Of a DNA stretch of 64,000 nucleotides, positions 1-64,000 are shown one piece after another. Below the pieces are notes generated by a model, which saw only the letters and a program-made list of their open reading frames with translations, had not been told where the DNA came from and did no database searches. The stretch is from an uncultured Actinomycetes bacterium. Its GTDB lineage: Bacteria > Actinomycetota > Actinomycetes > Streptosporangiales > Streptosporangiaceae. The stretch lies in assembly GCA_963808315.1 (NCBI GenBank), contig CAWEFK010000012.1:16274-80273 (forward strand), in the 5' to 3' direction. Position 1 is the first letter of the stretch. Each line of letters starts with the position of its first letter. Both the position numbers and the translations under genes were made by a program.

Positions 1-243
1 ATAGCGGTCTTCCTCAGCGACCGGGTAGGTCCCGCGCCCGGCGACGCGGTAGATGATTCCCTCCGATACCAGGTCCTGCATCGCCCGCCGGACGGTCTGC
101 CTGCTGACCGAGTAGCTGGCCGACAGCTGCTCCTCGGTGGGAAGCTGGCGGCCATCGGAGTACTCGCCGTCGCGGATCGCGGTCCGGATCTGGGCGGCCA
201 GGGCCCGGTAGGCCGCGACCCTGACCCTGACCTCTTCTGGCAT
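1..243 (-). CDS. GntR-family transcriptional regulator, N-terminal winged-HTH part; the gene continues off the left edge of the window
   Basis: My own translation from ATG (243-241) gives MPEEVRVRVAAYRALAAQIRTAIRDGEYSDGRQLPTEEQLSASYSVSRQTVRRAMQDLVSEGIIYRVAGRGTYPV. This is a canonical GntR HTH signature. It is absent from the ORF track because no stop lies in the window; the listed ORF 14..301 is a different frame. Confidence 0.8.
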   Translation of the reverse strand, partial: MPEEVRVRVAAYRALAAQIRTAIRDGEYSDGRQLPTEEQLSASYSVSRQTVRRAMQDLVSEGIIYRVAGRGTYPVAEEDRY

Positions 244-354
244 CTGCGTCCGGTTCCTTCGCGCTTGCCTGGCCGGCGGCCGGAGGAGATGGCGCCAGCA
301 CGCACAGACAGTATGCCCCCTTGGCTTGACGCCGCCTACACCTTCGTGCCTAAA

Positions 355-386
355 TGGCCGTACATATTTGTGCTATTAGTCGGCCA
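355..386. promoter_or_regulatory. Possible operator/promoter in the GntR-PrpD divergent intergenic region
   Basis: Inverted arms TGGCCG (355-360) and CGGCCA (381-386) flank an AT-rich core GTACATATTTGTGCTATTAGT. A TTGACG hexamer lies at about 325-330. This is the only AT-rich patch between the divergent genes. Confidence 0.2.
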
Positions 387-409
387 ATACTGCGGAGCTG
401 GGGAATCCG

Positions 410-1658
410 ATGACGTCCGTGGCCACGACCCTGGCCCGGTGGGCCGCACAGCTCGATCCGGAACCGGGTGACCTCGAGCTGGCGGCCCGGTCGCTGCTGG
501 ATACGGTGGCGGTCACCCTGGCCGCCCGGGACCACCGCGTGACCCGGCTGGCGGCCGGCCTGCCGGAGGGCGGGCGCTGGGCCGTCGCCGGGCACGTGCT
601 GGACTTCGACGACCTGCACATGCCGTCGACCACGCACGTCAGCGCGGTCTGCGTGCCGACGGCCCTGGCCATGAGCGGCGGGCCGAGAGCCTACCTGGCC
701 GCGGCCGGAGTGATGGCGCGGCTGGGGACGGCCCTGGGCTGGCCACACTACTCGGCCGGCTGGCACGCGACCTGCACCGCCGGGGCGCCCGGCCAGCGCG
801 GCCGGGGCGGCCGTCGCGCTCGGGCTGCCGGCCGAGCGCATCGCGGTGGCCATGGCGCTGGCCGTACCGGCGGCCGGCGGGGTCCAGCGGGCCTTCGGCA
901 CGGACGCCAAGTCACTGCAGGTCGGGTTCGCCGTCGAGGCGGGGATCCGGGCGGCCCGGCTCGCGGCGGCGGGCGCACAGGCCGATCCCGCGGCCGTGGA
1001 TGCCTGGCTCGCCCTGGTCGGCGGCGACCCGGCCGCCGTGGATCCGTCCGGACCCGCGGTGCCGAACGGACTGGCCATCAAGCTCTACCCGTGTTGTTAT
1101 GCGCTCCAACGGCCGATCAGCGCCCTGTCGGAGCTGGCCAGGGCCGGGACGGGGCGGGAACCTGGCGGGATACGCCGGATAGTCTTGCGGACCCCGGAAG
1201 CCACGGTCGTGCCGCTGATCCATCATCGCCCGGAGTCCGGGCTGCAGGGCAAGTTCAGCCTGGAGTACGCGGCCGCGGCCGCGGTGCTCGATGCCTATCC
1301 AGGGTTCGGCAGCTTTACCGACGCGGCCGTCCGCCGCGATGCCGCCCGGCGGCTGGTCGGCCTGGTCGAGGTCATCCTCGACCCCGGCGGCAGCTGGCTG
1401 CTCGACGGCGAGCTCCAGGCGGAGATCCACACCGGCGACGGGACGGTCCTGCGGGCCCGCCAGCGGTTCCCGCCGGGCTCCCCGGCGCGCCCGCCCTCGG
1501 CGGCCCAGCTGGAGGCCAAGCTGGCCGACTGCGTGCGCGGTCTGGCCACCGATCCGGCCTCCTGGAACTGGGAGAACGCGGCGGGCGTGCTCCGGCGGTT
1601 CCTCCCGGGCCCGAACCAGAAGAGCCAAGCAGAAGGTGAGCAGGCATGGACGAGCTGA
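410..1658 (+). pseudogene. MmgE/PrpD-family (2-methylcitrate dehydratase-like) protein, split by one frame shift near 785-795
   Basis: ORF 410..1639 reads a PrpD-like N-terminus (LLDTVAVTLAA, LDFDDLHMPSTTHVSAV, GWHATCTAGA) and then turns Arg/Gly-rich junk. ORF 846..1658, extended upstream in its own frame, continues ASAAGAAVALGLPAERIAVAMALAV and a coherent C-terminal domain. Confidence 0.8.
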
Positions 1659-2802
1659 ACGAGGACGAGCGCGCCATGGTCGGACTCGTCCGTGATTTCG
1701 TCAACCGTGACGTCAAGCCGGTCGTGCGCGAGCTCGAGCACGACAACGCCTACCCCGGCAAGCTCATCGAGCAGATGAAACAGCTCGGCGTCTTCGGCCT
1801 GGCCATCCCGGAGCCCTGGGGGACCGCCCAGGTCAGCACGTCCTGCTACGCCATGATCACCGAAGAGCTGGCCCGCGGGTGGATGAGCCTGGCCGGGGCC
1901 ATGGGCGGTCATACCGTGGTCGCCAAGCTGCTGCTGACCTACGGGACCGAGGAGCAGAAAAATGCCTACCTGCCGCGGATGGCCACCGGCGAGCTGCGGG
2001 CGACGATGGCGCTGACCGAGCCGGGCGGCGGATCCGACCTGCAGGCGATCCGGACGACGGCCCGCCGGGACGGGGAATCCTACGTCATCAGCGGGTCCAA
2101 GACCTGGATCACCAACGCTCGCCGGTCGGGACTTGTCGCGCTGCTGTGCAAGACCGACCCGGTGGCCCGGCCCGCGCACGCCGGGATCAGCATCATCCTG
2201 GCCGAGCCGGGACCGGGGTTCACGGTATCGCGTGACCTGCCTAAACTCGGCTACAAGGGGGTCGAGAGCTGCGAGCTCAGCTTCGACGACTTCCGGGTCC
2301 CCGCCGCGGCGCTGCTCGGCGAGCGCGAAGGCGAGGGCTTCGCGCAGATGATGCGCGGCCTGGAAATCGGCCGGATCCAGGTGGCCTCCCGGGCCCTCGG
2401 GGTGGGCCAGGCGGCGCTGGAGGACTCACTGCGGTACGCGCAGCAACGGCAGTCGTTCGGCCAGCCAATCTGGAAGCACCAGTCCATCGGCAACTACCTG
2501 GCCGACATGGCGACCAAGCTCACCGCGGCGCGCCAGCTCGTCCTGTACGCCGCGCGGTGCTACGACTCGGCCGGCGGGCGGACCTGGAGGCCGGCATGGC
2601 CAAGCTCTTCGCCTCCGAGGCCGCGATGGAGATCGCGCTGGACGCGGTGCGCATCCACGGCGGCTACGGCTACTCGACCGAATTCGACGTGGAACGCTAC
2701 TTCCGCGACGCGCCGCTGATGATCGTCGGTGAGGGCACCAACGAGATCCAGCGCAACATCATCGCCCGCCAGCTCATCCAGCGTTACCCGGCCGGCTCAT
2801 GA
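1646..2802 (+). pseudogene. Acyl-CoA dehydrogenase, split by one frame shift near 2565-2582
   Basis: ORF 1646..2719 shows ACAD motifs (ALTEPGGGSDL, SGSKTWITNA). The C-terminus (ADLEAGMAKLFASEAAMEIALDAVRIHGGYGYSTEFDVERYFRDAPLMIVGEGTNEIQRNIIARQL) lies in ORF 2557..2802. Confidence 0.85.
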
Positions 2803-4061
2803 CCAGCCCGGAGGGCGGCCTGCCGCTGGCCGGGCTGCTGGTGGTGGCGCTTGAGCAGGCGGTGGCGGCCCCGTTCGCCACCCGGCAGCTCGCCGACCTC
2901 GGCGCCCGCGTCATCAAGGTGGAGCGGCCCGGCGGCGACTTCGCCCGCGGCTATGACCGGACGGTGCTCGGCCAGGCCAGCTACTTCGTCTGGCTGAACC
3001 GGGGCAAGGAATCGGTGGAGCTCGACGTCAAGACCCCGGCCGGCCAGGCGGCGCTGGCCGCGCTGCTGTCCCGGGCCGACATCTTCGTGCAGAATCTCGC
3101 CCCGGGTGCGGCCGAACGGCTCGGGCTCGGCGCCGACCAGCTCCGGGCCCGTCATCCGCGGCTTATCTGCTGCTCGGTCTCCGGCTACGGGCCGGACGGG
3201 CCCTACGCCGGCAAAAAGGCCTACGACCTGCTGGTGCAGTGTGAGGCCGGGCTGCTTTCCGTCACCGGCACCCCGGAAGCTCCGTGCAAGGCCGGGATCT
3301 CGGTGGCCGACATCGCGGCCGGCATGTACGCCTACAGCGGGATGCTGACCGCGCTGTACGAGCGGGAGCGCACCGGCCGCGGCGCGAGCTTGCAGGTGTC
3401 CCTGCTTGACGCGCTGGGCGAGTGGATGAGCCAGCCGCTGTACTACACGGTCTACGGCGGGCAGGACGTCCGGCGCACCGGGGCCCGGCACGCGTCCATC
3501 TCGCCGTACGGGCCCTACCTGGGCGGGCAGGTGTTCCTGGGCCTGCAGAACGATCGTGAGTGGGCCGTGCTCTGCGAGCAGGTCCTGGGCCGGCCCGACC
3601 TGATCACCGACGAGCGGTTCGCCACCAACCCCGACCGGGTGGCCCACGACGACGCGCTGACGCCGATCATCGAGGCCGCCCTGGGCGACATGGCGCCAGA
3701 ACAGGTGGTGGCCCGGCTGGACGCGGCCGGCATCGCCAGCGCCCGGTTGCGCACGCCCGCGGAGTTCGCGGCGCACCCGCAGCTCGCGGCCCGGGACCGG
3801 TGGCGTGAGGTGGCCACCCCGGCCGGCCCGGTCCGGGCGCTGCTCCCGCCGGTGACCGTGCCCGGCCGCGAGGCCGCCATGGGCGCGGTGCCCGGGCTCG
3901 GTCAGCACACCGACGCCGTACTGTCCGAATTCGAGATCCCCCTCGCCAGCGGCGGCCAGGAGGCACATCATGTGCCAGAGCCCCTGGGAACCGGAGGAAG
4001 CCGAGTGGACGCTGACGGCGCAGGCACCCGCACCGCCGCCACTGACGAGAGGATGTCATGA
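2799..4061 (+). CDS. Family III CoA-transferase (CaiB/BaiF type)
   Basis: N-terminal motif LAGLLVVALEQAVAAPFATRQLADLGARVIKVERPGGDFARGYD. Its ATG overlaps the ACAD stop (ATGA). Confidence 0.9.
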   Translation: MTSPEGGLPLAGLLVVALEQAVAAPFATRQLADLGARVIKVERPGGDFARGYDRTVLGQASYFVWLNRGKESVELDVKTPAGQAALAALLSRADIFVQNLAPGAAERLGLGADQLRARHPRLICCSVSGYGPDGPYAGKKAYDLLVQCEAGLLSVTGTPEAPCKAGISVADIAAGMYAYSGMLTALYERERTGRGASLQVSLLDALGEWMSQPLYYTVYGGQDVRRTGARHASISPYGPYLGGQVFLGLQNDREWAVLCEQVLGRPDLITDERFATNPDRVAHDDALTPIIEAALGDMAPEQVVARLDAAGIASARLRTPAEFAAHPQLAARDRWREVATPAGPVRALLPPVTVPGREAAMGAVPGLGQHTDAVLSEFEIPLASGGQEAHHVPEPLGTGGSRVDADGAGTRTAATDERMS

Positions 4062-5551
4062 CCGACACGGCAACGAACGTTGACCAGCCGCGCTACCAGC
4101 TCGTCATCGACGGGCAGCGGGTAGAGGCGGCCTCCGGGCAGCGGTACGACAGCGTCGACCCGTACCTCGGCGCGCCCTGGTCCTCGGCGGCCGACGGCGG
4201 CGGCGCCGACGTCGACGCCGCGGTGGCCGCCGCGCGCCGCGCGCTGACCGGGCCGTGGGGTCAGCTGACCGGGTTCGGGCGGGCCGCCCTGATGCGACGG
4301 CTCGGCGACCTGATCGCCCGGGACGCGGACCGGCTGGCCGAGATCGAGACCCGCGACACCGGCAAGCTGCTCCGCGAGATGCGCGGGCAGCTGGGCACCA
4401 TCCCTGAGTGGTTCTACTACTTCTCCGGGCTGGCCGACAAGCTCGAGGGCACCACCGTCCCGGTGGACAAGCCGAACTTCCTCGTCTACACCCGCCACGA
4501 GCCGGCCGGGGTGGTCGCGGCGATCGTGCCGTGGAACTCCCCGCTGCTGCTGCTGACCTGGAAGCTGGCACCGGCCCTGGCCGCGGGCTGCACGATGGTG
4601 GCCAAACCGAGCGACTACTCCCCCGCCTCGGCGGTCGAGCTGGCCGCGCTGATGGACGAGGCCGGGTTCCCGCCGGGCGTGTTCAACGTCGTCACCGGCT
4701 TCGGGCCCGCGGTCGGCAAGGCCCTGGCCGCGCACCCGGACGTGGACAAGGTCGCGTTCACCGGCTCGACCGCCGTCGGCGCGCAGGTGGCCGCGGCGGC
4801 GGCGGCGAACATCACCGGGGTGCTGCTCGAGCTCGGCGGCAAGTCCGCGCACCTGGTCTTCGACGACGCCGACCTCGACGCGGCCTGCAACGGCGTGCTG
4901 GCCGGCGTGTTCGCCGCCACCGGCCAGACCTGCATGGCCGGCTCACGGCTGCTGGTGGCCCGGTCCGTGCACGACGCGCTGGTGGACAAGATCACCGGCC
5001 GGGCCCGGGCGATCCGGCTCGGTGACCCGCGGGCGGCCGACACCGAGATGGGCCCGGTGGCCACCGAGCCGCAGTACCGCAAGGTGCTGTCGTTCCTGGA
5101 GTCGGCGGCCGGCGAGGGCGCGACCATCGCGGCAGGCGGTCACGCGGACGAGGCGCTCGGCGGCTTCTTCGTCCAGCCCACCGTGCTGACCGGCGTCAAG
5201 CCGACCATGACGGTGGCGTGCGAGGAGGTCTTCGGCCCGGTGCTGTCCGTCATCGGATTCGACACCGAGGACGAGGCCATCGCGCTGGCCAACGACAGCC
5301 GCTACGGGCTGGCCGGCGCCGTCTGGACCAAGGACATCCACCGCGGTCACCGGGTCGCCCACGCCCTGCGCACCGGCACCGTATGGATCAACGCCTACCG
5401 GGTGGTGGGGCCGGACGTCCCGTTCGGCGGGTACGGGCTGTCCGGGCTCGGCCGCGAGAACGGCATCGACGCGGTCCACGAGTACACCCAGACCAAGGCC
5501 ATCTGGGTGGAGCTCACCGGCGGCACCCGCGACCCCTTCACCCTCGGTTGA
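4058..5551 (+). CDS. NAD(P)-dependent aldehyde dehydrogenase
   Basis: 497 aa with FTGSTAVG, ELGGKSA and the FAATGQTCMAGSR catalytic-Cys region. The start overlaps the preceding stop. Confidence 0.92.
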   Translation: MTDTATNVDQPRYQLVIDGQRVEAASGQRYDSVDPYLGAPWSSAADGGGADVDAAVAAARRALTGPWGQLTGFGRAALMRRLGDLIARDADRLAEIETRDTGKLLREMRGQLGTIPEWFYYFSGLADKLEGTTVPVDKPNFLVYTRHEPAGVVAAIVPWNSPLLLLTWKLAPALAAGCTMVAKPSDYSPASAVELAALMDEAGFPPGVFNVVTGFGPAVGKALAAHPDVDKVAFTGSTAVGAQVAAAAAANITGVLLELGGKSAHLVFDDADLDAACNGVLAGVFAATGQTCMAGSRLLVARSVHDALVDKITGRARAIRLGDPRAADTEMGPVATEPQYRKVLSFLESAAGEGATIAAGGHADEALGGFFVQPTVLTGVKPTMTVACEEVFGPVLSVIGFDTEDEAIALANDSRYGLAGAVWTKDIHRGHRVAHALRTGTVWINAYRVVGPDVPFGGYGLSGLGRENGIDAVHEYTQTKAIWVELTGGTRDPFTLG

Positions 5552-5631
5552 GCGGGGTCGCGAGCCGGTACGGGTGAGCCTGGCACGCACCAAGGACCGT
5601 TCGGCCGCCTTCGGTTCGAGCCGATGGGTGT

Positions 5632-6380
5632 TCAGCCGTTCGCGATGATTCGCAGGAACGTCGTCGGCTGGCCGGAATGATACCGCTTCTCCTGGCTGAG
5701 CCGTAGTGCGATAGGCCCGCCCTGGAAGCCGTGGGAATAGACCATGGGATCAGCTTCCCGCACGCCGCCGATGGCGAGTACCACGACGTGGATTCCCGTT
5801 CCCCCGCGGAATACACAGAGGTCCCCGCGCCAGGTCTGCTCGAACGGGATGTGCGGCAGGTGCGAGAGCATGGTGCCCGTATAGCCGCTGCCGTCGTAAT
5901 TCAGGCCGTTGGGGTCGGGCATCTCGCTCCGCTCGGCCATTATGGTGACGAAGCCGGAGCAGTCGGTGGTGACGCTGCTGCTGGTACGAGCCGGAGGCCG
6001 GGGATCGGCTGGACCTCGGCGTAGTCCCAGTGTGCCTTATCGCTGACGGCCCAGGCGCAGTTGTCCACCATGGCGAATTCGAAGTGGAGCTGGCGTCCGC
6101 CCCACCAGGGGACGGCTGTGTCGGCGGGCAGGTCGAGGACGCCGACTGGGCGGGCGCGGTGGCAGATCCGGCGGTGGTGGCCGACGCCTGGCACGAGGAG
6201 GTCGACTTCGCGGAGCAGTTCGTCGCCGGCTCGCCCGACCACGCCGTCCGCAGCCCCATGCAAGACGGCACGACCGTCGCGCTGCGCGAGGTGATACTGC
6301 CCTGCGCACAGCCAGAGCAGGGTGGGCTCCACCGCGAAACGCCCTCCCTGCTCGAGTAGTACGCATTCAGAGAGAAGCAC
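5632..6380 (-). pseudogene. NlpC/P60 (C40)-like cysteine peptidase domain protein with an unrecognised N-terminal domain; frame shift near 5975-6000
   Basis: The C-terminal frame reads TTDCSGFVTIMAERSE...WRGDLCVFRGGTGIHVVVLAIGG...MVYSHG, giving the DCSGF catalytic Cys and His residues of the NlpC/P60 fold. The N-terminal 146-aa ORF (5940..6380) is in another frame and ends exactly where the peptidase domain begins. Confidence 0.55.
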
Positions 6381-6444
6381 CGCATTCCTTCGCGTCCTAG
6401 CGTTGGTCAGTCAGATACGCGACGAATTGCGAGGGGCAGGCGCA

Positions 6445-7827
6445 GTGGCTGACCATGCCGTGGTACTCGGGGGCAGTATCGCAGGGTTGCTCGCAGCCCG
6501 GGTGCTGGCGGATACCTGCGAGCAGGTGACAGTTGTCGATCGTGACGTCTTTTCCGAGGTGATCCAGCCTCGGCAGGCCGTACCGCAAGGCCACCATATT
6601 CACGCTCTGCTGGCCCGCGGCCAGCAGATCTTCGAGGAGATCTTTCCCGGGTTCACCGACGAGCTGATCAGTCGCGGCGTACCCGTCGGCGACTTCGGGA
6701 TGAGCCTGAGCTGGTACTTCAACGGCAAGATGATCCGCAAGGCGCACACCGGGCTAGTCTGCATGGCGGCCGGGCGGCCACTGCTGGAAACTTACATTCG
6801 CGGCCGTGTGCGGGCGATGCCCAACGTGACCTTCCGTGAAAATACCAGCATCCGCGGGCTTGTCACGCCGACCGTTCCCAGCCGTATCACCGGCGTGCGC
6901 ATCCAGGGCCCCGACGCGAGCGCGCCGGAAGAAGTGCTCGACGCCGACCTGGTCGTCGATACGACAGGCCGCGGGTCGCGCATGCCGCACTGGCTGGAGG
7001 AACTGGGCTACGGGCGGGTCGAGGAAGAGCGGGTCGCGATGGACCTGACCTACACCACCTGCGACTACCGGGCACCATTGTCGTTCGACCCGATCGGCGA
7101 GGACATTGCCATCATTCCGGTGGCGACTCCGGCCATGCCGCGCGGGGCGATCTTCGCGAGGATGCCGGACCGCTACGCGATCTCTCTCACCGGCATCCTC
7201 GGTGACCGGCCGCCGACCGATCGCGAGGGATTCCTCGAATACATCAAGTCCCTCCCCGTTCCGGAGATCTACCAGGCGGCCCGCCGGGCCGAGCCGCTCG
7301 GCACGCCGGCCACTTTCCGGTTTCCCGCGAGCATCCGGCGGCACTACGAACGGCTGCCCAAGCTCCCCGGCGGCCTGCTAGCGATGGGGGACGCGGCGTG
7401 CATCTTCAACCCCGTGTACGCCCAGGGAATGACCGCCGCTGCGGTCGAGGCGCTCGTCTTGGCCGGGCATCTGGCCGAGGGCTCGCCGCAGCCAGCCGGA
7501 TACTTCCGTGCCCTCGCGCGGGTGATCGACGCGCCGTGGGATATGTCGGCCGGCGCCGATCTCGGCTTCAAAGGAACGAAGGGCCGGCGCACGCTGAAGG
7601 TACGGATGGGAAACATCTACATCCCGCGGCTGCAAGCGGCCGCCGTGACCGATGGCTTCCTCTCGGCGGCGTTCCTGCGGACGGCCGGGCTCGTCGACCC
7701 GCCGCAGGCGCTATTGCGACCCGGCGTCGTCGCGCGCGTGCTGTTCTCACGGTCCGGCGGACCTGCCATCGCGACGGGCAGGCCCGCCACGAGGCTGCCG
7801 GACACCGACCACGTCACAACCAGGTAG
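6445..7827 (+). CDS. FAD-dependent oxidoreductase/monooxygenase
   Basis: Track ORF 6322..7827. The Rossmann motif AVVLGGSIAGLLAARVL...VTVVDRD follows directly after GTG 6445, which has GAGGGG 8 nt upstream. The earlier start would overlap the convergent gene. A GDAACIFNPVYAQGM motif occurs late in the protein. Confidence 0.8.
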   Translation: MADHAVVLGGSIAGLLAARVLADTCEQVTVVDRDVFSEVIQPRQAVPQGHHIHALLARGQQIFEEIFPGFTDELISRGVPVGDFGMSLSWYFNGKMIRKAHTGLVCMAAGRPLLETYIRGRVRAMPNVTFRENTSIRGLVTPTVPSRITGVRIQGPDASAPEEVLDADLVVDTTGRGSRMPHWLEELGYGRVEEERVAMDLTYTTCDYRAPLSFDPIGEDIAIIPVATPAMPRGAIFARMPDRYAISLTGILGDRPPTDREGFLEYIKSLPVPEIYQAARRAEPLGTPATFRFPASIRRHYERLPKLPGGLLAMGDAACIFNPVYAQGMTAAAVEALVLAGHLAEGSPQPAGYFRALARVIDAPWDMSAGADLGFKGTKGRRTLKVRMGNIYIPRLQAAAVTDGFLSAAFLRTAGLVDPPQALLRPGVVARVLFSRSGGPAIATGRPATRLPDTDHVTTR

Positions 7828-7878
7828 CCGCGGCAAGTCCGGCGCGGCTGTCGGGATGAAAGGTGAACGGAAGCAATC

Positions 7879-8676
7879 ATGAGCTCAACCGTAAGTACGA
7901 AAACCGCCCTCCGCCAGCTGACCGGCGGGCATGCGGAACCGGTCCTTGTGGCTGAGTTCCAGGCCTGGACCAACGCCCCCAGGCTGAGCCGGCTCCTGAG
8001 CGGCCTGGCGGAAGGTCACCCGGTATATCAGATCGATCCGGTCGGCGTGCTGTCCGGAGACCAGCTCTACCTGCCGTTGCGGGACCTGGCCGCCGCGTGC
8101 GTCGAGGAGTTCTTGGCCTCCGGGCCGCCCGATGGCCGCATCTTCATCGCGGGTCACTGCAGCGCGTCCGCGCTATCGCTGCACGTGGCCAGGCTGCTCG
8201 GGGAATCCCGCGACGTTACCGCGGTCCTGGTGGCGCCGGTCTGGCCGGACGAGGAACACGTCCGGGACCGGTTCGCGGAATCCCTGTCCAAGCTCGGCGC
8301 CCCCGCACGCCCCTGCCCCGAGCTGGACGGTGACCCGGCCGCCGCCGTGGGTCGGATGGAGAGCGTCATCATGGAGGAACTTATCGCGGTCGCGGCCAGC
8401 CGGGGCGTGCACCGCCCGGCGAACGTGTTCCGGGAACTGGTCGCCTGGTATCGCGGCTGGCTAGCCTTCCTCCTGGCCTGTCACAACGATCCGCCCATGG
8501 CATGGGCGACGTCGTCAGCCGAGGTGATCGTGCTGTCTCCGGCGACCGCCAAATGTACTGTCCCCGGACTGAGCGACGACGCGTATCAGCTCCGCCAGAT
8601 TCCCGTCCTCCGTGAGGAGGACCCCATCACACCGGAGCTGGCCGAGTCCGTGCTTGCGCAGATCACAAGTCACTGA
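7879..8676 (+). CDS. Alpha/beta-hydrolase / type-II-thioesterase-like protein with Cys at the nucleophile-elbow position (GHCSA)
   Basis: 265 aa. IFIAGHCSASALSLHVA resembles the GHSxG elbow of thioesterases but carries Cys. I could not place the His/Asp of a triad by eye, so the function is uncertain. Confidence 0.45.
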   Translation: MSSTVSTKTALRQLTGGHAEPVLVAEFQAWTNAPRLSRLLSGLAEGHPVYQIDPVGVLSGDQLYLPLRDLAAACVEEFLASGPPDGRIFIAGHCSASALSLHVARLLGESRDVTAVLVAPVWPDEEHVRDRFAESLSKLGAPARPCPELDGDPAAAVGRMESVIMEELIAVAASRGVHRPANVFRELVAWYRGWLAFLLACHNDPPMAWATSSAEVIVLSPATAKCTVPGLSDDAYQLRQIPVLREEDPITPELAESVLAQITSH

Positions 8677-8807
8677 GGCGGACGCGCGCTTGCTGGCAAT
8701 CCAGGAGGTGCCTGCGCACTACGGCGAAGGCAACAATTCAATGAGGAATTAACCCCCGAGTCACGGCGTCACTGATCTTCATGCGAACTCACCGGAGGTA
8801 ACGTCCC

Positions 8808-10052
8808 GTGAAAGATGCTCTGTGTCCAGTCGTTCTCGACCGAAACGGCGCCGATGTTCACGGTGAGGCCCGCCGGCTGCGTGAGCGGGGGCCGGTTACC
8901 CGCATCGAGCTCCCCGGTGGCGTGCCGGCCTGGTCGGTCAACACCTATGCGATGGTCAAGCAGGTCTTGGCCGATCACCAGCGCTTCGGCAAAGACCCGA
9001 AGAGCTGGACCGCGTACGTGAACGGGGAAATCCCGCCGGACTGGCCGATGATCGGCTGGGTCGTGATGGACACCATGACCACCAACGACGACGCCGACCA
9101 CGCCCGCCTGCGAAGCCTGCTGATGAAGGCCTTCACGACCCGTCGCGTCGAGGCTATGCAGCCGCGCATCAGGGAAGCGGTGACCGGCCTGCTCGACGCG
9201 CTGGCCGCCACCGAGCCCGGCCAGACGATAGATCTCAAGGCGAACTACTGCAAGGCGCTGCCCGCCCAGCTGATGTGCGAGCTGTTCGGCGTCCCCGAGG
9301 AATCCAGGAACGAGGTGCTGCAGGGTGGCATCACCAACATCGACACCAGGATTACGCCTGAGGAAGCCGAGGCTAACGTCGCGCAGTGGCACGTCGCCAT
9401 CACCAAGCTCATCGAGGACAAGCAGCGCGAGCCCGCGGATGACCTCGCCAGCGCCCTGATCGCGGCGCGTGAGGAGGACGGCTCGAAGCTGAGCGAATCC
9501 GAGCTGCTGGGCACCTTGCACCTGCTACTCGGCGCTGGTTCCGAGACGCTGATGAACGCCCTGAGCCACTCGATCCTCGCCGTGCTGGACGATCCCGGAC
9601 TCCGCGAGCAGGTGACTTCCGGCCAGATCTCCTGGGATGACGTGTTCGAGGAGACGCTCCGGGTGGAGTCACCCGTCGCGCTGTTCCCGTTCCGCTACGC
9701 CCGCGAGCGAGTCGAGCTGGACGGCGTGACGATCGAGAAAGGCGACGTGCTGATCATCAGCTTCATCGGTGCCGGACGGGATCCGGCCGTGCACGGCGAG
9801 ACCGCGGAGCAGTTCGACGTCTGCCGGGCCGACAAGACACATCTCTCGTTCGGTCATGGCGTCCACTACTGCCTGGGGATCCGGCTAGCCAAGCTGGCCG
9901 CCTCCATCTGCCTGCCCGCACTGTTCGAGCGGTTCCCCGACATGACCCTCGCGGTCCGCCGGGACGAGCTGGAGCCGCAGGGGACCTTCATCATGAACGG
10001 GCACCTAACACTGCCCGTCTACCTCACCGCCCCAGTCGTAGCCGGGATCTAG
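8808..10052 (+). CDS. Cytochrome P450
   Basis: I-helix [13 protein letters not shown], and heme loop [13 protein letters not shown] start with GGAGG upstream. Confidence 0.95.
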
Positions 10053-10072
10053 CTGACGAGAGGACCACGGGA

Positions 10073-11233
10073 ATGCGTCCCTTCCGCATCGAGATCCCGG
10101 ACGCCGACCTGGATGAGCTGCGACGCCGCCTTGCGGCCACCCGCTGGCCAGCCGAGCTGCCCGGGAACAGCTGGGGTCGCGGTGTACCGCTCGACTACCT
10201 CAAGGAGCTAGCCGAGTACTGGCGCACCAGCTACGACTGGCGTTCAGCTGAGGCCGAGCTGAACAAATACCCGCAGTTCATCACCGAGATCGACGGCACC
10301 GACGTGCACTTCCTGCATGTCCGTTCCGCTGAACCGGACGCCACGCCGGTGATTCTCACCCACGGCTGGCCGGGCTCGATCGCGGAATTCACGGGGATCA
10401 TCGGACCGCTGACCGACCCCCGGGCTCATGGCGGGAACCCCGCCGACGCCTTCCACCTGGTCATCCCGTCCATACCGGGCTACGGATTCTCCGGCCCGCT
10501 CCGTGAACCCGGCTGGGACATGGTCAGGATCGCCCGCGCGTGGGCAGAGCTGATGCACCGCCTGGGCTACGACAGCTACGTCCCGCAAGGCGGTGACCTG
10601 GGTGCCTGGATCAGCCTGACGCTGGCCGGCGTGGACGCTGCGCATATTCGCGGCGCACACGTGAACTTTCTGGTGACACCCCCGCCCGAAGACCCTGCGG
10701 AGATGGCCGGCCTCGACGAGTCCGACCTCGCCCGCCTCGGCCTGCTGGCCCGGTTCGTCAGCGACGGGTCCGGGTACATGAGGATCCAGTCCACCCGGCC
10801 GCGGACGCTGTCGTACGGGCTGACCGACTCGCCCGTCGGTCAGCTGGCCTGGGTTGTCGAGAAGTTCTGGGAGTGGACCGACTCGGCCAAGGTCCCCGAG
10901 GACGCGGTGAACCGCGATCAGATGCTCACCAACGTCATGATCTACTGGCTGACCGCGACCGCCGGATCTGCCGCCAACCTCTACTACGAGGTCGCCGACC
11001 TCCTCCCGACCGCTGCGACGCCGCCCGGCCCGCAACCACCTCTGCCGGTACCACTAGGCGTCGCGGTCTACCCGCAGGACGCGGCACTGCCCATCCGGCA
11101 ATTCGCGGACCTGCAGTTTCCGAACATCGTGCACTGGCGCGAATACGACCGCGGTGGTCACTTCGCGGCCATGGAGCAGCCCGACGTATTCGTGACAGAC
11201 CTTCGGGCGTTTGTCCGTGCTCTCAGGCTATGA
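10073..11233 (+). CDS. Epoxide hydrolase (microsomal-EH N-terminal domain plus alpha/beta hydrolase)
   Basis: [23 protein letters not shown]...[29 protein letters not shown]...VHFLHVRS...ILTHGWPGS. Confidence 0.9.
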
Positions 11234-12126
11234 GCACGATCAACGTCTGGACGGACCGGCAAGCAGCGAGGATAGCCATGGCGATCATGCACGTTACCGA
11301 TTTCACAACGGTCATCGAGGGTCTTGACCACCCAGAGTGCGTCAGCTGGGGTCGTGATGGATACCTGTACGCCGGCGGTGAAGGCGGGCAGATCTACCGG
11401 ATGACGAGCGAGGGAAAGGAACTCGCCGAGATCGCGAACACCGGCGGGGTCGTCCTGGGCATTTGCCTGGACGGCGCCGGAAACGTCTACGCGTGCGATC
11501 CTGCTAATGCGGCGGTCATGCGGATCACGCCCGACGGCGAGGTCAGCGAGTATTCACACGGCGTCCCTGAGCGGCGGATGGTCACCCCGAACTACGCGGT
11601 CTTCGACAGCGCGGGGAACTTGTACGTCTCCGACTCGGGTACTTGGCGCGGCAAGGACGGCTGCTGCTGGGTCATCCGTCCCGGCGGGACTACCGACCTC
11701 ATCGACACGAGCCTGTCAGAGTTTCCGAACGGCCTCGCCCTCGACCCCGGGGGTGAGTACCTGTACCTGGCGATGTCCACGGCGTCGAGCGTGGCGAGGC
11801 TGCCGGTAAGCAACGGGCGTATCGCCGGGCCGGCCGAGACCGCGGTGACCCTCGATCATGCCATTCCCGACGGCCTCGCGTTCGACCGCGATGGCACCCT
11901 CTACATCGGCTGCTACACCCCGGACGTGATCTACCGGTTCGCCGGCGGAGAGCTTGAGACCCTGGCCTTCGACTGGGAGCGTTTCACCCTGGCCAGTCCC
12001 GTTAATCTAACCTTCGGCGGCCCGGACCTACAGACCCTGTATGTCGCCAGCTTTTCCCGCTGGCATCTGAGCAAGGCCCAGCTGACTGTGCCAGGCAACC
12101 CCTACCACTACCCGGTACTGACCTGA
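11230..12126 (+). CDS. SMP-30/gluconolactonase/LRE (strictosidine-synthase-like) six-bladed propeller protein
   Basis: ATG 11230 overlaps the epoxide hydrolase stop (ATGA) and lies in the frame of track ORF 10873..12126. Repeated G.LY..D blades: [49 protein letters not shown]. Confidence 0.8.
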
Positions 12127-12298
12127 GTCCCGGCTCCGGCTGGCCAGGCACGATTTCACGTGTGCTGCCTTTCCGGCCAGGTCGTGAGAATGCCCTCCAG
12201 ACAGCCAAGTGCGCATTCTGAAAGTGGGGACCGGGGCCACCTGCTAGCTACCGTGAAGCTGCCATGAGCATATCGGTCAACCTTTTGGAGGTAAGTCC

Positions 12299-13582
12299 AT
12301 GGGCGCGCAGTGCCCCTACGTCCTTGACACCACGGGTAAGGACGTCCACGCCGAGATCGCCCGGCTGCGGACCCAAGGGCCGGTGGCTCGTGTGGAGCTT
12401 CCCGGCGGGATACTCGCCTGGGAGGTGACCAGCTACGCGCTGGTAAAGCAGGTGCTGTCCGATCCCCGGTTCCAGAAGGATGCCAGGAAGCACTGGCCTA
12501 CTTACATCAACGGCCAGCTTCCGGACAAGTGGCCGCTGATTAACTGGGTGGAAATGGAAAACATGGAAACCCGGGACGGCGAAGATCACAACCGGCTGCG
12601 CCGCCTGATCTCAAAGGCGTTCACACCGCGCCGGGTCGAATCAACTCGGCCGCTCATTGAGAAGATTGCGGATGACTTGCTCGACGGCCTCGCCTCGACC
12701 CCGGCTGATCAGCCCGCGGACGTCAAGGGAGGGTACACCTTCCCGCTTCCCGCTTATGTCATCTGCGCTCTCTTCGGGGTACCGGAATCCGATCGAGACG
12801 CCGTACTCTATGGCGGCCAGGTCAACGCCAGCACGAATTACAGCGGCGAGGAGGTAGCGGCCAGCATCGAACAGTGGCACCAGGCCATGCAAGATCTAGT
12901 CGCCACCAAGCACCTGCAGTCCGCGAATGACCTCACTAGCGCGCTCATCGCGGCCAGGGAAGAAGACGGATCCCGGCTAACCGATGAGGAACTGGTCGGG
13001 ACACTGCACCTGATCCTGGGCGCTGGCTCGGAGACGGTGATGAATCTGCTCACGCACGCCGTCATCAAGCTACTTATCCATCCCGGCCAGCGTGAAAAAC
13101 TGATCAGCGGCGAGGTGGGCTGGGATTCGCTGTTTGACGAGACGATGCGAGTCGAATCACCGGTAGCCCAATTGCCATTCCGGTTCGCCGTGGAGGACGT
13201 CACCATCGGGGATGCCACGATCCGGAAGGGCGAGCCGGTGCTCGTCGGCTTCGCTGGCGCGGGACGCGATCCGGCTGTGCACGGTGACACCGCGGACGTC
13301 TTCGACATCACCCGGCCGAACAAGACGCATCTGTCGTTCGGCCATGGCACCCACTTCTGCCTGGGCGCGCCGCTCGCCCGGCTGGAGGTGGCGATCGCGC
13401 TGCCGCGTCTGTTCGAGCGCTTTCCTGACATGCAGCTGGCGGTGGCCCCCCAAGATCTGGAACCGCAGGGCACGTTCATCATGAACGGCCACGGCAAGCT
13501 GCCCATCTACCTGACGCCGGCTGCTGGACGCCAAGCTGGCCTGGCGCGAGCGACGGGGATGGCCCAGTTATTCAGGAGCTAG
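12299..13582 (+). CDS. Cytochrome P450, paralogue of 8808..10052
   Basis: ILGAGSETV, ETMR, FGHGTHFCLG. By eye it is collinear with the first P450 along its whole length. Confidence 0.95.
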   Translation: MGAQCPYVLDTTGKDVHAEIARLRTQGPVARVELPGGILAWEVTSYALVKQVLSDPRFQKDARKHWPTYINGQLPDKWPLINWVEMENMETRDGEDHNRLRRLISKAFTPRRVESTRPLIEKIADDLLDGLASTPADQPADVKGGYTFPLPAYVICALFGVPESDRDAVLYGGQVNASTNYSGEEVAASIEQWHQAMQDLVATKHLQSANDLTSALIAAREEDGSRLTDEELVGTLHLILGAGSETVMNLLTHAVIKLLIHPGQREKLISGEVGWDSLFDETMRVESPVAQLPFRFAVEDVTIGDATIRKGEPVLVGFAGAGRDPAVHGDTADVFDITRPNKTHLSFGHGTHFCLGAPLARLEVAIALPRLFERFPDMQLAVAPQDLEPQGTFIMNGHGKLPIYLTPAAGRQAGLARATGMAQLFRS

Positions 13583-13587
13583 CAATT

Positions 13588-13623
13588 ATGTACCTTGACG
13601 GTTACGTAACTAACTTGGTACAT
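13588..13623. promoter_or_regulatory. Palindromic operator-like site upstream of the ArsR gene
   Basis: ATGTACC (13588-94) and GGTACAT (13617-23) flank a perfect 10-bp palindrome GTTACGTAAC (13601-10) with 6-nt spacers on both sides. A TTGACG hexamer lies inside. The site ends 8 nt before the ArsR start. Confidence 0.4.
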
Positions 13624-13630
13624 TAATGCT

Positions 13631-13957
13631 ATGGAAGCCGCGCTGCGGGCACTGGCCGACGAGAGCCGGCGGACAATGCTTGAGACCTTGACCGGCGGTC
13701 CGGCCACTGCGGGTGAGCTGGCGGCGCTGCTGCCGATCGCCCGGCCCGGGGTATCGCGGCACCTGCGGGTGCTGCGGGAGGCGGGGCTGGTCGAGGTCCG
13801 CCGGGAGGGGCAGCGGCGGATCTACAGCCTCCGCCCGCAGCCGCTCGCCGAGATCGACCAATGGCTGGGTCGGTACCATTCCCTGTGGGAGCAGCGGCTG
13901 GATGCCCTGCACACCGAGATAGCCCGGCGCCAACACGAGCGAAGGAGCACCAGATGA
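13631..13957 (+). CDS. ArsR/SmtB-family transcriptional regulator
   Basis: LADESRRTMLETL...ATAGELAALLPIARPGVSRHLRVLREAGLV...REGQRRIYSL. Confidence 0.9.
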   Translation: MEAALRALADESRRTMLETLTGGPATAGELAALLPIARPGVSRHLRVLREAGLVEVRREGQRRIYSLRPQPLAEIDQWLGRYHSLWEQRLDALHTEIARRQHERRSTR

Positions 13958-14472
13958 CCGGCAACGCACAGGCGGGTACCCGCATCCTGGGCAGCCTGCG
14001 GTCAGCAGACGGCAAAGGCATCGTGCGCATGGAAGACCGCTTCGACACCGGGATCGACGACGTGTGGTCGGCCCTGACTGATCCCAGCCGTCTGGTCCGC
14101 TGGCTCGGAGAGGTGGAGGGCGACCTGCGCCAGGGCGGTGAGTACCGCTTCCACTTTTTCGCCACCGGATCCGAAGGCACCGGGCGGATAGAAGTGTGCG
14201 AGTCCCCGCGACGGCTGCTGCTGGCCCACGGTCTGGAGCAGCCGGACGTTAAGGTCATCGAGGCCGAGCTGACCGCCGACGGCGACCAGACCATCCTGGT
14301 CCTCGAGCAGCGCGGCTTGCCCGTGGACCTGCTCGCCGCCTACGGGACGGGCGTTCAGATTCATGTCGAAGACCTCGCCGCCCACCTGGCCGGGCGTGAG
14401 CGCTGCGACGCCGACGCGCGGTGGGACGAACTCGAACCTGCCTATCAGGGTCTCGTCGTCAGCACCGACTAG
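13954..14472 (+). CDS. SRPBCC / Aha1-domain protein (usual ArsR partner)
   Basis: ATG 13954 overlaps the ArsR stop (ATGA) and has GAAGGAG upstream. Sequence DDVWSALTDPSRLVRWLGEVEGDLRQGGEYRF. Frame of track ORF 13861..14472. Confidence 0.85.
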   Translation: MTGNAQAGTRILGSLRSADGKGIVRMEDRFDTGIDDVWSALTDPSRLVRWLGEVEGDLRQGGEYRFHFFATGSEGTGRIEVCESPRRLLLAHGLEQPDVKVIEAELTADGDQTILVLEQRGLPVDLLAAYGTGVQIHVEDLAAHLAGRERCDADARWDELEPAYQGLVVSTD

Positions 14473-14551
14473 CACTGCAGCCACCAGGAAGACTCGGCGG
14501 AAGTCCGATCCGGACTTCCGCCGACGCGTGTGGGATGAGCACCGGGGATCG

Positions 14552-15826
14552 CTACGCGGCTTGCCGATCGATGGCGCGGGCCAGCCCACCGATGGTGGGG
14601 TCGTTCATGAAGCTCTGCAGGCTCACTTCGATGTCGAAGCGCTCGGCGATCAGGGCCAGGAGAATGGTGCCAAGCAGGGAGTGCCCGCCTAGGTCGAAGA
14701 AGCTGTCCCCCACGCCCACCTGGTCCACCCCCAGCACCTCGGCGAACAGCTCTTGCAACAGGTGCTCGCGAGGCGACGAGGGCTCTGCCTCGCCCCGCCC
14801 GGCGCCGAAGTCCGGGGCCGGCAGCGCCCGCCGGTCCAGCTTGCCGTTCACCGTCAGCGGCAGCGCATCCAGCACCACCACCGCTGCCGGAACCATGTAC
14901 TCAGGCAGCACGCGCGACACCGCGTCCCGCACCCGTCCCGGAACGACCTCCTTCCCCGGCACCGGCACCGCGTAGGCGACCAGCCGCTGATCACCTGGCC
15001 GGTCCTCCCGCACCACCACCGCCGCTTGGCCCACCGCGTCCAGGCTCAGCAGCACCGTCTCGATCTCGCCTAGCTCGATCCGGAAACCCCGGATCTTCAC
15101 CTGATGATCGAGTCGGCCCAGGTACTCCAGCTCTCCCTGCCGGTTCCACCGGGCCAGGTCCCCCGACCGGTACATCCGCTCCCCCGGCTCTCCGAACGGG
15201 CACGCTACGAACCGTCCGGCAGTCAGGCCCGGCCGTCCCAGGTACCCCCGAGCCACTCCCACGCCGGCTACGTACAATTCCCCCGTCACCCCCGGCGGAA
15301 CCAGCTCGAGTCGTTCGTCCAGCACGAATATCCGCAGGTCCGGAAACGGCACCCCGATGACGCTAGCCGTATCGTCGGTAGCACCGTCTACGACGTAACC
15401 AGTAGAGTGCACCGTCGTCTCAGTGATCCCGTACATGTTCACCAGGACCGGCCTGTGGTCGAGCCCTTGACGCCACCGCGCCACCCGGGTGCAATCCAGC
15501 GCCTCTCCTGCGAACACCACGTACCGCACCGCGAGCTCGGGGCCGTCTCGCCAGCAGTCCATCAGCTGATAGAACGCTGACGGCGTCTGAGTCAAGATCG
15601 TGACCCGCTCAGCCGCCAGCAGCTGCCTGAATTCCGTCGGCGACCGACTGACCAGATACGGGACCACCAGGAGCCGGCCACCGGTCGACAGTGGCCCCCA
15701 CATCTCCCACACCGAAAGATCGAACGCGTCGGAATGGAACAACGTCCACGTATCGGCGGCCCCGGAGTCAACCCACGGGCTGGCCATCGCCACCAGGCGA
15801 ACCATGCTGCGATGCTCCACCACCAC
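14552..15826 (-). CDS. NRPS piece 6: A4 (from the A3 core motif onward) and terminal T4
   Basis: Extending the frame upstream gives [27 protein letters not shown]. It continues [75 protein letters not shown]. It ends 424 aa after the track start, with no release domain. Confidence 0.9.
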
Positions 15827-18405
15827 CCCCTTAGGCCTGCCCGTTGACCCGGAGGTGTAGATGACATACGCCGGATGGGCCGGAACAGCGGTGCCAGCCT
15901 GTCCGCGTCGGTCAGGTCAGTTGCGGGCAACCCGGCGATCACAGCCGCACCGGCCTCCTCGTCCCCCACGACCACACACGGGATGTCCCCGGCCGTATCG
16001 CTTATCGGCACCGCAGCATCACGAATCAGCAATGCCGGGCGCGCCTGGGCGAGGATGTAGTCGATGCGGTCTGGCGGGCTGTCGACGTCGACGGGGAGGT
16101 AGGCGGCTCCTGTTTTCAGTATTGCCAGCAGTGCCGCGACCAGGTCGGCGGAGCGGTCCATGGCGATCGCGACCAGGTGGCCGGGGCCGGCGCCGAGTGC
16201 GATCAGGTGCCGGGCGAGCTGGTTGGACTGCTCGTCCAGCTGCCGGTAGGTCAGTTCCCGCTCACCGCAGACCACGGCGACCGCGTCCGGTGTCCGGGCC
16301 GCCTGCGCCCCGAACAGGTCAGGCAGCGTCAGCTCCGGCACCTCCCGCACCGGACCGCTCCACTCCGACAGCACCTGCCGCCGCTCCGCGCCGGACATGA
16401 CCGTCAGGGCGCTGACCGGCCGGCCCGGATCCGCCGCCACCTGGCGCAGCAAACCCACGAGCCGGCCGACCAGGTCCTGGATGGTGTCCCGGTCGAACAG
16501 GTCGGTGGCGTATTCGAGGGTGAGGTCGATGCCGGCCGGCCTGCCGTCATCGTCGTCCCGCTGGGTATACCCGACCGTGATGTCGAACTTCGCGACCTGT
16601 AGCATGACCGGTTCGGCCTGGGCCAGGACTCCGCCCGCCTGCCAGTGTTCCGAGCCGGTGTCATCGGAGGCGATCATCACCTGGAACAGCGGGTGGCGCG
16701 ATGCTGACCGGGCCGGGTTGAGCACTTCCACCAGCCGCTCGAACGGCACGTCCTGGTTAGCGTAGGCAGCCAGGTCAGTTTCCCTGACCCGGGCCAGCAG
16801 CTGCGCGAAACTGGGATCACCGGACACGTCGGTCCGCAGCACCAGGGTGTTCACGAAAAAGCCCACGAGGTCGTCCAGCGCCTCATCCGAACGTCCCGCC
16901 GCCACCGATCCCAGCGGGATATCCGTCCCTGCCCCGAGCCGGGACAGCAACGCGGCCAGCCCAGCCTGCAGCACCATGAACAACGTCGCGCCATGATCGC
17001 GTGCCACGCCCAGCAGCCGCGCATGAAGCCCGGGCTCCAGCCGCACGCCGACCGCGTCTCCCCGGTAACTAGGCACGGCCTGCCGCGGCCGGTCCAGGGG
17101 CAGGGCCAGTTCTTCTGGCAGGCCGTCCAGGGCCTGCCGCCAGTAGCCCACCTGGCTGGACAAGATGCCGTCCGTCTCCTGATCCCCGCCGAGCAGGGCA
17201 CGCTGCCACATCGTGTAGTCGGCATACTGCACCGGCAGGTCCGCCCACCCCGGCGCCTGCCCGGCCAGCCGGGCCCCGAATGCCTCGGCCAGGTCCCGCA
17301 CCAAGATCCCCATCGACCAGCCGTCACTGGCAATGTGATGCATCAGGAGCACCAGCACGTGCTCCTCATCATCGACCGTGAACAGCCACCCGCGGACCGG
17401 CAACTCCCGCGCCAGATCGAAGATATGACCCGCCGCCCGCTCCATCAGCCCCGGCAAGCCAGCCCGGTCAGCACGCACCACGGTGAGCTCGGGCACCGCC
17501 GCCCCCGCATCCACCACATGCTGGTAAGGCTCACCGCCCGCCACCGGGAATACCGTCCGCAGCGACTCATGCCGCCCCGCCACATCCGCCAGCGCGGCCC
17601 GCATCGCGTCCGCGTCCACCCGCCCCCGCAGCCGCCACGCGAACGGGACGTTATATGTCGTGCTCGGACCATGCAGCGCGGTAATGAACCACAGCCGCTG
17701 CTGGGCGAACGACAGCGGCAACCGCTCCGGCCGCACCGTCGCCACCAGCGACGGCAGCGACGGCAGCGCAACCCCAGTCCCCTCCACCGCGGCAGCCAGC
17801 CCCGCCACCGTCGGATGCGCGAACACATCCCCGATCCCGACCTGCACCCCCAGCACCGACGCCACCTTGCTGACCAGCCGCATCGCCAGCAGGGAATGCC
17901 CGCCAAGGTCGAAGAAACTGTCCTGCGCCCCGACCCCGGCCACGCCCAGCACCTCCGCGAACAGCCCGCACAACACCTCCTCCCGCGGCGACGACGGCGC
18001 CACCCCGCCCCGCCCGGCACCGAACTCCGGCGCCGGCAGCGCCCGCCGGTCCAGCTTCCCGTTCACCGTCAGCGGTAGCGCATCCAGCACCACCACCACC
18101 GCCGGCACCATGTACTCCGGCAGGACCCGCCCCACCCCGGCACGCAACCCGGCACCATCCAGCTGACCGCCAGCCACCGGCACCACATACCCCGCCAGCC
18201 GCTGATCCCCCGGCCGGTCCTCCCGCACCACCACCGCCGCCCCGGCGACGCCGGGCTGGGCCGCCAGCACCGCCTCAACCTCCCCCAGCTCGATCCGGAA
18301 CCCCCGCACCTTCACCTGATCATCAGCCCGGCCCAGATACTCCAGCTCACCCCGCCGGTTCCACCGGGCCACATCCCCGGTCCGGTACATCCGCTCCCCC
18401 GGCAC
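15592..18405 (-). CDS. NRPS piece 5: A3 C-terminal part, T3, C4 and the N-terminal third of A4
   Basis: [39 protein letters not shown] ... [10 protein letters not shown] ... [10 protein letters not shown] ... [17 protein letters not shown] ... [11 protein letters not shown]. The frame is lost near 15880; the tail [16 protein letters not shown] is junk. Confidence 0.9.
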
Positions 18406-18594
18406 CCCCGAACGGGCACGCCACGAACCGCTCCCCGGTCAGCCCCGGCCGCCCCAGATACCCCCGCGCCAGCCCCGCACCCGCCACATACAACTCCCCC
18501 GCCACCCCCGGCGGCACCAACCCCAGCCCCTCATCCAGCACGAACACCCGCGTATTCGCGATAGGCCGCCCAATCGGCACCACCCCGTGGCCGG
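16051..18594 (-). repeat. NRPS module-scale repeat, copy A (2544 bp)
   Basis: Identical to 19246..21788 at an offset of 3195 bp, apart from a diverged hexamer near the left edge (about 16081-16086), 2 substitutions (near 16468 and 17085) and 1 extra G (18401). Eight antisense and sense track ORFs are duplicated with exactly this offset. Confidence 0.95.
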
Positions 18595-18784
18595 GAACCC
18601 GGTCATCTGGCCGTACCGGGTAGGAAACACAGCCGACCGTAGCCTCGGTCGGCCCGTACTCGTTGACTACCGTGAATCCTGGGTGGCCCAGCCGCCAGCC
18701 CTGCACATCCGAGCCTCGCACCGCCTCCCCGCCGAGCATGAGCTTCCCCGCTGGAGCGCACCGCAGCTGAGCCGCGGCGAGCAT
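18347..18784 (-). CDS. NRPS piece 4: A3 core from [12 protein letters not shown] to [10 protein letters not shown]
   Basis: [66 protein letters not shown]. The frame is lost at the extra G at 18401. Confidence 0.85.
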
Positions 18785-18875
18785 CGGCAGATGGCTGGGC
18801 GTGACGTCGATGAAGGGGAAAGTCGCCGAAGACCGGCGCAGGCGGCAGCTCGTCTTTGACCACTCCCATGCACAC
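18603..18875 (-). CDS. NRPS piece 3: short in-frame stretch of the A3 core (meaningful only about 18817-18955)
   Basis: In this frame [47 protein letters not shown] continues piece 2. It contains the A4 motif FDAAV. Confidence 0.7.
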
Positions 18876-21800
18876 GCACCCGCCGGTCAGCAGCGGCCCG
18901 TAGAGCGCCGCTACCGCCGCGTCGAAGGAGACCGGGGTGAGCTGCAGGGCCAGGCCGGCGCAATTGCGGATGTTCCGCGACGCACCAAGCCAGATAGTTC
19001 ACCAGGCTCGCGTGCTCGATCACGACGCCCTTTGGCTTGCCTGTCGATCCGGAGGTGTAGATGACATATGCCGGGTGGCCTGGGCTGAGCGGCATATGCC
19101 GGTCCGCGTCGGACAGACCGGCACCTGGGTACCTGGCGATCTTCTCGCGCGACCGGGCGTCATCCAGTACCACGGTGGCGGCGGCGGCGCGGCACAGACC
19201 GGCGTAGCGGATGGTGGTCAACGCGTACCCAGCCTCGGCATCTGTGAGGATGTAGTCGATGCGGTCTGGCGGGCTAGTCGCGTCGACGGGGAGGTAGGCG
19301 GCTCCTGTTTTCAGTATTGCCAGCAGTGCCGCGACCAGGTCGGCGGAGCGGTCCATGGCGATCGCGACCAGGTGGCCGGGGCCGGCGCCGAGTGCGATCA
19401 GGTGCCGGGCGAGCTGGTTGGACTGCTCGTCCAGCTGCCGGTAGGTCAGTTCCCGCTCACCGCAGACCACGGCGACCGCGTCCGGTGTCCGGGCCGCCTG
19501 CGCCCCGAACAGGTCAGGCAGCGTCAGCTCCGGCACCTCCCGCACCGGACCGCTCCACTCCGACAGCACCTGCCGCCGCTCCGCGCCGGACATGACCGTC
19601 AGGGCGCTGACCGGCCGGCCCGGATCCGCCGCCACCTGGCGCAGCAAACCCACGAGCCTGCCGACCAGGTCCTGGATGGTGTCCCGGTCGAACAGGTCGG
19701 TGGCGTATTCGAGGGTGAGGTCGATGCCGGCCGGCCTGCCGTCATCGTCGTCCCGCTGGGTATACCCGACCGTGATGTCGAACTTCGCGACCTGTAGCAT
19801 GACCGGTTCGGCCTGGGCCAGGACTCCGCCCGCCTGCCAGTGTTCCGAGCCGGTGTCATCGGAGGCGATCATCACCTGGAACAGCGGGTGGCGCGATGCT
19901 GACCGGGCCGGGTTGAGCACTTCCACCAGCCGCTCGAACGGCACGTCCTGGTTAGCGTAGGCAGCCAGGTCAGTTTCCCTGACCCGGGCCAGCAGCTGCG
20001 CGAAACTGGGATCACCGGACACGTCGGTCCGCAGCACCAGGGTGTTCACGAAAAAGCCCACGAGGTCGTCCAGCGCCTCATCCGAACGTCCCGCCGCCAC
20101 CGATCCCAGCGGGATATCCGTCCCTGCCCCGAGCCGGGACAGCAACGCGGCCAGCCCAGCCTGCAGCACCATGAACAACGTCGCGCCATGATCGCGTGCC
20201 ACGCCCAGCAGCCGCGCATGAAGCCCGGGCTCCAGCCGCACGCCGACCGCGTCTCCCCGGTAACTAGGCACGGCCGGCCGCGGCCGGTCCAGGGGCAGGG
20301 CCAGTTCTTCTGGCAGGCCGTCCAGGGCCTGCCGCCAGTAGCCCACCTGGCTGGACAAGATGCCGTCCGTCTCCTGATCCCCGCCGAGCAGGGCACGCTG
20401 CCACATCGTGTAGTCGGCATACTGCACCGGCAGGTCCGCCCACCCCGGCGCCTGCCCGGCCAGCCGGGCCCCGAATGCCTCGGCCAGGTCCCGCACCAAG
20501 ATCCCCATCGACCAGCCGTCACTGGCAATGTGATGCATCAGGAGCACCAGCACGTGCTCCTCATCATCGACCGTGAACAGCCACCCGCGGACCGGCAACT
20601 CCCGCGCCAGATCGAAGATATGACCCGCCGCCCGCTCCATCAGCCCCGGCAAGCCAGCCCGGTCAGCACGCACCACGGTGAGCTCGGGCACCGCCGCCCC
20701 CGCATCCACCACATGCTGGTAAGGCTCACCGCCCGCCACCGGGAATACCGTCCGCAGCGACTCATGCCGCCCCGCCACATCCGCCAGCGCGGCCCGCATC
20801 GCGTCCGCGTCCACCCGCCCCCGCAGCCGCCACGCGAACGGGACGTTATATGTCGTGCTCGGACCATGCAGCGCGGTAATGAACCACAGCCGCTGCTGGG
20901 CGAACGACAGCGGCAACCGCTCCGGCCGCACCGTCGCCACCAGCGACGGCAGCGACGGCAGCGCAACCCCAGTCCCCTCCACCGCGGCAGCCAGCCCCGC
21001 CACCGTCGGATGCGCGAACACATCCCCGATCCCGACCTGCACCCCCAGCACCGACGCCACCTTGCTGACCAGCCGCATCGCCAGCAGGGAATGCCCGCCA
21101 AGGTCGAAGAAACTGTCCTGCGCCCCGACCCCGGCCACGCCCAGCACCTCCGCGAACAGCCCGCACAACACCTCCTCCCGCGGCGACGACGGCGCCACCC
21201 CGCCCCGCCCGGCACCGAACTCCGGCGCCGGCAGCGCCCGCCGGTCCAGCTTCCCGTTCACCGTCAGCGGTAGCGCATCCAGCACCACCACCACCGCCGG
21301 CACCATGTACTCCGGCAGGACCCGCCCCACCCCGGCACGCAACCCGGCACCATCCAGCTGACCGCCAGCCACCGGCACCACATACCCCGCCAGCCGCTGA
21401 TCCCCCGGCCGGTCCTCCCGCACCACCACCGCCGCCCCGGCGACGCCGGGCTGGGCCGCCAGCACCGCCTCAACCTCCCCCAGCTCGATCCGGAACCCCC
21501 GCACCTTCACCTGATCATCAGCCCGGCCCAGATACTCCAGCTCACCCCGCCGGTTCCACCGGGCCACATCCCCGGTCCGGTACATCCGCTCCCCCGCACC
21601 CCCGAACGGGCACGCCACGAACCGCTCCCCGGTCAGCCCCGGCCGCCCCAGATACCCCCGCGCCAGCCCCGCACCCGCCACATACAACTCCCCCGCCACC
21701 CCCGGCGGCACCAACCCCAGCCCCTCATCCAGCACGAACACCCGCGTATTCGCGATAGGCCGCCCAATCGGCACCACCCCGTGGCCGGACAGCGGACCGC

Positions 21801-22773
21801 TAATCGTCGCGCAGATCGTGATCTCGGTTGGGCCATAGGCGTTGAACATCCGCCGGCCCCCCGACCAATCAGTTGCCAGCCGATCCGGACAGGCCTCGCC
21901 GCCCACGACCAGGCAATCCAGTCCCGCAACCGAGCTTGCTTGGATGCCTGTTAGCACGCTCGGGATGATCAGGGCATGGCTAATCCGCAGCTCGTCCACG
22001 GTACGCGCGAGAGTGTCGCCGACCAGCGGTCCTGGCTCGGGAATCACCAAGGTGGCCCCGGCAGGCAGCGCCATCAGCACCTCCATCACCGCGGCATCGA
22101 AGCTCGGGGAGGCTAGCTGAAGCACTCGCGATCCCGGCCCGATTCCGAACATGCTGGCCTGCGCACCGGACAAGCTCGCGAGGCCGCGGTGCGTGACCAC
22201 GACGCCCTTCGGCCTGCCGGTGGACCCCGAGGTGTAAATCACGTAGGCGGGGTGCGCGGACAGCAGCGGCGCGTGGCGCTCCGCGTCGGCCAGTGGCCTG
22301 CCGGGCTGCGCGCCGATCTCCGCGGCCGCCATCCGGTCGTCGAGCAGCACGCAGGGCGGGCTGGCCGCGGGCAGGCCCGCACCGGTAGCGGTATCGGATA
22401 GCAGCAGCACCGGCCGGGCGTCAGCCAGCACGAATGAGATCCGGGCCGACGGATAGCCGGGATCGACCGGCAGGTAGGCGGCACCCGTCTTGACGACCGC
22501 CAACGACGCGATCACCATCAGCTCGCTACGGCGCAACGCGATCGCGACCAGGTGGCCGGGGCCGGCGCCGAGTGCGATCAGGTGCCGGGCGAGCTGGTTG
22601 GACTGCTCGTCCAGCTGCCGGTAGGTCAGTTCCCGCTCACCGCAGACCACGGCGACCGCGTCCGGTGTCCGGGCCGCCTGCGCCCCGAACAGGTCAGGCA
22701 GCGTCAGCTCCGGCACCTCCCGCACCGGACCGCTCCACTCCGACAGCACCTGCCGCCGCTCCGCGCCGGACAT
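18667..22773 (-). CDS. NRPS piece 2: A2-T2-C3 and the N-terminal third of A3
   Basis: Track ORF of 1368 aa. It reads coherently from [13 protein letters not shown] to [28 protein letters not shown], then goes out of frame from about 18955 downward. Confidence 0.9.
19246..21788 (-). repeat. NRPS module-scale repeat, copy B (2543 bp)
   Basis: See copy A. It covers the A-domain part after NxYGPTE (from [17 protein letters not shown]), the T domain, the C domain, and the next A domain up to [11 protein letters not shown]. Confidence 0.95.
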
Positions 22774-22840
22774 GACCGTCAGGGCGCTGACCGGCCTGGC
22801 CCGGATCCGCCGCCACCTGGCGCAGCAAACCTACGAGCCG
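22538..22840 (-). repeat. Third, partial copy of the same repeat (C-A linker plus A1 motif region)
   Basis: Matches 16163..16464 and 19358..19659 nearly perfectly except for an inserted T at 22797. It encodes [14 protein letters not shown] / [79 protein letters not shown]. Confidence 0.9.
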
Positions 22841-25800
22841 CTGGCTCATGATCTCGGCTGTCAGCGGGTCGAACAGGTCAGCGGCGTACTCGAGAGAGCC
22901 TCGCATCCCCGCCGGGGCGCCGTCGGCTGTCAACTCCTCCCGGAAAATGAAAGAAAGGTCGAACTTCGCGGTCGCCGCATCGGTGCGCAACGCGGTCACG
23001 GGCACGTCGGGCAGCTCCAGCCTGGCATCCATGCCGCTTTCCAGATTCAGCACGACCTGGAACAGCGGACTGGAAGACCCAGTCCGAGCGGGGTTGACGA
23101 TTTCCACGACCTGCTCGAACGGCACGTCCTGGTGCGCGAATGCCGCCAGATCGGCCTCGCGTACCTGAGCGAGCAGTGCGCTGAAGGCCGGGTCATCCGC
23201 CACTTCAACCCGCAGGACCAGCGTGTTGACGAAGAACCCGATCAGGTCATCCAGCGCCTGATCACCCCGGCCAGCGACCGGTACGCCGACCGGGATATCG
23301 GCACCAGCCCCCAGCTTGAACAGCAGCACGGTCAGCGCGGCGTGCAGCACCATGAACACTGTCGTGCCGGAACCCCTGGCCAGCGCCTGCAGCTGACCGT
23401 GGAGCCCGGCATCCACCTCTATCCCGGCAACTCCACCGCGGTAGCTGGGCACCGCGGGCCGTGGCCGGTCCGCCGGCAGCGATATCTGGTCGGGAAGACC
23501 CGCCAACGCGGCCCGCCAGAATTCCGCATGACCCGCCAGTACCCCGCTCGCTGACAGCTCCCGCTGCCACAGCGTGTAATCGGCGTACTGCAGCGGCAGC
23601 GCTGGCCATGACGGCGGGACGCCGGCGCACCGTGCGGTGTACGCACCCGACAGGTCGCGAAGCAGCGGCCCCATCGACCACTCGTCCATCGCGACGTGGT
23701 GCAGCAGTACCACCAGGACATGGTCCTCGGCAGTAAGTTCGAACAGCCAGGCCCGCACCGGCAGCTCCGCCGAGAGGTCGAAGAGATAACGAGATGCGGC
23801 GGAGACAGACGCGGCCAGCTCATCTTCGGTGACCGCGGTTACATCAAGCACCGGGCACGCCGCCGGGCCGTCGAGGATCAGCTGGAAAGGATCCCCGTCG
23901 GCATCGGGGAAAACGGTGCGCAAGCTCTCGTGGCGGCTGGCCACATCGGCCAGCGCTAGCCTCAGCGCCTCGCTGTCCACCGGACCCGACAGCCGCCACG
24001 CCAGCGGAATGTTGTAGGTGGTGCTCGGTCCTTCGAACTGGTGCAGGAACCAAAGCCTGCTCTGGGCATACGACAATGGCAGCGGGTCTGGCCTGAGCAC
24101 TGGCGCCAGCACCGACCGCGGCGCCGCCACGGCGCTAGCTAGCAGCCCGTCCAGCCCGGCGACGGTCGGGGCGGTAAACACAGCCCGGATATCCGTCTCA
24201 CTGCCGAGCACCGAGCGGATCCGGCTGACCAGCTGCATGGCCAGCAGCGAGTTGCCGCCAAGGTCGAAGAAGCTGTCGTCGATCCCGGCTTCTGGAACGC
24301 CAAGTACCTCGGCGAACAGCCCGCACAACACCTCCTCCTGAGGCGACCGCGGCCTCCGGCCCGACACCATGGCACCATAGTCGGGAGCGGGCAGGGCGCT
24401 CCTGTCCAGTTTTCCGCTGGGAGACAACGGGAATGATGCCACCGGCATGAAGATCGGCGGCACCATGTAATCGGGTACCCTCGCCGCCACATATGCCCGG
24501 AGTTCTCTTAGGTCAAAGGTCGTGTCAGACAGTACGACGTAAGCAGCCAGCCGCTTGTCACCTGGCCGGTCTTCCCTGACCACCACCACCGCGCGATCCA
24601 CCAGCGGGTGACGCGCCAGCACCGCCTCGATCTCTCCCAGCTCGATGCGGAACCCCCGCACCTTCACCTGAGCGTCAACCCGTCCCAGGAACTCCACGGT
24701 GCCATCGCGCCAGTACCGCGCCATGTCACCCGTCCGGTACCACCGCAGCCCGCCGTGCGTGACGAACCTCTCCGCGGTAAGTGCCCGGTTCCCCCGGTAG
24801 CCCTCGGCGACTCCGGCACCGCCGATCCAGAGCTCGCCAGCGGTAAGGTCCGGGCAATCGTGACCTGATCCATCGACGACACGGAAGTACTGATTCGCCA
24901 GCGGCCGCCCGTATGGCACAGAACGCCATTCCGGCGGAACGTCCTTCACTTCCTGGAGGTTCGACCAGATCGATGCTTCCGTCGCACCGCCGAGCGCCGC
25001 GAAGCGGGCGCCCGGATTCAGCCTAGCCAGGCGAGGAGGCAGGTCAAGGCCGACCCAGTCGCCAGACGCGAGCACGAATCGCAGGCTGGCGAGTCGGCTC
25101 TCACCTTCCGCGGCCGTGAGAAGCATCTCGAAGAGCGCTGGCACCGAGTTCCATACGGTGACGCCTTGCTCTTCGATGAGATTCAGCCACTGCCGAGGAT
25201 CCCGCCGGTTAACCTCGCCGATAAGCACCACCGCGCCACCAGCGGTAAGCAAGCCGAACATGTCATACACAGACAAGTCGAAATCAATGGACGATAGTGC
25301 GAGAACCCGGTCACCGGCAGTTACGTCAAACCTGCTGTTGATCTCCGCGATGGTGTTCATCGCCGCGCCGTGAGTGATTTCGACACCCTTTGGTTCTCCG
25401 GTGGAACCGGAGGTGAAAATCACGTACGCCAGCTCGTCTGACCGGACCTGAGCCGGCTCGGGCAGTTCCTGGGCGGCCAGCGCGGCTGGAACAGTGGCCA
25501 CCGTGAACTCCGCTGCCCAGCCTTCCTGAGTCTCCGCCAGCGCGACTCGGGCACCGGAGAGCCGCGTCATCAGGGCGCGACGCGACTCCGGCTGGTCCAC
25601 CGAGATAGGCACGTACACGGCACCGCAGGCCAGTACGCCCAGGATGGCCATGACCTGTTCAATCCCTCTGGGCAGTGACACCACTACCGCGTCGCCGCGC
25701 CGGACTCCTGCCTCCCGGAGGTAGCCCGCTATCCGCAAGGCACCGGAAGCGAGCTCCCCGTAGGTTACCCGGCGATCCTGGCCGTAGACCGCGGCCAGGC

Positions 25801-26692
25801 GTGACGGGCAGGCGGCAGCATGACGGAAGAAGCCGCCGTGGAGCACATCAGCAGAGCTCGCCGCGGTCCCCGCGCCGGCCGTGCGCCACTCGGCGATCCG
25901 CTCCTTCTCATGCGTCAGCAAAATGTCGATCCCGGAAACGCGCAGGCACGGGTCGCCGGCCACCGACTCAAGCAGCCGGACCAGCCGGACGGCCATGGCC
26001 TGGACCGTTTCCCGGTCGAACAAGTCGCGGGCGAAGTCCAGCGAGCCAGCGATCCCGCCCGGCCGGCCATCGCTCCCGGACCGCTCCGCCAGGATGAAAG
26101 CCAGATCGGACCTGGCCACCCCCTCAGCGGCCGGGCCGCCCCGGACGTCCAGGCCTGACGGCGCGGCTCCGGCCGTCAGCATCACCTGGAACAGCGGGTG
26201 GCGCGATGCTGAGCGGGCCGGGTTGAGCACTTCCACCAGCCGTTCGAACGGCACGTCCTGGTTAGCGTAGGCAGCCAGGTCAGTTTCCCTGACCCGGGCC
26301 AGCAGCTGCTCAAAACTGGGATCACCTGACACGTCGGTCCGCAGCACCAGCATGTTCACGAACCCAGACCGCCCCGCCGTCACCGTTCCTAGCGGAATGT
26401 CCGTCCCGGCCCCCATGCGACACAGCAGCGCGGCGAGACCGGCCTGCAGCACCATGAACAAGGTCGCGTCATGTTCGCGGGCGACGTCGAGCAGCCGGAC
26501 GTGGAGTCCCGGCTCCAGTCGCAGATTGACCGCCTTCCCCCGGTCACTGGCGACGGCCGGCCGTGGCCGGTCCGCCGGGAGGGCCAGCTCGTCCGGCAGG
26601 GCGGCTAGGGTCTGCCGCCAGTGATCAAGCTGCGCCTCCTCCCGCGACGAAGACGGCTCCATGCCATCGTGTCCGGCACTGAACTGACCCAT
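22694..26692 (-). CDS. NRPS piece 1: C-terminal lobe of a C domain (no HHxxxDG), A1, T1, C2
   Basis: Starts [10 protein letters not shown] with GGGAG upstream. Approximate domain spans: remnant C lobe 25915-26692, A1 24383-25840, T1 serine near 24250, and C2 [10 protein letters not shown] near 23701. The last ~30 codons ([13 protein letters not shown]...) are out of frame after 22797. Confidence 0.9.
26181..26362 (-). repeat. Fourth, short copy (C-domain C-lobe segment) inside the truncated N-terminal C remnant
   Basis: 182 bp, about 97% identical by eye to 16676..16857 and 19871..20052 (ATCACCTGGAACAGCGGGTGGCGCGATGCTGA...). Confidence 0.85.
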
Positions 26693-26751
26693 TTCGCTAC
26701 TCCCATTATTCCGGCGTGGCTAGCGCATGCAGGCAGCTAAGAATGAGCGAG

Positions 26752-28125
26752 CTAAAGCTTCCGCCACTCCCCGTCGGGATCCTGCACCCCGCCCGAGAGG
26801 ATGCGGGAGTACGCCGACACCCAGCCGGTCACGGTAGCCAGGTCGAAATCATCGAGATTGAACCGTATGGTGCCGGTCAGCACACCAGAGGACAGCAAAT
26901 CCATGTCCCAGGTGGAACCGTTGGCGAGGTCCACGCTCTCGGCCTCATGCTCCACGATCTCGCCGCGCACCTCGTACGCGCCATCGCCTAGTTCAATTTC
27001 CGAGTCACCAACCCGTGGCTGAGGCATCGAGAAGACTGTCTTACACCGCATTGGGTCAGCCAGCGGCGCCATGAGATTTGGGGCCTCTTGTTCGATGAGC
27101 ATCGTCGGGATCTCATGAGAATATGCGTCAAGACAGGTCCGGCGAGTACGCGTTAGTACATCCCGGAAGGTGACGCAATCGTCGAAGGTGGTCCGCAGCG
27201 GGAGCGGGCTCGCTATCGCCCCGACAAGATTGTGAGTCCTCGGATCGGTTCGGCCGGCGTAGAAAGTGTTGACGACAGGATCGGTCGTTCCGCTGATCTT
27301 GTGGGTCAGCACATTGAAGGTCGCAAGCAAGACCATGAATAGAGAGGACCGGGTAGCCGTGGAGAGCCCGGTGATCTCCGCCGTCACCCCGGCGTCGATA
27401 GTAAAGTAGTACGCGGAGTAGGACCGGGAATGCGGTCCGGAAAACGGATGATCGGACGGCAACGTGAATATTTGCCCCCCGCTCAGCTTCTCCCTCCAGT
27501 ACTTCCGCGCGACATCTGCGTCCTGACCCGCGCTGCGCGCTTGCTCCCAAGCTACGAGTTCCCGGTACTGCGGCGCGTCCGGCAAGTCCACCCGGGACCC
27601 GGTGGTCCGCGCCTTGTAGAAGGCTGCCAGGTCGCGCATGATGATCTCCATGGACCACCCGTCCGCGGCCGAGTGGTGACTGCTCACGACGAGCACAGAA
27701 TCCTGGTCATCGAAACGGTGCAGCTCCGCTCGCAGGAGCGGGAGGGCACGGACGTCCATGCCGTGTCGCGCCACGCCGACAATGATCTCCTGGGCACGTA
27801 CGTCGCGCGATTTCCCGCCGACCTGCGGCAGCTCGTGGACCTCAAGCGCGGCCGGAGCGGGCGGGAACACTTCCTGGTACCTGGGCCGGGCATCCCGCAC
27901 CACGATGGTCCGGAGGATCTCATGCCGCCGAACCACATCGTCCAGGGCGCCGCGAAGGGCCGCGACGTGCACCTGCCCGGAAATGCGCACCGCCATTTCC
28001 GACGTGAATAGCCGCCCGAACCGCCCGTCCCGATCACCCGCAATCCCAGCGCAGAACCACTCCTGGGTACCGGACAGCGGAAACCGGTTCGAAGCTGTCA
28101 GCGGAGCGTCAGGAAGTTCGGTCAT
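26752..28125 (-). CDS. Stand-alone NRPS condensation-domain protein
   Basis: 457 aa with SHHSAADGWSMEIIMRDL (HHxxxDG) and C-domain-like length and order. Its stop lies 59 nt upstream of the NRPS start. GC is visibly lower than in the NRPS. Confidence 0.85.
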   Translation of the reverse strand: MTELPDAPLTASNRFPLSGTQEWFCAGIAGDRDGRFGRLFTSEMAVRISGQVHVAALRGALDDVVRRHEILRTIVVRDARPRYQEVFPPAPAALEVHELPQVGGKSRDVRAQEIIVGVARHGMDVRALPLLRAELHRFDDQDSVLVVSSHHSAADGWSMEIIMRDLAAFYKARTTGSRVDLPDAPQYRELVAWEQARSAGQDADVARKYWREKLSGGQIFTLPSDHPFSGPHSRSYSAYYFTIDAGVTAEITGLSTATRSSLFMVLLATFNVLTHKISGTTDPVVNTFYAGRTDPRTHNLVGAIASPLPLRTTFDDCVTFRDVLTRTRRTCLDAYSHEIPTMLIEQEAPNLMAPLADPMRCKTVFSMPQPRVGDSEIELGDGAYEVRGEIVEHEAESVDLANGSTWDMDLLSSGVLTGTIRFNLDDFDLATVTGWVSAYSRILSGGVQDPDGEWRKL

Positions 28126-28154
28126 CGGAAATCAACCTTTCGTCTCGAGAATCG

Positions 28155-29447
28155 TCACAAGTTCTCCCTCAGCGTCGTCAGTTCGCTCGCGACGATCGCA
28201 TTCTCTGGCACGTCCGGATTCGCCGCGACTGGCCTCGTCCGCTCACCCCACCGGACCACCGCGGGCGCGGCCAGGCCAAGCAGCAAGAACAAAGCGCCCA
28301 AGCCGATCCAGCCGATGCGTCCGAGGCTAAGCACCACACCGATCATCAGTACAGATGACGACGCCCCGCCGATAAAAAGGCCGATCCCGGCTAGGCCCTG
28401 ATATTCGCCCTGTGCATGTTCCGGGGCCAGGCCGAAGCCAACCACAAATGAGCCAGCGCTATAGTAGAGCTCGCCTATCGTGTGGATGATCACGGCGCCG
28501 ACAAGAAGCAGTATAGTGATCCACTCCGGAATGCCTGTCGCTAGGCCGATAATAGCGCAGCTGACTAGGAAGATTATGCCGGACCGGCGTAGCGCGGCCC
28601 CACCTCGCCGTATGGTGTCGACGTTTCGTCCGACACGAACCTGGCCTAGAATTACGACTATCGTGCTAAGAATCAGCAAGGCAGGTATAATCCATCTCGG
28701 CGCATCGGTGTGGTCGGCTACCCATAGCGGCAAGGGCCGCACGATGACCCAGTACTGCATGGACATCAAGCCAGCGAGTACCGCATAAACAACGAATGGC
28801 TTATCTGCCAGTGCGATCCGTCGCCCGCCGTGTCCCTCAGGCTTGGGCAGCGGGTCATAGTGGGGCAGTCGCAAAAGGACCGCCCAGGCGCCGACAAATG
28901 TCAGCGCATTAATGATGATAAGCGACCGGTACGCCAGACCTGTGCCGATAGCCACCGCTATCCCGCACCCTACGGCGCCCACCGAGACGCCGAGATTGCC
29001 GATCGCCTGCATGATATTAGGCACGGAGGCGTCTCCATCGCTAATCCGCCGCATCAACGCTCCGTCCGCTGCTACGTACGAATTGATGCAGAGCATCTCC
29101 AGCGAGGCAACGATCAGGAAAGGTACGAAGCCATGGACGAATATGTAGCAGAACGTGACTCCACCCTGGATAAGCAATGTCAGCCTAGCCACTTCGCCTG
29201 GGCCGCGCCGGTCCGCGAGGCGCCCGATAGGGATGCCACCCAGTATTCCTACGATGGCGGCCAGTGTCATACCGATGCCGAGTTGTTCTGTCGATAGATG
29301 TGCGACACGAGTAAAGTAGAGCGTCATGGCGGTTACGACTAGACCTAGGCCGGTCGTGTTGATAAGCGTTGCCAGCCCGAAGACGCGCTGCGGGCCCGGC
29401 TTGGGAATCAGCGCCTCCCGCATCTTCAGCGAATCAAATTTCAGCAT
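28155..29447 (-). CDS. MFS transporter
   Basis: Start chosen at ATG 29447 (MLKFDSLKMREAL, AGGGG upstream) within track ORF 28155..29666. It has multiple hydrophobic spans and the GRLADRRGP loop motif. Confidence 0.85.
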   Translation of the reverse strand: MLKFDSLKMREALIPKPGPQRVFGLATLINTTGLGLVVTAMTLYFTRVAHLSTEQLGIGMTLAAIVGILGGIPIGRLADRRGPGEVARLTLLIQGGVTFCYIFVHGFVPFLIVASLEMLCINSYVAADGALMRRISDGDASVPNIMQAIGNLGVSVGAVGCGIAVAIGTGLAYRSLIIINALTFVGAWAVLLRLPHYDPLPKPEGHGGRRIALADKPFVVYAVLAGLMSMQYWVIVRPLPLWVADHTDAPRWIIPALLILSTIVVILGQVRVGRNVDTIRRGGAALRRSGIIFLVSCAIIGLATGIPEWITILLLVGAVIIHTIGELYYSAGSFVVGFGLAPEHAQGEYQGLAGIGLFIGGASSSVLMIGVVLSLGRIGWIGLGALFLLLGLAAPAVVRWGERTRPVAANPDVPENAIVASELTTLRENL

Positions 29448-29884
29448 CAGGACCCCTAACCGTGTCGTGTGGTCGTTAGGCTGCGGCCGAACGGAGGGCA
29501 GCATGACAAGGCCTGCTCCACCCTGGCACGCCGGGCGGCGCTGACACCTCTCCGGAATTGCTGGCGGTATAACACAGTGCGTGTCGAAGAGACAACACAC
29601 AGTCCGCCGTGGTCGGCCGGGAACGGAGTAGCCAGCCCGCGGACACGACCGGTCGGGTAAGTCCATAACCGCTCCTCAGGTCCGCGGCCAGCAACCAGGA
29701 AGAAGACCTCTTTGGCCAGGACGGCTAGCGTAAATGAGGTAGTCGCCGTGCTCATGGGGCAGTTACGGGGGCATCATGCGGCTGCGCACGGGAAGTTCAG
29801 TCGTTTCGACAGTCGCCAGGCCCTGATGACGGCGCCGCCAGGGTCGGCAATGATTTTCCGAACGCCTCCGGAAGGACTGCCTGA

Positions 29885-30445
29885 ATGGATAACGCCCGGT
29901 CGCAACGCGGGATACCAACGGCTCGCAACGTCGATCACTTCGCCTTCACAGTACCGGACCTCGATGAAGCAATCGGCTTCTTTGTCAAGGTACTAGGCGG
30001 AGAGCTCCTTTATCAATTTGGACCGGTACAGGATCCGCAGGGAAATTACATGGCACGGCAGCTTAACGTTGACGCGAAGGCGCGCTGCAGCATTGCCATG
30101 GTCCGCCTCGGGCCGGTCTCTAACATCGAGCTCTTTGAGTATGACGCGCCAGGTCAGCGACGGGAACTGCCTCGCAATAGCGACTGGGGCGGCCACCATC
30201 TGGCGATCTACGTGGACGACCTTGAGGCCGCACTTGAGTACCTGCGAGCGCAGCCGGGTGTCACCATTCTCGGCGAGCCGCAACTTATCAAGGGCGGCCC
30301 GATCGCCGGAAACCGCTGGATTTACTTTCTGACGCCCTGGGGCCTGCAGATGGAGATCATGCATCAGCCGCTAGCAGAGGCGCCGTATGAGCGGGACACA
30401 GCGGCACGGCGCTATGGCCCGGCTCCCGCATGGGACGACCGCTAG
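29885..30445 (+). CDS. VOC-family (glyoxalase/bleomycin-resistance/extradiol-dioxygenase fold) protein
   Basis: VDHFAFTVPDLDEAIGFFVKVLGGE ... GGHHLAIYVDDLEAALEYL. Confidence 0.8.
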   Translation: MDNARSQRGIPTARNVDHFAFTVPDLDEAIGFFVKVLGGELLYQFGPVQDPQGNYMARQLNVDAKARCSIAMVRLGPVSNIELFEYDAPGQRRELPRNSDWGGHHLAIYVDDLEAALEYLRAQPGVTILGEPQLIKGGPIAGNRWIYFLTPWGLQMEIMHQPLAEAPYERDTAARRYGPAPAWDDR

Positions 30446-30606
30446 TCAAGGCGCGGTCTCAGCCGGTCAGCTTCGGCCCGGTCCCGCTAGGTGCTGGCCG
30501 GCAGGTCGGCCCGTTTGGCCTCCGGAGGAGGTGGAAAGCAATCTTAAATGTGTACATTCGGGCACGGTCCCCGTAGCATCCAGGGTTAGCCGAGCTAGGA
30601 GAATAA

Positions 30607-32202
30607 ATGTATGACTATGTCATCGTCGGGGCAGGTTCGGCCGGCTGCGTGCTGGCGGCCCGACTGAGCGAGGACGGGGCAGCATCCGTCTGCCTCATCG
30701 AGGCGGGACCGGCTGACATAAATGAGAGCATCCATATTCCCGTGGCCGGTTCAAGTCTCTTCAGGACCCACCTTGACTGGGATTATGACAGTCACCTTGA
30801 GCCCTTCTGCGATAGCCGTCGTGTCTACCTTCCAAGAGGACGGGTTCTCGGCGGCTCCAGTTCGATTAACGGAATGATCTACACTCGCGGCTGTCCAGCC
30901 GATTATGACGAATGGGCGCAGGCCGGTTGGGATTATCGCGCGATACTGCCTTATTTCCTCAGGTCCGAAGATAACGAGCGTGGAGCCTCGGAATTCCATG
31001 GTACCGGCGGTCCGCTTGCGGTTTCTGACGGACGCGCGCATAGTCCCAGTGCGATGGCGTTCGTAGCCGCTGCAGTCGCGGCCGGCTTCCCGGCTAACGA
31101 TGACTTCAACGGACCAAGGCAAGAGGGATTTGGTAATTTTCAAATAACTCAACGGGCCGGTCGGCGATGCAGCAGCGCGACGGCCTTCCTGCATCCAGCA
31201 ATGGCGCGGCAGAATCTCACCATCGAGACGAACTTGCAGGTTCACCGAGTGCGTCTCGAGCACGGTCGCGCCACAACTGTGATCGGCTCAAGGCTCGACG
31301 AACTGATTGAGATCCGGGCAAGCAGGGAGATTATCCTGGCCGCGGGAGCGTATAACTCACCACAACTGCTGATGCAATCCGGGATTGGGTCGGCGGATTC
31401 GCTGCGGGACCTGAACCTCCAGGTCGAGATAGATAACCCGTGGGTCGGCAGGAACCTCCAGGATCATCCACACACATGGCTGGTTTATGAACATTCCCAG
31501 CCGGTCAGCTTGCTGAGCGCGGGCGAGTATGAATCTGTGCTGCAATATGAGCGCGATCGCAGCGGCCCGATGAGCTCTAACGGCCCAGAATCCGGCGGGT
31601 TCGTCATTAATGATTCGTCGGCGGCTGGACCCGACCTGCAGTTCATCTGCGTGCCGGCGATGCTCGCTGACAACTTCCTTACTCCGGCGACCCACCACGC
31701 GGTCAGCTTCGGCGCCTCGGTGCTCAAGCCGCGCAGCCGAGGGGAGGTGACGCTCGTTTCACCTGAGCCGACCGCCAAACCCAAGATCATGCACAATTTT
31801 TACAGCGATCCGGCGGACATGGAGATAGCCGTCGCCGGTCTTGAGATCGCCCTTGAGATATCGCAGCGGAAGCCGCTGTCGACCTTCGTCAATCGGGCCC
31901 ATGCCGCGCCCGCCTCCGCATCCGCGGATGACCTGCGGGCATTTGCGCGCAGCCATATCCAGACGCAGTTCCATCCAGTGGGGACGTGCGCGATGGGGAT
32001 GGTGGTCGATTCGGAGCTGCGTGTGCTGGGAGTCGAGGGCTTGCGTGTCGTCGACGCCTCGGTAATGCCAACCATCATACGAGGTAATACGAACGCGCCG
32101 ACTGTCGCAATCGCTGAGAAAGGCGCGGACATGATACGCGGTGTCCCACCGCTGCCCGCATGTGACGCCTTGGCGGGCCTGGCCAACTCACGGGAGTCCT
32201 AG
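30607..32202 (+). CDS. GMC-family FAD oxidoreductase (choline-dehydrogenase-like)
   Basis: MYDYVIVGAGSAGCVLAARLSED, GGSSSINGMIY, HPVGTCAMG. AGGAG RBS. Confidence 0.93.
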   Translation: MYDYVIVGAGSAGCVLAARLSEDGAASVCLIEAGPADINESIHIPVAGSSLFRTHLDWDYDSHLEPFCDSRRVYLPRGRVLGGSSSINGMIYTRGCPADYDEWAQAGWDYRAILPYFLRSEDNERGASEFHGTGGPLAVSDGRAHSPSAMAFVAAAVAAGFPANDDFNGPRQEGFGNFQITQRAGRRCSSATAFLHPAMARQNLTIETNLQVHRVRLEHGRATTVIGSRLDELIEIRASREIILAAGAYNSPQLLMQSGIGSADSLRDLNLQVEIDNPWVGRNLQDHPHTWLVYEHSQPVSLLSAGEYESVLQYERDRSGPMSSNGPESGGFVINDSSAAGPDLQFICVPAMLADNFLTPATHHAVSFGASVLKPRSRGEVTLVSPEPTAKPKIMHNFYSDPADMEIAVAGLEIALEISQRKPLSTFVNRAHAAPASASADDLRAFARSHIQTQFHPVGTCAMGMVVDSELRVLGVEGLRVVDASVMPTIIRGNTNAPTVAIAEKGADMIRGVPPLPACDALAGLANSRES

Positions 32203-32295
32203 CCGAGGCCGGAGCCCGGTTTGGTCCTGTTCCAGGACGGCCCGCACTCAGCCCGAAGAGTAATCCACGTCCACATGCATATCAAGGAGGTCACC

Positions 32296-33372
32296 ATGAG
32301 CACGATCAATACAGCGGCCGCGTCCGGTGACGTCACCGGGCGATCAAACCGCCCGGTCCCGACCGAGGAAGAACGTGCCGCGGCGACGACAATGCTGCGC
32401 ATGATCTGGGGAATCCATATCTCGAGATCCGTGCATGTGGTGGCGAAGCTAGGGATTGCCGATCTTCTCGCCGACGGTCCGGTCAGCTCGGCCGAGCTAG
32501 CTAAGGTCACCGGTACCCACCAGCCGTCGCTTTACCGCGTGCTTCGCCTCCTCGCCGCGCTAGGCGTATTCGACGAGGTCGAGCCCGGATCGTTCGGCCT
32601 GACGGTGCTTGGTGACCGTCTGCGCAGCGACGCCGCGGCGAGCATGCGTTCGTGGGCCACTTTCCTGGTCGGCGGCGTCCAGCCCTACGAGCACATCCTT
32701 GAAACGGTCCGGACCGGGAGGCCAGGGATCGACATCGCGTTCGGAGTGCGCCTCTTCGACCTCGTCCGTCAGGACCCCGACGGCGCGGCGATCTTCGACG
32801 CTGCCATGTCTGAACGCACTGAGGCGTTCGCGCCGAGCGTGGCCGACACCTATGACTTCTCGGACATTCGCAGCATCGTCGACGTCGGCGGCGGTCAGGG
32901 AACGCTGCTGGCAGAGATACTGCGCAGTCACTCCCATCTGCACGGAACCCTATTCGATGCCGCTAGTGCCGGAGCCCGCGCCAAGGCACTGTTCGGCGGG
33001 CCCGATCTGGCCGGCCGATGCGAGCTGCTTTCTGGAGACTTCTTCGAGCACGTTCCGCAGGGCGGGGATTGCTACGTGCTGGCCAATGTTCTCCACGACT
33101 GGGAAGACGAGCGAGCCATCAAGATCTTGCGCAACTGCCGTCAGGCTATGGTCAAGGGCGGCAAGCTGCTGATCGTCGAACGGCTGATCCCGGACGGGCC
33201 CGGCGACGCAGTGCCGACCCTCCTCAGCGACGTCAACATGCTCATCAACAGCGGCGGGCAGGAGCGCACCAACGCCGAGTACGGCAGCCTTCTGGCGGCA
33301 GCCGGCCTGAAGATCGGCACCGTGCAGCCGGTTGCGTTCCCGTACGGCATCATCGAAGGGCTCGACGCGTGA
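32296..33372 (+). CDS. Class I SAM-dependent O-methyltransferase (with N-terminal dimerisation/wHTH domain)
   Basis: ATG 32296 preceded by AAGGAGG (within track ORF 32221..33372). Motifs VDVGGGQGTLLAEIL and VLHDWEDE. Confidence 0.9.
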   Translation: MSTINTAAASGDVTGRSNRPVPTEEERAAATTMLRMIWGIHISRSVHVVAKLGIADLLADGPVSSAELAKVTGTHQPSLYRVLRLLAALGVFDEVEPGSFGLTVLGDRLRSDAAASMRSWATFLVGGVQPYEHILETVRTGRPGIDIAFGVRLFDLVRQDPDGAAIFDAAMSERTEAFAPSVADTYDFSDIRSIVDVGGGQGTLLAEILRSHSHLHGTLFDAASAGARAKALFGGPDLAGRCELLSGDFFEHVPQGGDCYVLANVLHDWEDERAIKILRNCRQAMVKGGKLLIVERLIPDGPGDAVPTLLSDVNMLINSGGQERTNAEYGSLLAAAGLKIGTVQPVAFPYGIIEGLDA

Positions 33373-33455
33373 GGTGGCTGTGATAAGCCACCACTGTGCA
33401 GGATGTGGTGCTGACGGACAGGAACACCTACTGATGATGTAAGTGCTGCATTACG

Positions 33456-33788
33456 TCAGGAGGCGCTTCCGCCCTCCCTCACGGCAGCGTTGATCTGTCG
33501 ATCGAGTTCAGCCACCGTAGGCGCATCGAACAGGTCAGTAAAATCCAGCTGGCAGTCAAAGGCAGCGTTGATGCTGGTGGCAATGAGCACGCCGTCGAGA
33601 GACCGGCCGCCGAGGGCAAAGAAGTCATCGTCGATACCTACTCGTGGCCGACGGAGAATCTCCTCGAATATCTCACACAGCGCCTTCTGACGAGCACTTT
33701 CGGGAGCGCGGTAAGGTTGCACGACCGTTACGGGAGCTGCCTTCGGCTCAGGCGTCAAACCCTCGTTCCCCGAGAATCTAGCTGTCAT
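33456..33788 (-). CDS. Stand-alone peptidyl/acyl carrier protein
   Basis: 110 aa from ATG 33788 (GGGGAG upstream). LCEIFEEILRRPRVGIDDDFFALGGRSLDGVLIA carries the phosphopantetheinyl Ser motif. The longer track ORF upstream looks non-coding. Confidence 0.8.
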   Translation of the reverse strand: MTARFSGNEGLTPEPKAAPVTVVQPYRAPESARQKALCEIFEEILRRPRVGIDDDFFALGGRSLDGVLIATSINAAFDCQLDFTDLFDAPTVAELDRQINAAVREGGSAS

Positions 33789-34157
33789 AATTGCGCTCCC
33801 CTGACAGGTATCGTGTCCCATTTCGTCAGAACGCACCGTACGGATGCCAGTGCGACGAAGCCCCTGGTGCGACATTGGCACATAGCGCGACGCTGTTACT
33901 TCTCCGGCATTGCTAGAGTCGGCACGCGCGGTCGAAATTATTAACCGCGGCCAAGTTCGGACAGTCGAAGTCCGTGAGTGTACCCCGCAATCATAGAGAT
34001 GCATAAGTCGGGCTAGTAACGATTGGCTTGCGGGAAAGGTGCCGTGGACAAGACCCGGCTGGTGCGGCTGATGTTACCAGAGTTGCTTACCCCGGCCAGT
34101 TAAGATCCGGCTGAATTCAGATTCGACCATATTTCTGCTTAGACGCGGGGAACGGGA

Positions 34158-34907
34158 ATGAATGAGATGAAGCAGCTCGCGGGCAAGGTAGCGCTGGTGA
34201 CGGGCGGTAGCCGCGGAATTGGCGCGGCCATCGCACGGCGTCTAGCACACGATGGTGCCACGGTGGCGTTCACATACGTGAATGCTAGCGAACACGCGAG
34301 TGCGGTGGCAAAAGAGATTGATGCTGCTGGCGGCCGTGCGCTGGTGATCCGGGCGGACAGCGCCGACCCTGCCGCCGTCACCGCGGCCGTGGATGAGACC
34401 GTAGCGAAACTCGGCCGGATCGACATCCTCGTCAATAACGCTGGCATCTACGTCGGCGGCCCGCTGGAAAAGCTGACAGCCGAGGATGCAGACCGCATAT
34501 GGGCGGTTGATGCGCGTGCGGTTTTCGTCGCATGCCAGGCAGCCGCTCGGCACATGAGAACAGGCGGCCGCATCATCACGATCGGGTCCAATTTTTCCGA
34601 GCGCGTACCCGGGCCGGGATTCACGCTGTACGCGATGTGCAAGGCCGCGCTGATCGGTCTCACCAAGGGCCTGGCTCGCGAACTAGGTCCGCGGGGCATC
34701 AGCGTGGTCATGGTGAACCCAGGACCCACCGATACCGATATGAACCCCGCCGACGGACCTGGCGCCGCTCGACAGACTCCTCTCATTGCCCTCGGCCGCT
34801 ATGGCAGGCCAGAGGATGTGGCGGCTGCCGTCTCCTACCTTGCCGGCGACGGCGGTAACCACGTCACCGGGACTGCAATCACCGTCGATGGCGGGATGAC
34901 CGCCTGA
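34158..34907 (+). CDS. Short-chain dehydrogenase/reductase (FabG-like)
   Basis: GKVALVTGGSRGIGAAIA, NNAG, YAMCKAA. Confidence 0.93.
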   Translation: MNEMKQLAGKVALVTGGSRGIGAAIARRLAHDGATVAFTYVNASEHASAVAKEIDAAGGRALVIRADSADPAAVTAAVDETVAKLGRIDILVNNAGIYVGGPLEKLTAEDADRIWAVDARAVFVACQAAARHMRTGGRIITIGSNFSERVPGPGFTLYAMCKAALIGLTKGLARELGPRGISVVMVNPGPTDTDMNPADGPGAARQTPLIALGRYGRPEDVAAAVSYLAGDGGNHVTGTAITVDGGMTA

Positions 34908-34923
34908 TTAGGGATGTGAAGGA

Positions 34924-36033
34924 ATGAAGACGAAGGCCGCAGTGATCAGGGACGTGGGCAAGGACTGGGAGGTTACCGACCTCGACCTCGACAGTCCGAA
35001 GGAAAGCGAGGTGCTCGTCCGCTTCGTCGCTGCGGGCTTGTGTCCTACTGACGAGCATATGCGCACCGGGGACTTGCCGGTGCAATGTCCGGTCGTCGGA
35101 GGCCACGAGGGGGCGGGGATCGTCGAGGAGGTGGGCAGCAGCGTCACCAGGGTGAAACCAGGTGACCACGTGGTCTGTTCGTTCAGGCCGGTCTGCGGGC
35201 ACTGCCGCTTCTGTCTCCGCGGCGCGAGCAACCTGTGCGACACGGGCCAGGTGCTCCCCCGGACTGCGATGCTTGACGGCACCTTCCGGTTCCACGGCGA
35301 CCGGGACTTCGGTCAGGCCTTCCGGCTGGGTACGTTCTCGCAGTGGGCCGTCGTGTCCGAGCTGTCTTGCATCAAAGTCGACGACGACCTGCCACTTGAG
35401 ACGGTGGCCCTTGCCGGTTGCGCCGTACCTGCGGGCTGGGGCACGGCGGTGAATGCCGGCGGCGTGCAGCCGGGTGATACGACCGTGGTCTATGGCACGG
35501 GCGGAACTGGCGTCAACGCTGTCCAGGGTGCGGTGTTCGCAGGCGCCGCGCATGTCATCGGAGTCGATCCGGTGGCCAGTAAACGGGAGGCGGCAGCTCG
35601 CTTCGGCGCGACTCACACTGTCGCCGACGCCTCGGGCGCGCAGCAGATCATCACCGAGCTCACCCATGGCGTCGGCGCGGATCAGGCCCTCGTCACCGTC
35701 GGTACCGTCACCGAAGAAGTCATCTCGGCGGCGTTCACTGCGATCCGCAGGGGCGGCACGGTCGTTGTTACCGGGATGTCGGCACCCGGGAAGAACACCA
35801 TCCAGCTTCCGGGCTTCGACCTGACCACCATGGAGAAGCGGATCGTGGGCTCGGTTTTCGGTAGCGGGAACCCGCTCGAAATCATCCCGCACATGCTTGA
35901 CCTGTACCGATCCGGTCAGCTCAAGCTTGACGAGCTCATTACGACCCGTTATCGGCTGGAGGAAATCTCCCAGGGCTATCGCGACATGGAGGCGGGTCGT
36001 AATATACGCGGCATCATCGTGTATGCCCGATGA
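34924..36033 (+). CDS. Zn-dependent alcohol dehydrogenase (MDR family)
   Basis: GLCPTDEH, GHEGAGIVEEVG, CGHCRFC, GTGGTGVNAVQGA. Confidence 0.93.
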   Translation: MKTKAAVIRDVGKDWEVTDLDLDSPKESEVLVRFVAAGLCPTDEHMRTGDLPVQCPVVGGHEGAGIVEEVGSSVTRVKPGDHVVCSFRPVCGHCRFCLRGASNLCDTGQVLPRTAMLDGTFRFHGDRDFGQAFRLGTFSQWAVVSELSCIKVDDDLPLETVALAGCAVPAGWGTAVNAGGVQPGDTTVVYGTGGTGVNAVQGAVFAGAAHVIGVDPVASKREAAARFGATHTVADASGAQQIITELTHGVGADQALVTVGTVTEEVISAAFTAIRRGGTVVVTGMSAPGKNTIQLPGFDLTTMEKRIVGSVFGSGNPLEIIPHMLDLYRSGQLKLDELITTRYRLEEISQGYRDMEAGRNIRGIIVYAR

Positions 36034-36340
36034 GCCTGCCCCGCTGACTCCTCATGCGGCACCCGCATGCGCGCCGTCAGCGTCGCCTCGCCGATAGCCA
36101 GCTCGGCGACCCGAAGTCAGCGTTAGCCCTCTCGCGGTCGGTGCTGCCCCGCATCAGGACGGCCTGGTCGCCGAGTTCCGGCGCGCGGGACCGCGGGGAC
36201 GGCAGCACCAAGTGAGCCGGGGCGCCGGTGTACCGGCTTGAATCAGTAAAGTTCTCTCGTTGGCGCATCTACGGTGGCCAGAGACTGGTCAACCTGAGCG
36301 GTTAGAGTGCTGTTTAGGGCCTGCTCGGACAGGTGCGAGA

Positions 36341-37249
36341 ATGTCCCGGAGACGACGGGAGGCTTTAGTGTCCAGTACGGTCACGACCAGGACTATACCG
36401 GTCGGGCAGGGACGTGAGGTTTGCTTGGAGCTGGCTGGTGATCCTCAAGGCCACCCGGTCCTGGTCCATAACGGAACGCCAAATTCCCGGCATCTGTACG
36501 GCGGGTGGATCGCCGACGCTGCCGAGAAGGGCATCTACCTGATCAGCTATGACCGTCCTGGCTACGGCGGCTCGACCGTCTACCCTGGTCACACCGTAGC
36601 GTCGGGAGCACATGATGTCCGTGCCATCGCGGGGGCTCTCGGCCTCGACCGACTTGGTATCTGGGGCATATCCGGAGGCGGCCCGTACGCCTTGGGGTGC
36701 GCGGCTCTCCTGCCGGATATGGCGGTGGCTGTCGCGGCGGTGGCATCGCTAGCCCCCTACGGCAAAGAGAGCCTCGACTACTTCGCCGGGATGGATGAGC
36801 TCAACGTCGAAGATGCCAAACTGTTCTTTTCCGATCCGGAGGCGGCCCGCCGCAAGACGCATCAGGACTGGGCAGAGTTCGTGGCGCCGGCACCCGAGCA
36901 ACCCGCTGAAGGCACAGAGAGCCACCTTTCAGCTGTTGACGCTCAGGCCTTGACTGGAGAAATGGCCCGGTGGCTCACAGAAAGCCACCATGACGGCGTG
37001 GCTGTGAGCGACCAGGGCTGGTGGGATGACGGCGTGTCACACCTGACTGGCTGGGGATTCGACCTGGAGGACATCCGGGTGCCGGTCAAGATCTGGCATG
37101 GCCGTCAGGATCGGTTCGTTCCCGTCCAGCACGGTCAGTGGCTGGCCGACAACGTCCCCGGCGCGACGGCCGACATCAGCGATGACGGTCATCTGAGCCT
37201 GATCGGCCGGATCGGCGAGATCCACGATTGGCTGCTGCAGTACTTCTAG
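36341..37249 (+). CDS. Alpha/beta hydrolase
   Basis: ATG 36341 within track ORF 36260..37249. VLVHNGTPNS, nucleophile elbow GISGGG, C-terminal DDGHLSL. Confidence 0.8.
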   Translation: MSRRRREALVSSTVTTRTIPVGQGREVCLELAGDPQGHPVLVHNGTPNSRHLYGGWIADAAEKGIYLISYDRPGYGGSTVYPGHTVASGAHDVRAIAGALGLDRLGIWGISGGGPYALGCAALLPDMAVAVAAVASLAPYGKESLDYFAGMDELNVEDAKLFFSDPEAARRKTHQDWAEFVAPAPEQPAEGTESHLSAVDAQALTGEMARWLTESHHDGVAVSDQGWWDDGVSHLTGWGFDLEDIRVPVKIWHGRQDRFVPVQHGQWLADNVPGATADISDDGHLSLIGRIGEIHDWLLQYF

Positions 37250-37254
37250 ACAGC

Positions 37255-37880
37255 CTTCCGCGATCAGCTCCGGGGTCGCGCGGACTGTTCTGGTAGAGCG
37301 TGATGGGCGTCTTGTGCCCCGGGTGCAGGCACTGCGGACGCGCCTGTGCTGATTGGCCGGGTTACGAAATCCGTATGCCAGGCGGGCCTCGAGCTTGGCG
37401 AGCCGGTTCAGGCTCTCGGAGGCGGCGTTCGTGATCCCGGCCAGGACCGCGCAGACGATCTCGTCCTCCCACCGGGAGATGGTCCGGGCGAGGCTGACCA
37501 GCTCGGGGATGTCGTCGTTGCTGGCGCACCAGTCGTAGAAGGCGTACAGCCGGTCCCTGACGTTGCGCTCGCACGGGACCGAGCCGGTGACGGGCGCGCA
37601 GGTTCAGCGCGTGGCGGAGTTTCTCCTTGCCGATCCAGGCGGCGGCGATCTCCGGCCCGGCCGGATCGGCCTGCAGGGTACTGGTGACCCTGGCGAACTG
37701 GGCGGGTGACAGGTGCTCCGGGTTCCGCACCAGCAGGTTCTTGATGCCGTACTCGGGGTCACCGGACCGGCCGCGGCGGCCGTATCGGTAGCACTCTTCT
37801 CGAATTATAGGAACAAGGCACCCGATGGCCTCGTGAGCCTTTACCGCGCTACTCACCACGATTACTGGTCGCCATTGCAT
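37255..37880 (-). mobile_element. ISL3-family transposase remnant (C-terminal half only, internal frame shift near 37555)
   Basis: RRGRSGDPEYGIKNLLVRNPEHLSPAQ...AAAWIGKEKLRHALNL, then in a second frame RLYAFYDWCASNDDIPELVSLARTISRWEDEIVCAVLAGITNAASESLNRLAKLEARLAYGFRNPANQHRRVR. There is no N-terminal half and I recognised no inverted repeats. Confidence 0.7.
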
Positions 37881-38177
37881 GTTTACACTTTCTGGGCCGC
37901 CATGATCCTTCTTTCTCCACTTTCGCGCTTACACTAATAAGCCTTGCCGTGGCCAGCCGACCGATTATGGCAGGCGCGGCGCTGATCGCTGTCGGGCTCG
38001 CCGGTTATACCCTCTATATTCCTGCGATAGGTTCAGACGGATTTAGTGCGTACGGGTCGAGCTATCGGGCCTCCCTGGCTGCGGCCGTGGTCATGGCACC
38101 GGGAGCGGGGCTAGCAGCCGGCGCTGGTGCAGCCGGGCGGCCGTAGGTGACGGCCTTGCGCACCTGCGGGGCAAAGA

Positions 38178-38665
38178 CTAGACGAGCTGCGCGTCGGGCT
38201 GAGCGCCGAGCGAGTCGTTGATGGTAGAAACGCCAGGCGAAGGGCCACGAAGGCAGTGATGGCAAAGATCTGCCCGTCGTCGAGCCCGGTATCGCGGAGC
38301 GCCTGGAGGTCGGCCGGCGTCGTCGCGTTCGGGTCCCTGGCGACCTGGCGAGCCCACCCGGCCATGACCTTCTCCTGATCCGTCAGCCCGGCGTCACTGC
38401 CCGTCAGACCCCCGGCCGCGACAGCGGCGTCCGACGCCTGGCCGAGTTTCCCGCCCCACGCCAGCGAGCAGTACGAGTCACTGAGGGCCGAGGCGGCGGC
38501 AGTCACCAGGATCCCGCGCTGGCGGAAGGTCAGACCGCTCGGCCTGAAGGCCTCAGACATCGTCCAGAACAACTGCTTCAGGGTCTCTGGCTGGTGCGCC
38601 CACAGCCGGGACACGTTCCATACGTACCCGCCGTCCGCGAGGTCTTCGTCGTAGAACGCCTGCAC
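38178..38665 (-). pseudogene. Carboxymuconolactone-decarboxylase (AhpD-like) family protein; frame shift near 38228 and uncertain start
   Basis: YDEDLADGGYVWNVSRLWAHQPE ... FRQRGILVTAAASALSDSYCSLAWG ... GLDDGQIFAITAFVALRLAF. The natural ending STINDSLGAQPDAQLV-stop is in another frame. Confidence 0.6.
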
Positions 38666-38702
38666 CGGGCGGACACCGGGGGTTCTTCGAGAAAACTTCC
38701 AG

Positions 38703-39002
38703 TCATGCGCGTTCGGCTCCTTCGGGTTTACGGGCCAGGTAGCCCACGACGTTGATCTCGGCCCGCAGCGGCAAGCCGTCGCGCAGCTGCGCCCGGGCCT
38801 GCTCCACGGCCGCGCGATGGAACTCGGCCTCGCCGACGTCCTGGATGGCCTCATAAGCTGGCCCGGTAGAGGCCAGCGCTCGCGCGTACAGCTCGGCGTC
38901 CGCGAACTCCCAGGCAAACGGGACGTCCACGCGCTCGACGTCGACGAAGCCGTGCGAGGCGAGCAGTTGCTCACCCGCACCAGGCAGGCCTAGCGACACC
39001 AT
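38703..39002 (-). pseudogene. C-terminal fragment of a class I methyltransferase (5'-truncated)
   Basis: LLASHGFVDVERVDVPFAWEFADAELYARALASTGPAYEAI resembles methyltransferase C-termini. There is no SAM-binding N-terminal part, and unrelated sequence lies immediately upstream. Confidence 0.45.
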
Positions 39003-39245
39003 GTCAGCCTGGTTGCCGACCTTCTCCGCGGCGGCAAGACGGAACGATGCCAGCGCGCGGCCAGGCCCTCAGCGGACAGCCGGCACCCCAGGGGGGCCGG
39101 ACCGCGGTCCGTCCACGACTCCCGCACCGTCACCCGGCCCAGCTCAGCGCTCTCGCCGACCAGCACCATCCCGCCGGCGCGGCGCCTGGCGAACAAGACC
39201 TCCAGCCGCTGCCCGCTCAGCGGGTGAAACGGATGCGTGATAAGA
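39000..39245 (-). pseudogene. DUF5372-like small-protein remnant (a family I associate with recombinase-trio mobile elements); no start codon
   Basis: Reads ITHPFHPLSGQRLEVLFARRRAGGMVLVGESAELGRVTVRESWTDRGP. The assignment is from memory of the HPFHPL...WTD pattern only. Confidence 0.3.
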
Positions 39246-39277
39246 ACAGAACCGGAAGATCACTGGAAGACCCGGCA

Positions 39278-39670
39278 CTATGCCGCTTCCGTTGGTATTC
39301 CGGGTGGCCTCTGCTTTCCATTGGCCTTGGGGATATACACCCGCCGCACCGGCACCGGCATCCAGGACCTGGCCGTGCGGTGCACCTGCACCGCCATCGC
39401 CATCCTGGCCGGGCTGTCGAGAGCGACGACCCGGTCGATTCCGGCCGTGCGACGGCCAGCGTTGCGCTGGGTCACCTGCCGCACGCTGACCAGCGTGTTG
39501 CTCCATGACCGCAGCATCATCTTCTGCAGGTTCCTGACCTTCGGCCAGTCACCGTCCCGCGCCGCCGTGAAGATCCTCTGCCGCAGCCGCGCTACGCTCT
39601 GCTCGTGGACCGTCCAGTTGATGACGTCCCACTCGCTCGCGCCCTCCGGTCCGTTCACCGTTTCCGGCAT
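39278..39670 (-). pseudogene. Group II intron reverse transcriptase/maturase, N-terminal 130 aa only
   Basis: WDVINWTVHEQSVARLRQRIFTAARDGDWPKVRNLQKMMLRSWSNTLVSVRQVTQRNAGRRTAGID ... VRRVYIPKANGKQRPPGIPT. This matches the typical RT-0/RT-1/RT-2 region of bacterial intron-encoded proteins, followed by a stop. Confidence 0.8.
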
Positions 39671-40361
39671 CCAACTTGCCCTTCGGCTCGGTTAGCTGCA
39701 CTGGCGTCAGCCCTCACAGGCTCACCTGGCTCGCGTCAGCTCCCTTTCAGGCCCGGCACGACGTCCGGTATCCGGCCGGTTATCCACGGCCCCCGCCCTG
39801 GAGGAGAGCGGACAGCAGGCCATGGTTTCCCGCTGCCTTCCGGCTGCCGGCCTTAGCTTTTGCGGCCATCCTTCCCCCGCCCGGGATTCCGCCCCTCTTA
39901 CGATCGGCCCACCAGCGCAGGCAGCACTGGACCGCGACGGGTTACCACGTTCCGCACAGGCGAGACACGACCGGAGAGGGCGCCCTCTCTACCCCGGGAC
40001 CTGCGGTGCTCACGCGAGCCGGTGATAATCCCCGGCCCGCCGCCTGCCGCCCTTCCACGGCACGGGTCCTATCGCCCCGGCACAGCCGTCACCCATCCGG
40101 GGCTGCCAGTTACGAGGCATCAGTCAAGGGTTCACGTTCTTCGCCCGCCCGGCCTTCCCCTCACCCGTGGCCCCCGGATGACTCGGGGAACCCTCCGGCT
40201 TTCCCCCCGGGCTCCGCACCCGCGCGGGCAGGACCCGCGCACGCACGCCGGGGCAGGGACAGGCTCAGAGCACAAGCCCGGAACAACGCCACCAGCACTA
40301 CGTCATGCTGGCCCTCCAATCAGCGAGGCTCACTCGCAACATGTGCGACCTCGTGTCGCAC
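39278..40361 (-). mobile_element. Group II intron, 5' portion (ribozyme domains I-III/IV plus the start of the intron-encoded protein), truncated at the 3' side
   Basis: The minus strand begins GTGCGAC at 40361 (GUGYG 5' consensus). About 690 nt with no credible ORF follow, ending AACCGAGCCGAAGGGCAAGTTGG just before the IEP ATG at 39670. The IEP breaks off after GIPT. No domain V/VI is present in the window. Confidence 0.65.
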
Positions 40362-40534
40362 TCATCGTCTGGCACCTGCTATTTCCGCTCCTAGCTGCCG
40401 TGTCATCGGCCGTCGCACTGTTCGTCATCTACTGGATTATCCGCCTGGCTGTCTGCCACGGGATCGAAGATGCGCGGCGTCGCCGCGAGCGCCAGGCGGC
40501 GGAACGGGCCGGCTGGGATCCCGCCAGGCGTTGA
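40343..40534 (+). CDS. Possible small single-pass membrane protein (start uncertain: GTG 40343 or GTG 40400)
   Basis: The tail of track ORF 39860..40534 reads LLFPLLAAVSSAVALFVIYWIIRLAVCHGIEDARRRRERQAAERAGWDPARR, a hydrophobic helix followed by a basic tail. Its 5' end would overlap the proposed intron boundary. Confidence 0.25.
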   Translation: MRPRVALIVWHLLFPLLAAVSSAVALFVIYWIIRLAVCHGIEDARRRRERQAAERAGWDPARR

Positions 40535-40625
40535 GCTGTATCGTCGCTTCGATGGCAGCCTCCGCGTGGATCCGACCTGTTCATAGTCGGCATGTGACAC
40601 CGGGATCGGGATGCACCACGCAGCC
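40535..40625 (+). repeat. Dispersed short repeat, copy 1 (partial)
   Basis: GTCGCTTCGAT...GTTCATAGTCGGCATGTGACA is about 70% identical by eye to 43277..43345. Confidence 0.5.
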
Positions 40626-40686
40626 CGGATCCCCCGGCTAACGGGTGATTTGACGCGATCTGGCCGGGTCGCTAGCGTCGGTCGGT

Positions 40687-41157
40687 GTGAAGGCTACCGT
40701 AGGGACCGTGGCTAGCCTGGCCGAGCTGGAAGCGCTCGTCGTGTCAGTCGCCGGCCTGTTCGGGGAAGACGCGGGCCGGCACGATTCCCTGACCGACACC
40801 GGCTGGCCCGCGCGCGAGGGCACCGGCTACTACTCCGCCCTGATGGGCGATCAGGCTTGCCTGCTCCTGCTGGCCCGCGACGGCGACCAGGTCATCGGCC
40901 ACCTGGTCGGGAAGATCAGCGCGCCGGGCCCGGTGCGGACCGCGGCCGTCGCCGTGCTCGAGAGCATGCGGGTGGCCCCGGATTCCCGCAGTGCGGGCGT
41001 CGGCAGCCTGCTCGTCACGCACTTCCTGGCCTGGGCCCGCGAACGCGGAGCACGGCAGGCCAGCGTCACCGCCTACGCGGCCAACCACGCCGCGCAGCGC
41101 TTCTACGAACGACATGGCTTCGCGCCCGCGAGCATCACCTCACGGGTCCCCCTGTAG
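40687..41157 (+). CDS. GNAT-family N-acetyltransferase
   Basis: VIGHLVG...ESMRVAPDSRSAGVGSLLVTHFLAWARERGARQASVTAYAANHAAQRFYERHGF. Confidence 0.85.
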   Translation: MKATVGTVASLAELEALVVSVAGLFGEDAGRHDSLTDTGWPAREGTGYYSALMGDQACLLLLARDGDQVIGHLVGKISAPGPVRTAAVAVLESMRVAPDSRSAGVGSLLVTHFLAWARERGARQASVTAYAANHAAQRFYERHGFAPASITSRVPL

Positions 41158-41176
41158 CTCGCGCTCTCACCGAAGT

Positions 41177-41490
41177 TTAATCTTCTAGCCCGAGATAGGA
41201 CCTCCGGACCTCGAGCAGCCCCAGTACCTCGGTCGGCGTGCCGATGCCGAGCAGCCGCCCGAAGCTCATGGCGAGCAACCGGTCGCAGGCGTCAGCGATG
41301 AACGCGATGTCATAGTCGACGATGACTGTGGTCAGTCCGCGCGAACGCGGATCGCCCACCACCGACCGCAGGGTTTCGCGGTCACCGGCCGTGGTCCGGA
41401 GGTTGGCTCGTCGAGCATCAGCATGGATGGCTCGGCCAGCAGGGTCATCGGCCTGAACCACTGCTCCGGATTCCCCCGGCAGACGGGACG
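41177..41490 (-). pseudogene. ABC-transporter ATPase (LivF/LivG-like) C-terminal fragment, frame shift near 41390
   Basis: LLAEPSMLMLDEPTSG (Walker B) in one frame, then GLTTVIVDYDIAFIADACDRLLAMSFGRLLGIGTPTEVL in another. No Walker A part is present. Confidence 0.6.
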
Positions 41491-41559
41491 GTGGCCGCTG
41501 GCCCGGCGGGCAGGCGAAATTGGCGTGCGCTTCCGCCGGGTCACAGGTAGGACTGGTGC

Positions 41560-42099
41560 ATGCCTGTGCTCATCCCGCCCGATGCCCGCGTCCATCGTTC
41601 ATTCGTCGCCGCGATGGCGGAATTCCAGGCAGAAGGCCAAGGTGAACCGCACGACGACAGTGTGACCGGGTATGCCATCCGTGCGTACGCAAACCGGTGG
41701 GCGGACCCCGCCGAATTCGCGCATTACCTCCGGAAACTCGATGACGAGGCCAGGGAAGACTCACCGCGTCCCGAAGGGCGTGTCCCGCAGACCACGCTGT
41801 GGTGGGTCAGTGGCGATGAATACCTGGGCCGGATATCGATCCGCCACCGGCTCACGGCCCATCTCCGGGAGATTGGCGGCCACATCGGCTACGACATCCG
41901 GCCGTCGGCCCGGCAGTGCGGGCACGCCACCGCCATGCTTGCCGCCGCGCTCCCCGTCGCCCGGTCGCTCGGCATAACCCGGGCCCTGCTCACCAGCGAT
42001 GAGGACAACCTCGCCTCCCGCAAGGTGATCGTGGCCAACGGCGGCGTACTCGAGGACAAAAGCAACGGCAAGGTCCGCTATTGGGTACCCACGTCGTGA
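41560..42099 (+). CDS. GNAT-family acetyltransferase (COG3981-like)
   Basis: LWWVSGDEYLGRISIRHRLTAHLREIGGHIGYDIRPSARQCGHATAML...LLTSDEDNLASRKVIVANGG. Confidence 0.85.
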   Translation: MPVLIPPDARVHRSFVAAMAEFQAEGQGEPHDDSVTGYAIRAYANRWADPAEFAHYLRKLDDEAREDSPRPEGRVPQTTLWWVSGDEYLGRISIRHRLTAHLREIGGHIGYDIRPSARQCGHATAMLAAALPVARSLGITRALLTSDEDNLASRKVIVANGGVLEDKSNGKVRYWVPTS

Positions 42100-42215
42100 T
42101 GGCCTGAATTTATGCTCCAGGTCACCAGGCAAAGGTAAATCACGCCATGAATGCGCATCAGATCGCGGCGCGGGAAACGGTTTGACCTTTCCTACGGACG
42201 GTCGAGACTGCCGTC

Positions 42216-42609
42216 ATGACCAGCCGCATCTCGCACACGTCATTCGACGCTATGGACGCATACGAGCAGTCGGTCTTCTGGTCGCAGGTCCTGGACTTTG
42301 CGGAAGATCCTGATGACCCCAACGAGCCCGGGCATGAGGAATGCCTGATCACCTCGGGACCGGAACCAGCTCGTGCTGTTCATTACGGTCCCCGAGGGCA
42401 AGAAGGTGAAGAACCGGGTGCATCTCGACCTGCGCCCAGTGGACCGCACTCGCGAGCAGGAGGTGGCACGGATCCTCGCACTGGGTGCATCACAGCTCGC
42501 CGATCACCGGCGCCCCGACGGCAGCGGCTGGATCACGCTCGCCGATCCCGAGGGCAATGAGTTCTGCATCCTGCCCAAGGACCCGGCTGGGTTTGGCGCC
42601 ACTACCTGA
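42216..42609 (+). pseudogene. VOC/glyoxalase-family protein, frame shift near 42355-42365
   Basis: ISHTSFDAMDAYEQSVFWSQVLDF...EECLITS (ORF 42216..) continues as VLFITVPEGKKVKNRVHLDL...GWITLADPEGNEFCIL (ORF 42373..42609). Confidence 0.7.
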
Positions 42610-42957
42610 CGACGAGCGCCGGCCAAGGTGGCCGCGGCGAGCTATGCGCGGACGCGTGTGCTCTCGCGGCCACGGATTACGGCGGCGGGCTCTGGGCAGC
42701 CGGTGTGTGCCGCCGATCGGGACAATGTGATCCCGGTGGTGCAGGGCCAGGCCGCGGCATAGCGGCGGGCAACGTCGGACATCGGCGTGCCGTTGTCGCT
42801 GGCGGCCACACCGAAGACCGTACCCGGGTAGTCCAGCGGCCCCATGATGGCGCGGATGCGGTCCCAGTCTCCCGGTGCCATCAGCTCGGCGGGCTAGGCC
42901 GACTCCGACACCTGCGGCCTTTTCAGCCGGAGCTCCACGAACACCGCACCACGCCCG

Positions 42958-42993
42958 CTTGACCACCACGATGGACCATCGGGGTTGTGGGGC
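42958..42993 (+). repeat. Dispersed short repeat, core-only copy
   Basis: CTTGACCACCACGATGGACCATCGGGGTTGTGGGGC matches the reverse complement of 59401..59437 (TCTGACCACTACGATGGACCATAGGTGTTGCTGGGGC). Confidence 0.6.
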
Positions 42994-43276
42994 GCTGGAA
43001 TTGCCGCTGGACGTGGATCCACCGCGGTCTTGCTGGTGGCGTGGTGGCTGCTGGGTGTGGTGATGCGGGTGTATGCCGTTCCTGGTCTGGCCGGGCGTAA
43101 TGGGGCCGGGCCGTCCGGTTTGCGTGGAAGATCGGGCTCTCACGGAAGATTTGGGTCATCATGGGGTACCAAAACTTCCAGTTAAGCCGAATATTTCACG
43201 ATCTTTTTCGAAGATAGTGACGGGTGCGGGGGGAGCGGCGGGGTGGCGGCTGGGATGCGATGCCCTGGGGCCCTCA

Positions 43277-43440
43277 GAGCGTGACTGTCGCTTCGATCGT
43301 GAGCCGTCGCGCGGGCCGGTGTTCACAGTCGGCATGTGGCAGGGCAACGATGGACCATCGGTGTGGGTCGGAAGCGGGAGCGGGACAGTACGGGCGTGCA
43401 GGATGGGGCGGGCGGGGTTGGCGGGACCAGGGGATTCGCG
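43277..43440 (+). repeat. Dispersed short repeat, longest copy
   Basis: GGCAACGATGGACCATCGGTGTGGGTCGGAAGCGGGAGCGGGACAGTACGGGCGTGCAGGATGGGGCGGGCGGGGTT is about 90% identical to the reverse complement of 58408..58486. Its upstream part matches 40535..40625. Confidence 0.7.
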
Positions 43441-43497
43441 AGTAACCGGCGGTGGAACGTTCCGGCCCCTCTTACACATCGGTAACTTGTGCATTAC

Positions 43498-43515
43498 GGT
43501 AACTTTATTGTTACC
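43498..43515. promoter_or_regulatory. Palindrome GGTAAC-TTTATT-GTTACC just upstream of the SRPBCC gene RBS
   Basis: Perfect 6-bp arms with a 6-nt AT spacer. A third GGTAAC lies at 43481-86. It sits in an AT-rich patch 20 nt before ATG 43535. Confidence 0.3.
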
Positions 43516-43534
43516 TAAGGGGAGGCCGGAGCGG

Positions 43535-43960
43535 ATGCGGTATTATGAAGCGAGTTCGATGATCGCGTCGAGTCCGGAGGCGGTGTGGGCGGTGCTGACC
43601 GACGGGGCCGCCTGGTCGTCCTGGAACTCCGACGTCGACGGAGTCGACGGCCGGATCGGGCCCGGCGAGAAGATCACCATCCGGTCCCAGGCGGCGCCCG
43701 GCCGGGCCTTCCCGGTCAAGGTGACAGACTTTGATCCGCCGACCCGGCTGCGGTTCAGTGGCGGCATGCCGCTGGGCCTGTTCCGCGGGGTACGGACCTT
43801 CGAGGTGTCGCCGGACGGGACCGGGGGGACGGCGTTCCGCGTACGCGAGGAGTACACCGGACCGCTGGTCAGGCTGGTCTGGCGGTCGATGCCAGATCTC
43901 GGGCCGTCGTTCGACCGGTTCGCCCAGGGGCTCAAACGCAGGGCCGAGACGGGCCGCTGA
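43535..43960 (+). CDS. SRPBCC-family (polyketide cyclase/START-like) protein
   Basis: 141 aa from ATG 43535 (GGGGAGG upstream), within track ORF 43073..43960. SSPEAVWAVLTDGAAWSSWNS.... Confidence 0.85.
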   Translation: MRYYEASSMIASSPEAVWAVLTDGAAWSSWNSDVDGVDGRIGPGEKITIRSQAAPGRAFPVKVTDFDPPTRLRFSGGMPLGLFRGVRTFEVSPDGTGGTAFRVREEYTGPLVRLVWRSMPDLGPSFDRFAQGLKRRAETGR

Positions 43961-44016
43961 CCAGACGGGCCGCTGAACAGCCAGATCCAGTCGATTCGCG
44001 AACAAGGGAACACATC

Positions 44017-44322
44017 ATGAGCCATGCCACCGTCGTCCGCTACACCACCCGGCCCGAGTCCGCCGACGAGAACGAAAAGCTGATCAAGGCCGTATTCGCC
44101 CAGCTCGCCGACCAGCAGCCGGACGGGCTCCGCTACCTGGCCATCCGGCTCGATGACGGAGTCAGCTTCATGCACATCGCCGTGCTCGACGAGGACGGGC
44201 CCAACCCGCTGACCGCGCTCCCCGCGTTCGGTGAGTTCGTCTCGGCCATCAACGAGCGCTGCACCAGCGGGCCGGCGCCGACCCAGGGAACCGTGGTCGG
44301 CACGTACGGCACCGCCGGCTGA
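44017..44322 (+). CDS. Small ABM/Dabb-fold-like hypothetical protein
   Basis: 101 aa, compositionally coherent. ATVVRYTTRPESADENEKLIKAVFAQL...FMHIAVL. The family call is tentative. Confidence 0.55.
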   Translation: MSHATVVRYTTRPESADENEKLIKAVFAQLADQQPDGLRYLAIRLDDGVSFMHIAVLDEDGPNPLTALPAFGEFVSAINERCTSGPAPTQGTVVGTYGTAG

Positions 44323-44353
44323 CCTCCGGACCTCAGCGATCGAGGCGGCCGGG

Positions 44354-44728
44354 TCAGCGGATTTCGGTGTACTCGCTGCGGTCCAGCTGGACGACGTTGG
44401 TGTAGTCGTCGCCCGCCGGCTCGGCGACCTCGGGGTAGCGGCTTGCGTCCGGCGGCACGACCAGCAAGCCGGACCGGGAGACCAGCTTGCGCAGGTGCCG
44501 CATCCCGCTCATGCCCGCGACCGTGACCGCCAGGACGGCGGCCAGGATCGAGCCGCCGAACAGCGCCAGGCCGCCGACGACGTGTCCCAGCAACATCATG
44601 ACCACTGCGGCCAGCAGGGCCACCGGCACGGCCGCCACCAGCAGCAGCGCGAGCCGCGTCACCGCCATCACGGCCTTGGCCGACCTGTCCGGCCTCCGCT
44701 CCGCGTACCAACCGGTCATCACGCTCAC
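44354..44728 (-). CDS. Hypothetical membrane protein
   Basis: 124 aa with two long hydrophobic segments (LALLLVAAVPVALLAAVVMMLLG, LALFGGSILAAVLAVTVAG). Confidence 0.55.
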   Translation of the reverse strand: MSVMTGWYAERRPDRSAKAVMAVTRLALLLVAAVPVALLAAVVMMLLGHVVGGLALFGGSILAAVLAVTVAGMSGMRHLRKLVSRSGLLVVPPDASRYPEVAEPAGDDYTNVVQLDRSEYTEIR

Positions 44729-44827
44729 CTCTCACGGCCCGGATCTCTCTGGGCCTAACACGATATGTCTTATCGTCTAGCACAACGCATCGGTCGATCA
44801 GGATCATCCCGTGACCGTCTGGCGCGG

Positions 44828-47050
44828 TTAGGGGTGCAGGCGGTGGGCGAGGGCGGTGTGGCGGCGGCCGGCGCCCTTGGTGCGGACGGCGGCAGCCAGG
44901 GCGCGGCGGGATCCGGCCAGGACGACCAGTTTCCTGGCCCGGGTGATGCCGGTGTAGAGCAGGTTGCGCTGCAGCATCATCCAGGAGCTTGTGGTGAGCG
45001 GGATAACCACCGCGGGGTACTCGCTGCCCTGGGACCGGTGGATGGTGACCGCGTAAGCGTGGGCCAGTTCGTCGAGTTCGTCGAACCCGTAGTCGACCTG
45101 CTCGTCTTCGTCGGTGTGCAGGGTCAGGGTGTGATCTTCCGGCGAGATCGCGGTGATCACGGCGACCGTGCCGTTGAAGACGCCGGCGGCCCCCTTGTCG
45201 TAGTTGTTGCGCAGCTGGGTGACCTTGTCGCCGATCCGGAACACCCGGCCGCCGTACCGGCGCTCCGGCGCGCCCTCCCGGAACGGGGTCAGGGCTTCCT
45301 GCAGGAGCAGGTTGAGGTTCCCCGCTCCGGCGGGCCCGCGGTGCATCGGGCACAGCACCTGCACGTCGCGGCGCGGGTCCAGGCCGAACCTGGCTGGGAT
45401 CCGCCGGGCCACGATATCGACCACGAGCCCGGCGGTCTCCTCGGTGTCCTCGCAGCCGAACCAGAAGAAATCGCCGAAGCCGCCCGGGGCGGGCAGCTGC
45501 CCGGCGTTGACCCGGTGGGCGTTGACCACGATGCCGGACTGCTGCGCCTGGCGGAAGATCCTGGTGAGCCGGACCGCCGGCAGCGACCCGGCGGCCAGCA
45601 GGTCCCGCAGGACCTCGCCCGCGCCGACAGAAGGCAGCTGGTCCACGTCTCCGACCAGCAGCAGGTGCGCCCCCGGTGCGACCGCCTTGACCAGCTTGTT
45701 CGCCAGGATCACGTCCACCATCGAGGTCTCGTCCACCACCACCAGGTCCGCGTCAAGCGGGCAGGAGGCGTCGAACGACGCCTCGCCGCCCGGCCGCAAC
45801 TGGAGCAGCCGGTGGATCGTCGCCGCCTCGTGGCCGGCCAGCTCGGCGAGCCGCTTGGCCGCCCGGCCGGTCGGCGCGGCCAGCACGATGGTGGCTCCCC
45901 TGGCCCGGGCCAGCTCCACCACCGACCGCACGGTGAACGACTTCCCGCACCCCGGGCCGCCGGTCAGGATCGCCACCTGGGAGGTCAGCGCGAGCCGCAC
46001 CGCGTCGGCCTGCTCCGGCGCGAGCTCGGACCCGGTCCGCCCGCGCAGCCACCCGAACGCCTTGTCCCAGTCCACGGCGGCGAACCCGGCCAGCCGGTCA
46101 CCCCGGGCGGCGTGCAGGCGGAGCAGGGCGTGAGCCAAGGACCGTTCGGCCTGATAAAAGGGCGGCAGGTAGACGGCGGGGACCTGCGAGGCGGCCGGGG
46201 GCGCCGCGGGGACCGTCTCGCGGACCACTCCCTCGGCTGCGGCCAGCTCCTCTAGGCATGGCGCGGCCAGCTCGGCCGGCACGTCGAGGATCTTGGCGGC
46301 GTCGGCGATCAGGTTGGGTGCGGGCAGGTAACAGTGCCCGTCGTCGGCCGCCTCGGACAGCGTGTAGGCCAGGCCCGCCTTGATCCGTTCCGGGCTGTCC
46401 CGGGCGATGCCGACCGCGGCGGCGATCGTGTCCGCGGTCTTGAACCCGATGCCCCACACATCCGCGGCCAGCCGGTACGGCTCGGACCGAACGACCGAGA
46501 CCGAGGCGTCGCCGTATTTCTTGTAGATCCGTACCGCCAGCGACGTCGACACCCCGACGCCCTGCAGGAAGATCATCACCTCCTTGATCGCCTTCTGCTC
46601 CGCCCAGGCGGCGGCGATCATCGCGGTCCGCTTGGGGCCCAGCCCGTCGACCTCGGTCAGCCGGCCCGGCTCGTCGTCGATGACGTGCATGATGTCCACG
46701 CCGAAGTGCGCGACCATGCGTTCGGCCATGACCGGGCCGATGCCCTTGATCAGGCCCGAGCCCAGGTATTTCTGGATGCCCGCGGTGGTGGCGGGCAGCA
46801 CCGTGGCGTAGGAGTGCACCTCGAACTGCCGGCCGTACCTGGGGTGGCTCGACCACCGGCCGGTCAGCCGCAAGAACTCGCCCACCTGCGCGCCGAGCAG
46901 CGGCCCGACCGCCGTGACCAGCTCCGCGCCAGCTCGTTCCGGCGCGATCCTGGCGATCGTGTACCCGGTCTCGGGATTGGCGAACGTGACCCGTTCCAGC
47001 ACCCCGTCCAGTACCGCGCCGCCGCCCTGGCCGCCCATCACCGCTGGCAT
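44828..47050 (-). CDS. recD2: RecD2-type SF1B ATP-dependent DNA helicase
   Basis: 740 aa. N-terminal VLERVTFANPETGYTIARI, HhH region, Walker A TGGPGCGKS, LVGDVDQLPSVGAG, C-terminal YAVTIHRSQGSEY. Confidence 0.92.
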   Translation of the reverse strand: MPAVMGGQGGGAVLDGVLERVTFANPETGYTIARIAPERAGAELVTAVGPLLGAQVGEFLRLTGRWSSHPRYGRQFEVHSYATVLPATTAGIQKYLGSGLIKGIGPVMAERMVAHFGVDIMHVIDDEPGRLTEVDGLGPKRTAMIAAAWAEQKAIKEVMIFLQGVGVSTSLAVRIYKKYGDASVSVVRSEPYRLAADVWGIGFKTADTIAAAVGIARDSPERIKAGLAYTLSEAADDGHCYLPAPNLIADAAKILDVPAELAAPCLEELAAAEGVVRETVPAAPPAASQVPAVYLPPFYQAERSLAHALLRLHAARGDRLAGFAAVDWDKAFGWLRGRTGSELAPEQADAVRLALTSQVAILTGGPGCGKSFTVRSVVELARARGATIVLAAPTGRAAKRLAELAGHEAATIHRLLQLRPGGEASFDASCPLDADLVVVDETSMVDVILANKLVKAVAPGAHLLLVGDVDQLPSVGAGEVLRDLLAAGSLPAVRLTRIFRQAQQSGIVVNAHRVNAGQLPAPGGFGDFFWFGCEDTEETAGLVVDIVARRIPARFGLDPRRDVQVLCPMHRGPAGAGNLNLLLQEALTPFREGAPERRYGGRVFRIGDKVTQLRNNYDKGAAGVFNGTVAVITAISPEDHTLTLHTDEDEQVDYGFDELDELAHAYAVTIHRSQGSEYPAVVIPLTTSSWMMLQRNLLYTGITRARKLVVLAGSRRALAAAVRTKGAGRRHTALAHRLHP

Positions 47051-47520
47051 AAATCCACATCGTACGGGCCGGCGTTGGCGGCGAGGTGGCCGAGCAGGGT
47101 GCTGAGCGTGGCCAGGTCCGCGTCGGGCAGGCCCGCCCGCAGCTTGGCGTCGAAGGCGATCGCGGTGTCCCTCAGGCGCGCGAACGCCGCCTCGCCCGCC
47201 TCGGTCAGCGCGACCACCTGGACTCGCCGGTTGGCGGCGTCGCGGGTCCTTGTGACCAGCCCGCGGGCGTCAAGGGCGTTCAGGTGATGCGTCAGCGTGG
47301 CCTCGCGCACCCCGACCGCTTCGGCGAGTTCCCGCTGGTTGGCGGGCCGTCGGATCTTCAGGTTGAGCAGGATGAGCCAGACCGGCAGGGTGCCGTCGGC
47401 TTCGCGGAGAGCCTCGTCGAACGCGCGCTCCACGACGCGCGCGGCCTGGCTCAGGCGGAGCCCGATCGGGAGGGGAAACGGTGCTGGCACGTCCGCCAGC
47501 GTATCACCAAACATCGACAT
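47038..47520 (-). CDS. MarR-family transcriptional regulator
   Basis: NQRELAEAVGVREATLTHHLNALDARGLVTRTRDAANRRVQVVALTEAG. Its 3' end overlaps the recD2 start by 13 nt. Confidence 0.9.
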   Translation of the reverse strand: MSMFGDTLADVPAPFPLPIGLRLSQAARVVERAFDEALREADGTLPVWLILLNLKIRRPANQRELAEAVGVREATLTHHLNALDARGLVTRTRDAANRRVQVVALTEAGEAAFARLRDTAIAFDAKLRAGLPDADLATLSTLLGHLAANAGPYDVDLCQR

Positions 47521-47555
47521 CTAATTGATTGACATCTAACTCTTAGATCTCTAAC
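47516..47555. promoter_or_regulatory. Putative MarR operator in the MarR/ABC divergent intergenic region
   Basis: GACATCTAA occurs twice (47516-24, 47531-39). ATCTAA-CTC-TTAGAT forms a palindrome at 47534-48. This is the only AT-rich stretch here. Confidence 0.35.
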
Positions 47556-47613
47556 ATTCTGTCGTGATGGCGGCTCGACCGGCCGCGGCGGCCAAGCGAG
47601 AAGGGCTTGCGCG

Positions 47614-48552
47614 ATGAGTGACCCCGCAATTGAGGCCCACGGCCTGCGGAAGGCCTTCGGCCAGGTGCAGGCGCTGGACGGGCTGAGCCTGACGGTGCCC
47701 GCCGGAGCTGTGCTCGGCCTGCTCGGGCCGAACGGGTCGGGCAAGACCACCACCGTGTCCATCCTGGCCACGTCGCTGCGTCCCGACGCCGGCCGCGCCT
47801 GCGTCGGCGGGCTGGACGTGGTGACGCAGGCGGCGCAGGTCCGCCGCATCATCGGCCTGGCGGGCCAGTTCGCGGCGGTGGACCCCAACTTGACCGGACG
47901 GGAGAACCTCGCCTTGATCGGACGGCTGTCCCGGGTGGGCCGCAGGCAAGCCCGGATCCGCGCCGACGAGCTGCTTGACGGCTTCGGGCTGAGCGCGGCG
48001 GCAGGCCGGCTCGTGCGCGGCTACTCCGGCGGGATGCGACGGCGGCTCGACGTGGCCGCGGCGCTGCTGCACCGGCCGGCGGTGCTGTTTCTCGACGAGC
48101 CCACCACCGGCCTGGATCCGGAGAGCCGCTTCACCCTGTGGGACTCGGTACGCGACCTCGCCAGGTCAGGCACCACCGTGCTGCTGACGACGCAGTACCT
48201 GGACGAAGCCGACGCGCTGGCCGACCGGGTGATGATCATCTCCGCCGGGCGGGTAGCCGCCGCCGGCACTCCGGGCGAGCTGAAGGCCCGCTTCGGCGCG
48301 GTGGTCTTCCACCTGGACTTTGGCCGGCCGGAGGCCGCGGAAGCCGCCCAGGCGGTGCTGGCATCGGCGGGCTTCTCGCCGCAGCGCGACGGCGCCGCCC
48401 TCGCGGTCCGGTCCGCTACCGGTTCCGGCGAGCTCACCGGCCTGCTGCGCGCCCTGGACGGGCGGGCCGCCGACCCGGTGTCCGTCGCGGTGCGCGAACC
48501 CAGCCTGGACGACGTATTCCTCTCTCTTACCCACGGAGGCAAGGCAGCATGA
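47614..48552 (+). CDS. ABC transporter ATP-binding protein (DrrA/ABC-2 exporter type)
   Basis: GLLGPNGSGKTT, YSGGMRRRL, LFLDEPTTGLD. Confidence 0.93.
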   Translation: MSDPAIEAHGLRKAFGQVQALDGLSLTVPAGAVLGLLGPNGSGKTTTVSILATSLRPDAGRACVGGLDVVTQAAQVRRIIGLAGQFAAVDPNLTGRENLALIGRLSRVGRRQARIRADELLDGFGLSAAAGRLVRGYSGGMRRRLDVAAALLHRPAVLFLDEPTTGLDPESRFTLWDSVRDLARSGTTVLLTTQYLDEADALADRVMIISAGRVAAAGTPGELKARFGAVVFHLDFGRPEAAEAAQAVLASAGFSPQRDGAALAVRSATGSGELTGLLRALDGRAADPVSVAVREPSLDDVFLSLTHGGKAA

Positions 48553-49376
48553 GCACGATCGCTATCGCGCCGGACCGGGTCGCGGCCGGCCGCGTGGCCG
48601 CGGCGGCCACCGAAGTCGCCCGCGCTCTCTCGGACACCGCCGATGTCGCCTGGCGCAACTTGCTGACCCAGCTGCGCACCCCGCAGGCCCTGGTGTTCGC
48701 CACCATCCAGCCCGTCATCTTCGTGCTGCTTTTCCGCTACGCGTTCGGCGGCGCGATCCACGTACCCGGTACGAATTACGTGGACTTCCTGATGCCAGGG
48801 ATCTTCGCGCAGACGGTCGCCTTCGGCGCGGTCGGCACCGCGGTCGGGCTGGCCGGCGATCTGCGCACCGGCATCCTGGTCCGCTTCCGCACCCTGCCGA
48901 TGGCCCGGATCGCCGTGCTCGGCGGCCGGACCCTCGCCGACCTGGCGCGCAACCTGCTGGTCGTCGCGGTGATGACCGGCGTCGGCTTCGCCGCCGGATT
49001 CCGCAGCCCGCACGGCGCGGGTGCCCTGCTCGCCGCGCTCGGCCTGGTGGTCGCGTTCGGCTACGCGATCTCCTGGGGCTTCGCGTCCCTCGGCCTGCGG
49101 GTCAGCGACCCGGAGGCGGCCCAGGCGGCCGCGGTGCCCGCGGTGTTCCTGCTCGTCTTCACCTCCGCCGCCTTCGTGCCGGCCACCGCCATGCCCGGCT
49201 GGCTGCAGGCGTTTGGCACCCATCAGCCGGTCGACGCCCTGGTCAACGCCGAACGGGCGCTGATTCTCGGCGGCCCGGCCACCCATGACGTCCTCATCTC
49301 GCTGGCGTGGAGCGGCGGCCTGCTTGTCGTTTTCGCCCTCCTCGCCGCCCGCACCTACGCCCGCATGGGCCGCTAA
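48549..49376 (+). CDS. ABC-2-type transporter permease (DrrB-like)
   Basis: 275 aa from ATG 48549, which overlaps the ATPase stop (ATGA). Frame of track ORF 48138..49376. Six hydrophobic spans. Confidence 0.88.
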   Translation: MSTIAIAPDRVAAGRVAAAATEVARALSDTADVAWRNLLTQLRTPQALVFATIQPVIFVLLFRYAFGGAIHVPGTNYVDFLMPGIFAQTVAFGAVGTAVGLAGDLRTGILVRFRTLPMARIAVLGGRTLADLARNLLVVAVMTGVGFAAGFRSPHGAGALLAALGLVVAFGYAISWGFASLGLRVSDPEAAQAAAVPAVFLLVFTSAAFVPATAMPGWLQAFGTHQPVDALVNAERALILGGPATHDVLISLAWSGGLLVVFALLAARTYARMGR

Positions 49377-49421
49377 GGCCGCTAGGCCGCTAGGGCCGCT
49401 AGGGCCGCTAGGGCCGCTAAC
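49368..49421 (+). repeat. Tandem 8-10-nt repeat (G)GCCGCTA(A/G), 6 copies
   Basis: GGGCCGCTAA GGCCGCTAG GCCGCTAG GGCCGCTAG GGCCGCTAG GGCCGCTAA. The first unit contains the permease stop codon. Confidence 0.8.
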
Positions 49422-49436
49422 AGAAAGGAGCCAACC

Positions 49437-49820
49437 ATGGCCGTCGAACTTAACCACACCATCGTCCCCGCCCACGACCCGCAAGCCTCGGCGCAGTTCC
49501 TCGCCGACATCCTCGGCCTGCCCGTCGATCCGCCGGTGGCGCACTTCACCCCGGTGACGCTGGCCAACGGGGTCAGCCTGGACTTCGATCACCACGACCA
49601 CGTCGATGAGCACCACTACGCGTTCCTGATGGACGACGAGGAATTCCAGGCGGCGTTCGGCCGGATCAAGGACAGGGGCATCACGTACTACGCCGATCCC
49701 GCCTGCCGCCAGGTCGGCCAGGTCTACGCCAGCCCAAACGGCCCCCGCGGCACCTATTTCCGGGACCCGGACGGTCACCTCATGGAGATCCTCACGCCAA
49801 GCTCGGGAGACACGACATGA
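49437..49820 (+). CDS. VOC/glyoxalase-family protein
   Basis: 127 aa. LNHTIVPAHDPQASAQFLADILGL ... HYAFLMDDEEFQAAFGRIKDRGI ... YFRDPDGHLMEIL. Confidence 0.85.
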   Translation: MAVELNHTIVPAHDPQASAQFLADILGLPVDPPVAHFTPVTLANGVSLDFDHHDHVDEHHYAFLMDDEEFQAAFGRIKDRGITYYADPACRQVGQVYASPNGPRGTYFRDPDGHLMEILTPSSGDTT

Positions 49821-49930
49821 GCGAGCCGGAGGGCGCCGGCGGCGCCTGGACTGAGGAGCGACGCAGGAGCGACGAGGGAAGGCGCCGCCTCAAAGGCGGC
49901 CGCAGGCGAGCGGGAGACACGACATGAGCG
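49804..49930 (+). repeat. 20-bp direct repeat pair CGGGAGACACGACATGAGCG (49804-23 and 49911-30) bracketing an 87-bp insert
   Basis: Both copies carry an ATGA stop/start junction. The first ends the VOC gene and the second starts the SDR gene. A 36-codon Arg-rich ORF (49817..49927) links them. Confidence 0.8.
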
Positions 49931-50682
49931 CGCTCGACGGGCAGATCGCCCTGGTCACCGGCAGCACGCGGGGCATCGGGGCGGCCATCGCCGCCGAGTT
50001 CGCGCGCCGCGGGGCCGCCGTCGCCGTACACGGGCGCGATCAGGGCGCCGCGGCCAGCGTGGCGGCCGCGATCACCCGCGACGGCGGCAGGGCCATGACG
50101 GTGACCGGCGACGTCACCGATTTCGGCCAGGTCGAGGCGGTCCGCCGCCGGATCGAGGACGCCTGGGGGCCGGTCGGCATCCTGGTCGCCAACGCGGGCG
50201 GCAGCTTCACCCCGCCCGTGCCGCTCGAGCAGATCCCCGAAGACGGCTGGCGCGCGACGGTCGACGGCAACCTGCTGGCCACGTTCCTCACGCTGAAGAG
50301 CTTCCTGCCCGGGATGAAGGAGCGCCGCCGTGGCACGATCGTCACGATCGGCTCGGCCGCGGGACGCCGCGCGGACCCTCGCTCCCCCATTCCCTACGCG
50401 GCGGCCAAGGCGGGCATCGCGCTGCTGACGCAGGACGTCGCCGCCCAGGCGGGCCCGTTCGGGATCCGGGTCAACTGCATCACTCCGGAGACCATCATGA
50501 CCGAGGGCAACCAGAACCGGATCCCGGCCGGACTGCAGGCCTCACTCGCCGACGCGCACCCCCTCAAACGGCTCGGAACACCGCACGACGTCGCGACCAC
50601 CGCCGCGTTCCTCGCCTCCGACGAGGCCGCCTGGATCACCGGCGTGGTTATCGACGTCGCGGGCGGCGCTGTCCTCGTCTAG
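49924..50682 (+). CDS. Short-chain dehydrogenase/reductase
   Basis: GQIALVTGSTRGIGAAIA, ANAGG, YAAAKAG. Confidence 0.93.
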   Translation: MSALDGQIALVTGSTRGIGAAIAAEFARRGAAVAVHGRDQGAAASVAAAITRDGGRAMTVTGDVTDFGQVEAVRRRIEDAWGPVGILVANAGGSFTPPVPLEQIPEDGWRATVDGNLLATFLTLKSFLPGMKERRRGTIVTIGSAAGRRADPRSPIPYAAAKAGIALLTQDVAAQAGPFGIRVNCITPETIMTEGNQNRIPAGLQASLADAHPLKRLGTPHDVATTAAFLASDEAAWITGVVIDVAGGAVLV

Positions 50683-50707
50683 CCATCCCCAGCAAAGGAG
50701 TCCGGTC

Positions 50708-51181
50708 ATGGCAGTCAACGAAGCCGCGATGCGGCGGCGCGCGCGCATCATGCGCGCGGTCAACGTGCCCATGCGGGCGGCGCTCACCCTGCCGTTCGCG
50801 ACGCCGCTCAGCGGGAACCTGATGCTCATCTCCTACACCGGCCGTAAGACCGGGAAGGCGTATCGGCAGCCGGTCAGCTACGTGCGCGACGGCGACGTGC
50901 TGCTCACCCCGGGCGGCGGCCGCTGGACGCTCAACCTGGCCGACGGGCGGCCGGCCCGGATCCGGCTGCGCGGCCGCGACACGTCCGCTCGGCCGGAACT
51001 GGTGACCGATCCCGCCGAGCTCGAGCGACTGCTCGGCGTGATCACCGGCAAGAACCCGCGGGCGGCCAGGTTCATCCCCATCCCGCGCCGTCCCGACGGG
51101 CGTCTGGACCCCGACGCCCTCAGCGCCGCACGGCAACACGGCTTCTGCATCGTGCGCTGGCACCTTGCGGAGCAGGGGTGA
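50708..51181 (+). CDS. Deazaflavin (F420)-dependent nitroreductase-family protein (DUF385 type)
   Basis: LMLISYTGRKTGKAYRQPVSYVRDGDVLLTPGGGRW fits the split-barrel DUF385 pattern. Confidence 0.75.
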   Translation: MAVNEAAMRRRARIMRAVNVPMRAALTLPFATPLSGNLMLISYTGRKTGKAYRQPVSYVRDGDVLLTPGGGRWTLNLADGRPARIRLRGRDTSARPELVTDPAELERLLGVITGKNPRAARFIPIPRRPDGRLDPDALSAARQHGFCIVRWHLAEQG

Positions 51182-51215
51182 CGCGCGAAGATCGCGGCGG
51201 GAGCAGAATTTCAGG

Positions 51216-52076
51216 ATGGCAAGCGAGGTGGTGTGGTGGCCAGGTGGGCCGGAGGCCGGCCGCGAGACGCTGACCACGGCCGGCCGCGAGCGGGTGGCCG
51301 TGGCCGTGGTCAGCGTCTCCTTCAACACCCGGGAACTCACCGGGTTCTTGCTGTGGTCGTTGCGCCGGATCGTGGACTGGCCGCGCCTGGAGATCGTGAT
51401 CGTGGACAACGGATCGCGAGATGGGTCGGCGGAACTGCTGGCCGAGGCCGGCCAGGCCGGAGTCTGCGCGCTGCTCGCCAACGACGTCAATCGCCAGCAC
51501 GGCCCGGGCCTGAATCAGGGCATCTCCTGGCTGGCCTCCCGGCCGGGTCCGCTCCCGGCCTGGATCTGGGTCCTGGATTCCGATGTCGTCGCCGCACGGC
51601 CTGACGTACTGTCCGCCGCCCTGGCGCTCGCGCGGGACGATGGCGCGGCCGTGGTCGGAGAGCCGCAGTGGGATCCATGGCATCAGGTCGAGCGATGTGA
51701 GCTTTACTCGCTGCTCCTGAACCCGGCCTGCGTCTGGCGGCCCGGAATCGGGCCGTTCACCGACGACGGTGATCCGTCGTTTGACCTGCTCAGCTCGGCC
51801 GCACGCTCCGGCCTGCGGGTGGCGGCCTTCCCGTTCACCGCGGACGGCCATGTGATTCACCGGGGCCGGGGCAGCCTGGCCGCGGTCTACGAGGCCGGCG
51901 ACCGCTCTCACCCGCTCTATGACTGGGCCATCGGGCACCATGACGCGCATTTCGGCGCGGTTCCTGGCGCTGACCGCCGATACCGGGCTCTCCTGCGGGC
52001 ATTCCGCCAGGAGACCGGCACACTTACCGGAACGTCCCTGGCCGCCGCGTGCGGATATCCGATCAAGCATCCGTAG
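51216..52076 (+). CDS. Family 2 glycosyltransferase
   Basis: ATG 51216 within track ORF 51165..52076. VAVAVVSVSFNTRELT...EIVIVDNGSRDGS...WVLDSD. Confidence 0.85.
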   Translation: MASEVVWWPGGPEAGRETLTTAGRERVAVAVVSVSFNTRELTGFLLWSLRRIVDWPRLEIVIVDNGSRDGSAELLAEAGQAGVCALLANDVNRQHGPGLNQGISWLASRPGPLPAWIWVLDSDVVAARPDVLSAALALARDDGAAVVGEPQWDPWHQVERCELYSLLLNPACVWRPGIGPFTDDGDPSFDLLSSAARSGLRVAAFPFTADGHVIHRGRGSLAAVYEAGDRSHPLYDWAIGHHDAHFGAVPGADRRYRALLRAFRQETGTLTGTSLAAACGYPIKHP

Positions 52077-52193
52077 CATATTTAACTGGTCAGGTTTCTT
52101 TCGTCCCGTGGCGCTGGTCGCCGTGCCGTGAGCCGACCCGGCCAACCCCCGCCCGCCGGACAAACGCGCCAATTCGTCCAGGCATTCGAAATT

Positions 52194-52239
52194 ATTGTGG
52201 ATACTTGCTTGCCCTATGAGGGTAGTAGCGATCCACAAT
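52194..52239. other. 9-bp perfect inverted repeat ATTGTGGAT / ATCCACAAT with a 28-nt loop
   Basis: Read directly. It lies in the 0.5-kb non-coding gap after the GT2 gene, immediately before the G-rich repeat. Confidence 0.6.
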
Positions 52240-52246
52240 CAGAGCG

Positions 52247-52302
52247 GGGACCGGGCGGGGCGGGCGGGGGCGGGCGGGGCGGGGGCGGGCGGGGGCGGGC
52301 GG
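52247..52302 (+). repeat. G-rich tandem repeat (GGGGCGGGC-like units); G-quadruplex-capable on the plus strand
   Basis: GGGGACCGGGCGGGGCGGGCGGGGGCGGGCGGGGCGGGGGCGGGCGGGGGCGGGCGG contains at least 10 consecutive G3-5 runs separated by single C. Confidence 0.85.
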
Positions 52303-52573
52303 TTGAGATAGCTGGGGCACGCGAGGCCAGCGGTAATCGACGTGGACCCGACGGACATGTGTTATCGCCGGTTAGGCACGGGTTCCGGACTGCCCGTGGA
52401 GGTTGTCTTCGTGCGGGGATGACCCTCCTTTGGCGTGCCCGGGGCTGGTGCTTCCTTCGGTGAAGATCTGCTTTCGGATCAGACCTAGCCATGCCGCCAT
52501 CCCGTCATCGGCGGGATGGCGCGGCTAAGCTCCGGGGCCACCACCGCGGGGTCGCGGTCGCTGATGAGGGCAG

Positions 52574-52852
52574 TTAGCTGGCGTTTCCGGGGTAGCTGGC
52601 CCGGATGGTGCCGTGGTTCCTCGCGACCTGGGCGGCCTGGGCTTCGGTGAGCACGCAGGTGGCCACGCCGCGGGTGCTTGTGTCCCTGGTGCACAGGCGG
52701 GTGTGCCCGGTGGTGAAGGATACGGGCTGGCCGCCGAGCGGGTGGCCGTCGACGGTCAGGGTCAGGGTCAGGGTCAGGCGCGGGCTGACGCCGATACTGG
52801 CGGTCAGCAGCCGGGGCGTGGTGGCGGGGGGCGTTAGTGCGCGGCGGGCGGC
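52574..52852 (-). pseudogene. Possible C-terminal fragment of a bacterial Ig-like-domain secreted protein (no start codon)
   Basis: The minus-strand frame reads LTLTLTLTVDGHPLGGQPVSFTTGHTRLCTRDTSTRGVATCVLTEAQAAQVARNHGTIRASYPGNAS-stop. It contains (GGTCAG)4 at 52754-77. It begins directly after, and in frame with, the methyltransferase stop codon. Confidence 0.3.
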
Positions 52853-53590
52853 TTAGCCTACTTGGTGGGTGCGCCGGGCGATGAAGACGAATTCGCGGCC
52901 AGGGCGGTCGGGCGCGTCCCGGACGTCCTCGACGACGAACCCCGCGGCCAGCAGCGAGTCGGTGACCTGGTCCCGGCCGCGGAAGCGCAAGGTCGAATCC
53001 GACGTCAGCACGGCGCCGTCCCGCGCGAAGACGAACGTGGCGCGGAAAGATACGAGCTCGTCCCGCACGTCGGTGAGCTCCGTCCAGGCCTCGACGATCC
53101 CGACGTCAGGAATGTCGGTGCGAGAGTAGGTGTGCTCGCGATCCCAGGTCCGCCACGCCTGCCTTTCCGGGTCTCGCGTTTCGAACACGAGATGCCCGTC
53201 CGGGCGCAGGGCGGTCCGCACCCCGCGCAACGTCGATGCCCATTCCTCATCGGTCAGGAAGACCTGGGCGACATTCGCCGTCATGGTCGCCACGTCCGCC
53301 TGCAGCGGAGGCAGCCCGGTGGCGTCACCGTGGACCCACCGCACCCGGTCCGCGTCCGGCTTGGCCCGCGCTACCTCGAGGGAGGCAGCCGCGGGGTCGA
53401 CCCCGACCACCTCGATCCCCCGGGCCGCGAGCAGGCAGGCAAACGTCCCCGTCCCGCAGCCGACGTCGAGGACCGTCCGCGCCCCGAACGCCTCGACCAG
53501 CGCGGCGTACACCTCAAGGTCGCTGCGGTCCGGGTCCAGCGGGTCGTAGATCTCCGCCAGCCGCGGCCGCTCGAAGTGCGCATCAGCCAC
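52853..53590 (-). CDS. Class I SAM-dependent methyltransferase
   Basis: VLDVGCGTGTFACLLAARGIEVVGVD. Confidence 0.9.
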   Translation of the reverse strand: MADAHFERPRLAEIYDPLDPDRSDLEVYAALVEAFGARTVLDVGCGTGTFACLLAARGIEVVGVDPAAASLEVARAKPDADRVRWVHGDATGLPPLQADVATMTANVAQVFLTDEEWASTLRGVRTALRPDGHLVFETRDPERQAWRTWDREHTYSRTDIPDVGIVEAWTELTDVRDELVSFRATFVFARDGAVLTSDSTLRFRGRDQVTDSLLAAGFVVEDVRDAPDRPGREFVFIARRTHQVG

Positions 53591-54164
53591 GGCCGTACCC
53601 GGCCTCGAACGCCCAGGCGGGATAGCTGTTGCGCAGCAGGTCCAGGTGGCCCTCCCACGCGGGCGAGCCGAGCACCGTCGGCGGGAGGAAGGAAATGTCC
53701 GGACCGGTGACGGTGAACCCCCAGCGAAACCCGGCGACCGCCTGGACCACCGGGGTCACCACGGCATCGGGCGCGACACACAGAAAGGCGTGAGCTTCCC
53801 AGTCCATGTCGTACCGGTCCCCGCGCGACGGTGCGTCGAAGAATTCGGGCTTGAGGCCGTACCACGCGTAAGGAGTGGGGATATCACGGTAGATGGCAAT
53901 CGGGTCCATCTCAAAGCCGGTGCCGTCACTATCAGACGAACGGACCAGCTGCGTCCAGCCGAAAATCGCCGCGTAACCGTCGGCCGGATACGTCACGGTG
54001 GCGCGGCAGACCGGGAAATCCCGCGCGAAATCGACGGGCTCACCCTCGCTGAGCAGCAAGTAGCCGAGCGAAGCGGGATCGGTGTTACGGCTGAGCGACA
54101 CATCGACGTACCCGTCGAGTCCGCGCAGGGAGAAGGGGATGCGGGTAGCGGAAATCATCGGCAT
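53583..54164 (-). CDS. Conserved-looking hypothetical protein (193 aa), family not recognised
   Basis: Coherent composition with Trp/Tyr/Phe-rich motifs (YAWYGLKPEFFDAPS, GFRWGFTV). Its 3' end overlaps the methyltransferase start by 8 nt. Confidence 0.65.
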   Translation of the reverse strand: MPMISATRIPFSLRGLDGYVDVSLSRNTDPASLGYLLLSEGEPVDFARDFPVCRATVTYPADGYAAIFGWTQLVRSSDSDGTGFEMDPIAIYRDIPTPYAWYGLKPEFFDAPSRGDRYDMDWEAHAFLCVAPDAVVTPVVQAVAGFRWGFTVTGPDISFLPPTVLGSPAWEGHLDLLRNSYPAWAFEAGYGRG

Positions 54165-54367
54165 GGTCCTTGGGGTCGCAGGCGTCGGGTCTGGCCACTT
54201 TCAGCGAAACCCCTCTCGCATAACGTAATGTCGGGAGTCTCATACGGGTAACTCGTTCTCGCGGCGAAGGCCTGATCCCGCCACAGCGGGATAGGTGGCC
54301 TGGACGTGGTACCGAATTCCGTTCGGAAAAAGTCTGGTGATCTTTGGCCGCGACCTGGAGAACGATC

Positions 54368-55078
54368 ATGGCGAGCAGTACCCCGCCCGAACAGGCGCCG
54401 CTGGAGATCATCCGCATGAGCACCATGCTCCGCCCGGTGGCCCTGCTCCCTGAAATCCGGCTGCACCAGGCCAGCGAGCCGATCGGGGTGTGGCAGCGCA
54501 CCGAGCTGGCGGCCGGACGGAGCGACCTGGACCCGCCGTTCTGGGCCTTCGCCTGGGCGGGTGGCCAGGGGCTGGCCCGGTACCTGCTTGACCACCCGGA
54601 GGTGGTCAGGGACCGGCCGGTGATCGACCTCGCCTCCGGCTCCGGGCTGGTAGCCATCGCGGCGGCCAGAGCGGGCGCGGCGGTCGTGACGGCCTATGAC
54701 ATCGATCCGCTCGCGGTGGCCGCGGTGACGCTGAACGCCGAGGCCAACGGCGTCGCGGTCCGGGCCGTCCAGGCCGACATCCTGGACTCCGACGGCATCC
54801 TGGACTCCGGCGGGGACGGCACCGAGGTGATACTCGCGGCCGACGCCTTCTACGAACGCGAGCTGGCCAGCCGGATGACACGGTACCTGGAACGAGCCCA
54901 GGCCCGCGGCGCCGATGTCCTGGTGGGCGACTTCGGGCGGGCCTACCTGCCCCAGGACCGGCTGGTGCCGGTGGCGGGCTACGACGTTCCCGGGCTGAGC
55001 GCGCTGGAGGACCACGACATCAAGCACACCACCGTCTGGACGCTGCGCGCCAAGGGACTGACCAGCGGCGGTGGCTAA
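54368..55078 (+). CDS. Class I methyltransferase (PrmA / small-MTase-like)
   Basis: ATG 54368 within track ORF 54344..55078. RPVIDLASGSGLVAIAAARAGAAVVTAYDIDPLAV. Confidence 0.85.
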   Translation: MASSTPPEQAPLEIIRMSTMLRPVALLPEIRLHQASEPIGVWQRTELAAGRSDLDPPFWAFAWAGGQGLARYLLDHPEVVRDRPVIDLASGSGLVAIAAARAGAAVVTAYDIDPLAVAAVTLNAEANGVAVRAVQADILDSDGILDSGGDGTEVILAADAFYERELASRMTRYLERAQARGADVLVGDFGRAYLPQDRLVPVAGYDVPGLSALEDHDIKHTTVWTLRAKGLTSGGG

Positions 55079-55092
55079 CCACGCATATTCTT

Positions 55093-55124
55093 GGCATTTC
55101 GTCTTCTGGGCATTTCGTCTTCTG
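55093..55124 (+). repeat. Perfect 16-bp tandem duplication GGCATTTCGTCTTCTG x2 abutting the RBS of the PYP-like gene
   Basis: Read directly. It is followed by GGAGG (55124-28) and GTG 55139. Confidence 0.9.
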
Positions 55125-55138
55125 GAGGCTGGCTGTCC

Positions 55139-55525
55139 GTGACACATAACGCCGCGAGCGTGCGTTGGGGGTTCGACGACCCCGGGCTGTTGGAGGCCCT
55201 GGAGGCGATTCCGCTCGACCGGATCGACGAGATCGGGTTCGGGCTGATCGTGATGAACCGCAGCGGCGAGGTGACCGGCTATAACGCCGCGGAATCGAGG
55301 TTGTCGCGCCTTCCCGCCGAGCGGGTCGTGGGCCGGAACTTCTTCGTGGAGGTCGGCCCGTGCACGAACAACTACCTGGTCGCGCAGCGTTTCCTGCACT
55401 GTGACGAGCTGGACGAGCAGCTCGACTACGTGTTCACGTTCCGGATGGCCCCGGCCCCGGTGCGGCTGCGGCTGCTGGCCCGGGCCTCCTCATCGCGCCA
55501 GTACCTGGCGGTCCGCTCCCGGTGA
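55139..55525 (+). CDS. pyp: Photoactive yellow protein (PYP)-like PAS-domain protein, 128 aa
   Basis: It aligns by eye over its full length with Halorhodospira PYP (125 aa): FGLIVMNRSGEVTGYNAAESRLSRLPAERVVGRNFFVEVGPCT vs [43 protein letters not shown]. Tyr42, Glu46 and Cys69 equivalents are present. The start is taken at GTG 55139 (track ORF starts at TTG 55091). Confidence 0.8.
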   Translation: MTHNAASVRWGFDDPGLLEALEAIPLDRIDEIGFGLIVMNRSGEVTGYNAAESRLSRLPAERVVGRNFFVEVGPCTNNYLVAQRFLHCDELDEQLDYVFTFRMAPAPVRLRLLARASSSRQYLAVRSR

Positions 55526-57330
55526 CCGACGATGCCTGGGCCGGGGGGCGGGACGACGCACAGGAGCTGCAGGATCTGCGTCAGTTCTTCTACCAGTGCC
55601 CGGTCGGGTTGTTCGAGATCGACGACGACGGTCTGGTCCTGAAGGTGAACCCCGCCGCGGTGGCCATGCTCGCCCCGGTGATCGGCGGCGGGAACCTGGC
55701 GGAGCTGTTTCCCGTCCTGGACCGGCTGGCGCCGCAGGTGAGCAAGGTCATCAGCCGCGACCGGAACCGGATGGGGCCGCTGGCGGCCGGGGAGCGGATC
55801 GTTGCTCCCGCCGACGTCCACGTCACGTCGTTCCTGGAGGTCCGCGCCGTGCGGGTCGCCGCCGGGCGGGTCATGGTGGTGCTCTTCGACGTGTCGGCGG
55901 AGGTCCGGCTGACGGCGGAGCGGGACCGGCTCTTCGCGGCGGAAAAGGCGGCTCACGCGGAGGCCGCCGCCGCCCGGGACCGGGCCGAAGCGGTCTCGGC
56001 GCAGGAGCGGGCGGCCCGGCTCAGGCTGCAGGCCCTGCAGGCGGTCACGGCCGGGCTGGCCACGGCGGCCACCTCCGAGCAGATCGCTGACGTGCTGACC
56101 AGGGAGGGCATGGGCCTGGTGGCCGATCACGGGGTCGTGGCCCTGCTCGACCCGGACGGGTCTTACCTGCTGACCCGGGCGACGAGTGACTTCCCTGTCA
56201 GCGTCGCGCTGGCCTACGCCCGGATCCCCGTCGCCCAGGCCGACAAGACACCGGTCGGGCGGGTCGCGCTGCACGGCCAGCGCATCATGATGGCCTCGGC
56301 GCAGGAGATCGCCGACCGGTGTCCCCTGGTCGCGGCCAGCCACGCGCTGACCGGGACCTCGAGCCTGCTGGCGGTCCCGGTCCGGGCGGCGGACCGTACC
56401 ATCGGGGCCCTGGGGTTCGGCTTCCGTGCGGCCGGGCCGGTCAGTGCCGATATCGTCCACGTGGCCGAGACGCTGGCCGAGCTCACCGGGCAGGCCCTGG
56501 CACGGGCCAGGCGGCACGAGGACGACCACGCCGTCGCCCACCGGCTGCAGCAGGCCCTGCTGCCGAAGGTTCCGGCCGAGCTGCCCGGAGTCGGGATCGG
56601 GGTCTGCTACCGGCCGGCCGGCCGCGGCCGCGATGTGGGCGGGGACTGGTACGACGCGTTCACGCTGCCCGCGGGGCGGATCGGGTTCGCGGTCGGCGAC
56701 GTGGTCGGCCACGACCTGGACGCGGCGGTGGCGATGGGTCACCTGCAGCAGCTGCTGCGCTACGTGGCCATGGGCGGAGCCCGCCCCGGCGAGGTGCTCC
56801 AGGCCCTCGACCAGGCCTGCCCGTCGGTCACCGGCACGGACTTCGCCACCCTCGGATACGCCGAGTACGACCCGGCCGCGTCCGTCATCACCTACGCGTG
56901 CGCCGGGCACCCGCCGCCGCTGCTGGCCGCCGGCGGCCATGTCACCTACCTCAACGACGGCCGGTCGGCCCCGCTCGGCTTCAAGGACGGCCCGCGACCC
57001 GAGGCCCGGCTGGCCGTGCCGCCCGGCGCGATGCTGGTCTGGTACTCCGACGGCCTGATCGAACGACGCGGAGAAGTCGTCGACCTGGGCCTGGACCGGC
57101 TCGCCGCCCTCGTCGCCGGCCTGGGCGCCGTCCTGGAGGCCGGCGTGGGCCCCGGCCTGGGCGGCGGCGTGGGCGCCGGCCTGGGCGCCGGCGTGGGCGG
57201 CGGCGACGCGCAGCGCTGGTGCGACGAGCTGATCACGGGTATGACCGCGGGCCAGCCCGTCAGCGACGACGTCGTGGTGGCCTGCCTGCACCTGCGGGGC
57301 GAGCAGGCTCCGATGGACCGCCGAGGATGA
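55522..57330 (+). CDS. PAS-coiled coil-GAF-PP2C (SpoIIE/RsbU-type) serine phosphatase
   Basis: 602 aa. Its GTG overlaps the PYP stop (GTGA). GGDWYDAF, GDVVGHD, YACAGHPPPLL and LVWYSDGLIE are SpoIIE/PP2C motifs. An N-terminal PAS-like segment and a GAF-like middle are present. A Gly/Ala/Val/Leu-rich repeat lies at about 57115-57205. Confidence 0.9.
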   Translation: MTDDAWAGGRDDAQELQDLRQFFYQCPVGLFEIDDDGLVLKVNPAAVAMLAPVIGGGNLAELFPVLDRLAPQVSKVISRDRNRMGPLAAGERIVAPADVHVTSFLEVRAVRVAAGRVMVVLFDVSAEVRLTAERDRLFAAEKAAHAEAAAARDRAEAVSAQERAARLRLQALQAVTAGLATAATSEQIADVLTREGMGLVADHGVVALLDPDGSYLLTRATSDFPVSVALAYARIPVAQADKTPVGRVALHGQRIMMASAQEIADRCPLVAASHALTGTSSLLAVPVRAADRTIGALGFGFRAAGPVSADIVHVAETLAELTGQALARARRHEDDHAVAHRLQQALLPKVPAELPGVGIGVCYRPAGRGRDVGGDWYDAFTLPAGRIGFAVGDVVGHDLDAAVAMGHLQQLLRYVAMGGARPGEVLQALDQACPSVTGTDFATLGYAEYDPAASVITYACAGHPPPLLAAGGHVTYLNDGRSAPLGFKDGPRPEARLAVPPGAMLVWYSDGLIERRGEVVDLGLDRLAALVAGLGAVLEAGVGPGLGGGVGAGLGAGVGGGDAQRWCDELITGMTAGQPVSDDVVVACLHLRGEQAPMDRRG

Positions 57331-58295
57331 GCCGTGTCGTGGTGATCGGAGCGACCGGACACATTGGTAGTTACCTGGTACCACGGCTGGTGCGCGGCGG
57401 CCACGAGGTGATCGCGATGAGCCGCGGGGCCCGTGATCCTTACCGCGCGAGCCCGGAGTGGGGCTCGGTGACGAGGGTCACGATCGACCGTGATGCGGAG
57501 GATGAGGCGGGGACGTTCGGGGCTCGGGTCGCCGCGCAGCGGGCCGATGTGGTGATCGACCTGATCTGCTTCACCGCCGCATCGGCGCGGCAACTCCTCG
57601 ACGCGCTGCGGCCAGCCCGCCCGCTGCTTGTGCACTGCGGAACGATCTGGGTGCACGGTCCCGCGCTGCGGGTGCCGGTAACCGAGGACGAGCCGCGCAC
57701 CGCCTTCGGCGAGTACGGCACGGGCAAGGCGGCGATCGAGGCCCTGCTGCACCGCGAGACGCTGGCGGGCGGGGTGCCAGCCATCGTGCTGCATCCGGGG
57801 CACATCAGCGGCCCGGGCTGGCCGGTCATCACGCCGGCCGGTAACCTGGACCCCGGTGTCTGGGCGTGCCTGGCGGCCGGCCGGGCGGTCGCGCTGCCCG
57901 ATCAGGGACTGGGCGTGCTACATCACGTGCACGCCGATGACGTGGCGCAGGCCTTCGAGCTGGCGCTGTCGCGGCCAGCGGCGGTCGGGGCCAGTTTCCA
58001 CGTGGTAGCCGAGCAGGCGATGACACTGCGCGGTCTGGCGGCCGGGGTGGCAGGGTGGTTCGGCCGGGAGCCTATGCTTGAGTTCGTCGACTGGGCCGAG
58101 TTCGAGCGGCGGGCCGGAGCCGAACACGCCGAGTCCACCCGCCAGCACACCGTTCGCAGTATTACCGCAAGTATCAGGCGCGGTCAAGATGTGCTTGGCT
58201 TCCGGCCGCGGTATAGCTCGCTCGACGCCTTGCACCAGGCGCTGACCTGGCTGGTCGCGGACGGGCAGGTCGACGTGGGCGGACAGTCTTTCTAG
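57327..58295 (+). CDS. NAD-dependent epimerase/dehydratase-family (extended SDR) protein
   Basis: ATG 57327 overlaps the phosphatase stop (ATGA). VVVIGATGHIGSYLVPRLV and YGTGKAA. Frame of track ORF 56319..58295. Confidence 0.88.
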   Translation: MSRVVVIGATGHIGSYLVPRLVRGGHEVIAMSRGARDPYRASPEWGSVTRVTIDRDAEDEAGTFGARVAAQRADVVIDLICFTAASARQLLDALRPARPLLVHCGTIWVHGPALRVPVTEDEPRTAFGEYGTGKAAIEALLHRETLAGGVPAIVLHPGHISGPGWPVITPAGNLDPGVWACLAAGRAVALPDQGLGVLHHVHADDVAQAFELALSRPAAVGASFHVVAEQAMTLRGLAAGVAGWFGREPMLEFVDWAEFERRAGAEHAESTRQHTVRSITASIRRGQDVLGFRPRYSSLDALHQALTWLVADGQVDVGGQSF

Positions 58296-58380
58296 GCGTT
58301 CCGGGCCGGGTGGTGGGTTTGCGGGCCGGGTGGTGGGGTTGCGGGCCGGTCTTGGGGTGGCGGGCCCGGTGTGGGCTCGA

Positions 58381-58486
58381 CGTGGGCACCCTCCGCGGTC
58401 CCGTGAACCCCACCCGCCCCATCCTGCACGCCCGTGCTGTCCCGCTCCCGCTTCCGAACCACACCGAAGGTCCATTGTCGTTGCCC
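58381..58486 (-). repeat. Dispersed short repeat, inverted copy of 43343..43440
   Basis: The reverse complement reads GGCAACGACAATGGACCTTCGGTGTGGTTCGGAAGCGGGAGCGGGACAGCACGGGCGTGCAGGATGGGGCGGGTGGGGTT. Adjacent (58300-58380) are GCGGGCCGGGTGGTGGG-type direct repeats. Confidence 0.7.
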
Positions 58487-59400
58487 AAGCACAATGCTAG
58501 GAATTTAAGGGAACTCGTGGGTGCCGAATTTCGAGGCTTTGCTGCTGGTCAGGATCCTCGCTGCGGGTTGGGCCAGCGCCGGAGGGCGGCGCGGGTGGCG
58601 GCCTGCTGTGGTATAGCGTCAGCCGCCGGCCGGTAAGGGCAACGCGAGCCCTTTACGTACTTTATGCCGGGATTTTGGGTGGCGGCATTCCGGCGCCCAT
58701 CATGATCGTGGCCAGTTCCGGTACTACGGCCGCGGCTGTTATTAACTTCGGGCGTGTCGCCGGTTCTCCCCTGCCCCGGGCCGGGCTGATCGCGAACCCG
58801 CGGGCGCGTTCTTCCCCGCCCGCAACGCGGAGAACACCAGCCGCTGGTTCGCCGCGCACGGCCCTGGCCGGGTCCGTCCGAGCCGGGGAACCGGGGCGCC
58901 CCGCTCCGCCGGGACGCGCTGACCGGCCCCTCACATCACAGCACACGCTTCCCCTCACTCGCGTACGGCGCCAGTTTCGGGGGAATGCGGCAGCGTACCG
59001 GTTCTTTGCGGGAGAAAGCCGCATCCACTGACTACGCGCCAGGCGGGAAGTGACCGCCCAGTGACCGCCAGGCCGCCCTGCTCCGCCCGGGCGGGCGAGC
59101 TGGCCCTTCCCGGCCCGGCACCGCCTGCCGCTGAAGCCGCCGGCACCGCAGGTGACCAGCCGCCGCCGCGTCCTCCTCGGGAAAGCCGTGGTCGCGCACC
59201 CGCTCATCCGCGACCGGCCCCACCACCGCGAACCTCGCCACCAGCACCGCCACGGCATCCTCAGCAACCGCCGCAGCACATCCTGACACGCCAAAACCGC
59301 AAACCACTACATAATGACCGACGCGGCCTATACGCCCGTTTCTGGCCATGATCATGAGGCAGGCAGAGCCGAGGGCGCTTCCTTAACTTCCTGGCATTGT

Positions 59401-59437
59401 GCCCCAGCAACACCTATGGTCCATCGTAGTGGTCAGA
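59401..59437 (-). repeat. Dispersed short repeat, core-only inverted copy of 42958..42993
   Basis: See 42958..42993. Confidence 0.6.
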
Positions 59438-59532
59438 GAAAGGCTTTCCTGCTTGCCCTCGGCATTAGGGAACGGGATGCTCCCGGTTCCAAATGAGTTG
59501 CTCCTGGCTTGGCTGACTGATTCGCTCGGGGC

Positions 59533-60411
59533 ATGGGAGATATAGCCCGTACGGCTGTGACTATCGCGGGCGTTCCGGCATTGCTGGGGTACTGCGTTTC
59601 GCCGGAATGGGCGGTGAAGTACGGCACGGTGCTGCTTTACCACGGTTCCGGGGGGCCCAAAGAGCGGATGGAGGCGTACAGCACGGCGCTCGCCGAGGCC
59701 GGTTTTCTCACGGTAAGCCTCGATGCGGTCGGTCATGGCGAACGCCGGTATCCGGACTTCGACGCTATTTTCAACGACCAGCGCTGGGATACGCAGTTCG
59801 ACGCGACCGAAACCGACTTCCTACAGCTCATCGACGACACCGTCGCCGAGGTGCCGTCGATCATCGATGACCTGCTTGATCGCGGCTGGGCTCGTACCGA
59901 CGGGGTCGGCATCGGCGGCCGGTCGCTGGGCGGCAATGTGTCCTACGCGTCAGTTCTCGCCGACCGCCGGATTCGGGCGGCGGCTTCCGTCGTGGGCTCG
60001 CCGGAGTGGACGCCGCCCCGGGCTCATAGCCCGCACCATTTTCCCGACCGGTTCTTTCCCGCCGCGGTTCTGTCGCAGTCCGCGGAATGTGACGAATACG
60101 TGCCCGCGGAGCCGGTCAGGGACTTCCACGACAAGCTTCAGCCGTGGTACGCGGGGGAGCCCGAGAAAGTCCAGTACCTGGAGTATCCCGGCGTCGGGCA
60201 CTTCCTGACGCCGGAGCTCAACGCGGCGAGCTGCCGGCAGATGACGGCGTGGTTTCAGCGGTGGCTGCCGCGTCGCCCGGGTCAGTCGCCGGATCATAGG
60301 CGTGGCGGAAGGTCGATAACGATGACGATCGTGCCCAGCAGCACCGCGGCACCCGCCAGCATGGGCGGCCCCGAGCCGACACGGTCCACGGCCAGGCCGG
60401 TGAGTGCGTAG
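59533..60411 (+). CDS. Alpha/beta hydrolase (dienelactone-hydrolase / S9-like); 3' end uncertain
   Basis: VLLYHGSGG, nucleophile elbow GGRSLGG, GVGHF. The last ~40 codons overlap the convergent MFS gene and look non-native. A TAG in another frame at 60297-99 would give a tidy end. Confidence 0.75.
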   Translation: MGDIARTAVTIAGVPALLGYCVSPEWAVKYGTVLLYHGSGGPKERMEAYSTALAEAGFLTVSLDAVGHGERRYPDFDAIFNDQRWDTQFDATETDFLQLIDDTVAEVPSIIDDLLDRGWARTDGVGIGGRSLGGNVSYASVLADRRIRAAASVVGSPEWTPPRAHSPHHFPDRFFPAAVLSQSAECDEYVPAEPVRDFHDKLQPWYAGEPEKVQYLEYPGVGHFLTPELNAASCRQMTAWFQRWLPRRPGQSPDHRRGGRSITMTIVPSSTAAPASMGGPEPTRSTARPVSA

Positions 60412-61499
60412 CCCACCCCGGTGCCCGCGTTCGCCGCGGTGTTGATCCAGGTGGTCGCCTCGCTCCCGCCGGCGCTGGCCGTTGATCCGGTCCGCGCTGA
60501 GGTAGCTGAGCACGAGCACCGGGGCGATGGCGGCGCCGGTCAGAGCCATGACGACGCCGAGGACAAGCAGGTCGGGCGTGACCACGGACCCGGCCACCCC
60601 GGCCGCCATCACGAGCAGTAGCCCGGTCAGCTGGACGGACGGCCGGACAGGCACACGCAGCCTGCCCCACAGCAGACCGCCAACCGCGCTGCCCAGCCCC
60701 AGGGCGGCCAGGACGTACCCGGCCGCCGCGGCATCGTGGTCCTGGACGGCGCGGGCGGCGATGGTGACGTCGATGGCCCCGAAGCCGAGCGACGTCGTCA
60801 GCACGACGGTGAGCAGCGCGGGAAAACCGGGTCTGCGGAGCGGACCGGCCCACCGGCGACGGGGCACGGTGACCGCAGGTGGCTGGCGGTGGTGGGGGCG
60901 GTGACCGTTGGTGAGGCGGCCAACGCCACGCTCCCGGTCAGCAGCAGGGCGGCCGTGACGGCCAGCGCGAGGACGGGGCCGTCCAGGGCGACCAGGGCCC
61001 CGGCCAGGAGCGGGCCGAGGGTGAAGAGCAGCTCTTCAGGCGCGGTGTCGAGGCCGTACGCACGCCGCAGGCTGCCCGGGCCGACGGCGATGACCGCCCA
61101 CACGGCCCGCATCGCCGCGCCCAGCACTGGTCCCGTGGCGCCGGCCAGCCCGGCCGCCGCAACGTACCCGGCCGGGCTGCGGTCGCCGGCGCGATCCAGA
61201 ACGACCATCGCCACCAGGGCCGCGGCCGACCCGGCGGCAAAGGCCGGCAGGACCCGCCGCTGGCCGTAACGGTCAGCGAGCCGGGATTTGGCCGGTCCGG
61301 TCAGTGTCCCCAGCGCGTAGCAGCCGCTCGCGGCGCCAGCGGCGGCGAAGGACCCGGTGGCCTGGTGCACGACGAGCAGCAGGGATAGGCCGATAGTTCC
61401 GTAGGCCAGGCGGCCGAGGCTGGCGGCGGTGAATGAGCGCAGTGCGCCAGGCAGGCTGAGCACCGCACGGTACGACAAAGCCGGTTGCGGACGAGACAT
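60294..61499 (-). pseudogene. MFS transporter, two frame shifts (about 60862-60885 and about 60490)
   Basis: Three consecutive frames give MSRPQPALSYRAVLSLPGALRSF...RLADRYGQRR, then PRRRWAGPLRRPGFPALLTVVLTTSLGFGAIDV, then TWINTAANAGTGVGYALTGLAVDRVGSGPPMLAGAAVLLGTIVIVIDLPPRL-stop. Confidence 0.75.
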
Positions 61500-61705
61500 G
61501 AAACTTCCCCAGGATTAAGCCGGCGCCTGGGGGCACGTGAGCGCAAGCAGGGCCGGTGGATGGGCCGGATCCGTTAGCGGCCTATCGGCAGCCGCTAGGT
61601 CCGGCCGTTAATCCCGGGGACGTATCACAAGTGTGAGGCTACCCGGTCGGACGGCTTGGCCTGGGGCTCGGCCGGGCACCGCTGGCCGGAGCCGGGTCTG
61701 TCACC

Positions 61706-62167
61706 ATGGCTGTCATGATCGGACGACTGCACCACGTGATCCTGGACGGCCCGGACCCGATGGTGCTCGCCACCTTCTACTCCGAACTGCTTGGGTTGCC
61801 GGTCACCTACCGCAGCGACGACTTCGTGGTGGTCTCGGCCAACGACACGTCATCGGGCCTGGCGTTCCAGCTCGCACCCGATCACCAGCCGCCGTCCTGG
61901 CCGGATCCGGCGCGCCCGCAGCAGGTGCATCTGGACATCATGGTGGAGGACGTGGCCGCCGCCGGACCGCGCGTGCTGGCCCTCGGCGCAACCAGGCTGA
62001 ACGACGAAGGCGTCTACGCGGACCCGGCCGGGCATCCGTTCTGCCTGATCCGGCGGCCGCGGTGGGCCGCACCGATATCCGGGTTAGCGTTAGCCCGCGG
62101 GCTGCGGGTCGGCCGTCTCCAGCAGGGTCTTGAGGCCGGACAAGATGCGCGGCCAGCCCTTCGGTGA
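61706..62167 (+). CDS. VOC/glyoxalase-family protein (3' tail overlaps the convergent gene)
   Basis: LHHVILDGPDPMVLATFYSELLGL ... VHLDIMVEDVAAAGPRVLALGA ... YADPAGHPFCLI. Confidence 0.8.
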   Translation: MAVMIGRLHHVILDGPDPMVLATFYSELLGLPVTYRSDDFVVVSANDTSSGLAFQLAPDHQPPSWPDPARPQQVHLDIMVEDVAAAGPRVLALGATRLNDEGVYADPAGHPFCLIRRPRWAAPISGLALARGLRVGRLQQGLEAGQDARPALR

Positions 62168-62585
62168 TGCCGCCGAGCACGGCGCTGCCCGGCTCGAAGT
62201 CGTCGTGCACGACGGTCAGCTTGACCAGCTCGCCGACGGGTTCGAGGTCGAAGGTCACCTTCGACCTGCGCTCGGCGGCGACCTGGGCCAGGTACTCGTC
62301 GCTGATCCCGTAGCTGGCGGCCCACTGCGGGGTGAAGGTGTGCCAGGTGTAGGACAGCCGCCGGTAGGGTTCGGACTCAAGCACGACCTGAGCCGGGTCG
62401 GCGATCTTGACGCCGTCGGGGAGTTCCAGGGTGAACCTGGATCCGGCGCGCCAGTCGGACTCGAACGCGATGCCACCCCAGTAGCGCCGGGTGAACGCGG
62501 GATCGGTCAGCGCTTGCCAGAGCCGTTCCGGCGTGGTGCGGATGTAGGTGGTGTAGACGAACTCCGGTTTGTCCGTCGTGGTCAT
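62090..62585 (-). pseudogene. SRPBCC/Aha1-domain protein, frame shift near 62157
   Basis: MTTTDKPEFVYTTYIRTTPERLWQALTDPAFTRRYWGG ... GGITEG. The expected ending WPRILSGLKTLLETADPQPAG-stop is one frame over (extra G in a GGG run). Confidence 0.75.
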
Positions 62586-62895
62586 CTGCGGTGTCCTCCA
62601 GGGCCTTCTTCAAGTCTGACAAAGCGTCGATGCGGGGCTGGTCGTAACGGTTGATCCAGCGTTCGGCGATTTCGCTGATCGGGGCGGCGTTGAGGTAGTG
62701 CAGCTTTTCCCGGCCGCGCCGGACGGTGGTGACGAGGTTGGCGTCTTCGAGGATGGCCAGGTGCTTGCTGACCGACTGCCTGGCCATGTCCTGCCCGGCG
62801 CACAGCTCGCGCAGGCTCTGCCCGTTGCGGCGGTTCAGGCTGTCGAGCAAGCGGCGCCGGCTCGGATCGGACAGCGCCCTGAAGACCTCGTCCAC
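62377..62895 (-). CDS. ArsR-family transcriptional regulator (functional part probably ends near 62585)
   Basis: FRALSDPSRRRLLDSL...QSLRELCAGQDMARQSVSKHLAILEDANLVTTVRRGREKLHYLN. Beyond about residue 103 the ORF runs through the next gene in another frame. Confidence 0.85.
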   Translation of the reverse strand: MDEVFRALSDPSRRRLLDSLNRRNGQSLRELCAGQDMARQSVSKHLAILEDANLVTTVRRGREKLHYLNAAPISEIAERWINRYDQPRIDALSDLKKALEDTADDHDGQTGVRLHHLHPHHAGTALASADRSRVHPALLGWHRVRVRLARRIQVHPGTPRRRQDRRPGSGRA

Positions 62896-62900
62896 GTCGG

Positions 62901-63360
62901 CTAGCCCCAGCTGCTGATCTTCATGTCGTCCGGGTAGGGCGTGGCCAGGCCGCCCCCGCCCTCAAGGCCGGCGCGCAGGCCGAGCATGAAGTAGGCCCAC
63001 TTGGTGGAGCAGTGGGACATCGATTCGGCCGGTTCCCGCCAGTCGGCGTGGCTGAACCGCAGGACGGTCTCGCCGTCGCCGCCCCCCGGCGCGAGATCGA
63101 AGGTCAGGGAGGTGCCGACCCACTCGTCCGGCCCCTCGACGCAGCGCCAGGCCACGCGGCGGTCGGGAACGAGGTCGATGACCTCCATCACCGCGGCCGG
63201 TTCCGATCCGCCGAAGAAGAACTCAAGCTTCCCGCCTGCTATCCGAGGTTCCGCGCACGTCCCGCGTCCACCATCCTGCCAGGCCGTCTCGTGTCGCGAG
63301 CGCCTGGTAGACGCGTCCGGCCGGTGCGGTGATGCCCACGCGGTGCCTGATATCGACCAT
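62901..63360 (-). pseudogene. SRPBCC/Aha1-domain protein, frame shift near 63232-63245
   Basis: MVDIRHRVGITAPAGRVYQALATRDGLAGWWTRDVRGTSD (frame of ORF 63223..63474), then GGKLEFFFGGSEPAAVMEVIDLVPDRRVAWRCVEGPDEW (ORF 62901..63479). Confidence 0.7.
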
Positions 63361-63601
63361 GTTGTTCTCCTCTGGGGTGGCCCCGCCGCGCTTCGGGGGC
63401 GGGGTCGAGACTTGGGGCGGGAAATAGGCAGCCGTTTGGCTGCGTGTCGATAATAGGCATCTGAAAGGCTGCATGTCAACGGAACGCGTTCTGTTGCGAC
63501 CTAGGACTGAACCATTGACACGGAAGTGTTATCGATAGACGGTTGCATATATTTATATTCTGTGGTATTATTTCGATTTACTGGACTGTAATCTTTCGCG
63601 C

Positions 63602-64000
63602 GTGATAACTAACGGACAGCCCAGCCTGACCGCTTTTACCGCGGCGGCCGCACGCGCCGCTCATCTGCTCGTCGACCGCGAGCCCGCGATCTTCGCCGAT
63701 ACCCTGGCCGAGGCCATGCTCGGCGAGCGGGCCGACGAGCTCATCGGCTACCACCGGGAGCACGGCACCCATCCCGTGCTCTCCGGTGCCCGGGCCCAGG
63801 TGACCTGCCGGAGCCGTTACGCCGAGGACCGTCTCGCGGACGGCGTCCGGCGGGGCATCGGCCAGTACGTCATTCTCGGCGCGGGCCTGGATTCCTTCGC
63901 CGGCCGTTCTGCGCCTGGCCGGCCTGGTGCGCGTCTTCGAAGTCGACCATCCGGCTACCCAGGAATACAAGCGGCGGGTGCTTCCGCCCGCCGAGAACGT
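63602..64000 (+). pseudogene. SAM-dependent methyltransferase (TIGR00027 / LCMT-like), partial at the window edge, frame shift near 63895-63915
   Basis: My own translation from GTG 63602 gives ITNGQPSLTAFTAAAARAAHLLVDREPAIFADTLAEAML ... RSRYAEDRLADGVRRGIGQYVILGAGLDSFA. It continues in the next frame as LAGLVRVFEVDHPATQEYKRRVL. It is not in the ORF track. Confidence 0.7.

What the first reader, a model, noticed from the sequence alone, without database searches (positions are those of the whole stretch)
16051..21788. In-frame 3195-bp-period duplication inside the NRPS that spares only the specificity-conferring A-domain core
Seen: 16051..18594 and 19246..21788 are identical except for a diverged hexamer near the left edge, two substitutions and one extra G. 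They are offset by 3195 bp (1065 codons, one module). The shared block runs from just after the NxYGPTE motif of one A domain ([17 protein letters not shown]), through A6-A10, the T domain and the whole C domain, into the next A domain up to [11 protein letters not shown]. The intervening unique pieces (18595..19245 for A3, 14552..16050 for A4, 21789..22537 for A2) contain the A3-A5 core motifs and all visible Stachelhaus positions 235-331. Shorter copies of the same block occur at 22538..22840 and 26181..26362. Inference: either very recent module duplication followed by replacement of only the A-core subdomain, or ongoing gene conversion that homogenises everything except the substrate pocket. 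This would be a natural counterpart of engineered A-subdomain swaps. Alternative: the repeats are an assembly artefact.
Basis: partly seen in the sequence, partly recalled or inferred. Interest (0 to 1): 0.7.

Follow-up and report, generated by a model that had tools for sequence, protein, structure and literature searches.

The report
Homogenised NRPS modules with divergent specificity cores
Two neighbouring modules of a four-module peptide-synthetase gene share a 2.5-kb stretch that is 99.8% identical, while the short segments that choose the amino acid stay different; this pattern of internal gene conversion plus swapped specificity cores is already documented, so the case is clean but not new.

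Summary
Window 16051-18594 and 19246-21788 differ by a 5-nt patch, two substitutions and one 1-nt indel. Identity falls to about 45% at both edges.

The block lies on the minus strand in a C*-A1-T-C-A2-T-C-A3-T-C-A4-T NRPS. It runs from about 17 residues after A5 (NxYGPTE), through A6-A10, T and C, to 14 residues past the A2 motif. All nine variable Stachelhaus positions fall in the unique cores, which give four different codes.

Independent short-read contigs of the same strain and of a 92-93% relative support three of the four block/core junctions directly and the fourth only indirectly, and they break exactly one k-mer into the repeats.

In the relative, module 4 exists, but 300 nt of its C domain are only 79% identical to the window. 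Homogenisation therefore post-dates the module. That favours gene conversion over a fresh duplication.

The block also meets the published GRINS definition: strong, correlated GC/TA skew and 70% G at third codon positions.

Similar indels occur in unrelated genes, so they are probably consensus errors.

Acore swaps with these boundaries and concerted evolution of modules are both published. This is a new member of a known kind.

The parts
14552..26692 (-). NRPS gene: truncated C, then A1-T1-C2-A2-T2-C3-A3-T3-C4-A4-T4, with no TE domain. It reads as one 4045-aa ORF only after five single-nucleotide corrections.
   Evidence: Pfam on the ORF pieces; frame map; five edits give 12138 nt, 4045 aa and no internal stop, against 55 stops uncorrected
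19246..21788 (-). Block X, copy 1: A2 domain after A5 (A6-A10), T2, C3, and the A3 N-terminus through motif A2 plus 14 residues.
   Evidence: GC skew 0.22 and TA skew 0.24, r=0.79
16051..18594 (-). Block X, copy 2: A3 domain after A5 (A6-A10), T3, C4, and the A4 N-terminus through motif A2 plus 14 residues.
21789..22537 (-). Unique A2 core (A2 motif region to 17 residues past GPTE). Stachelhaus code DAMLVGAIC.
   Evidence: orthologue in L083
18595..19245 (-). Unique A3 core. Stachelhaus code DAADMGEVG. It contains two of the 1-nt insertions.
   Evidence: homologous cores in L085/L086 (70/65% aa)
15336..16050 (-). Unique A4 core. Stachelhaus code DLWTVAMVH. It contains a 1-nt deletion.
   Evidence: orthologue P0260/L087 at 94% aa
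14555..15335 (-). A4 A6-A10 plus terminal T4. About 80% identical to the start of block X, so not homogenised.
22538..22842 (-). Short converted tract (end of C2, C-A linker, A2 N-terminus). Identical to the end of block X apart from one substitution and one extra base.
   Evidence: also present in relative L083 (about 97%)
26180..26362 (-). Older converted tract in the truncated N-terminal C domain. 96% identical to 16675-16857 and 19870-20052, flanked by about 79%.
   Evidence: the same-strain Illumina contig L001 ends 30 nt into its 66-nt exact core
22786..22807 (-). Frameshift 1: GGGCCAGGCCGG. The relative has GGGCCA-GCCGG and copies U3/U4 have GGGCCG-GCCGG.
18951..18973 (-). Frameshift 2: +1 nt in the A3 core relative to L085/L086.
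18805..18826 (-). Frameshift 3: +1 nt next to a C4 run on the coding strand (TTTCCCCTTC) in the A3 core, relative to L085/L086.
18394..18418 (-). One extra base in GGGGGTGCCGGGGG inside block X copy 2.
15877..15899 (-). Frameshift 5: -1 nt in the A4 core. The window reads GCTGTT-CCGG; orthologue L087 reads GCTGTTGTCGG.
26752..28125 (-). Stand-alone full-length condensation-domain protein just upstream of the NRPS.
   Evidence: Pfam profile positions 27-441 of 456; conserved in L001, L083 and L084

Best explanation
The region is a four-module NRPS gene in which two adjacent inter-core blocks are kept almost identical by recent intragenic gene conversion (concerted evolution). Each block spans A6-A10, T, C and the next A domain's N-terminus up to just past motif A2. 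The intervening A-domain cores (motif A2 to between A5 and A6) are unrelated in sequence and carry different specificity codes.

The most likely history has three steps.
1. An older module gain.
2. Acquisition of different A cores by recombination. This created sharp junctions at the A2 and A5/A6 positions.
3. Repeated non-reciprocal copying between the still-homologous flanks. Copying stops mechanically where homology ends, at the core edges, so the specificity pockets are spared.

Shown: the anatomy, the junction positions, the post-speciation overwriting of part of C4, and the nucleotide skew. The blocks meet the operational definition of GRINS (long intra-synthase repeats with intense, correlated GC/TA skew and G/T-recoded codons), a repeat class associated with gene conversion in assembly-line synthases.

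Inferred: the order of events, that heterology rather than selection sets the tract ends, and that the five 1-nt indels breaking the ORF are consensus errors rather than real lesions.
For: - Near-identity with abrupt edges.
- Edges mapped to A-domain motifs, with all nine variable Stachelhaus positions in the unique cores and four different codes.
- Isolated short converted tracts in module 2 (22538-22842, identical) and module 1 (26180-26362, 96%), with flanks at 60-80%. A single duplication cannot produce these.
- Orthologue test. Relative contig L087 (sample 3300086466) is 92% identical over module 4. It is 99% at 16731-16631, about 79% at 16631-16331 and 96% at 16331-16051, whereas the window's two paralogous copies are 100% identical there. 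Paralogues are therefore closer than orthologues, and module 4 pre-dates the homogenisation.
- The core-to-block junction pre-dates the split. Relative contig L083 ends exactly 127 nt (one assembler k-mer) into the block, and its first base matches the A3-side junction.
- Different pairs have different tract ends on the A2-motif side (22537/22538 vs 16050/16051).
- GRINS criteria: length over 500 bp, over 80% identity, mean |GC skew| 0.22 and |TA skew| 0.24 (threshold 0.15), r=0.79, G3=0.70 in the first 1.2 kb against about 0.4 elsewhere. The skew jumps at the same nucleotide window as identity. The cores are at 0.06/0.13. Definition in PMC8256042.
- Published precedent for the same exchange unit (A2 to A5/A6) and for concerted evolution in NRPS: PMC9205934, PMC8097286, PMC4256081.
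Against: - The relative's own module-3 copy of the block was not recovered, so the direction of the C4 replacement (window converted, or relative replaced) is inferred from parsimony only.
- The full tandem arrangement with two 99.8% copies exists only in this one contig.
- No donor for any core was identified. The nearest A3-like cores are 65-70% aa.
- The gene as assembled is broken by five indels. If these are real, the synthetase is non-functional and selection arguments do not apply.
- Part of the GC skew is imposed by Gly-rich protein motifs: the A1 equivalent reaches 0.33 GC skew but shows no TA skew.
Confidence: 0.75

Rival explanations
1. A very recent tandem duplication of one 3.2-kb module unit, followed by replacement of one A core. 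The identity of the two blocks would then be left over from the duplication itself, not from gene conversion.
For: The period is a whole number of codons. More distant relatives L085/L086 end their NRPS after the A3-like module, so module number does vary in this family.
Against: Module 4, with the same A4 core and the same block-to-core junction, already exists in a relative that is 7-8% diverged, while the two blocks differ by only 0.1-0.2%. Part of that relative's C4 is 21% different from the window's block. The A4 tail is only 80% identical to the block start, although a fresh duplication would have copied it too. Short isolated tracts in modules 1 and 2 need conversion anyway.
Confidence: 0.12
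2. Assembly artefact: the tandem arrangement or the near-identity is produced by the assembler, through a strain chimera, a duplicated collapse, or polishing that copied one module over the other.
For: The contig is an unnamed 94.9-kb NCBI record, probably a metagenome-assembled genome. It carries 1-nt indel errors in several genes. Three of the copy-specific differences look like consensus problems at sites where copies differ. The complete arrangement is seen in this contig only.
Against: Three of the four core/block junctions are seen directly in independent assemblies, and the fourth only indirectly. A2core-to-X is in L083. X-to-A4core plus downstream genes is in L087. X-to-A3core is spanned only by homologous, non-duplicated sequence in L085/L086. 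A3core-to-X has that same support plus the G at the 18595-equivalent in the last 127-mer of L083. Short-read contigs of the same strain (L001) and of the relative (L083) stop exactly k-1 or k nucleotides into the shared sequence, as expected if the repeats exist in the reads. Three different, well-formed A cores sit between the copies.
Confidence: 0.07
3. The five frameshifts are real and the NRPS is a freshly inactivated pseudogene. The repeat structure is then a relic without current function.
For: Five 1-nt indels fall in 12 kb of NRPS against about four or five in the other 52 kb. Only one lies in a homopolymer of four or more bases.
Against: Five edits restore a 4045-aa ORF with every catalytic motif intact and no other lesion. 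Orthologous ORFs in the relative are unbroken at two of the sites. Homologues L085/L086 are unbroken at the three A3 sites. The same kind of indel breaks PrpD-family, acyl-CoA dehydrogenase and MFS transporter genes elsewhere in the window. The three A3 insertions sum to +3.
Confidence: 0.25

Closest known systems
Natural Acore subdomain exchange in NRPS adenylation domains (Baunach et al. 2021, PMC8097286; Booth et al. 2022, wollamide/desotamide, PMC9205934; the hormaomycin and microcystin cases cited there)
   Same: A sharp drop of identity is confined to the A core. The C-A linker, the Asub and the Asub-T interface are retained. In Booth et al. the recombinant region lies 'between motif A2 and motifs A5 and A6', the same boundaries as here. 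All pocket residues except Lys517 are exchanged.
   Different: Here the contrast is between adjacent modules of one gene, with 99.8% identical 2.5-kb flanks on both sides of a core, not between orthologous clusters. No donor sequence was identified.
Concerted evolution (intragenic gene conversion) of assembly-line modules (Medema et al. 2014, PMC4256081; syringopeptin NRPS and mycolactone PKS are named there as extreme cases)
   Same: Paralogous domains within one synthase are more alike than orthologues. The model in that paper states that diverged segments escape homogenisation through reduced recombination or through selection.
   Different: The evidence here is at nucleotide resolution, with a 92-93% relative showing which segment was overwritten. 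Only two of the four modules are in the homogenised set.
[quoted passage not shown] 2021, PMC8256042)
   Same: All operational criteria are met: over 500 bp, over 80% identical to another region of the same synthase, mean |GC| and |TA| skew above 0.15, and correlated skews (r=0.79 here; 0.70 reported for GRINS). G/T-rich recoding of codons and association with gene conversion also match.
   Different: GRINS were defined and surveyed in assembly-line PKS genes. In NRPS modules they are only mentioned in passing, for hybrid clusters. Here the element spans Asub-T-C-A(N) of a pure NRPS, and its skew begins exactly at the A-core junction.
Engineered A-subdomain swaps (Crusemann 2013 and Kries 2015, as cited in PMC8097286) and A-domain substitution (Calcott 2020, PMC7486941)
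   Same: Exchange of the pocket-bearing part of the A domain while the neighbouring interfaces are kept.
   Different: According to PMC8097286 the engineered units were smaller (flavodoxin-like subdomain or pocket only). The natural unit here is larger, about 217-250 residues from just after A2 to between A5 and A6.

Membership tests
Modular (type I) NRPS | Repeating C-A-T modules with Condensation, AMP-binding, AMP-binding_C and PP-binding domains | tested here: met
   Pfam hits on all ORF pieces. The corrected 4045-aa protein shows HHxxxDG in C2-C4, A3/A5/A10 motifs, and GGxS in four T domains.
Modular (type I) NRPS | A single uninterrupted reading frame, or a set of docking subunits | tested here: inconclusive
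   As assembled, the gene has five 1-nt indels. They are probably consensus errors, because orthologues are intact and similar indels occur in unrelated genes.
Natural Acore subdomain exchange | The identity break is confined to the A core, with the C-A linker and Asub-T retained | tested here: met
   The breaks lie 14 residues after motif A2 and about 17 residues after GPTE (A5).
Natural Acore subdomain exchange | The exchanged unit carries the specificity-conferring residues and changes the predicted substrate | tested here: met
   Positions 235-331 all lie in the unique cores. The codes are DAMLVGAIC, DAADMGEVG and DLWTVAMVH. The substrates themselves were not determined.
Natural Acore subdomain exchange | An identifiable donor A domain for the exchanged core | tested here: not met
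   The best A3-core relatives are 58-71% aa. The A4 core has only its orthologue (94%) and then relatives at 68% or less. No donor was found in the window.
Concerted evolution / gene conversion | Paralogous segments within the genome are more similar to each other than to their orthologues in a close relative | tested here: met
   Over window 16331-16631 the paralogue is 100% identical and orthologue L087 about 79%. Over 16051-16331 the figures are 100% and 96%.
Concerted evolution / gene conversion | Patchy tracts with differing end points among copies | tested here: met
   There are tracts of 2544, 305 and 183 nt with different ends.
GRINS | A duplicated region over 500 bp with over 80% identity to another region of the same synthase | tested here: met
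   2544 nt at 99.8%.
GRINS | Mean absolute GC and TA skews above 0.15 (150-nt windows, 30-nt step), with the two skews correlated | tested here: met
   0.22 and 0.24, r=0.79. Outside the NRPS the values are 0.085 and 0.131. 15 of 80 block windows exceed 0.3 on both skews, against 7 of 1715 outside.
GRINS | Located in an assembly-line PKS (the family in which the element was defined) | tested here: not met
   The host is a pure NRPS with no PKS domains in the gene. The source paper notes some GRINS in NRPS modules and in other gene families.

The most novel reading that the evidence does not exclude
The block is an active GRINS-type element in a pure NRPS. On this reading it is a G/T-recoded repeat that spreads between modules by biased gene conversion and halts at the heterologous A cores. 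It would then both define natural A2-to-A5/A6 exchange-unit boundaries and supply 2.5-kb homology arms that let cores and whole modules be gained, lost or reshuffled quickly within a population. The terminal A3-like module in L085/L086 would be one outcome of that process.
Probability: 0.3. Interest if true: 0.55.

Novelty: new member of a known kind. Interest (0 to 1): 0.35.

Why it matters
This is a clean natural example, resolved to the nucleotide, of where an NRPS tolerates exchange of its specificity core. The core runs from just after '...AYLPVD[12 protein letters not shown]' to just before '[10 protein letters not shown]...', and the same Asub-T-C-A(N) scaffold serves three different cores. 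That supports the larger A2-to-A5/A6 exchange unit argued for from comparative work, and it gives concrete fusion points for engineering this family.

It also shows that the nucleotide-skewed, conversion-prone repeats described for polyketide synthases occur in a pure NRPS and end exactly at the A-core edge. That link has hardly been examined for NRPS.

The case does not change current understanding. Both the swap pattern and concerted evolution are published.

Tried and rejected
- Orthologous clusters in species-representative genomes: the genome-contig scan with the module-1/C2 protein gave nothing above 48% aa, so no orthologue was found there.
- Exact look-up of the window's NRPS products: only module 1 (P0001) and the A4 tail (P0261) are in the protein collection, with no record name.
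- P0002 (58% identity) turned out to be an unrelated dimodular NRPS.
- The protein search with the A3 core found no copy above 71%. The A3 core of the same strain or of the 93% relative could therefore not be checked independently. The metagenome scan returned only two more distant homologues, L085 and L086. They were still useful for placing the indels.
- A crude GC3 phase plot failed to detect even the known frameshifts and was dropped. A codon-usage Viterbi decoder replaced it and recovered all five. Most of its other frame switches are ordinary adjacent genes. Only those where one Pfam domain spans the junction were counted.
- Purifying selection as the cause of the identity was rejected, because synonymous sites are identical too.
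- The upstream stand-alone C protein as the missing N-terminal half of the truncated first C domain was rejected, because it is itself a full-length C domain.

Full report
**1. Observation**

A self-comparison of 12-30 kb finds direct repeats with a period of about 3.2 kb. A MAFFT alignment of the two long copies with 400-nt flanks shows that 16051-18594 and 19246-21788 differ at only four places:
- a 5-nt patch (16081-85 GTCGA vs 19276-80 AGTCG);
- a substitution at 16464/19659;
- a substitution at 17081/20276;
- one extra base at 18401.

Identity in 50-nt windows falls from 1.00 to 0.3-0.5 immediately outside both ends. BLASTN gives 99.8% over 2545 columns. In the coding frame the patch changes VD to AT. 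One substitution is synonymous and the other is Gln/Pro. 22538-22842 is identical to the block end apart from one substitution and one extra base. 26180-26362 is 96% identical to 16675-16857. Chance cannot produce this.

**2. Anatomy**

The repeats lie in an NRPS on the minus strand, running from 26692 down to 14555. Pfam on the open segments gives a partial C, then A1-T1-C2, A2-T2-C3-A3(N), an A3 fragment, A3(C)-T3-C4-A4(N), and A4-T4. A stand-alone full C-domain gene (26752-28125) and an MFS transporter gene lie upstream.

In protein orientation each block starts at [17 protein letters not shown], about 17 residues after the GPTE of motif A5. It runs through A6-A10, the T domain and the whole C domain. 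It ends at ...[11 protein letters not shown][12 protein letters not shown], 14 residues past motif A2.

I aligned the four cores to the GrsA Phe-A segment. That reference sequence is recalled from memory, and its DAWTIAAIC read-out matches the published code. The alignment places positions 235-331 entirely inside the unique pieces. The codes are:
- A1: DLYNLSLIW (the classical Cys code);
- A2: DAMLVGAIC;
- A3: DAADMGEVG;
- A4: DLWTVAMVH.

A module-by-module identity table shows a mosaic rather than uniform homogenisation:
- U3 vs U4 is 1.00 across the block and about 0.45 in the cores.
- U2 matches U3/U4 at 1.00 only over the 305-nt tract, and at 0.55-0.70 in C2 and T1.
- U1 matches at 0.75-0.82 only over the C-terminal part of its C remnant.
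- The A4 tail (A6-A10 and T4) is 0.66-0.89 identical to the block start.

**3. The gene as assembled is broken**

The coding frame changes five times. Homologues locate each change:

| Site (window) | Change | Reference |
|---|---|---|
| ~22798 | extra base: GGGCCAGGCCGG, vs GGGCCA-GCCGG in the 93% relative and GGGCCG-GCCGG in U3/U4 | |
| ~18960 | +1 nt in A3 | L085/L086, |
| ~18815 | +1 nt in A3 | L085/L086, |
| ~15885 | -1 nt in A4 | orthologue L087, |

Five single-nucleotide edits restore one 4045-aa ORF with no stop, against 55 in-frame stops without them.

A codon-usage Viterbi decoder recovers all five sites and flags further frame switches elsewhere. In four of those cases a single Pfam domain spans the switch:
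- a MmgE/PrpD-family gene near 787;
- an acyl-CoA dehydrogenase near 2573;
- an MFS transporter near 60819;
- an ISL3 transposase fragment near 37591.

The contig therefore carries scattered 1-nt indels in unrelated genes. I conclude that the NRPS indels are more likely consensus errors than real lesions (about 75:25). They are about four times denser in the NRPS than elsewhere, and this cannot be settled without reads.

**4. Is the repeat an artefact?**

The window is an unnamed 94,870-bp NCBI contig. No orthologue above 48% aa exists in the species-representative genomes. Four independent assemblies bear on the question.
- L001 is a Logan assembly of Illumina run ERR11594400. It is 99.98% identical to 31198-26280 with no gap. 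It ends 30 nt (k-1 for k=31) into the 66-nt exact core of the 26180-26362 tract.
- L083 (JGI sample 3300086466) is 93% identical to 29606-21663. There the NRPS ORF is unbroken for 1678 aa. The contig ends exactly 127 nt into the block, which is one assembler k-mer. Its first shared base (G) matches the A3-side junction rather than the A2-side one, which indicates a second path into the block in that organism.
- L087 comes from the same sample and encodes P0260, 725 aa, unbroken. It covers 16731-14532 and the downstream genes to 6347, so it carries the block-to-A4-core junction.
- L085 and L086 are soil metagenome contigs. They align collinearly at 83% and 78% across 19480-17888, over both A3 junctions.

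So A2core-to-X and X-to-A4core are seen directly in the relative. X-to-A3core is spanned only by homologous, non-duplicated sequence. A3core-to-X has that support plus the G in the last 127-mer of L083. Short-read assemblies break where repeats predict. The complete tandem arrangement is still seen only in this contig, so I leave about 7% for an artefact.

**5. Duplication or conversion?**

Three observations favour conversion.

First, isolated tracts of 305 nt and 183 nt in modules 2 and 1, flanked by 60-80% identity, need non-reciprocal transfer.

Second, module 4 with the same A4 core exists in the relative at 92% overall. Its identity to the window is 99% at 16731-16631, about 79% at 16631-16331, 96% at 16331-16051 and 90-96% in the core. 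The 79% segment matches nothing else in the window or in L083. In the window this segment is identical between C3 and C4. So paralogues are closer than orthologues, and the module is older than the identity.

Third, the A4 tail is only 80% identical to the block start, which a fresh duplication would not leave.

L085/L086 end their NRPS after the A3-like module, followed directly by the P450 homologue of 12299-13582. Module number therefore varies in the family, by gain in this lineage or by deletion between homologous Asub-T segments in theirs.

The likeliest account is old module gain and core replacement, followed by continuing conversion of the flanks that stops where homology ends. The relative's own C3 copy was not recovered, so the direction of the C4 replacement is inferred.

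**6. An extra property: nucleotide skew**

The composition table already showed strong skew over 16-22 kb. In 150-nt windows on the coding strand, both block copies have mean |GC skew| 0.22 and |TA skew| 0.24, with r=0.79. The A2 and A3 cores are at 0.06/0.13-0.14. The window outside the NRPS is at 0.085/0.131.

Third codon positions in the first 1.2 kb of the block are 70% G, with G3/(G3+C3)=0.80 against about 0.5 in other genes. Skew jumps from about 0.1 to 0.35-0.48 within the windows that cross the core-to-block boundary. The homologous Asub-T regions of L085/L086 are skewed as well (0.29-0.31 GC, 0.25 TA), while their cores are not. The equivalent region of module 1 shows some GC skew but no TA skew.

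These values meet the operational definition of GRINS: over 500 bp, over 80% identity within the synthase, both mean skews above 0.15, and correlated skews (PMC8256042). That paper defined GRINS in polyketide synthases and mentions NRPS modules only in passing.

**7. Comparison with what is known**

[quoted passage not shown] Booth et al. place a recombinant region 'between the conserved motif A2 and motifs A5 and A6' and say the pattern is frequent (PMC9205934). Medema et al. describe concerted evolution of NRPS/PKS domains and a model in which diverged segments escape homogenisation (PMC4256081). The finding is therefore a new, unusually sharp example of known processes. Its added feature is a GRINS-type skew in a pure NRPS that begins at the core junction.

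**8. Verdict**

But the pattern is already known, not 'everything' is homogenised, and the ORF as assembled is broken.
- Novelty: new member of a known kind.
- Interest: 0.35.

Noticed in passing
window ~787, ~2573, ~60819 (possibly ~60460), ~37591: Single-nucleotide frameshifts occur outside the NRPS. In each case one Pfam domain (MmgE/PrpD_N, Acyl-CoA_dh_1, MFS_1, DDE_Tnp_ISL3) spans a frame switch. This suggests the contig carries scattered indel consensus errors.
   Followed up: partly
window 25900-26692 (-) and 26752-28125 (-): The NRPS starts with only the C-terminal subdomain of a condensation domain (Pfam profile 188-455 of 456, no HHxxxDG). A separate full-length C-domain gene precedes it. 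The arrangement is conserved in relative L083.
   Followed up: partly
window 14552-14560 and downstream, 13616-14472 (+): The NRPS ends in a T domain, with no thioesterase or reductase. The adjacent genes are an HTH regulator and an AHSA1/SRPBCC protein, followed by P450, gluconolactonase-like, epoxide-hydrolase-like and P450 genes. The release mechanism is unknown.
   Followed up: no
window 24900-25500 (-): A1 has the classical cysteine code DLYNLSLIW and a non-canonical A5 motif ([12 protein letters not shown] instead of NxYGPTE). No cyclisation-type C domain was noted.
   Followed up: no
L085 1-1704 and L086 1-1578 vs window 19480-17888 and 15358-14556: In two soil-metagenome homologues the A3-like module is the last module (T, stop, then the P450 homologue). 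This NRPS family therefore varies in module number. L085 also resembles the A4 copy rather than the A3 copy just upstream of motif A3, which is another sign of mosaicism.
   Followed up: partly
window 37379-37860 (-): An ISL3-family transposase fragment lies about 10 kb from the cluster edge.
   Followed up: no
L087 10455-12178 vs window below 6347: Synteny with the 90%-identical relative ends at window 6347. Beyond that point the relative carries another A-T didomain gene, whereas the window has an aldehyde dehydrogenase, a CoA-transferase and an acyl-CoA dehydrogenase.
   Followed up: no

Follow-up and report, generated by a model that had tools for sequence, protein, structure and literature searches.

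A putative light-signalling cassette in an uncultured actinomycete pairs a photoactive yellow protein gene with an NPAS-bearing PP2C phosphatase gene

The 64,000-nt stretch of DNA analysed here (the window; uncultured Actinomycetes bacterium, GCA_963808315.1 CAWEFK010000012.1:16274-80273) holds what we read, with a probability of about 0.6, as a two-gene light-signalling cassette in which a clade C photoactive yellow protein (PYP) would act on a PP2C phosphatase through an N-terminal receiver domain, NPAS. Judged by comparison across genomes, the conserved element is NPAS, a domain that the sequence-only reading of the locus had overlooked, rather than PP2C. The chances are roughly even that NPAS is a dedicated PYP receiver or adaptor, that is, a small group of PAS domains which Pfam fails to recognise, which would dock light-activated clade C PYPs and would have been shuffled onto varied outputs.

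Three genes on the plus strand make up the locus: a PYP-family photoreceptor gene (55139..55525; GTG start, 128 aa, clade C), an NPAS-GAF-PP2C (SpoIIE/RsbU-type) serine phosphatase gene (55522..57330; GTG start, 602 aa), and an extended-SDR gene of the NAD-epimerase/dehydratase family (57327..58295; ATG start, 322 aa; Pfam PF01370, 73.9 bits). As the sequence-only reading had stated, they are joined by 4-nt overlaps, the PYP TGA with the phosphatase GTG (GTGA) and the phosphatase TGA with the epimerase ATG (ATGA), and the PYP and phosphatase genes read as translationally coupled. The Shine-Dalgarno GGAGG of the PYP gene (55125..55129, plus strand) lies 9 nt before its GTG, and the segment running from it to the start, CTGGAGG...TGTCCGTGAC, is kept among relatives. 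Within the 60-nt spacer immediately 5′ of this ribosome-binding site sits a 16-bp tandem duplication (55088..55125, no strand assigned; TRF, 2.4 copies of the unit TTCTGGGCATTTCGTC), which is strain-specific, since the relatives L001 and L079–L084 have a single copy.

By sequence and modelled structure, the 128-aa ORF is a specific PYP-family member and not a generic PAS protein, and both this identity and the Tyr/Glu/Cys pocket proposed for it earlier are upheld. The PYP-specific model TIGR02373, its sole NCBIfam match, covers it at full length (profile 12–122 of 124, E = 3.5e-21) with 75.6 bits, below the curated equivalog cutoff of 143.05 bits; this model recognises only ∼20% of accepted PYP homologues, and clade C proteins are tabled as ‘photo_yellow (< cutoff)’ (Xing et al., 2022; PMC9664959 and its supplement). 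All 33 matches in a PDB sequence search were PYP, Ppr, or PYP-derived FAST. The AF2 model (pLDDT 83, pTM 0.80) folds as a PAS domain and has, at its N terminus, the helical cap specific to PYP; none of its best 38 Foldseek matches in the PDB lay outside PYP, Ppr, and FAST (TM 0.83), and a PAS protein of another kind came up only after these, at E = 1.2e-5 and TM 0.62. Superposed on H. halophila PYP and R. centenum Ppr-PYP (PDB 2phy, 1mzu), the model has the same fold, cap included (TM 0.83, rmsd 2.1 Å over 122 columns), at only 24–25% sequence identity to the former, which is 125 aa long, and 34–41% to the latter.

The triad of H. halophila PYP, Tyr42, Glu46, and Cys69, is matched by Tyr48 (55280–55282), Glu52 (55292–55294), and Cys75 (55361–55363); the clade alignment shows no variation at these positions, and 99 of 112 relatives retain the triad. 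Pocket equivalents of Phe62/63, Thr70, Tyr94, Phe96, and Met100 are also conserved, and Phe92 and Trp119 of the H. halophila protein are lost. The replacements of Thr50 and Arg52 singled out in the sequence-only reading are present, as Ser and Leu; however, they are the family norm and not oddities, position 52 being Leu, Ile, Phe, Met, or Asn, and Arg in none of the 112 relatives examined, and Leu52, along with Ser47, Leu49, and Thr97, belongs to the consensus published for 984 PYPs (PMC12826048). A Geodermatophilus PYP that has been assigned to clade C (PMC9664959 supplement) shares the C-terminal end ...RQYLAVR with the window's protein.

A source of chromophore was sought in the surrounding DNA. 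The six-frame translation of the 64-kb window contained no MIO (GASGD) motif, its only AMP-binding motifs belonged to four NRPS adenylation domains at ∼15.8–25.4 kb, and a Pfam scan of ∼40 window ORFs recovered neither an aromatic lyase nor a stand-alone CoA ligase, in agreement with the earlier statement that the window has no TAL/HAL-type lyase or coumarate ligase; in two relatives, L074 and L075, the 10 kb searched likewise yielded neither TAL nor pCL. These absences, the TIGR02373 score under the cutoff, the standing of clade C as a group without a characterised member, and the neofunctionalisation to redox sensing proposed for some PYPs (Xing et al., 2022; PMC9664959) would all suit a protein that has kept the PYP fold and still regulates the phosphatase, but through another cinnamate-type chromophore, or by redox or small-ligand sensing, instead of as a p-coumarate photoreceptor. 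We regard this as unlikely, though it is the strongest of the alternatives: the conserved triad and pocket residues speak against it, only 5% of pyp operons in general carry TAL and 32% carry pCL, so that their absence near a PYP gene is normal, and in Schleiferiaceae loci the PYP-NPAS pair has an MIO lyase 4.4 kb away.

The 602-aa protein is classed, from its sequence, as a PP2C phosphatase of the SpoIIE/RsbU subfamily. Pfam PF07228 (SpoIIE) scores 127 bits against a gathering cutoff of 25, and Pfam and alignments place the catalytic domain at residues 384–602 (56671..57327, plus strand). Its best PDB relative, and the closest solved PP2C domain, is that of M. tuberculosis Rv1364c (PDB 3ke6; E = 1.1e-23), with which, as with clade members, it shares the motifs GGDWYD, GDVVGH(D), AGHPPP, and SDGLIERR and the terminal DD; the Pfam match, the Rv1364c match, and the catalytic motifs support the prediction of an active phosphatase of the partner-switching type. 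Inside the PP2C domain, an in-frame 12/24-bp tandem repeat array (57102..57204, plus strand; TRF) encodes a Gly/Ala/Val-rich insert of ∼24 aa that is missing from the orthologues aligned, including the 76%-identical one at L075. The GAF domain (56068..56505, plus strand; residues 183–328; Pfam GAF_2, 52.5 bits over residues 183–326) is optional in the family, which includes NPAS-PP2C versions of 365–405 aa without it.

NPAS, the candidate PYP-receiver domain, occupies residues ∼12–141 (55555..55944, plus strand) and carries the signature LxQF[FL]YQCPVGL...NPAA..L.AP...DV[ST].E.RL; a long helix is predicted to come after it. Its Pfam matches, PAS_8 (E = 8.8e-4) and PAS (E = 1.7e-3), both fall below gathering scores, the best PDB match of its profile is a histidine-kinase PAS (E = 0.002), and the AF2 model has its secondary structure in PAS order at a low-confidence pLDDT of 60.7, with weak Foldseek PAS matches (E ≥ 0.014); together these suggest a divergent PAS-like domain unrecognised by Pfam. 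The family is small, forming 334 clusters at 50% identity in a set of 1.84e9 proteins, and NPAS almost always stands at the extreme N terminus of its protein, where it is followed by PP2C, HATPase_c/HisKA, GGDEF, GGDEF-EAL, MarR, or no output domain. In Actinomycetota the output is PP2C; outside that phylum it is histidine kinase, GGDEF/EAL, or MarR.

Of 72 genome loci from several phyla, 67 had NPAS directly downstream of PYP (≤400 nt, same strand), many of the sampled loci being close relatives among soil Actinomycetota and hence non-independent; the gap ranged from −8 to +107 nt, with the exact 4-nt overlap in ∼36 loci. The reverse search, from the NPAS motif into metagenomes, found PYP directly upstream in 30 of the 31 loci having upstream sequence, and the same held for all five distant NPAS homologues sampled. 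NPAS was also sought at the classical C. sphaeroides pyp locus and was not found there. Because NPAS almost always follows PYP genes, it is a candidate for PYP's signalling partner. Divergence of the two is correlated (r = 0.76, Mantel p = 0.001), as would also be expected from shared ancestry alone. The survey found the PYP-phosphatase pair conserved in related Actinomycetota, which bears out the pairing put forward earlier. The pair also appears to be a portable cassette, as flanking genes vary from locus to locus and, in the closest relative (L001), one deletion removed the PYP 3′ end together with the PP2C and epimerase genes.

Adjacency and correlated divergence fall short of proving physical contact, and the two proteins might be co-expressed without touching, NPAS sensing a signal of its own and PYP having another target or sharing only regulation. 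A PAS-like NPAS could indeed bind its own ligand, and the one demonstrated PYP partner, R. capsulatus PBP, appears unrelated to NPAS: when a 142-aa ORF beside C. sphaeroides pyp, the presumed PBP counterpart, was compared with the NPAS profile, the hhalign probability was 0.2%, so that this counterpart shows no similarity to NPAS. This explanation seems to us less probable still than a PYP without p-coumarate, given that, in whichever direction one searches, the two genes are paired almost without exception in different phyla even though the output domain varies, that the 4-nt overlap recurs, that stand-alone NPAS proteins adjoin PYP (L054), and that at some loci (L116) a single PYP is followed by two NPAS proteins.

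A three-gene operon acting as one functional unit, with the epimerase/SDR serving chromophore or signal metabolism, is very improbable: the ATGA overlap suggests that the PP2C and epimerase genes are co-translated in the window's strain, but tblastn found the epimerase only in L073, which duplicates the window's own contig almost exactly, it is absent from all other fetched loci, where unrelated genes lie 3′ of the pair, and the protein, beyond its PF01370 match and a Rossmann GxxGxxG motif (as GATGHIG), gives only weak, generic matches (thioester-reductase, epimerase) and no specific family assignment. From the gene orders compared, the epimerase is a local passenger, coupled here but outside the conserved cassette, and the three-gene unit of the earlier reading is not supported beyond the L073 copy.

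In the two-gene cassette that we favour, p-coumarate would be attached to PYP through a thioester at Cys75, with the phenolate hydrogen-bonded to Tyr48 and Glu52. Going by family membership, blue light would isomerise the chromophore and yield a partly unfolded signalling state, which, as the near-obligate gene pairing suggests, may bind to or release from an NPAS dimer. The change could then be relayed via the helical linker and GAF to switch the PP2C dimer, by analogy with RsbT-RsbU and with the coiled-coil toolkit (Baral et al., 2025); a coiled-coil linker logic is common to PP2C, GGDEF, and HK outputs and makes up an exchangeable toolkit (PMC12143880). If homology to Rv1364c and RsbU is a guide, the phosphatase would dephosphorylate a STAS-type anti-sigma antagonist encoded elsewhere and so free an alternative sigma factor; partner switching of a sigma factor is the probable output. 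The Pfam scan of ∼40 window ORFs detected no STAS protein, RsbW-type kinase, or sigma factor, and none was present in the relatives' loci L074 and L075 either. Partner-switching substrates are often encoded away from the phosphatase in actinomycetes, so this lack of a linked gene is still compatible with function. An independent association of PYP with partner switching is provided by a clade-A PYP listed beside an anti-sigma antagonist, an ATP-binding protein, and a PAS-SpoIIE gene (PMC9664959 supplement).

Several known systems resemble the cassette in part. The Burkholderiales clade C PYPs (Variovorax, Pseudorhodoferax, Sphaerotilus, Janthinobacterium) are 41–47% identical to the window's PYP; in these, as in the Idiomarina loihiensis PYP-GGDEF biofilm system, PYP precedes a signalling enzyme, and the downstream GGDEF/EAL protein of the Burkholderiales has an N-terminal NPAS, as does the window's phosphatase, whereas the output is a PP2C with GAF here and a c-di-GMP enzyme there. 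Compared with the signalling context of H. halophila PYP and Ppr, the window's PYP has an adjoining NPAS partner and no TAL or pCL next door. In R. capsulatus, PYP binds the adjacent-gene product PBP light-dependently (Kim et al., 2021, bioRxiv 10.1101/2021.06.01.446672). The likeness lies in a stand-alone PYP whose light-activated state binds a neighbouring product, in that case a dimer; PBP, however, is 142 aa long and without an output domain, unlike the phosphatase. In RsbQ-RsbP and RsbT-RsbU of B. subtilis, a small partner controls a PP2C phosphatase via the enzyme's N-terminal domain, which is PAS or helical, together with a helical linker. The former pair is encoded by a two-gene operon, rsbQ-rsbP, with a PAS-PP2C protein, and the LOV photoreceptor YtvA gives sigma-B a blue-light input. 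Here, by contrast, PYP would be the partner, the locus has no linked genes for a stressosome, RsbV/W, or a sigma factor, and the mechanism is likened by analogy only. Rv1364c, which we take to be an actinobacterial PAS-PP2C-kinase-STAS protein of the SigF pathway, presumably has its kinase and STAS modules fused in one chain, and we know of no PYP partner for it.

Two PYP surveys (one of them Xing, Gumerov, and Zhulin, 2022) do not describe the shared N-terminal domain or PP2C and MarR outputs, and SpoIIE/RsbU neighbours of PYP appear only as undiscussed supplementary-table rows (including in PMC9664959). The searchable literature yielded no discussion of PYP with PP2C, SpoIIE, or RsbU, which accords with the earlier impression that a separate PYP plus PP2C is uncharacterised.

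How single-domain PYPs transfer their signal to downstream partners has been called still unknown in two recent surveys and a 2021 preprint (10.1101/2021.06.01.446672). Comparative genomics singles out the ∼130-residue NPAS as the candidate receiver of the PYP signal, whatever output follows, so that two small soluble proteins would now suffice to test the question. The gene pair is a member of a widespread, unstudied cassette that adds a serine phosphatase, probably for sigma-factor control, and MarR to the PYP outputs of phototaxis, histidine kinase, and c-di-GMP, and that offers modular natural light-switch parts for optogenetics. Actinomycetota PYPs have been thought very rare (<5 genomes in 2022), and the present loci extend PYP signalling to soil and peat members of the phylum. 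If the proposal is true, the cassette of Actinomycetota would contain the first serine phosphatase under PYP control, and might thereby amount to a sigma-factor switch governed by PYP, and the NPAS family would be the first general, sequence-defined answer to the question of PYP's signalling target.

Three open reading frames on the + strand, read from the sequence alone as a translationally coupled set, were confirmed with their starts and both 4-nt overlaps: a PYP-family ORF of 128 aa (55139-55525), with a GTG start and GGAGG 9 nt upstream; a phosphatase ORF of 602 aa (55522-57330), whose own GTG overlaps the PYP TGA (GTGA); and an epimerase ORF of 322 aa (57327-58295), whose own ATG overlaps the phosphatase TGA (ATGA). 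The phosphatase has an NPAS-GAF-PP2C architecture, in which NPAS denotes the divergent PAS-like domain at its N terminus. The G+C content of the window is 68%, and the flanking genes, encoding a PrmA-like methyltransferase, other methyltransferases, a hydrolase, an MFS transporter, and a glyoxalase, have no signalling link.

The 128-aa protein is identified by sequence and structural modelling as a PYP and not as a generic PAS domain. Pfam gave only a marginal PAS match (24.4 bits). JGI labels relatives “photoactive yellow protein”, and several carry the NCBI label [quoted passage not shown]. The PYP equivalog TIGR02373 was the only NCBIfam match (E=3.5e-21, 75.6 bits, profile positions 12-122 of 124). 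That score falls under the curated cutoff of 143 bits, as expected, since the model recognises ∼20% of PYP homologues and clade C proteins are marked “< cutoff” in the tables of Xing et al. (2022, PMC9664959). All 33 matches in a PDB sequence search were to PYP, the Ppr PYP domain, or PYP-derived FAST, with the Ppr PYP domain as the best (E=1.6e-17). The AlphaFold2 model (pLDDT 83, pTM 0.80) superposed on PYP structures with a TM score of 0.83 and an rmsd of 2.1 Å over 122 columns, N-terminal cap included, and the top 38 Foldseek matches were all PYP-family, the first other PAS protein following at E=1.2e-5 and TM 0.62. At least 484 relatives were present in a 5.8-billion-protein collection, and the 120 listed were 65-95% identical and 112-164 aa long.

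Alignment with Halorhodospira halophila PYP bore out the residue assignments made earlier: the chromophore triad is kept (Tyr42=Tyr48, Glu46=Glu52, Cys69=Cys75), Thr50 is replaced by Ser, and Arg52 by Leu. Among 112 homologues from the fetched loci, the Tyr/Glu/Cys triad was kept in 99, the known Y42F variant occurred in four, and position 52 was never Arg. The consensus of 984 PYPs has Ser47, Leu49, Ala50, Leu52, and Thr97 (Dohmen et al., 2025, PMC12826048), and the window PYP agrees with it at positions 47, 49, 52, and 97. The absence of Arg52 is therefore ordinary, Leu52 being the family consensus, and was ruled out as a mark of altered function. The C-terminal sequence ...RQYLAVR is common to the window PYP and a Geodermatophilus PYP placed in clade C in the Xing dataset (PMC9664959); according to the published surveys, no clade C PYP has been characterised so far.

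By Pfam, the phosphatase has a SpoIIE/PP2C domain (127 bits), preceded by a GAF domain at residues 183-326 and, at the N terminus, by a sub-threshold PAS domain; its closest solved relative is Mycobacterium tuberculosis Rv1364c (E=1.1e-23). The PP2C motifs GGDWYD, GDVVGH, AGHPPP, and SDGLIERR are kept, as is the terminal DD; the protein is expected to be an active enzyme. At 57102-57204, the PP2C catalytic domain contains a Gly/Ala/Val-rich insert of ∼24 aa, encoded by 8.6 copies of an in-frame 12/24-bp tandem repeat. Neither the orthologue in L075 (76% identical), a relative with long flanks, nor other clade members have this insert.

Upstream of the PYP gene, a 16-bp unit (TTCTGGGCATTTCGTC) occurs in 2.4 tandem copies at 55088-55125, in the spacer that separates the stop of the methyltransferase gene from the ribosome-binding site of PYP. 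The close relatives L001 and L079-L084 have a single copy, and the duplication may reflect recent slippage or serve as a regulatory direct repeat. A scan of 54.2-59.6 kb found no + strand sigma-70-like promoter and no intrinsic terminator, which is uninformative for a high-GC actinomycete. A 193-aa ORF at 53583-54164 (- strand) has coding-like codon bias and no Pfam match, and is kept at the equivalent position in L001. Elsewhere in the window, an NRPS cluster at ∼14.5-28.1 kb (- strand) comprises condensation, adenylation, and PCP domains with four adenylation-core motifs, flanked by two P450s, an epoxide hydrolase, an O-methyltransferase, a GMC oxidoreductase, an SDR, a Zn-ADH, and an MFS transporter. 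Between ∼26 and 37 kb, third-position GC (0.68-0.80) is below that of the remaining window. A 130-aa ORF at 39281-39670 (- strand) has RVT_N as its sole match (E=1.3e-28), a domain found at the N terminus of reverse transcriptases of the group II intron type, and is probably a mobile-element fragment.

To survey synteny, 185,579 species-representative genomes were scanned with PYP-clade patterns, yielding 72 PYP loci. The gene directly downstream was conserved, its first ∼130 residues being homologous to phosphatase residues 12-141, i.e., NPAS. With a local profile HMM, NPAS was found ≤400 nt downstream of PYP on the same strand in 67 of the 72 loci. Of the others, the L047 sequence ends 127 nt past PYP, NPAS is on the opposite strand in L052, L001 carries a deletion, and the PYPs of L070 and L071 are the most distant of the set. 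The gap between the two genes ranged from -8 to +107 nt, with the exact 4-nt overlap of the window in ∼36 loci. The pairing noted in the window is thus conserved; the shared element is NPAS, and the outputs behind it vary. In two relatives with long flanks (L074 and L075), the pair lies in wholly different gene contexts. Neither the epimerase nor the upstream methyltransferase was conserved beside PYP among the fetched loci; for want of conserved linkage, the epimerase was ruled out as a member of the system and is incidental.

The closest genomic relative, a Streptosporangiaceae MAG from SPRUCE peat (L001), shares 93-95% amino-acid identity with the window for the methyltransferase and PYP genes. 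In addition, a Logan contig of 2.5 kb (L073) is near-identical to the window sequence. L001:3571-5253 is syntenic on both sides with ∼55.5-60.9 kb of the window, with ∼5 kb missing: its PYP gene is cut off after ∼residue 121 and directly adjoins the MFS transporter gene, with no PP2C, epimerase, or hydrolase gene left. Barring an assembly artefact, the cassette is therefore either dispensable or in flux from strain to strain.

The outputs behind NPAS fell into several classes. SpoIIE/PP2C proteins of 365 to ∼990 aa, with or without GAF and PAS domains, were found in Streptosporangiaceae, other Actinomycetes, Acidimicrobiia, and Solirubrobacteraceae; HisKA/HATPase_c histidine kinases in Spirochaetes, Nannocystis, Schleiferiaceae, Verrucomicrobiae, Chthoniobacterales, Planctomycetales, and some Proteobacteria; and GGDEF or GGDEF-EAL proteins in Burkholderiales, Acetobacteraceae, Bryobacterales, and others. 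A short helical tail follows NPAS in Nocardioides and Marmoricola, and Hydrogenophaga has a 146-aa stand-alone NPAS protein with no output. A MarR-type winged helix follows it in Actinomycetospora chlora and Pseudonocardia spirodelae (L031:6351-7214 and L059:6336-7205, each after PYP), and a Pseudonocardiales MAG (L027:4192-5067) appears NPAS-MarR-like by eye. These proteins are predicted to be one-component transcription factors under PYP control; neither of the two PYP surveys (Xing et al.; Dohmen et al.) lists this output class. Pfam gave no above-threshold annotation in any of these N-terminal regions, which is probably why the shared domain went unnoticed. Cultured species carrying pyp include Nocardioides rubriscoriae, Actinomycetospora chlora, Pseudonocardia spirodelae, and Geodermatophilus poikilotrophus. 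Several loci depart from a single pair: L066 has two PYP-NPAS pairs in tandem (4311-5038 and 6001-6782), L116 (371-4367) has one PYP followed by NPAS-PAS-GGDEF and then NPAS-GGDEF-EAL, and L117 (1109-6647) has one PYP followed by NPAS-PAS-GGDEF and then a bacteriophytochrome-GGDEF protein.

The association also held when approached from NPAS. The NPAS motif L[LR][QE][FL][FL]YQCP was sought in 241 million metagenome records and recovered 34 loci, 31 with upstream sequence; PYP lay directly upstream in 30 of these 31. In the sole exception, L092, the neighbour is an unrelated permease gene of lower GC, and the contig may be chimeric. A phmmer search of 1.84 billion cluster representatives with the window NPAS returned only 334 proteins at E≤1e-3, with NPAS almost always at the extreme N terminus, and five of five distant representatives sampled (E 2e-10 to 1e-6) had a PYP with an intact triad upstream. 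Two of these five are L116 and L117, where two signalling genes follow the single PYP. The pairing of PYP with this specific N-terminal domain is thus near-obligate. Pairwise identities of PYP and NPAS were correlated (r=0.76, Mantel p=0.001), to which shared phylogeny contributes, a pattern consistent with inheritance as a unit. Apparent PYP-NPAS fusions (P0262, P0263, and P0299) were dropped as “Rosetta stone” evidence, since they seem to stem from frameshifts or miscalled ORFs. The AF2 model of NPAS had low confidence, gave only weak PAS matches in Foldseek, and was relied on solely for the order of secondary structure: an N-cap helix is predicted first, then two strands, four helices, and three strands, with a long helix (residues 125-149) at the C-terminal end.

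The only biochemically demonstrated PYP partner is PBP of Rhodobacter capsulatus (RCAP_rcc01067; Kim et al., 2021, bioRxiv 10.1101/2021.06.01.446672), and NPAS might have been this protein fused to outputs. The comparison was made via the Cereibacter sphaeroides counterpart standing in for PBP: a 142-aa ORF with no Pfam match, 24 nt upstream of the classical pyp (L111:5548-5976), which is probably the counterpart given its equal length. This ORF is unrelated to NPAS, so the fusion reading was ruled out and PBP, judged from its counterpart, differs from NPAS. No NPAS was found at this classical clade-A locus, where pyp is followed by unannotated ORFs of 188 and 166 aa and an AMP-binding ligase.

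Pfam searches of ∼40 window ORFs and six-frame motif scans found no aromatic ammonia-lyase or stand-alone CoA ligase, in keeping with the sequence-only reading that the window holds no TAL/HAL-family lyase or coumarate ligase; the same searches found no STAS protein, RsbW-like kinase, or sigma factor. A locus without TAL or pCL nearby is typical, since these occur in only 5% and 32% of pyp operons, respectively, in a published survey. In three loci from Schleiferiaceae (Bacteroidota) that pair PYP with an NPAS histidine kinase (L038, L041, and L044), the MIO motif GSVGASGDL lies ∼4.4 kb downstream (∼10746), and this MIO-type aromatic ammonia-lyase is likely a TAL for chromophore supply. In three Streptosporangiaceae-type loci (L002, L005, and L008), a gene for an AMP-dependent ligase lies on the opposite strand, ∼3.5 kb downstream.

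At the sequence level, then, the locus encodes a PYP with an intact chromophore triad translationally coupled to a catalytically intact PP2C. The PYP would bind p-coumarate and photocycle, its light state would be read by NPAS, and NPAS would relay the change to the PP2C dimer by way of a helical linker and the GAF domain. The phosphatase might then dephosphorylate a STAS antagonist and so release a sigma factor, as suggested by homology to RsbU/Rv1364c-type enzymes and by one independent case in the Xing dataset, a clade-A PYP beside an anti-sigma antagonist, an ATP-binding protein, and a PAS-SpoIIE gene (PMC9664959). RsbT activates RsbU via a coiled-coil linker (Baral et al., 2025, PMC12143880), and the three output classes of that linker (PP2C, GGDEF, and HK) are those found behind NPAS, which adds MarR. 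As far as computation can show, the evidence supports the idea that a PP2C phosphatase in an actinomycete receives light input from a PYP-type sensor.

Actinobacterial PYPs were known, with <5 genomes counted in a 2022 survey, and clade C PYPs next to GGDEF genes and other PYPs next to histidine kinases had been published. The words phosphatase, PP2C, and SpoIIE do not occur in the main texts of Xing et al. (PMC9664959) or Dohmen et al. (PMC12826048), and no paper combining PYP with SpoIIE, PP2C, or RsbU was found in the searchable literature. Supplementary rows do list SpoIIE/RsbU neighbours for Geodermatophilus poikilotrophus and an alphaproteobacterium (Xing et al., PMC9664959) and RsbU, of 780 aa, as a PYP neighbour in Polaromonas vacuolata (Dohmen et al., PMC12826048); the adjacency is thus partly anticipated by published gene-neighbourhood tables, and Meyer et al. 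(2012) may contain an earlier remark on the shared N-terminal domain. The system is of a known kind, in which a stand-alone photoreceptor is paired with a signalling enzyme from the neighbouring gene. What is new here is that NPAS is picked out as the candidate receiver domain for clade C PYPs, and possibly a universal one.
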